Under the pieces are notes generated by a model. The model did not search any database. It was given only the letters and a program-made list of their open reading frames with translations, and was not told the origin of the DNA. Shown here one piece after another: positions 1 to 64,000 of a DNA stretch of 64,000 bases (positions are counted from its first letter, which is position 1; each line of letters begins with the position of its first letter). A program made the position numbers and the translations under genes. Origin of the DNA: Euglena gracilis (taxonomy: Eukaryota); assembly GCA_039621445.1 (NCBI GenBank), contig CP154954.1, positions 44,185,847-44,249,846 of the forward strand, written 5' to 3'.

Positions 1-786
1 GGGGAATGTTCGTGGGTTGGAGGTTTGTTGCAGCCCATTCAAACAGTGCAGTTGTCTCAGCTGCACCCCTCTGATGCAGGTTTTTTATCATGTCCTGGCG
101 GGAATTGTCTGAACTAATTGATCCAATTTCGGGTTATATTCATCCCACGCGGCCCCGGCGACGTCGGCAGGTGTGTTCACAGCCGAATGTGGTTGTGAAC
201 AGGTCACCCTCCCCAACTTTTACGGAGGCGGAACTAGACTCCGTCAAGCAAAGCAAGCAAAGCGTGCGTGCAGCACGTGCTCCTCGGGCACCTCGGAAAC
301 CAAGGGCTCCGCGAAGCACAAGGAAAAGGGCACTACTCAAGGTTTGGGGATTTATATCATTCATACATTTCAGTTTCTCACGCATTTCAGATGGCGCAAA
401 TTACTGAAATGCACGACTCTGATTGCCCGGAAAGTCCGGATATGCTGCGGCACGGTACGTGTCACCCTGGGGGGGGGGGGGGGGGCCTGTTTTCACGGTT
501 CCCAGGATACGAGCCCTGTGAGGGGGAGGCAGACGAAAGCGCAATACATAACCCCGATGCCCAACCTGTCTGTGATGAAGGTTTGTCACTTTGGGCCGTC
601 CGGGGAATTCTGTTTTTACGTGTTGCCGCAGATGATGCAATTCCCGCACCCGGACCTCCTCCGCCACCAGCTGCAGGGGCAGCTGCTTCGCCGGGTGATG
701 TGTCCTCCTCAGAGGACGACACCGTCTGGTCACAGTGTGACCTCCCACAATGGGCCCCACGCCATTGCGCGCGGCCCAAATATTAA
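1..786 (+). CDS. 3' part of an unknown protein gene with four tiny GT-AG introns
   Basis: Removing GT-AG segments 23-79, 342-390, 455-505 and 581-631 gives one frame: ..GMFVGWRFFIMSWRELSELIDPISGYIHPTRPRRRR...RALLK/MAQITEM...LRHG/YEPCEGE...CDE/DDAIPAPGPPPP...ARPKY* (TAA 784-786). No family recognised. Confidence 0.6.
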
Positions 787-845
787 CAGCCCAGCACACT
801 TTTTCCAAACAAGATTTGCGCTTTGCCAGTCCGTGCGCTTCAGGT

Positions 846-1165
846 CCTGGGTCGGTTACCCCCCGGAGGGGATTTTGTTATTGGAGGGCGGGGGGGGGTG
901 CGGGGGGGGGCGGCAGTCCCCCCCGCTAGACGACCAAGGGCGCCGAAGGCGCCTTAGGACTGTTTGTTTACGGTGCGCGTGGCATTACATGCGCGCCTGG
1001 CCCTGGGTCGGTTACCCCCCGGAAGGGATTTTGTTATTGGAGGGCGGGGGGGGGGGGCGGGGGGGGGCGGCAGCCCCCCCCCGCTAGACGACCAAGGGCG
1101 CCGAAGGCGCCTTAGGACTGTTTGTTTACGGTGCGCGTGGCATTGCATGCGCCCCTGGCCCTGGG
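846..1165. repeat. Two-copy tandem repeat of about 155 bp
   Basis: Near-identical units CCTGGGTCGGTTACCCCC...GGCGCCGAAGGCGCCTTAGGACTGTTTGTTTACGGTGCGCGTGGCATT at about 846-1001 and 1002-1165. Confidence 0.9.
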
Positions 1166-1394
1166 TCAGTTCAGCCCTGGATAGTGTGCTGCGTCCCTGC
1201 GGCCGCTGTTTCCGTTTCGCTGTTTTCGTTTCCGTTTCTCCCTTTCCAGAGTTTACACTCTCGATACAGCAGCGGTTGTTTGCCTCTGCATCCTGGTCGC
1301 TGCCTGTGCATGCGCGCCCACACACACAGCTCTGCTGGCGGCCCAGAATGGCAGTTTCTTTTGCCCGACAGTAACATTTTGCATTTCATCCCAA

Positions 1395-4085
1395 TGGGGG
1401 GGGGGGCTTAAAAATTTTCGGAAGGGGGGGGGGGGGTCGAATTATTGGTGGTCGCTAGCGACCGGTCGCTCCGACCACCAATGGTCGGTCGACCATGACC
1501 AACGGTCGCTAGCGACCGGTCGCTAGCGACCGGTCGCTAGCGACCACCAAAAGTCCCATGGCCAATTTCCCGCAATGAGCCGTCGGTCCCGGCCAAAGGG
1601 CCGGCCTTCGGCCGGCCAGGGGGGGGTCTTATATGGGGGGGTCTTATATGGGGGGGGCATGGTACCTTTTCGGCGCGAAGCGCCGAAATTTTTTGAAAAT
1701 TGCCTTTAACGTGCCCGATTTTGGGGGGGGGGTCCCCGGACCCAAATGTTCAATTAAGGGGGGGGGGGGTGAAATAAGGGGGGGAGTGGTAACGTGTTTG
1801 TTATCCACAAGAAATTTGCAGAACCACAAAACGGTCACAATTACCTCAATTTTTATCAACAAAAAGCAAAGGTTTTTACCACGTGCCACCCGCAGGGTAG
1901 CGAAACGGTGGCCATTTTTCTGTATAGAAAGGTGAAATGGTCACATGAAAATCTTTTTAAGATTGGACCCCTGTGGAGCGTGGGTGCGCTGGACTTGGGG
2001 ATGGGTCGTGTGTGCAGGATTTTCCTCCATTTTTTAAAAAAGTTATCCCAACCCCAAAGACCAATGTGGGCTGGGACAAGGGAGCTAAAATGTTAAATTT
2101 CAGTGCTGCCCGAAGGGCAGCTAGACGGTAATGGTTTTCCTTCCAAAAAAATGTTATCCAAAAAAATATATATCAGAAACCTTTTCACTAATAAATTTGG
2201 ACAAAACTTTGGTTCACAAGTAGAACACATTTTTGTGGAGTGAAAAAAAATTTTTCTTCCCAAAATCTCGGGGGGGGCAGCCGCCCCCCCCGACCCCCCC
2301 TTGTGGCACCCCTGCCCTTGTGTGTGCAAGGCAAGGATGGCTGAGTCGCGCTCCGTAATGAATTTAATCTTATGTGTGCAAGGCAAGGATGGCCAAAACG
2401 CGCCCCCCAACAAACTCCCTTTGTGCTAACTTCGGCCTACGGCCTCCTCCGGGGGGGGGGGGGCGGCCGCCCCCCCGGACCCCCCCCCCCGCATAACAAA
2501 ATCCCCTTGCGTGTGCAAGGCAATCCGTAATGAATGTAGTCTGATGTGTGCAAGGTAAAGACAAAAGTCGCTATGGCTATGGTTTCACAGAACAGGCGCA
2601 AAGAGAAGATATTACTCATTTTTTTTTGCAAATTGACCCCCGAATGGAGGGTTTGGAAGGCATTGGGGTGGGTTTTGAGTCATTTTCCTGCAAATTTGAA
2701 TGAATTTTTTTTGAGGGGGGGGGCTTAAAAACTTTTTTGAAGGGGGGGGTGGAGGGGTCCTGGGTGGGCAACTTTTTGGCAGAAATTTTGCAGCACCAGT
2801 TCAGGTTATTTTGAAGTGGGTACCACCCCCGGTGGGTCCTGGGGGGGCCCCGAGCGAGAAATTGGTGATGGACTTTTTGGTGGTCGGTACCTACTAGTCT
2901 ACCGACTAGTCGCTAGCGACCATTGGTGGTCGGGCCGACTAGTCAGCCCGACCACCAATTTTAAGTCCCCTAGCGCCCCCCCAGGACCCTCCAAATGACC
3001 CCCCCAGCACCCCCCCCCCCAAGACCCCACAGGACCTCCCCCCCAGGACCCCCCCCCCCCCAGGACCGCCACAGGACAGGGTCCTGGGGGGGGGGGACTG
3101 CCCATAAATGCATTTCCGGGTGATTTTGGCCCACCACAGACCATTTTTATGCCCACCGACCAGCCACCGACCGGGGGGGGGGGGCTTAAAAGTTCAAAAG
3201 GGGGGGGGGGGGTATTGCGGAAAAATGGTTGTCGGCCCGACCTGGTCGGGCCGACCACCACAGGTCGGTCGACCACCACCACAGGTCGGGCCGACCACGA
3301 TGGCGACCACCGGAAATCCGCACGGAGCCAGGGTTAGCCCAAACCATACTTAATACTTCGAATCCTACTGAGCTCAAAAATTGCCAAAAAATGGTCAAAA
3401 ACATGAGAAAAAATGCAAAAAAATGCAACTTTATGACTTTTTTCATTTTTTTGTGAGGAAATTCTTGGCAGAAATGACCGAAAGATTGCCAAAAATGATT
3501 GAAAATATGCATTCAAAACTTTTTTCTGAGCAAAACCTTGTTGGCGCTTTTTTGTTTTTTTGAAAAACATTGTTAAAATTGAAGAAAAAAAAAACGGAAA
3601 AAAAACAAAAAAAAATGGCGTCCAAAAAAAACAAGTTGCCAACTATGCTTGCGGCTCCTACGGCGTGCGTAGCCCCCCCGCCCCCCGCCCAAAATATCAA
3701 AATCCCCCTCATATGTGCAAGGCAAAATGGCCAAAACGCGCCCCCTAACAAAATTAGTTGGCCTACGGCCTCCTCCGTGGGGAGGGCTGCCCCCTGGACC
3801 CGCCCAAAATGACAAAATCCCCTTGTGTGTGCCAGGCAAGGATGGCCAAAACGCGCACCTTAATGAACTTAGTTGGCCTTCAAACTTTGGTGCTTGGTAA
3901 GCAAAATAGCCCCTCTCCACAGGGTTGGGCCAAGGGTTTGTATGCTTCTGAAATGGAAAACCACGGAGGTCGTTTCTACTGACCACATGGTCGGCCTAAC
4001 CTACAGTCAAAAGTCCTTTGAAAAAAAGGGGGGGTAATGCGGTTATTCTTATCGACCTCCAGAGGTCAGGCCGACCATGGGTAGT
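1395..4085. repeat. Cluster of related GGTCG/CGACC palindrome-array repeats
   Basis: Copies at about 1395-1560, 2714-2965, 3173-3320 and a weaker one at 3980-4085. The first three open with G-run+CTTAAAA; cores carry GGTCGCTAGCGACC or GGTCGGGCCGACC palindromes. Confidence 0.75.
2320..3870. repeat. Dispersed repeat with GTGTGCAAGGCAAGGATGGCCAAAACGCGC modules
   Basis: The module recurs at about 2320-2555 and 3710-3860, each block containing GGCCTACGGCCTCCTCC. Confidence 0.75.
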
Positions 4086-4879
4086 ACAATGAAATTTGCC
4101 ATCTGGGGACTATTGGGTTGGGTGTTGTTAAAAGTACTGTGAAGCGTGGAGAAATCTCATGGCCACCGCTGGTGAGTCATGGACAAGATCGGGGGGGGGG
4201 GAGCATTTTTGGCCATTTGACCCCTTTTTGCAAAAAAAATTTTGGTCCTTTGCGCCAAAAATTTGTTTGGTCCAACCCAGCTTCACCAGGCTGCAAAAAC
4301 TGTATCACCACTGAGAAAGAAAATGTCCATTTTCTTTCTGTCCTCCCAGGAGTTACGGCCACACGGCAGGCACAGGATATTTTTTTTAAACTTTCATGGG
4401 CGGCGCCTTTCCTTTTGTGCTCCCATTGTCCCCCCCCACTCGTCATTCGTTAAAGGGAATTTAAGAAGCTGGATCATGCGTTGCTTTGTTCAGCCAGTGG
4501 TGTTAATTCAGTTGAGCTTTAGTTTTAGTTTAGTTTTATTTGCTATTGGCAATTGAGATTGAAAAAGAAGCCCATTCCTCCAAAATGTAGTCCCTGTGGT
4601 GACGCCCGCGATTCCGAATTAGGGTCTCCACCCGTTTGTGGATGGAGCAATCTGGTTGTGAGGCCGAGAAGGCAAAGTATTTCTCTTTCCTCCCCCTAAT
4701 ATTTAATTAATTTTTTTTAGGTTTCCAGGAGTTTTTGTTCGCCATAAGGGACACAAGGAAGCCGCAGCTGTCACGTCGTTGACTAAGAAATTCGAAAATC
4801 TTAGGCGGCCAGCCAAAGTTGAATCTGAGCTGGATTCCCCGAATCCAAGGACAGGTGTTGCATCTTTCCAGATTCGTTG

Positions 4880-5170
4880 AACCAAACATTCAAAAACAAA
4901 CCAAACAACAGAGTTGCAGTAAGATGTTAACAACAAGATGAAGTTTGACATGGTGGATCAGACTTTGGGAAAGAAGAGCAAGGATAAGAGCTCAGAGGGA
5001 TGCTTTCTGTCAACATTTTTTCAACGCTCGCCAGGACAACACTGCCCTTGACCCCGTTCGATATAAAGTTGTGCAAGAATTGGCAGCAGCAAGAGAAGTG
5101 TCCCTATGGTCCACGGTGCTTATTTGCACATGGCACCCGAAGAAACGTTAACAGCAGTGCGATTTACATC
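4880..5170 (+). pseudogene. Decayed CCCH zinc-finger fragment, copy 1
   Basis: KLCKNWQQQEKCPYGPRCLFAHG (C-x8-C-x5-C-x3-H) at about 5065-5135; frameshifted relative to upstream NTALDPVRYK. Confidence 0.75.
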
Positions 5171-5264
5171 AACAGCTCGTGTGGCCCAGGTTTTTTGTTT
5201 TCAATAATCTTCATTTTTCATTTTATTCCTGAAGGCCCCAGTTTGCAATGGCCCCCAGATGAGT

Positions 5265-5555
5265 GTTAACAACACCCAGATCGAAGTTGTTGCAGTTGAC
5301 ATGGTGGATGGTGGAAAATCAGACTTTGGGAAATTGAGGAGATCGAAGCGAAAGAAGAGCAAGGATAAGAATCAATATTGGCTGCTTTCTGTCAACATTT
5401 TTTTCAACGCTCGCATACCAGGACAACACTGCCCTTGACCCGTTCGATATAAGACAAAGTTGTGCAAGAATTGCAGCACAGAAGTCCCTATGGTCCACGG
5501 TGCTTATTTGCACATGGCACCAAAGAAATGCGAACTTATTCCTTTACAGCAGTGA
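5265..5555 (+). pseudogene. Decayed CCCH zinc-finger fragment, copy 2
   Basis: Tandem duplicate of copy 1. Keeps DPVRYKTKLCKN and PYGPRCLFAHGTKEMR but has deletions inside the finger. Confidence 0.7.
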
Positions 5556-5599
5556 TTAATACCTGAAATTTCTGTGTTTTTTTTGTGGGGCTCCCTCTT

Positions 5600-7260
5600 A
5601 CACTCAAACTTTGCAGGTCTCCTGAGCGCCAGTTTTTGCACTGGGGACTTCCCCAACTTCATGCCAGTCCCATTGACAACGAAAAATCAGTGCAACCCAA
5701 TAAAAATTGAATAAAAACTTCCTGATGATGATAACCAACCCAAACAAAAATTCAAACCTCCTATAATATTCAATATCATCTGCAAACATTCAAATTCAAG
5801 CACATAACATCCTTTTCTCCTGTCTTCCTATTTTTTGGTTTAAGCAGTCTCTATCAAGCTGACATGTTCTTGAAATGACCAAAAATGGTTTTTTTTGCTT
5901 CTATCAAGGCTTGGTGGGAATTTTTTGTGGACCTCAGTCCAGCAATTTAAACTCCTACCAGTTGAAAATTTCAAAATATCACAACCATGTTAATAACGTT
6001 GTTTATGACGTCCAGAGTTTTGTTCTGATTTCTGATTTGATAATTCTGAAACCCAAAGAAATCCCATGTCAAAAACTTGGTTGAATGGGGAATGAGTTCA
6101 GGCAGAATTCCCACACAGGAATTGCTGCAGGCAGTCAAATTGATCGAATTTTGCAAGGCATAAGCATTTGAATAAATCTTAAAAAGCAAGGTTCCAAGCA
6201 TCATCTTGCCAGAGGCCTCCTCCTCCATCCATTCTGGGTCCCCTTCATTACCAGGCTGAACCGGTCTTTCTAATGATTCCAAGGATAAACCCTCCCCTCC
6301 AGCCCTGTTCAGAAATGACCAAAAATGGTTTTGGGGCTCTTGAGGGGTTTGTCAGCTGCTCATTTTGCAACGCCAATGCAGGTCATTTTTTTTGGGCAAC
6401 TGTCCCCAGCTCAGGTGCAGCCAGTACAACCCCCAAGGTCTTCAAAGAGATCCAACCAATGTTTTTTTTTGAACCGAACTCACCAAGGCTTTTTTGTGCA
6501 AGGCCAATTTTTTCCCCAATTTTGCTGCAGTCGGAAAGTGTGGCCTTTTTCCTGCATTTCCTATGTCAAAGGGTATTTGAACATCTGGAGGGTTCATGTT
6601 GGGGGTTGTTCCTGGTTTGAAGTGGATGTGCTCCTGCACAAGTTGCCGTCACCAAAAGTGGCATTCAGCCTGTCCAGGACCCTTACTTTTTTGGTCACCG
6701 CGCATATCCTCAACCTCAAACACGGCTGAATGAGAACCCCCAACGTTGGTGGTGGGTGGATCCCACCCCTTGTACCAATTTTCAGGTGAAAGTTTTCTTG
6801 CTGATCGAACCATCTCATACAGCCCTGACCTCAATGCCCAGTGTTTCCACAAATGCCTTATCCTCCTGAGTGCGGTCTCTACTCCCCTCAGTATCCACCA
6901 TATATGGCCCCTGAGATGTACACGATGCCCTTCTACCATTCGGTTCGTTAATTGCCAACTTGACCTTTGTCTAGACCTGTTGTTTGTTGACCTCTTCACC
7001 TGACTTGTAAATTGCGAACCTCGGAAGCCTTCATGCAACAGCATCAGTGGAAAAGGTCTCCTCACCCTCAACTGCTCAGGTTGGTTGGCCATCACCCAGT
7101 GGACCACAACCTCCTTGTCAATAATTCCCACCTTGCTCCTACTCCCCAACCAAGAAGGAATTTATTTATTTGTGCCATTGTCCAAAAAGAAGTTGGTCAC
7201 CTGGAGGAGGGTTTGGGTGAGTCTGGGGAGGGGTTGGTTTCCACTGTTTTTGGGGACCAA
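5600..7260 (-). pseudogene. Possible decayed, frameshifted coding relic of unknown identity
   Basis: High-complexity sequence with overlapping protein-like ORF pieces (e.g. IPSWLGSRSKVGIIDKEVVVHWVMANQPEQL; RWFDQQENFHLKIG; DPEWMEEEASGKMMLGTLLFKIY) broken by stops and frame changes. Confidence 0.25.
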
Positions 7261-10200
7261 AGTTTTTTGTCCCCCTAAATTGACCCCCCAATATCCTGCC
7301 CCATGATATCCGGTTTGCTTCAGTACCCCCCCCCCCAGCAGCTACCCCCCGCGGGGGGGGGGGGGTCTGCTAGCAGGGCTAGCTAGTGGAAAAAAATTTT
7401 CCAGTGACCGGCGCGAAGCGCCGAAAATTTTTTTTGGGACCCCCAAAAATGGCCAAAAATGCCCGTTTTTGGCCATTTTTGGGAATTTTTGGAACAAAAT
7501 CAGCCAAAAACCTATTAAAAACCTCATTTTTCCTCCGGCGCGCAGCGCCGGAGGAAAATTTTTTTTCCAGTCCGGGGGACCCCCGGACCCCCCCCCCCCC
7601 CAGGGGGGAAGAGGGGGGTCTAGCTAGTCCACTTTTTCCAGTGTCTAGCCGATTGGCTAGCCAGTACCCCCCCCCCCCCCGGGGGCCTTAAGCAAAAGCC
7701 TGATCCCCACCTAAACCCCCCCCAAATAATAAACCCTGGACACCCAAAGTCGGGGTCCGGGGGGGTTTATTATTTGGGCAAAAATTTGAGAGTCAAATTT
7801 CGACCAGAAAACCCCTCCACAGGCTCCAATGGTCACTTTTTTGGCATTTTTGGGCTTTCCTGAAAATTGGGTGCTTTTTTTTGGCATATTTTCTGCGCCA
7901 ATTTGATCCATTTTTTGTGATTTTTAGTTGAGAAATTGGCCCCGCGAAAAGAATCCTGACCCTCCAAATCGAGAACCGACCAGGTCAGCCGGGGGGGGGG
8001 ATTCTTTATTCTTTTGGAACTGTACAAACATGGCTCAAAAAAAGCCGAAAATGGGGCAATTTTTGAACAATTTCAGAAAAATAATGGATTTCACCATCTT
8101 GGGCCAATTTGTCATTTTTTTGCATGATTGGACCCCCACCAAATCACAACCAATGGTCAAATTTGTCATTTTTCATGATTGACCCCCCAATCTTCAGACC
8201 TCCTCCCCCTGATTGCCTGACCCCCTTCCTGAAACCCCTCCAATTTTTTTCTAAAAAAGGGGCCATTTGGAGGGGGTTTCTGAAATCAAAGATGAAAGGG
8301 AGCTTGGTTGTTTCCTTGGATGGGATTAATGAACAGTCGCTCTGCATTGTGCAGTGCAAATTCCGCTTGGGCACAGGAGCACAAAGAATAACTCGTTTTG
8401 TCGCATCCCGAAGCTGGCTTCGTGCCTAGTGCTCATCAGCACTCCAGTGGGCATGAACTTCGCAGCTCTGGTCAATGTGGGACAACTTGAATCTCATTCA
8501 ATTCAACTCCAACCCCGGGAGGTTTTAGAGTTGATTTGGCTGCGGTGGACACACTGTTTTCTGCATCCAAGAATGATAATGAATTTGACCCCATTCGGCC
8601 TTTAGTTTTGTCCCCTGCTTTCTCACGTTGTCCCACTTCTCTGTTTTCACAACCCTCATGGCCAGCGTGTCCACATGGATTGCACTCTGTGAGCAGATTT
8701 TGGGTTTGTATTTTGAGCCTGTCTTGCGTTCAAATGTGCAATTGCAACCAGGGTACAGGCAAAAGGATTTTTCTTGGGGAAGGGACCTTATTCACTTGAC
8801 ACCTGTGTGACCCCCTCCCCCAATGGTGCACCCCAGGGGGGTGCACCATTGCTGAACCTTTCTTCATCCCAAAATACAAAACAAAAAATTGGCCAAAAAC
8901 CTTCGTCTGCCAACCTACTTTGGCCCATATTTTCACCTCTGAATGCAAAAAAAATACAATACATCCAATTGGGCAGCTGGAAAAGAATTAAAACTCATGG
9001 GGTGGGGTTGGGAGGAAGGTTGGCTGGATCCCGGAAGGCTGGCTGGATCCCTCCCTCCCTGACACCCGGGGCGTGGGGGGGCAGTTTTTCCCAGGCCCAA
9101 ACCCACCCACCACAATTTTTTGAAAACCCACTGACCACCCACAACCCCAAAATCCAGCCAAAATCGGCCAAAAAACGCAGAAAAAATTTTCCGGTCCGGC
9201 CTTTGGCCGACCAAAAACTGATACAGTTAAAATGTTTTTTTTGTGTGCAATTAATTCATTGGGAAGTTGAAAAAAATGATGATTTTCCCCCCTCTATGTT
9301 TTTTTTCCTTGCCCTTTTCTTCTGCCAATTGTTTTTATTATTATTATTATTATTCCACTTTTTTTTTAATAAAAAAAGCACCAGACCCAGGAGCGCACCA
9401 AACTCCAGGGGAAAAGGGAAAGTGAAAGATTCCTCCCTGCTGTGCAGAGTGTCGGCGAAAGTCTTTTCGGCAAGGACGGACTTCTTTTTTTGCTGCGCAC
9501 AGTGCGAAACCACTGGGGGCCAGCCAACTTGAGAGAAAGGCAAAAAAAAAGCGGTCTAAATCACAAGCGGCCCGCGCCGCCCATGCCCACCCCGCGTCAA
9601 TTTCCGTCTCGTCTCTTCTTCTTGAGGTGGCGCTCCCCCTCTTTTCGGCAAAGTCGTGGTTTCCCGCCAAGCCACAGACCAGCAGGAAGTATGCAACAGG
9701 CAATTGCGCTGCGCCTCTTCTTCTGCCGCTCCCGCCAGATCCCCGGAGAGGCTGCCGCTTTTTTCTGTCATGTCCCTTTTCATAGGCACCATCGGCCGAC
9801 CCTGGCGGAAACGCTGCCACCCTCCGCCGCACTTCAGGATGGTGCCGCCTTTCTTCCGCTTCCGCCTCAAAGATTTTTTGTCCCGTCGGGTGCATTTGGC
9901 TGCTTTTTTGTCCCTCGAATATGGGGTCCCGAAATAAAACGCGTAAAAGCCCCCCCATCGTCACCAATTTCCCAGTAGGGCCCCAGTTTCTGCGATGCCT
10001 CTTGCTTTTGATGTGCTTCTGTCCATTCTGTGCAGTTCTTTTCCATGTTTTGAGTTGATGGAGTTCACTGTTCCGATCCTGCAGTTGCTGAATTTTTCTT
10101 TAAAAAAATGCATTTTTGGTGCTTTTTTCGGTTGAGGAATTTCGCCCAAACAACCCTCCCAAATAATGAATCCCTTGAATCCCGACGTCGAATGTCCAAA

Positions 10201-11034
10201 CAACATACCAGCACAGTAGTTTGGGGGGTAAGTCAACTACAGTCGACGTGGCATTTTAATTTAATAAAGAAGCCAACTTAAACTGATTGGGATGTTACAA
10301 TTTCAAACTTACATGTTTTGCCAAGCTCAAGGTGAATCATAGACAAGACCCTGCCCTTTTATTTCGTCCCTGTGCTTGTGGTGGGTGATGACATGGGTGA
10401 TGATATGATGTGGGTGTGGTGGTTGATTGCTTGAAAAAACTGCTCTGCCCCAAAGAAAGGGAAAAAGTAGAACTAATTTTCAAGTGGTTGTCAGGTGGAA
10501 GCATAATTATGGTATTTTATCATGATATGTTTGTCACCTGTTTCTTTTGGCTTTGCGAATTGCAACACAATACAAATGATTTTTTATCGGAAAGTATCCA
10601 TCGTACAAGCTTTGGGTTAAATGCAAAGCCCGGAGCAACTGTTGAGCACTTTGGTGGCCCTTTTTGAGTCCAGCCAAACCAGAAAATTTAGCATGCTGGA
10701 AAAATGCTGCTGCCACCCCTCCCCCCTTTTAGGGGAATCAAACTGATGGTCCAACCAGGTGGCAAAGAATCGAAACCTCAAATATGAAGGAAAAAAAACT
10801 GCCAATTGTGCAACAAGTCAATGTTTTGACCCGAAATTTGCACTGGCCAATCCTTTTCCGAGCCATTTTTGCCCATTTTTTGGGCCATTTTTGTACCCCC
10901 GAAAACCAAAAATCCGCCCTTTGGGGGGCGGGAATATAAACGAAACTCATTGAGTGGGGTCCGATGCCACCAACTGGAAAAGCGCTGCTGGTTGGCCCCC
11001 TTCAAATGCTCTTGAGCTACGCCCTGACACTTGC

Positions 11035-11423
11035 GCGCGCACGTACGCACGCGTGCACATGCACACCCACACCCACACAACACACACACACACACACACA
11101 CACACGCCCACACCCACATACGCACACACACACATACAACACACACACACACACACAACACACTGACACACACACAACACACACACACACACACACAACA
11201 CACACACACACACGCACACTCACACACACACGCCCACACCCACACCCACAGCCACCCACCCACCCACCCACACACACACACATACAACACATACACAACA
11301 CACTGACACACACACACAACACACACACACACACACATGCAGGCACGCACGCATGCAGCACGCACGCGCGCACACACACGCATGCACACACACACAACAC
11401 AGACACACACACAGACACACACA

Positions 11424-11479
<56 letters not shown>

Positions 11480-11500
11480 AACACTCCCTCCACACACATG
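11035..11500. repeat. Imperfect (CA)n microsatellite
   Basis: Seen directly. Similar CA/TG tracts at about 26336-26470, 28943-29045, 31567-31730, 49565-50256, 50857-51350, 54418-54660, 56748-57030 and 63588-63790. Confidence 0.95.
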
Positions 11501-11574
11501 TGCACGCGTACAGGGACAAGCGCGCGGACGGAGACAGCACGCACGCACATGATGCAAAGGGGGGTGGACGCTGG

Positions 11575-13044
11575 TTGTTCCGGGGGTGGGGGTGACGGGG
11601 GGCCAGGAGGGCCAGGCAGGCAGGCGGCGGGCCAGCCACGCTGGCAGGAAGCCCCACAGCCAGGTGGGGCGGTGCCGGGCGAGAGCGGCCACCTCCTCGG
11701 CCCATGCGGACTGCAGGGCGCTGCGCTCCGTCAGGGCGAGCTGCAGGAGGGCCTGGCGGGCGACGGCGACGCCAGGGCTGAGCGGAGCGCTGTGGGGGGG
11801 GGGGCGCTTCACTTCCACGTTGAGGCGGGGCCCATTCAGACCGAGACCCCGCTGACTCCCGGCCTGGTGCGGCAGAACGGGAGTGCCCGTCGGACACACC
11901 ACCGCTTTTCTTTTCCTTTCTTGTTTCCTTTTCTGGCTTTCGGGGGGGTCGACTAGGACTGGCTGAAAATGCCCCCCCCCCCCCCCCCCCTGCTGGAACT
12001 TGTCTGGAATCTTTTGCAAAAAAAAAGACTTTGATTTTGGGACAAGTGCCAGAGCGGCCGACGGGCGACTGGTTTTTGAAAAATGTCCCACCCATAAAAA
12101 GGTCGAAACATTCGCAAACCTGGAGCACCATTTGCAGACATCAACACCACAAACCCACACGTGGGCACCATCACAGGCTCTGGGTGTGTTCTTGGACGAT
12201 GCGCAACTCCGGTAAATACTGCTCGATGCGATTTCTGTTGCAACGCCTTGGCTCCATCATAATCCCCCCCCCTGACCAAGATTGCCACCAACATGCAAGG
12301 TTGTACGCTCCCCCTAACAACCATCCAAAAATGTCTCCCTCCAATGCCCCTCTTTGACCAATTGATGACCAAAGAAGCAGATTGTAAATTGGAATAACTC
12401 TCCCCAAGGTGCCTTGTAACAAAAAAAAAACCAAAAAAAAAAACAGGAAAGCGCGCCCCTGTTTAACCAATTTTCAAACACATTTTGCCAAGTTCAAGGT
12501 GAATGACGGACAAGACACAGATAAGGAAACAAGAAGAGGAAGAAGAAGACTACTGACGGCATATTCCATCATTGCAGTTGGATATATGATGACCCCATAT
12601 AAACGACACCGCATTTCTTGCCGGTGATTCCCCATCGGTATCCGGCGGGCCTTTGACCAGAACCATCTGGAGTCGTGGGGAGCATCCAGCAGGCACATTT
12701 CAGGAGGGATTTATTATTTGGCTTAGCTGGTGCGAACGGTGCGAATTGCACAACCGTTTTTTTTTGGCGGTTTTGACCACCCCCTAAAACGGCCCAAAAT
12801 TGTCCAGATTCACGAAATTTATTTGGGAGGGGTGTTTGGGCGAAATGCTCGACCTCAAAAAAAAGCACCCAAAATGCAATTTAAATAAATAAAAAATACA
12901 CAACTTCTGTAGTTTTGGCACTTTTGACGTTTTATTTGACGTTGAATTTGCCTCAATTTTGTTGTAGCGATGTGTCCCTTTCAGAGAGGGAAATTGAAGA
13001 TTTTCCACCCTGCTTGATTCCTTCACAGGCATGTGGCAGGGGGA

Positions 13045-13080
<36 letters not shown>

Positions 13081-13219
13081 CATGCATGCATACATGCATG
13101 CATGCATGCATGCATGCATGCATGCATGCATACATGCATACATACATACATACATACATACATACATGCATGCATGCATACATACATACATACATACATA
13201 CATACATACATACATACAT

Positions 13220-13252
<33 letters not shown>

Positions 13253-14088
13253 TATATATATATATGGCAGCAGGATGCGTAATGGCGGGGGGGGGGGGGG
13301 GGGGACGCATTTCTGGGGGGTGGGCATGGCAGCTCCCAGGTTCGACTTTTCGGATTTTCAGTCCCGCGGTGCTGACAGGTAATCCCCGGAGATAAGGCCG
13401 AGATTTAGCCCCAAATTAAACCCCCCCAAATAAGAACCCCCCCCCAAAATGTGACCCCTCCTGGGCCGATCGAGCGAAAATCCAAAACAAGACCCCCCCA
13501 AAAAACAACACCCCCCCCCCCGACGGAGACAGTGTAAATTTTCCTTGAAGAATAATCAAAAACTCCAATGTGATACACAAAAAGATGATAAAATTTCATT
13601 TTTTTTTCAAATTTTGAAGCTCAAAAAAAAACATGCCAAATGTCAACTTACACCAATTTACACATGGCGCGAAGCGTAGAAGGAAAAAAAGTTTCAATGG
13701 TTTTGGGAACCTGTAAAATTATGGGGATTTCGGGCCCGGGTCGGCCAAGAAAAAAATCAAAGTACGACCACGCAACGGACCTGAAAATGAGACCCGGTTT
13801 TAATTTGGGGGGGGGGTTGAGACCTAAATTCAGGCTTTCATTTGACCTAAATCACACCTAACTGCCAAAAAAAGAACCGCAACCCTGACCCTAGCCAGAA
13901 TCTTGTCCCATCTCAGAAAAAAAAATACAAGGCTTCACAATAGCCGAAGGGAAAAGCATGGGGGTCCTAGAAAACCACCTCCCAAATTATTTACCCCCCT
14001 CCAAAATATCCTGGTATTTTGGATGCCGTTATAAATTTATGCACACACATAAAACACACACACACACATACATACATACATACATACA

Positions 14089-14163
<75 letters not shown>

Positions 14164-17100
14164 GCTGTATATATATGGCCCCCCGGGGGCATTGGCGGCC
14201 CGCGGGTCCGACTTCGGGGGCAGTCGGGGTTATTGGTTGGGATAGGGTCAGGGTTCCGACCGCGCTCCTGGCTGATCCCATTTTACGGACTTAGAAATAG
14301 TTAGGTCCCGATTCGGACCGAGTTGGGCAGAATTTCGGTTGGATTTTGGTAAAATTCTGAAGAACTACGACCCCAAAATCTTTCAAATGGGGACTAACGT
14401 CCTACCTAACTTGGTTCCTAAATTTGGCCAATTTCTGTTTCACCAATCCTGACATTATTCCGAAAAGTAAACGAAGTCCTCCCCAAATGCAACGAAATTC
14501 GCCCAGATTCGCCTTGGTTCCCCCCCCCCGATTCTCATTTTTTCGTGATTTTCGGTGCACGGAAAAACAATTTGGTTTGGCCTCCTTGCATATTTTTGCA
14601 ACATTTTTACTGCATCATCATCTGGCATCTGAGTTTTGGCACAACGGATCGTCGGACCAAAAAAACAACACTGGGGGAGCCCAGGTGCGGGCGCGATGGG
14701 TCCAGTTGGGGTGGGTCTGGAGGTACTCCGCCCAGCGCGAAGCAGTCGCCTCCCCGTCCACCTCTGCTCGTCGCTCGCACAGTGCCAGCATGGCCTCAGG
14801 GTCGTACCCAAAGGCAGGACCAACAGCTTCAGCTTGTGGGGGGGGGTCCAGACAAGAGCGTCGTGGGATGGGGTCCAGCAAAGGCTGGAAAAAGCCAGGG
14901 AAGAGTCGGCTGACTCCCCGCCACACTTAATGCCCCCCCAATCAAATCGGACGCGGAAAAATCGAAACTGCAAAATCCTGAAAACCCAGCAAGCCCATGC
15001 AAAAACCTTATTCTGAGCCCCCCCCCCCCCAAAACCTGGGTAGCCCAAATTCCAACCCAACTTTGGCCAACTTTGGAGCCTAAGGTTAAAAAAAAAGATG
15101 AAAACTGATGTTTGGGCGGAAACTGTTGGCTGATCCTCATCCGCATCCATCCTCATTGGGGGTGAGGTGAAAAATGTTCAGCTCAACTGACTTGCAGTTC
15201 AGCCTGGGGGGGGGGGGGCAATTAACCTTACTGTTCGGTCATGGTCAGCCCGTGCAGCAAACAATGCCCCGATGTAATCTGCCTCATACTCCCTCGCAGC
15301 TCCCGTGCATGAAGGAGGGGGGTCTCTGACGGGAGTGCAGAGGATGCAAACAACCATTGCATTCCCACCACCAACACAAGCACAAAACGCAAAGAAGCAG
15401 CCTAAACGCACACACGCACAGACACACAAAACACAAACAGAAATTCGACTTCATGCATTTTGGGGAGCCTGGGAGTAACAAAAAAAAATAATAAAAATAA
15501 AAACATGATTCTCATGATTTTTTTGAAGGGAACTCAAAAATGACGAAAAACTGATGTAAAATATGGTCTCTGGAAATCGGGTCGAAAATGCAGATCGAAA
15601 TATTCTTTGTATCAAAATATTCTCCAGGAAAACCCCAGGAAAGAATCACAACACGGGAAAAAACATGGTTTGTTGCGATGGGGCGGCCAGGGCCTGGTAG
15701 TGGTGCCGCTCGAATGGCAATTCTGTCATGAAGTTCCGCAGCAGCCGAGGCATCGCCACCTCCGTGAAGAACAACATCTGGGGGGGGGGCAATGGAGGGG
15801 CTCACGATGCGAATGATTTTTGCTGGAAGGAATTTGAAAAGCATCATCACAGATTTGCCACATCTTGATGATGGGTTCGACGCATTTTGTACAACATTTT
15901 GGTCTGCCTTGAAATTTTCAAACCAGCGAGTGAGTCCATCCATCAGGAATTTCTTCATTTCGAATTTCTGCGGCAGAGTTTGGAAAAAATGGTTAGCAAA
16001 AATGGAAGGCTGTTTAACGTTCTTGCAACAATTCAAAACATGTTGCGATTTGGCTTCATTTATTTCTCTGGAGCATATCTCCACACTCACTCCCAGTGCT
16101 TTTCATAACATGCATTAACACATTTCAAATTTAATGTGAGTTTCAACAATTTTTGTTCAATCCAATGAATTTTTTGTTTCACGGCTGCCCCCCTATCGGC
16201 AGGACGGATTTAGCAAAAAAAAACCATGCAAATGTGGTGAGATTCCCATTGAACGACTTGAACCACTTGACGTTTAGAAGGAGACTAGGTGCAGCTGTCC
16301 ACCACCACTGCTCTGAACCTGCACCCCTGCTCCAACTCTAGATACCCCTTACCTTTTGAAACAACACAGGTTAAATAAGGTTTGGTTTGGTTGGTCAGCC
16401 CAAAGGGGGACTATATCTCAAGGAGTTGCTACAAAACTCGACCTCCAACATGACCCAAAATACCACCCCAAGGTGTTATTTGGAAGCGAAATCGCACTTC
16501 TTGAGTACGCTTGGGGCACATTCAATATGCAAAAAAATGCGAAAATCAGGATTACTTTTCTTCTATTCTTCGCCGGGGGGGGGGGGACAGTTATCCTTTG
16601 GTTTGGTTGGCACTCAGGGGGGTCGGGAGGTTCAGGGGGAACCTTTGTGGTCATGAACACCTGTTTTCTCCCGATCGGTTCAGACCTGATAGCTCGATGT
16701 GATGTCGGGGACGACGAGGGCCATCGTCCAGAAGAAGAGGTTGACGGCGGCCTGCGTCACGTTGGCGAGCGTCCACCGCTCGTACGTGTGCCGCGCCACG
16801 ACGTGCGCCATCTCGTGGCCCACCACGCACGCCAGCTCGGACTGGCTCTCCACGGCGTGGCACAGGCCCGTCGTGACGAACAGCGCCCCGTTCTGCAACG
16901 CCAGGGAAGAGGAGGAGTGGGAGGACGAGGAAGAGCGGGAAGAGGACCAGTGTGCGGTTGGGGACGGAGGCAGGGAAATCCACCGCTGCTTGGGACGGAG
17001 GGAATGTGCATAACCGCTCCCCTTCTTCCCACAGAATACCCTGTCCCCAGGGTTGTATGGGAAGCTCTGCAGACATGAGGTAGGTGGTAGGGGACGCTGA

Positions 17101-20100
17101 GCTCTTATCTCTTTAGAGTAAGAGCGAAGCTTACCCCTGGGGAAAGGGGGGGTTGGACCCCCCTTGCCTCCCTCCCCCCCCCCCCGGGTCAGGGCCACCT
17201 TGAGAACCGGCGGATTATCACCATGATCCTGGCTCCGTTCCCGATTTTTTTTTTCAGTCGCGAGCGACTGCATTTCTAGTTTCCAAATCACCTCCGTTTG
17301 AGCCCCAACTCCCCGCCAGGCCCGAGTTATTCAACCGCGAAGCGGTCCAAACTGGGTAGGATTGGCCCCACCTCTTCCGACTCTGCCATTTCGCTGGTGT
17401 CCAAAAATCGGTCAAAAAATCGATTTTTCGAAAATATCTCGAGAAAACGTACATTATTTCCGGAAATGTCGGTCTGACGAAATGTACCCATGGAGGCCCT
17501 CTATCGCCCCCCGTTCGCCGTTTTGCCGTTTCGCCGACACGCCTGGCCCGTGTTCCAGCGCGCTTTTGGGGCCCAAACCGGCCATTTTGCGGCGTTTTTT
17601 TTGGACCTTTTTTGGTCTAAAAATCGATTTTTCCAAAATCTCAAAATCAAAGGAAAAGTCCGGATGAACCCCTTGGAATGCCCTATCCAACCATGGTTAA
17701 CTTCCCCCCCAAACTCTTCGTGTAGCCCGAGGCAACCCCCCCCCCCCTTAATAAGTGCGCAGTGCCCCAATTGTGCGCAGTGCCCTAATAAGTGCGCACC
17801 TCCCAAGGGTCCGAAACTACCTCCCTAAAAAAGTGCGCATCCCCCCCAATGGAGAAATCACTGTCACATCTCAGGTCGGAAAGCGCATACAATTGTCAGA
17901 ACCGTCCTCCTCAGACCAAATATTTCTATCATCCAAGCCCAAATTTGACACATAATCACTTGACTCAGAGCTTGAAATCACAAAATAGGGGGAAATTGAA
18001 AAAGAGTGGGGGAAATGTAAGTATTTTCGGCTTTATCCTAAAAAGTGCGCACTGCCCTAATAAGTGCGCACCCCTTGGGGTGCGAAACTACGTCCTCAAA
18101 ATGCGCGCCCCCGTGCACTTATTAGGGGGGGGGGTTACGACCATTTTCCGGCCAATTTTGGCCCATTTCAGGGGCCATTTTGGGCCGTTTTTGGGGTCAA
18201 ACAATCGATGATTCCAAAATAGCTCGAAAATGACGCAAAATCAAAGGAAATGTCCGGAGACCTAATTTGAAGCCCTTAAAAGCCCTATCTAACGGAACTT
18301 TGATTTCCCCGCAACTCCCCGCCTCGCCCGAAATATGGCCGATTTACGGCCCAAAACAGCCGGCAGGCTTGCGACTTTGTCGTTTTCGGCCTCTTTTCGG
18401 GGGTCAAAAAATCAATTTTCTAAAATTGCTCAAAAATGGTGGGGAATCAAAGGAAATGTCTGGAGACCTATTTTGAAGCCCTTAAAATCCTCTATCTAAC
18501 AGTGCTTTGATTTCCCCGCAACCATCTGCCCAGCCCGAGTTACGGCCATTCTTTGGCCAATTTTGGTTATTTTGTACAGTTTTGGCCTGTTTTGACTTAG
18601 CCATTTTCGGCCATTTTTGGGTGAAAAGTAGAAAAAATCCAATTTTTTTTTGCCCGAAACGATGTTTTTTGGCCTCCCGGACCCGAAAAACCTATTTCTC
18701 GATTTTTTTCGACTTTTTTGACCCGGTTTTGACCAAAATCAATGGATTGGTGGCCCAAAACGGGGCGCTGGCGGGTCGAAAAACGTCCATTTTCGGCTCA
18801 AAAACAGTTTTTCCGGGTCCGGGAGGCCAAAAGACATCGTTTCGGGCAAAATTTTTTTTCGATTTTTTTTCGACCTTTTTGGCCAAAAACGGCTAAGTCG
18901 AACAGTGGAAAAAGTGTACAAAATGGCCTAAATTGGCTGAAAAACGGCCGTATCTCGGGCTGGGCGGTGAGCTGCGGGGAAACCAAAATCCCAGTACATA
19001 GAGCGTTCCAAGAGCTTCAATTTAGGTCTCCGGACATTTCCTTTGATTTTGCATCATTTTCGAGAAATTTTGAAAACATCGATTTTTTGACCCCCCCCCC
19101 CCGAAAACGGCCAAGTCAGACAGTGGGAAAAATGTACAAAACGGCCATCTGGGCCGAAAACGGCCGTATCTCGGGCTAGGCGGGGAGTTGCGGGGAAATC
19201 AAAATACCGGTAGATGGGGCGTTCCAAGGGCTTGAAATTAGGTCTCCGGACATTTCCTTTGATTTGGCTTCGTTTTGGAGATATTTTGCAAAAACTGGTT
19301 TTTTTGGCCAGGGGTCGCCAGGGGTCAGCTTCGCTCTTACCCAAAAAGGGATAAGAGGTCAGCGACCCCCCCCCCAATACACCCCATACTCATTTTGTTG
19401 GATTTTTTCAACATTTTGACCCAGTGTTGACCCAAATTCCATGGGTTTCGAGCCAAAACCGAGGCGCTGGTGGGTCGAAAAATGCTCATTATCGGGTCAA
19501 AATCAGGTTTTCCGGGTCCGGTGTGTAATTAGTAGTAAATTAAAAATTACGCGAAATTTGCAATGCTAGTCTTTCGGCCTTCCATTACATGCAAGTCCCA
19601 TTGTGAGCTCAGCACTGTTCAAAACCTGGTCACCCCCTCCAGGGGGGTAAGGTGGGGGGGGTCACCCCCCCCCCTAGTTTCGGAAAAGGGGTCCCCCCAC
19701 TCCCTCCCCCTCCTCTGCAGGGGCAAAAAAAAATTTTCCGGCACTTCACGCCAGGTGTGTATTTTAGGACCCCCTTGAGGCTCAGCATGAAATTTTGGCA
19801 AAATGGCCAAAAATGGCCATAACTCGGGACAGGCGGGGAGTTGTGTGGAAATCAAAATACTGTTGGATAGGGCATTTTAAGGGCTTCAATTTGGTTCTCC
19901 TGAAATTTCCTTTGATTCCTGACCAATTTTGACCCAAAAAACGGCCGAAATTTTCGGCGACCGAAAACTGGAGGTAGGAGGGGGGGTCCCCCCACACCCC
20001 CCTGGTTTTGGAGGGGGGTCCTCCCCCAGAGATTCCCATACAACCCTGCCCGTCCCCACAAAACAATGCCATAATCCAAACGGTGCAGACACAAGAACAA

Positions 20101-23100
20101 TATACAAACAAATTAAATACAAAATACCACAAAAATACAAAAGAATGCCCAGACAGAAGAACTGCCCAGAAGCAGTCTTCACCATGGGATCACAGGCCTT
20201 GACCAGAGGGGGGCACCTGAAACGAGCATGCGTTGAACGCCTCGTCACGGATGAAATGGCACGACCAGCTCCGGGACCGCAGTTCGGGGGACCCGGCCAC
20301 CAGCCCATCCAGGATGGTCCGCAGCGCCGCGGAGGAGGCCTGCGGAGGGTCCACCACCTCCTGCAGCGACGTCTCGTACGCCTCCTGGACGATCTCGTCC
20401 ACTGCCCCGAAGGGGGCACTTTGATGCAAAAACAGATCTTAAAGGAGAAAACAAAAGGCATTGTTGTGGATATACGTCGTAGTGTTTGTGTGTGTGTGTG
20501 TGTATGTTTTGTGGTGCGTGAGTGTGTGTGTGTGCGCGCGCGTGTGTGCATGCGAGTGAGCACATATACAAATATCTACAAATGCACATTTCTGTACCTG
20601 CATGTTTCGGAATATCCACCGATGTGTTCTCAAAGAGGTGGGCAGGCACTGGGAGGCTTCGGCTGCAAAGGGGTCCCCCGGCGCAATCTCCCAGCTGGCC
20701 AGCCACGTCATCTGCCAGCGGCCGGTGACCGGGACCAGGCATTATTATTTTTTAAGGCGCCTTAAAAAACCTTAAAAAACCTTAAAAAACCTTAAAATTT
20801 TTTTTGCCAAAATGCCTTAAAAAACCTTAAAAAACCTTAAAAAACCTTAAAAAAATCACCCCGGGGAAGTTTTTCTTCCCCGTGATGACCTTAAAAAACC
20901 TTAAAAATTTTCCCTGGGAAATTTCTTCTTGCAACAAACAAATAATGGCATATCTGAAACCCCGCATAAAGCCAGTCAATGCAGAAGCGGTTGCGAACAA
21001 AATTACATTGAAAAATGAACCCAAAATGTATGGTGGTTGGTTTTTTGATGGAAAATCACATTTTCCCAAAAAAAATCACCAAAATTTTAGGGATGAAAAT
21101 TGTTAGTTTTTAGGAGGGGGGCCAAAAAATGCAGGTCAAAAAAATGGGACCAAATTTTGGAACAGTCAAATTTTACTGACATTTTTTCCCTTGTAAATTT
21201 TTTGGTTTTTAGTGGCATTTTTTTGCTTCCAAAATCTCTCAAAATTAAAAGTTTGAGAAATGTTGATTTTGAGAAAAAATCAAAGATTTCAGGGTTAAAT
21301 TTGGTAGTTTTAGGGGGGGGGTGGAAAATAACGAAGGTCAAAAAAGGTGGACCAAATTTTGGCACAGTCAAATTTTACTGACACTTTTCCTCTGTCAAAT
21401 TTGTTGGATTTTCAATGGCATTTTTCTTGCTTCAAAACCCTCTCAAATTCAAAATTTTGAGAAAATGTTGATTTTTTGGAAGATGTGAAAAATGGGGGTT
21501 TGAGGGAGTTTAATGGCCATTTTTGAGGAAAAAGTTCTAAAGTAATTTTTTGTCATCAAAAAGTGACGTTTTTAAGTTTTTCCAGGCTTTTTTTGTTGCG
21601 TTTTTTTAAAAAAAAACATATTTTTAAAAAAATTGTTTTCTTTCTAAAAAATTTATTTGTAAAAAACTTGTTTCTTTAAAAAAACGTTTTTTTTTAAAAA
21701 AAAACACATGCTTTTTTAAAAAAAATTGTTTCAAAAAAAACAAGCAGTCAACCTTGGCAAGAACCTATGGTCAAGCCCCAACCACCCCGCACTTACCTTC
21801 CTTCCCTTGTGTCCTTCCCGTCGGCTCAGTCACACCACACCCATACCCCCCGGACCTTCCTCCCTACACATCAACAAACAGCCCCAAAACACCACATCAA
21901 GGCGCCGCAAGCAACGCAATCCGGCAAACACCCAGGACGCACACCGCCGGCAGCTCGGACACATCCGGGGACACAGCCGAAAGGAGCAACAGGGGCAGTA
22001 AAGGTCCCGTTCCTATGGTGCTTTTTTGTGTTTTTTTCAGGGTGGGCCGGCAGGGTCCCGTAGGTTTGGGCCCACAAAGTCCTTCCCGACACACCCCAAA
22101 ATCACTGTTTTCCGCCAAAGTCCCGGGGGTCTCCCAGCCAAAATCAGAATTTTGCTCATTTTTTGCACTCTCTTGTTCACGTGTTTTCAAACCCCCCGGA
22201 CCTTCACAGCCGAAACAGAGCACAATCAAAAAAAATCGTAAATTTGCGCAAATGCGCGCATCAAACGAAAAAAGCTTAAGTGCGAATTCGGCCGCCTAAG
22301 TTCGGGTTTTGGACCCGAAATAATGTTTCTGGCGTCTTCGGCGCCGGGTGTTTTTTTTTTGACCCATTTTGGGACCCATATGCAGGAACCCATAGCCAAA
22401 ATGGCCTAAAATTCCTAAAATGCCTTGAATGGACTAAAATTCCTAAAATGTCTAAAATGGCAATAACTGTCCCTCATGGACCGCCCTGATCCCATGCTTC
22501 GCCCGAGGCTTCTTCCTTGGGCGTTCCGAAGCCACAGAAGTCTGAAGCCATCGGGCCATCTTCGGGGTCTGAGATTTTACCTGAGGAAAAAAATGCCTTA
22601 AAAAAACCTTAAAATTTTTTAAAATTCCTCAAAAAACCTTAAAAAACCTTAAAAAACCTTAAAAACCGCCTTAAAATTTTTTGAGAAATCTCGCCTTAAA
22701 AAAAATAATGCCTGACCGGGACCTGGTCCACGTGGGTGTACGCGAAGGCGCCGCCCCCCCCGACGAGCAACGCCCCCCGGAGCCGCTGCGGCCAGCCTTG
22801 CCCCCGGTCGTATCTCTGCCCCGTATGGGCCGACGTGGATCGAGAGAGTCTGGCTGAACGGCAGCAGTCAGCCAACCGAACAACGACTGCTGTGAACCGG
22901 GGCCAAATGGTCGTTGACACGCGCACCAATCTATTCGTATGCAGTGTGTGACTATGCCTGCAAATGTGTGTGCTGCTGTGCGGGATGTGTTTGTGCGGGA
23001 CATGAATTGGAGCAACCTGGGTAAGAGAAACGCTCATGCCCGAAACGAGAAATGTGTGCCTCGGAAAGGAAAGCAAGAGGAGGAGAAATGGAAGGGAAAA

Positions 23101-23821
23101 GCTGGTTGCTTCCCCAGCCGACTGTGGATGAGTTCGGACAGTTGCCGCTGTCTTTCTCTGCAGGCACCATCCTGTCTGGCTCGAGGCCCCAGAAGACAAA
23201 AAAAAATGGAGGGCTGCCGGGACCATTCCCCCCTCCAGCACCGCACTCCACCTTCTAGGAAACAATACATATGAAACAAATGCCAAGAACTGAGGGAGAA
23301 GATAATAAACTACTCTAAAGACCAGCCAAAAAAAAACAACCAGCTGTCAAAGCGACTGCGAACATTTCCTGGTGGTCAACCCTCCCCAACTCTGGACTCC
23401 AATTTCTTTGGTGAATTTGGGCTTGGCAGCAGCTGTGAATCACAAACTGGTGTTGGCCGACGGCCAACCTGTTGGAAAATGTTTGGTTTGTAGAGCACAG
23501 CAGACCACACCCACCTACCCCACCCACCCACCAGCCGCCCACACATGCACACGCACACACAACACACACATGCACACACATGCACACACCAGGGCTGCAA
23601 GCGGGAGGGCGACCCCCCCAAAAACCACGGCAGGGGGTGGTAATCGCCTGCCTGGGGGGAGGAAAAAAGAAAATCGACGAGGGAAACCAACCACCGGGGG
23701 TTGACAAAGGAGGGGGTGTATCCGCAGGAGGGGGGGATGGGGTAACAGGATGTTGGGCCCCCGCCACAAACCACGCCCAGCGGCTCACCTTGAGCAGGCC
23801 GAAGAAAATGGGCGGCGGCAT
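11575..23821 (-). CDS. OMA1: Peptidase M48 family zinc metalloprotease, OMA1-like (about 10 exons, 3' end not fixed)
   Basis: Exons: 23821-23789 (MPPPIFFGLLK), 22815-22718, 20730-about 20688, about 20402-20217, 16892-16686, 15777-15700, 15291-15247, 14809-about 14690, about 12232-12186, 11767-about 11575. Motifs in M48 order: YTHVDQVPVTGR, FNACSFQNGALFVTTGL, ELACVVGHEMAHVVARH (HEXXH), LPFERHHEYEADYIGALFAARAGYDP, YLQTHP, RIEQYLP. Confidence 0.88.
11768..12185 (-). other. Non-conventional intron in the M48 gene
   Basis: CAC|ACC-CAGAGCCTG ... CAGCCCTG-GCGTC|GCC; joins VQEH to AVARQALL in frame. Confidence 0.65.
13045..14170. repeat. Two compound (TACA)n/(TA)n microsatellites, both followed by ATATGGCAGC
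   Basis: Tracts at 13045-13265 (also containing (TGCA)n) and 14042-14159. Confidence 0.9.
14810..15246 (-). other. Non-conventional intron, CAT variant of the 5' triplet
   Basis: GCT|GAC-CATGACCGAACAG ... CTGTTGGTCCTG-CCTTT|GGG; restores the M48 motif ARA/GYDP. Confidence 0.75.
15292..15699 (-). other. Non-conventional intron
   Basis: CAC|TAC-CAG ... CTG-CGAGG|GAG; restores LPFERHH/EYEADYIG. Confidence 0.8.
17048..20048. mobile_element. 3.0-kb composite non-autonomous hAT-like element inside a GT-AG intron
   Basis: TIR CAGGGTTGTATGGGAA(G/T)CTCTG (21/22 match); flanks CCTGTCCC 17040-17047 and CCCGTCCC 20049-20056 (7/8 match). The interior consists of copies of an approximately 280-bp repeat in both orientations. 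Confidence 0.85.
17731..18139. mobile_element. Nested inverted-repeat element with AAGTGCGCA motifs
   Basis: Ends AAC(C)nTAATAAGTGC / GCACTTATTA(G)nTT. It interrupts the host motif GCCCGAG-TTACG, which is intact at about 18533-18544. Confidence 0.6.
20736..22714. mobile_element. hAT-like non-autonomous element inserted in coding sequence; forms intron 2 of the M48 gene
   Basis: TIR CAGGCATTATT..TTTTTAAGGCG / CGCCTTAAAA..AATAATGCCTG; perfect TSD ACCGGGAC at 20728-20735 and 22715-22722; (CCTTAAAAAA)n arrays near both ends. Confidence 0.93.
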
Positions 23822-23897
23822 GGCTCAGGGGTCGGCCGCGGGCCCCCCGCCAACCGGGGTCTGCCGCACCGCCGATGCCTGCCGCGGGCGGGGAAGC

Positions 23898-23925
23898 CTG
23901 GGGAGGAGTGGCAGGAGAAAAAACG
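23898..23925 (-). promoter_or_regulatory. Candidate spliced-leader trans-splice (or 5'UTR intron) acceptor
   Basis: Pyrimidine tract TTTTTTCTCCTGCCACTCCTCCCCAG about 77 nt upstream of the M48 ATG. Confidence 0.4.
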
Positions 23926-24706
23926 CAGACCGCGCACCAGGTCCCCGTCTACCGCAGCCCTTTTGGGTTTTGTTGGACCAACGCCGGATCTGTTTCTGAA
24001 ACCCATTGTTGTGTTCCACTTTTGCTGTGCCAAGCTATTCTAATTTTGTATTGTTTTGCGGTGTGGCGTATTGCGATGCCAACCTTCGAAACCTGTAACC
24101 CCCCCCCCCCTGCGGTCGGCCGAAAGGGGGGGGGGGTAATAAATCAAGGAATTGTTGGTGAAAATCTGACCCTCGCAATGACCACAAACACCCCAAAATT
24201 CTTGTCAAAGTTGGTCAAAGATAGCATTTTTGGTGATGGACGACGATTTGGGTGGCTTTGGAGGCGAGAAAAGCCTTGCATTTCCGGTTTCTGATTTTGG
24301 TCTTTTGGGGGGAATTGGGTGACACACCAACAGTGGGCAGCAGAGGTGCTCCTTCACAGACTCACAGGGAACCCTATGAAGGGGATGCCTGGACCATTAA
24401 TGCAAGACAATGCGACGCAGTCCCTGGACACCAACAGAGTGATGGATATGGGACACAGCGCAGCCAGACCGCAAAGCAAATGAAGCCCCCGCAGCGCCCC
24501 CTCAACGAAGGGAATGAATGACGTGTCGCCACGGCGGGCCGGTGCTGTGCAACAAGCCCCACCGATCACGGCGCTTGCGTCCGGTTGGGGAGTCCCGGCG
24601 GGCCGCAGGGCTGCACAGGCGCGCGATGCGTGCCCCCTGCCCAGCCCCGCCCTGCCTCCCCCTCTCTCTCCGGGCTGTCTCGCGGGCCACGCGACCCGCC
24701 CCGGGG

Positions 24707-26333
24707 TCAGGCGCTGCCGCCCCCCGCGGCGGGGCCCGGCGGGGGCGGCGGCGCGCGGCGCTGGATGCTGAGGAGGACGTTGGCGATGACGGCGTGCAGC
24801 GCCGACGCGGAGGGGCTGCCGCCGAACGCCTGGATGAAGCCGCCCCCAGGAGAGGGGGGGAGGGGGGTCGACCCCCCCTGCCTGCTGGGGTGCCAGGGGA
24901 ACGCGAAGCGCCGAAAAAAAATGACGGGGTTTCAAAACCTGCCCCAAACCCACATTGTTGGTCATTGTTTTCAACACGTTGGCAAAAACATATGAGAAAT
25001 GCACTCCGGTTTTTGGCGCGAAGCCCGGACCGCCCCGCGGGGAGGGGGAGGTGATCCGAACCTCTGACGTGGGAGGGGGAAGGGAGGAGGGGGGCAATGC
25101 GATGAGGGAAAGGCACAGAGAGGGGTGCGTGGGTTGGGGCCCGCCCTCCGCTGGCCGCGGCCGTCGTCCTCGCACTCTGCCAGGTTGGGGTCGATGGGCA
25201 CCTGTGGGGGGGGGGGACGATGGAGACCGCACGGCGTGTGGGCCCGACCCGAGGAGGGTGGGGCGGGGTGGGGGGGGGAAGGGGGGGCCGACCCGGCCGA
25301 GGAAGGGCACGCCCTCCGCCGCCGCGAGGCGCTCCCCGCCGCCATGGGAGAAGATGGCGGTGCACTCCGCGCAGTGCGGGCGGGGCCAGCGGGGCCACTG
25401 TCCCACCCGTGGGGGACGTTGGCCCGGGGGGGGGGAGGGGGGTCCGAAAAGAGGCCGTTTTGGAACGTAAATCGGCGATATCTCGGCCTTGGCGGGGAGT
25501 TGCGGGGAAATCAAAATACCGTTGGATAAAGCATTGTTCGGGCTTCAATTTAGGTCTCCGGACATTTCCTTTGATTTTGCTTCATTTCCGAGATATTTTG
25601 GAAACATCGATTTTTTGACCCCCCAAAAAACAGCCCAAAATGTCCCCAGAAATGAGCGGCACCCGGTGACGGGGGGACCGGTGGCGACCAACCGACGCGA
25701 CAAAGCCGGATGGGCGGAGCCCGGGGCCCGCTGCGCAGACGAAGCCGGACATGTTCTCCACGATGCCGAGGACGGGGAGCGACGCGACGCGGCAGAAGTC
25801 CAGCTCCTTGCGCACGTCGTCCACGGAGACCTGCAGCCACACGCGCATCGCTTCTGAGCCGTCGGTATATTTAACAACACATCCAATGCTGCAGCCAACG
25901 TTGCGTGGAAACGCTGAACTACACGTACAATATTTGCCAGCTCCACTTCCCTCGCTGGCCCGCGTGGAAACCGATAACCACAATCACCATTTGTCCAGGC
26001 TGCAGTCGTCACAGAGTCGGTCACATACATTTTTTTTTACCGACCCCGGGGGGGGGGTCACTTCCATTTTCCAAAAACCAGTCACTCACCTTTTTCTGGA
26101 AGACCAATCAATCACTACCCATCAGGGGGAGGGTTGCTACTCTGAAATCCAAAGAAAATTTGACCACAACCGTGAAAAAAACGGAAATTTTTTTTGGGGA
26201 TGACTGGTTTTTCACTCTGAAAAACCAGTCATACCCCCCGGGGGGGGGCAGCCAGCGATTGAGTGATTGTATGGTCGTTCATCAGTCCAGCAACCACAGC
26301 TGCGTGGCCCAACCCCATGAGATGCGTGTGCGG

Positions 26334-26431
<98 letters not shown>

Positions 26432-28989
26432 GCACACACACATACACAACACACACACAAACACACAAATCCAAACACAACTACAACTACACAAACACCG
26501 ACAGAACTGTCAGCCCACCTCTTGGGGAGTCGTCACAATCACCGCACCAGAGGGGTTGTAAGGCTGTGAAAAGAAAAAAGAAGCAGCAGAGGAGATTATG
26601 TGCGCTTTCGAGCACCCCCAGAGACAGCAGGCAACCTGCGCGAACACACCTTTGGTTCACTACCCCCCCCCTGGGCGCTTGGCCCAGGCCATAATTAAAA
26701 AAAAAAGAAAAAAAGGTAAGGCCAGGGGGCCAACCTTAGGGGGAAAGTTTGCATGTAAAGAATTTTGGCCTCCATGTGCAAAAAGCCGAAGGCCAACTTT
26801 AGGGAGGCCAAGTTTTCATGTAAGGAGGAGGGCGGGCCAAGCGCCTGGGGGGTACCTGGATAATGCCGGCCCTTTACAATCCGCAATGTGGTTTGGGCTT
26901 CCCTCCCCCTCCTCTCCAACGGATGTGTCAGCCACCAGCCCCACAGCAGTCAAAAGACGAATGTGTGGTGGTATGTGCATATGTTGCCGGCGGCATACAA
27001 TCAGGTTGGCGCACGTGGCGATGTGTTCGTCGCTGGTCCCCGGGGGTGTGTCGATGATGAGGTAGTCCAGCGGCCCCCAGTTGACGTCGGTGAAGAACTG
27101 CGGCACGAAACACCCAGGGCGATGGGCAGCCCCAACTGCTTCACTTCACACGCCAGAACGCGAATCCCAGCCAGGTCCAAAAATATGACGTTTTTGTACG
27201 CGACTTTTCGGGCTGAATTTTCTTAATCCAAACTCTGTGAATCAAAAAGGTGGACTTTGTTTCCAAATTGGAACAGAAGGGAATCCGGGTTGCAAGAATT
27301 TCCAAAAAACCCTCCACTGTTCGAGACGACTTCGGCCAGGGTTCTTTCCTACGATGTTGCCAAGAGCAGGCACTACCCCCTGCCTCCCCCCAGGTTGACT
27401 TCAGGTCATAACGGGTCCGACCCAAAAAAACTTTCCTTGAAAACCTCCCACCCCCAAAATCAGACCCCAGGCCGAAAAAATCCAACCCCTGGTCGGAAAA
27501 AAAAACCACTTTCCCTCTCAACCAATAGCACCCCCCCCCCCTGGTTGCACTAAAGCTTCTTGTTTGTTTATGGCCGGCGCTAACTTCGCTTCTGGCCCAG
27601 TTTGCTGTGTGGTGGCCAGGTACCCTTACACCAGTGCTCTTTTGTTGCTCCACCTGGCCGGGTGAGCAACTCTGGTGTAATTCCAGCACCCCCCCCCCCC
27701 CGGAGAGCGGAGAGGGTCTGCATTTTCTTTGAACAAAAACCTGATCTTCTTGGCAAATCTCAAAAGTATGATGAGCGTCATTTTTTTGGGTAAAAAATGC
27801 CTTTTCTTCTGTGCCACATGTGCAAAGACTTGCAGCTTGTATTGCGGACATTTTTGATGATGTGTAACCTGGCTGTCTGATTTTTCTCGACGCCAGGCAA
27901 TTTTTCATTCACCAATTCTGTCCACCCCAGTTCCCGCAGTTCTTGCATGGTGCTCAAGAGACTCCTCTCTTGAGCTGGAGTGTTCTCTGCAGCAGCTTCA
28001 GTTCCAGTGAATGAAATGACATGCATTCAATCGATCAATCAACTGTTCGCAATGAACGTGTGAAAATACTCCGGCGTTCACAACAAAAACGGAGCGCTGG
28101 GACCTGTTTGATCATGGCGTTCTTGCGGGGCCCCCGCCACACGATCGCGTCGTCGGGGCCCACCATGAAGCCGATGGAGATGGCCCGGGGGCAGGCGGCG
28201 GACCGCTGGCCGCCGTCGGGGCTCCGATGTCACAAAGCAATGGTGGCTGCTGCCTGGCTTCCTGCCTGGCCATCCCGTTGCAACAGATTGCGTCGGCCAA
28301 AGCATCAAACAGCCGCAATAGATATAAAGAGAAGAAGGCATGCAATATTGACATGGGTTTTGGGGGGGGTATTTCAACGTAGGTTTGAAGGTGTGATGAG
28401 CACGCCCTCAGCTACTCAGCCTCATGGTCGAAACTTCATTTATGGCCATTTATGGCCAAGGGTTCATTTATGTGCTTCAGTGCATGGAAAGCACCGAAAA
28501 CATACTCATTCACTCCTTTATTTACTTGTGCTCATGCAATAAAAAACAAAAAAAAGGAATACAGCGTCTTTGCCATGAATGCACACTGCACCTGCATTTC
28601 TCCCACTCATACAAAAACACACGATCAGTGATGCTCAGCACACACACACACACACAATACACACATACACACAACACAACGCAACACAACACACACGCAC
28701 ACGCACACACACACAAGAACGCGCACACAAGAAGAAAGACCAGATCCAGCGGCCTGGGGATAATTGTCCTGCCTGCTCCCCACTGACTGGCACGGCGATC
28801 GGTGTCCACCCCTCGGGTCTGCCGGGAATGAGAAACGTTACATTTCAACTTATTCGATGACGCGCTGGTTCAAGAGAAAAAATTATGAAAAAAGGAGATG
28901 CCACGGATAACCGCCATCCCAAGCCCAAATTCCTGAAACTGGCACACACACACATACACACACATACATGCACACACACACACACACGC

Positions 28990-29035
<46 letters not shown>

Positions 29036-30355
29036 ACACACACAAACAAACGACGTGCCACGACGGCAGCGCGCACACACCCCTGAGCGACGTCGCGGCC
29101 CTCCACGCCCAGGATCTTCGGCACGCTCGGCCCGCAGATGTCGACGTCCAGGATGCCCACGCGGTGCCCCTCCAGCGCGAGGGTGAGGGCCATCTGGCAC
29201 GCCACGGTGCTCTTCCCCACGCCCCCTGTGCCCCGCGGGAACCCCACGGATGGCCCCGACACCAGTCAATGCCGGGTTGGGTGAGCGGGCGACACACAAA
29301 GCGTCGCGACGGAGGGGGAACGACACGCAAGGCACTTTGCTTGGTGAACACCCGAAGGTGCACTTGCTGGGCCCTGGGAAACTGTCACCAGACAAGTCAG
29401 GGAGTACAGCGGTTGGTGACAGGTCCCTCCCTGTGTGGACAGATCAGCGAGTATGGGACCGGAGGACAGTTTCCCGGGGGGGGGGGGTGGATCAGAGGGA
29501 AAAACTGACATTTGACCCCCCCCCCCAACCGACACAAAAACCCGAGAATTCGGGGTTTCACATATTTGTGGTCAGAAGCCAGATGAAAATGGAGGAATTT
29601 TTTTTCAACTCAGGAAACATGCTTTTTTCAACAAAAAAAGGTGAAAATTCTCAAAAAAATATGGTCAGTGGGTGCAAAGGTTGGTGACAGGCTCCTATGA
29701 GGATGGGTTCGTGGGTACAGAGGGTAGAGGACAGTTTCCTGGTGGGGAGAGTTTCCCCGAAGGGGAAGGGGTGGGTATCATAATGTCATGAACGACTATG
29801 AATGCATTTGTTAATATGTCAATTACCACAAAAAAACCAAAAAGACCCCATAATTGTTAGAAAATCTTCATTCCTTCCTTGGTGCGTTCAGAACATAAAG
29901 AAAATTAACTGCACACCCTCCTTATCTCATCCCGCCTCACCCCACTTCACACTATTCCCTTCTACATTCATCCAATATCCCGTACGGAAAAATCTGTTCC
30001 ACTTTTTTTTGGGTCAGCAGGATGTTTGGAAGCAATGGAGCCTTCTGACGGAAAGCGGTTGGTGGGGGGGGGGCGGGTTCTGGTTAGCGGTTTCGCAGAA
30101 CAAACCAGCAGAGAAAACGAGAATCCATCCCTGCCGGGGGGCGGCGGGCACGGCACACCAGGGTTCGATATAAGGAGAGGGGGGGGGGTGGTCCGGACCC
30201 CCCCCCCCTGCGGGCCAGGAGGGGGGGGGGGGGGGCACCCCCCCCCACCTAAACCATGTACGCCCTCCTTATATCGAACCCTGCGGCACACCCTTGCCGC
30301 TCAGCACCAGGACCACGTGCTGGATGAGGGCCATCCGGGCGGCCAACTCGTCCAT
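24707..30355 (-). CDS. NUBP2: Cytosolic Fe-S cluster assembly scaffold Cfd1/NUBP2 (10 exons)
   Basis: Exons: 30355-30292, 29225-29081, 28818-28789, about 28231-28104, 27097-26999, 26563-26519, 25830-25737, 25381-25293, 25201-25157, 24841-24707. Motifs: [81 protein letters not shown]. The short N-terminus lacks the Nbp35 Cys cluster. Frame at the start of exon 4 is unresolved. Confidence 0.93.
24842..25156 (-). other. Non-conventional intron with a relic TSD
   Basis: CGC|GGC-CAG ... CTG-GGGGC|GGC. The 8-mers outside the CAG...CTG core are GCCGCGGC and GGGGCGGC (6/8 match). Confidence 0.8.
25382..25736 (-). other. Non-conventional intron splitting the CPHC motif
   Basis: GTC T|GCG-CAGCGGGCC ... 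GGCCCCGCTG-GCCCC|GC CCG CAC TGC. It contains a copy (about 25440-25640) of the repeat that fills 17048-20048. Confidence 0.88.
26663..26852. mobile_element. MITE with TA flanks (Tc1/mariner-like)
   Basis: TA-CCCCCCCCCTGGGCGCTTGGCCC ... GGGCCAAGCGCCTGGGGGG-TA. Confidence 0.65.
30159..30283. mobile_element. 125-bp hAT-like MITE at the first splice donor of Cfd1
   Basis: Perfect 19-bp TIR CAGGGTTCGATATAAGGAG; perfect TSD CGGCACAC at 30151-30158 and 30284-30291. Confidence 0.95.
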
Positions 30356-30999
30356 CGGAAGGGGAGAGCGCCTGCCAGCGGAGCAAGCCACCCCCAGGCG
30401 GTGGGTGACCTGGGGGGGGGGGTTCGGGCCGCTCCCCTGTTTTCGCCCCAATTGTTCTGGAATCCGCAGGTGTGTTCGTTGGGGGGGGGGGTGTTGATTG
30501 TGCGGTCACAAAATAATGGGAATTGTGGGAGTATGGGAAGCCACTGGACTTTCCGTCGTTTTTTTTTGTGTTCCATTTTCCTCGCACCGTTCCCAAGCCC
30601 TGAAGAGGAGTCATTTGCAGGGGTAATCAAATTCCAGACAAAAAAATGACAGGGAGTAATGAAATATATCACTTTTTTGGATCCAGATCGGCACAGAGCC
30701 TTGATACTGCTACTCTTCTTCGAGAATGCTATCAGCGCCTGACTTTGGGCATTTTTTTTTTAAACATAATGAACAACTACTGCCATTTTCTGCACTTTTT
30801 TAATTTTCAATTTAATTCATTTTCCATTTTTGAGTTTTTTTGCGTCGAGTTTTTTGAGGGTCCATATTGTGTTCCCCCCATCATATCTCCCATCGGTTTT
30901 TTTTGCATCTTTTTTATTTCCCCCAGTTCCCGTCGACTGTAGCATATTTGGACATTGTGTGTATCCTTGCGGATGGTTTTTCACTGCCCGAGGACAGCC

Positions 31000-61711
<30,712 letters not shown>

Positions 61712-61968
61712 GGTGGGCGGGACCTGTGGCAGGGAGCGGTGAGGCGATGGCAGGGAGCGGTGAGGCGACGGTTCCCAGCCCAACGGGTAACCCCCGTGGG
61801 GGGTGTCCTCGACCCTTCGGCACAAATTTTTATTTGTGTTATTTGGATCCCACTGACCACGTGCCCTTTTGGACTCGGGGCAAGGGGCAACCAACTGTGG
61901 GAGAGTGGCTTGAGGGTTTGAGCCGGGGCTGACATTTTTTGCTGGTTTTGGACTTCGGACATTCCAAT

Positions 61969-62280
61969 CATGCTTGTGCTTACCGACCGGGGGGGGGAGA
62001 GGGGTGGGTGGGTGCTATAGGGTGCCTGCCCCTAGCAGGCACCCCCCCGGGGGGGGATAGGGGTCCGGGCCGGACCCAGAAAATTTTCATTAAAAATGGC
62101 CTTTTCCGGGCCCCCGGCGCCAAAGGCGCCGGGGTTGGAGGGGGGTGCCTGCTAGGGGCAGGCACCCCCCAAAACCCTACCCCCCCCCCCCCCGCGGGGG
62201 GGGATCGGGTGCTATGGGGTGCCTGCCCCTAGCCCCCCCCCCCCCCCCGTGGGGCAGGCACCCGACTGAGCACAAGCCTG
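61969..62280. mobile_element. 312-bp hAT-like MITE
   Basis: TIR CA(T/G)GCTTGTGCT; perfect TSD ATTCCAAT at 61961-61968 and 62281-62288. Confidence 0.9.
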
Positions 62281-62769
62281 ATTCCAATTGCAACTGCAAT
62301 GCAGCCCAGGATGGGGGACCACAGAGCGTCCACCTGCCCCCCAAAAACGTCCAAAAGTTTTAATTTTGCTGCTGTCACTGGAGGAGTTCAATCACTCACG
62401 TTTCAGAGAAGAGAATGAAAAGGTGCCATAAACACACCCTTTCCAAACAAAGGAAGGAAATCAAAGACTTTGAGCATCCCCTTTGCATTGACTTTGAGTA
62501 AAACAAATTTTTCTTGGGTGTGATGAAATGGGAAGAAATGGAATTTGAAAAACGAGAATTTCCTTGGGGGACTTTTTTCTTCCTTTCGAAACGGACATTT
62601 GTAATGAAACTAAATATTCTTACAAATGAAACCTGTTTATTGTGGCTCCAACAGCAAAAGCTTCTTGGGAATTTGGAAAAAAGTGCATCAGTGGCACACA
62701 ACGCTGCCAGCAACGAAGACCTGCAACGTCCGAAGGTCCGCTTCAGATCGGACATACAGCGAAGATTGA

Positions 62770-64000
<1,231 letters not shown>

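Follow-up and report, generated by a model that had tools for sequence, protein, structure and literature searches.

Nonconventional introns of euglenids lack GT-AG ends, carry a CAG at positions +4 to +6 that pairs with a CTG at -8 to -6 as part of a more extended pairing, are followed by an exon that starts with a purine, and are bordered by direct repeats that make the junction 'slidable' (Milanowski et al., 2014, PMC3935182; Milanowski et al., 2016, PMC4770533; Nomura et al., 2025, PMC12501133). The code published for Euglena, 5'-N3CDG-/-CH'GN5-6|R, combines spacers of 3 and 5(-6) nt with CAG/CTG, a purine and a paired stretch of about 12 bp, and five of five fully artificial 50-bp inserts carrying that code were correctly spliced in E. 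gracilis (Nomura et al., 2025, PMC12501133). These introns are also known to be released as full-length circular RNA (Guminska et al., 2021, through PMC11282704).

A MITE origin of the euglenid nonconventional introns has already been proposed, in a work stating that no transposable elements had been identified in euglenids at that time (PMC3935182), and TSD-like repeats accompanied by CAG/CTG TIRs have been published (PMC11282704, legend of Fig. 3D), as has a recently acquired intron with an 8-nt repeat (PMC4770533). This last case, intron 4 of gapC, was found in a single strain, E. agilis ACOI 323; it is nonconventional, has 8-nt direct repeats at its junctions and was read as the footprint of double-strand-break repair, with no TIR family or copy number reported in the part of that work available (PMC4770533). 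The published work treats the transposon origin as a hypothesis and names no element family (PMC3935182 and the available parts of PMC12501133 and PMC4770533), and no statement that 3 + 5 equals an 8-bp target-site duplication (TSD), nor any named euglenid transposon family, was found in the main texts.

Outside the euglenids, the introners of Micromonas, Aureococcus, dinoflagellates and others are non-autonomous DNA transposons of small size which turn into introns once inserted, their TSD supplying part of the splice geometry; they are removed by the spliceosome at GT/GC-AG ends or relaxed variants of these, the TSD giving one splice-site dinucleotide (PMC11282704). MITE-derived introns of Fritillaria borealis and Amoebophrya have non-GT-AG ends with TIRs and TSDs at the junctions, but their TSDs measure 3-5 nt and a modified spliceosome is thought to be responsible for their removal (PMC11282704).

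In the current study we describe, in a 64,000-nt stretch of Euglena gracilis DNA (the window), a TIR element of 1979 bp inserted in a gene for an M48 peptidase, which in our judgement is likely to be at once a transposon copy and a nonconventional intron, excised scarlessly because its 3-nt and 5-nt spacers add up to its 8-bp TSD. Unlike the euglenid nonconventional introns described in the published texts available to us, this intron is co-extensive with a highly repeated TIR element that retains an intact 8-bp TSD, and unlike introners it offers no spliceosomal site, the TSD here forming two unpaired spacers beside an RNA helix of the TIRs. Another parallel comes from maize, where Ds insertions (hAT) are said to have been reported by Giroux et al. 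in 1994 as spliced from transcripts. The two cases would share a hAT-type element with an 8-bp TSD, lying in an exon and removed from the RNA; they differ in that the removal of Ds reportedly makes use of internal spliceosomal sites and is imprecise as a rule, whereas the geometry found here predicts a scarless product.

Anatomy and class of the element

The element occupies positions 20736-22714, has a GC content of 36-50% with an A/T-rich interior, and is bordered by two identical copies of the 8-bp TSD ACCGGGAC, at 20728-20735 and 22715-22722. Its left TIR (24 nt, plus strand, 20736-20759, starting CAGGCATTATT) and its right TIR (23 nt, minus strand, 22692-22714) both begin with CAGG and abut the TSD exactly at their outer limits; the left end reads CAGGCATTATTATTTTTTAAGGCG and the reverse complement of the right end CAGGCATTATTTTTTTTAAGGCG, the only difference being one extra A on the left. 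This anatomy can be read directly from the DNA, and both the coordinates and the letters of the originally predicted element, with its CAG...CTG TIRs and perfect 8-bp TSD, were found again. Exact matches to CAGGCATTATT occur twice in the window, at the two ends of this element, while the same 11-mer with at most one mismatch matched six times against 1.18 expected, a count of at least six being reached in 0 of 100 shuffles. The direct repeat on the plus strand in fact extends over 11 nt rather than 8, TGACCGGGACC at 20726-20736 and 22713-22723, as the flank coincides by chance with the TIR in TG at one end and in C at the other. Besides, two subterminal arrays of the 10-bp unit CCTTAAAAAA (repeat family D2) lie on the plus strand, with seven of the 12 members at 20759-20911 and five at 22596-22669, the right array being oriented as the left one and not inverted, and an internal duplication of about 202 bp involves 21072-21210 and 21274-21412.

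The TIRs end at the TSD, as in class II (TIR) transposons, and the element is non-autonomous, without a transposase of its own: no Pfam family matches the longest of its frames (223 aa, 21628-22299). The length of the TSD is that of hAT elements. The hAT terminal motif is YARNG, and the start of the element, CAGGC, agrees with it at four of five positions, so that a hAT-like nature is suggested on the basis of TSD length and terminal bases only.

The same 8-nt repeat could in principle be a footprint of double-strand-break repair with capture of filler DNA instead of transposase activity, as the recent gapC intron of E. agilis with its 8-nt repeat has been interpreted (PMC4770533). Such an origin appears very improbable at this locus, since repair capture should give repeats of varying length and leave no inverted termini, whereas the TIRs of 23/24 nt end exactly at the TSD, the element sequence is highly repeated in DNA runs, and three other CAGG-ended elements in the window, unrelated and of 125, 1290 and 3001 bp, are flanked by duplications of equal length.

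Host gene and splice register

The gene interrupted by the insertion, within a codon, encodes an M48 peptidase and lies on the minus strand, on which the flanks read ...HVDQVPV / TGR.... The upstream exon, ending ...GGGGAFAYTHVDQVP (22718-22786), agrees without a single difference with a transcript-like contig of a public run (X18 record 9) over 22713-22786; the downstream micro-exon VTGRWQMTWLASWEIA (20682-20730) is supported by a gap of 44 letters in the same contig, by the reading frame and by colinearity with the orthologue P0002; the next exon (20217-20405) by that contig and the gene model; and the catalytic exon with HEMAH (16686-16892) by its match to Peptidase_M48 (PF01435, E 4.6e-11). 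All these exons lie on the minus strand. A model of nine exons gives a stop-free protein of 286 aa that aligns with residues 11-297 of P0002 (397 aa) with a single one-residue gap. The colinearity with P0002 is a direct observation and runs across the insertion site. The Pfam match begins only downstream of the VPVTGR stretch, whose conservation is based on P0002 and not on the Pfam model. In a search with exon 20217-20405 for a full-length protein of the same organism, none of 86 candidates reached E <= 0.001.

Excision of 1987 nt preserves the frame of the M48 gene, whereas removal of the 1979-nt element with both repeat copies kept causes a frameshift and a stop, and removal of 1995 nt, the element with both copies, also shifts the frame. 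The interruption of HVDQVPV/TGR and the frame-keeping excision of 20731-22717 were thus as predicted. Two introns of the same gene, A (16893-20216) and D (15778-16685), are ordinary GT-AG introns, and two older introns conform to the nonconventional code; the 8-mers flanking the latter agree at five of eight and one of eight positions, values that neither support nor exclude a decayed TSD.

Since the direct repeat measures 11 nt, there are 12 possible registers for the excision of 1987 nt, one of which is 20731-22717. This register, number -5 of the 12, reads GGT-CAG...CTG-GTCCC on the minus strand, and the downstream exon then starts with G, a purine; none of the other 11 registers agrees with N3-CAG...CTG-N5|purine, so the register proposed beforehand proved to be the sole fit to the published code, a fit that is itself directly observed. 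When the complete stretch of 2017 nt is folded at minimum free energy (-619.5 kcal/mol), the intron ends form a helix that is about 23 bp long and has a single bulge. GT/GC-AG ends, which in introners are supplied by element and TSD and used by the spliceosome for removal, occur in 0 of the 12 registers; the element is introner-like in its working, yet it is no member of that group in the spliceosomal sense.

The absence of such ends from every register also bears on the proposal that the ordinary spliceosome uses cryptic sites here, for which the two GT-AG introns of the same gene could be cited, or that the whole arrangement is a product of chance or of faulty assembly. We give these readings hardly any credence: an exact 8-mer beside TIRs of 23/24 nt is far beyond chance (3/109 pairs against shifted controls, see below), and a mis-join through a repeat would not leave the halves of a single codon with a duplicated 8-mer on each side.

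The explanation we favour, that transposon and nonconventional intron are one and the same, would begin with a non-autonomous cut-and-paste CAGG...CCTG TIR transposon entering a coding exon of the euglenid M48 metallopeptidase gene and duplicating 8 bp of the target, probably because a hAT-like transposase cut it with a stagger of 8 bp. The TIRs would pair with each other in the pre-mRNA, and the machinery for nonconventional introns would cut ahead of the CAG at a distance of 3 nt and beyond the CTG at a distance of 5 nt, before a purine. As 3 + 5 is the length of the TSD, the element and exactly one TSD copy would be removed, and the mRNA would have the sequence that existed before the insertion. 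On a wider and more tentative reading, set out below, every insertion of such an element into a transcribed exon, in either orientation, would be erased scarlessly from the RNA whenever the sixth base of the TSD is a purine, and the locus would offer a handle on a splicing machinery that takes its distances from an RNA helix much as a staggered transposase cut does from a TIR.

Transcripts and alleles at the insertion site

None of the public runs is listed as containing RNA, and six were guessed to be RNA. The mRNA-type contig mentioned above (X18 record 9) is 1227 nt long, with segments at 16686-16892, 20217-20405 and 22713-22786, and was directly observed to lack the element; the 44 letters between its segments 22713-22786 and 20217-20405 are exactly the micro-exon at 20682-20725, which means that the insert and one repeat copy are absent and that the junction is the predicted one. 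Among the best 15 of 281 read joints, all but two were supported by the DNA run X1 only.

At two exon positions the transcript-like contig and the window disagree, the contig having C at 20229 and A at 20262 where the window has T and C; the contig therefore does not derive from the window's haplotype. Both states were seen in raw RNA reads: at 20229, C was found in 4/6 (X21) and 6/10 (X22) reads and the window's T, which may be common to other haplotypes, in 2/6 and 4/10, respectively, while A at 20262 was found in 5/8 (X21) and 1/12 (X22). Together with the contig this indicates expression from no fewer than three haplotypes or gene copies. The predicted junction was seen in a contig without the insert, though on an allele that departs from the window's at the two SNPs. 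None of the contrary outcomes that had been named in advance, such as other junctions in the cDNA, retention of the insert, an untranscribed locus or family copies lacking 8-bp TSDs, occurred.

A contig of 120 nt from the DNA run X1 starts exactly at 22713, the first base common to a filled and an empty site, and its other end lies one base before the heterozygous site 22833 (C, depth 73.2 of 199.9), from which it follows that X1 contigs break at allelic differences. The break at 22713 and the two exon SNPs suggest that an insertion-free allele may exist. Both observations, with the two states seen in RNA, would also fit a polymorphic insertion that is left unspliced, a null or decaying allele, with the intact mRNA coming from an insertion-free allele or gene copy. 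We regard this as unlikely, since the element displays, in one of 12 registers, the full code that was sufficient for five of five artificial inserts (PMC12501133), and since the window's T at 20229 is present in RNA, with the reservation on other haplotypes made above; moreover, an empty allele is compatible with splicing of the filled one. Because an insertion-free allele is possible, we infer the splicing of transcripts of the window's own allele, in the register of the code, from the code itself.

Returning to the element as a spliced intron, its gain at the M48 site is probably recent, and on the wider reading given below the copy would represent a still polymorphic, ongoing intron gain; if the site is polymorphic, it provides a natural pair of filled and empty alleles for studying intron gain in progress. 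The hypothesis of a transposon origin was repeated from 2013 to 2025 without a named element, and there is good reason to consider the M48 insertion, with intact TIRs and TSD and a code-perfect intron within a conserved codon, as a concrete case of it.

Extent of the rule and copies of the element

The sum of the two spacers as TSD length is a rule that can be checked, as it predicts the length distribution of junction repeats across the genome, and it accounts for the fact that exons tolerate such insertions. We infer that it may be general. The wider proposition, that the 3- and 5-nt spacers of the code are the two parts of an 8-bp TSD and that the nonconventional introns (about 70% of all introns in a sequenced Euglena) are largely fossils of one class of hAT-like CAG...CTG transposons with 8-bp TSDs, is put forward tentatively, and we lean somewhat against it.

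The occurrence of 8-bp TSDs beyond the M48 insertion, also part of the original prediction, was seen in the window on other CAGG-ended elements. Besides the 1979-bp element there are three, unrelated inverted-repeat elements of 125, 1290 and 3001 bp, two of them with TSDs agreeing at 8/8 and one at 7/8; elements other than the 1979-bp one start with CAGGG or CAGGC. Among 19 stringent CAG-start TIR pairs, three had an unambiguous exact 8-bp TSD, one agreed at seven of eight positions and one lay in poly-G. Relaxed pairs (n=109) agreed at 8/8 at the true offset in three cases, against none in eight shifted controls and one in the ninth (shift -1), and in a relaxed set of 151 CAG-start pairs exact flanking repeats of 5, 6 and 9-11 nt were found in none and of 7 nt in one. 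For partly decayed 8-mers there was no signal beyond the exact cases, with seven of the 109 relaxed pairs reaching at least five of eight against 0-7 in the shifted controls. One further element, E2, was considered as a second case of a transposon that is an intron and was rejected, as its position is 8 nt within an intron of a different gene that starts with GT, and a pyrimidine follows its code register.

Pfam searches on nine of the 249 window frames of at least 110 aa, including the 223-aa frame of the element and the 401-aa frame of the 1290-bp element, gave no family, hence no transposase was found among them; Rfam gave no match over the whole window. A search of metagenomes for the TIR pattern returned 120 loci with a single match each, which were set aside as chance hits because the A/T-rich spacer was present in only five and the sequence beyond resembled the element in none. 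The window contains no second full-length copy, so the TSD length of the CAGGCATTATT TIR family is known from one copy.

The runs nevertheless point to a high copy number of the element sequence. In the DNA run X1, word depth was 3.1e5-1.1e6 in the nine bins wholly inside the element (20856-22647) against 176.7 (20184-20407) and 185.2 (22872-23095) in the flanks, a difference of more than 1000-fold in a measure that is not itself a copy number. RNA reads inside the element mostly carried a letter other than that of this copy, in 4/4 at 20952 (X21), in 5/5 (X21) and 4/4 (X22) at 20994, in 3/3 and 5/5 at 21964 and in 4/4 at 22397, with fewer at 22029 (6/8 and 1/4), and hence came mostly from other copies. 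Within the window, the relatives of the element are partial, at 39341-39711 and 40403-40732, with 74-87% identity.

Anatomy of the element and fit to the splice code

Reading and scripted slicing of the sequence at 20500-22950 confirmed the anatomy first proposed for the insertion in the minus-strand M48 peptidase gene, namely a 1979-bp element (20736-22714) with CAG...CTG terminal inverted repeats (TIRs) and a perfect 8-bp target site duplication (TSD). The duplication, ACCGGGAC, is located at 20728-20735 and again at 22715-22722, and the 1979 bases between both copies open with CAGGCATTATTATTTTTTAAGGCG and close with CAGGCATTATTTTTTTTAAGGCG in reverse complement. Exact matches of the 11-mer CAGGCATTATT in the 64-kb window were restricted to the two ends of the element, and at one mismatch or fewer it had 6 matches compared with 1.18 expected, a number reached by none of 100 shuffles. 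The 10-bp unit CCTTAAAAAA (family D2, 12 members) forms arrays behind the left end (20759-20911, 7 members) and the right end (22596-22669, 5 members), both in the same orientation on the plus strand. The A/T-rich interior (GC 36% in 21001-22000) contains an internal duplication of about 202 bp and a palindromic A/T stretch, and the longest frame (223 aa) had no Pfam match. It is a non-autonomous TIR element; a transposase was not found, and the 8-bp duplication, the CAGG start and the subterminal repeats provide a lead only towards assignment to hAT.

Considering the flanks, the direct repeat comprises 11 nt (TGACCGGGACC, at 20726-20736 and 22713-22723), because the flank happens to match the terminal TG of the right TIR and the first base, C, of the left TIR. 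Our script showed that the TIRs cannot be extended outward, so that, measured from the TIR ends, the duplication is 8 bp long; the 11-nt repeat allows 12 possible registers for the 1987 removable bases.

According to Nomura et al. (2025, PMC12501133), 71.8% of Euglena agilis introns are nonconventional, junction repeats occur in 84.4% of all introns, and the signature 5'-N3CDG-/-CH'GN5-6|R was established by knock-ins in E. gracilis; in it the length of the 5' spacer is fixed, the 3' spacer may be one base longer, and pairing behind CAG/CTG is required. Among the 12 registers, a single one fits this code (GGT-CAG ... CTG-GTCCC, next base G) and none has GT/GC-AG ends. Moreover, when the whole intron was folded with 15-nt flanks, the two TIRs formed a joint helix of about 23 bp containing a single bulge. 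The element has all the cis features known to suffice. Fully artificial 50-bp inserts following the rules of the code were precisely spliced in five of five cases (PMC12501133), and the element differs from these inserts solely in length (1987 compared with 50 nt); natural nonconventional introns of up to several thousand nucleotides are mentioned in a 2024 review (PMC11282704).

The spacers of the code suggest a simple rule tying them to TSD length. For a duplication t1-t8 flanking an element with CAG...CTG termini, the code would cut after t5 in both the upstream and the downstream copy, the excised piece would consist of t6-t8, the element and t1-t5, and the exon would be restored as a direct consequence of the sequence and the published spacers. 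Orientation would be irrelevant, because the reverse complement also starts with CAG and ends with CTG, and the only further condition would be that t6 of the coding strand is a purine; in the duplication of this element, t6 is a purine in both orientations.

Host gene, transcript contig and previous proposals

The minus-strand flanks read ...HVDQVPV / TGR.... The exon at 16686-16892 (minus strand) carries HEMAH and has a Peptidase_M48 match (PF01435, E 4.6e-11), and a search with this exon retrieved the orthologue P0002 (397 aa, encoded on a contig of 1288 nt), which is annotated at source as a Zn-dependent protease and 67% identical over the exon. Around the insertion site P0002 reads ...RIDR VPVNGRWRVLWLSDGEIA TIDSIVQE..., and the window exon translations ...HVDQ | VPVTGRWQMTWLASWEIA | AVDEIVQE... 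adjoin along it with no gap and no overlap. A nine-exon gene model, built from pieces and loose ends of run contigs and from tblastn with P0002, yielded 286 stop-free residues aligning to P0002 residues 11-297 with one single-residue gap. On this model, excising the 1979-bp element alone produced a frameshift and a stop, and excising it with both repeat copies also shifted the frame. These frame tests and the colinearity with P0002 therefore identify the element plus exactly one duplication copy as the removal that restores the conserved protein, as had been claimed. Overall, the original interpretation of the element as a nonconventional intron is supported, and the intron is of a known kind. 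The organism is taken to be a euglenid from its intron types, the match to the Euglena code and the orthologue.

Public sequencing runs of the organism numbered 24 (14 DNA-type, 6 presumed RNA and 4 raw RNA-seq), and four were aligned to 16600-23300: X21 and X22 (raw RNA), X18 (contigs, presumed RNA) and X1 (DNA contigs). Among the joints listed (15 of 281), all but two were supported by the repeat-rich DNA run X1 only. Record 9 of X18 (1227 nt) places its positions 496-702 on 16686-16892, 703-891 on 20217-20405 and 936-1009 on 22713-22786; the first interval that it leaves out is an intron of GT-AG type, so that the contig derives from mRNA. The 44 letters separating 891 from 936 correspond exactly to 20682-20725, and with this piece the reading frame is kept and P0002 stays colinear. 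From this fit it follows that the X18 contig lacks the element and carries the predicted junction. This evidence is limited, however, in that the contig has letters other than those of the window at 20229 and 20262. Both states occur in the raw RNA, with C at 20229 in 4/6 X21 and 6/10 X22 reads and A at 20262 in 5/8 X21 and 1/12 X22 reads, and an X1 DNA contig has a third combination, so that several haplotypes or gene copies are expressed.

Given the joints listed, these differing letters and the break described next, the intact mRNA may instead derive from an insertion-free allele, a less likely reading. A 120-nt X1 contig has its first base precisely at 22713, and its last, 22832, adjoins a position that is heterozygous in X1 (22833, 73.2 of 199.9). 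The X1 contigs evidently break at allelic differences and, judging from this one contig, a break at 22713 would be expected if filled and empty alleles occurred together, since 22713 is the first base common to the filled and the empty site. The break thus points to an insertion that is heterozygous or polymorphic in the X1 sample. Nonetheless, splicing of the transcript of the filled allele at the code register is predicted and likely, because the cis features of the code are present and length alone differs from the tested inserts.

A MITE-like origin of these introns was proposed in 2013, when no euglenid transposon was known (PMC3935182), and in 2016 eight-nucleotide junction repeats of a nonconventional intron present in only one E. 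agilis strain were interpreted as a repair footprint (PMC4770533). The 2024 review depicts these introns as bearing 'TSD-like' repeats as well as TIRs whose CAG/CTG stand at +4..+6 and -8..-6, and judges a MITE origin likely (PMC11282704), the 2025 code and diplonemid papers describe the origin as still unclear or plausible (PMC12501133; PMC12621601), and PMC11170887 only mentions the hypothesis. Our search of openly available main texts, in which an absence weighs little, found no statement that the spacers of 3 and 5 nt together make up a duplication of 8 bp and no transposon family named as intron source. The value of the present case is that it is concrete, probably recent and possibly polymorphic, with an intron that is visibly a transposon copy, and that it yields the simple rule tying TSD length to the spacers.

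Duplication length and relatives of the element

Stringent criteria (7-nt exact seed, at least 12/14) recovered 19 CAG-start TIR pairs in the 64-kb window, and three of them (the 1979-bp, 125-bp and 1290-bp elements) have an unambiguous exact 8-bp duplication. The 125-bp MITE (30159-30283, with flanks 30151-30291; TIR 19/20, starting CAGGGTTCGATATAAGGAG) is flanked by CGGCACAC, and the 1290-bp element (52330-53619, with flanks 52322-53627; TIRs 12/14, starting CAGGCACCTA) by CCTGGGGG; the 401-aa stop-to-stop frame through the latter (52469-53671) had no Pfam match. The 3001-bp element (17048-20048, with flanks 17040-20056; TIRs 14/14, CAGGGTTGTATGGG) has flanking 8-mers alike at 7/8 positions, and the 463-bp element (41995-42457; TIRs 14/14, CAGGGATGGATGGG) lies in a poly-G run where duplication length is unreadable. 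Among the 151 pairs passing relaxed criteria, three had an exact flanking repeat of 8 bp, one had one of 7 bp and none had one of 5, 6 or 9-11 bp. For the 109 pairs with non-simple flanks, 8/8 agreement was found in three at the true offset compared with none in eight shifted controls and one in the ninth, the latter being the 7-bp case shifted by a single base. Partly decayed 8-mers were not in excess among these pairs (7 with at least 5/8, compared with 0-7 in controls). These counts within the window indicate that CAGG-ended elements with 8-bp duplications are a real class in the genome. A TSD of 8 bp thus recurs in CAGG-ended elements, but the TIR family of the 1979-bp element itself has one full copy in the window.

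A single CAG-start pair departs from 8 bp, namely that at 62036-62225 (starting CAGGCACCCC), with the exact 7-bp flanking repeat CCCCTAG, or 8 bp if the element is read as starting one base later. On the minus strand, an Mrp/NBP35-like P-loop ATPase gene has its exon ...VLSGKG immediately ahead of the 125-bp MITE and its next exon (GGVGKST...) near 29223; the duplication of the MITE there reads GTGTGCCG and therefore copies the GT donor site of the intron, and a pyrimidine follows its code register.

Partial relatives of the 1979-bp element occur at 39341-39711 and 40403-40732, 74-87% identical to its interior and enclosed by a TIR pair at 39257-40816 (starting CAGGGCGGTCC, 13/14, with no matching duplication), and interior modules therefore seem, from sequence comparison, to be common to elements with different termini. 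The abundance of the element rests on word depth in the DNA run X1, which is not equal to copy number and reached 3.1e5-1.1e6 inside the element compared with about 180 outside; a metagenome scan for copies gave chance matches only. RNA reads inside the element mostly carry letters unlike the window copy (in X21 and X22, respectively, 5/5 and 4/4 reads at 20994, 3/3 and 5/5 at 21964, and only 6/8 and 1/4 at 22029), and they therefore stem largely from other copies.

Other introns of the M48 gene

Eight introns were resolved in the M48 gene, comprising two of GT-AG type (16893-20216 and 15778-16685), three conforming to the code and three nonconventional introns outside it. The code-conforming introns are the element (20731-22717, GGT-CAG...CTG-GTCCC|G), 22787-23106 (AAC-CAG...CTG-GCCGC|A) and 15292-15699 (TAC-CAG...CTG-CGAGG|G, placed by homology only), and the 8-mers beside their CAG and CTG agree at 8/8, 5/8 and 1/8, a pattern compatible with decay after insertion, three cases being too few to show it. 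The introns outside the code (23160-23758, 20406-20681 and 14810-15246) have helices nearer to or farther from the junction: one right at the junction (CCGGGGG... / ...CCCCCTTCGGG), and two of CAG/CTG type 6-11 nt off the junctions, one of these with the order reversed to CTG...CAG.

In or beside introns at 11200-11700, 13000-14250 and 20474-20553 there are long microsatellites of the types (GT)n/(CA)n and (CATA/TACA)n, one of which caused 20474-20553 to be skipped in the run alignment. The large GT-AG intron at 16893-20216 holds the 3001-bp element, which is full of other dispersed repeats. Within this intron, raw RNA depth peaks at 18616-19287 (up to 11.8 + 9.3 in X21, reads 95-99% alike), and many reads are clipped at 19172/19173 (12 + 7 in X21, 8 + 13 in X22) and continue into unrelated sequence. 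The pattern resembles that of an expressed dispersed repeat whose junction is fixed, rather than part of the M48 mRNA.
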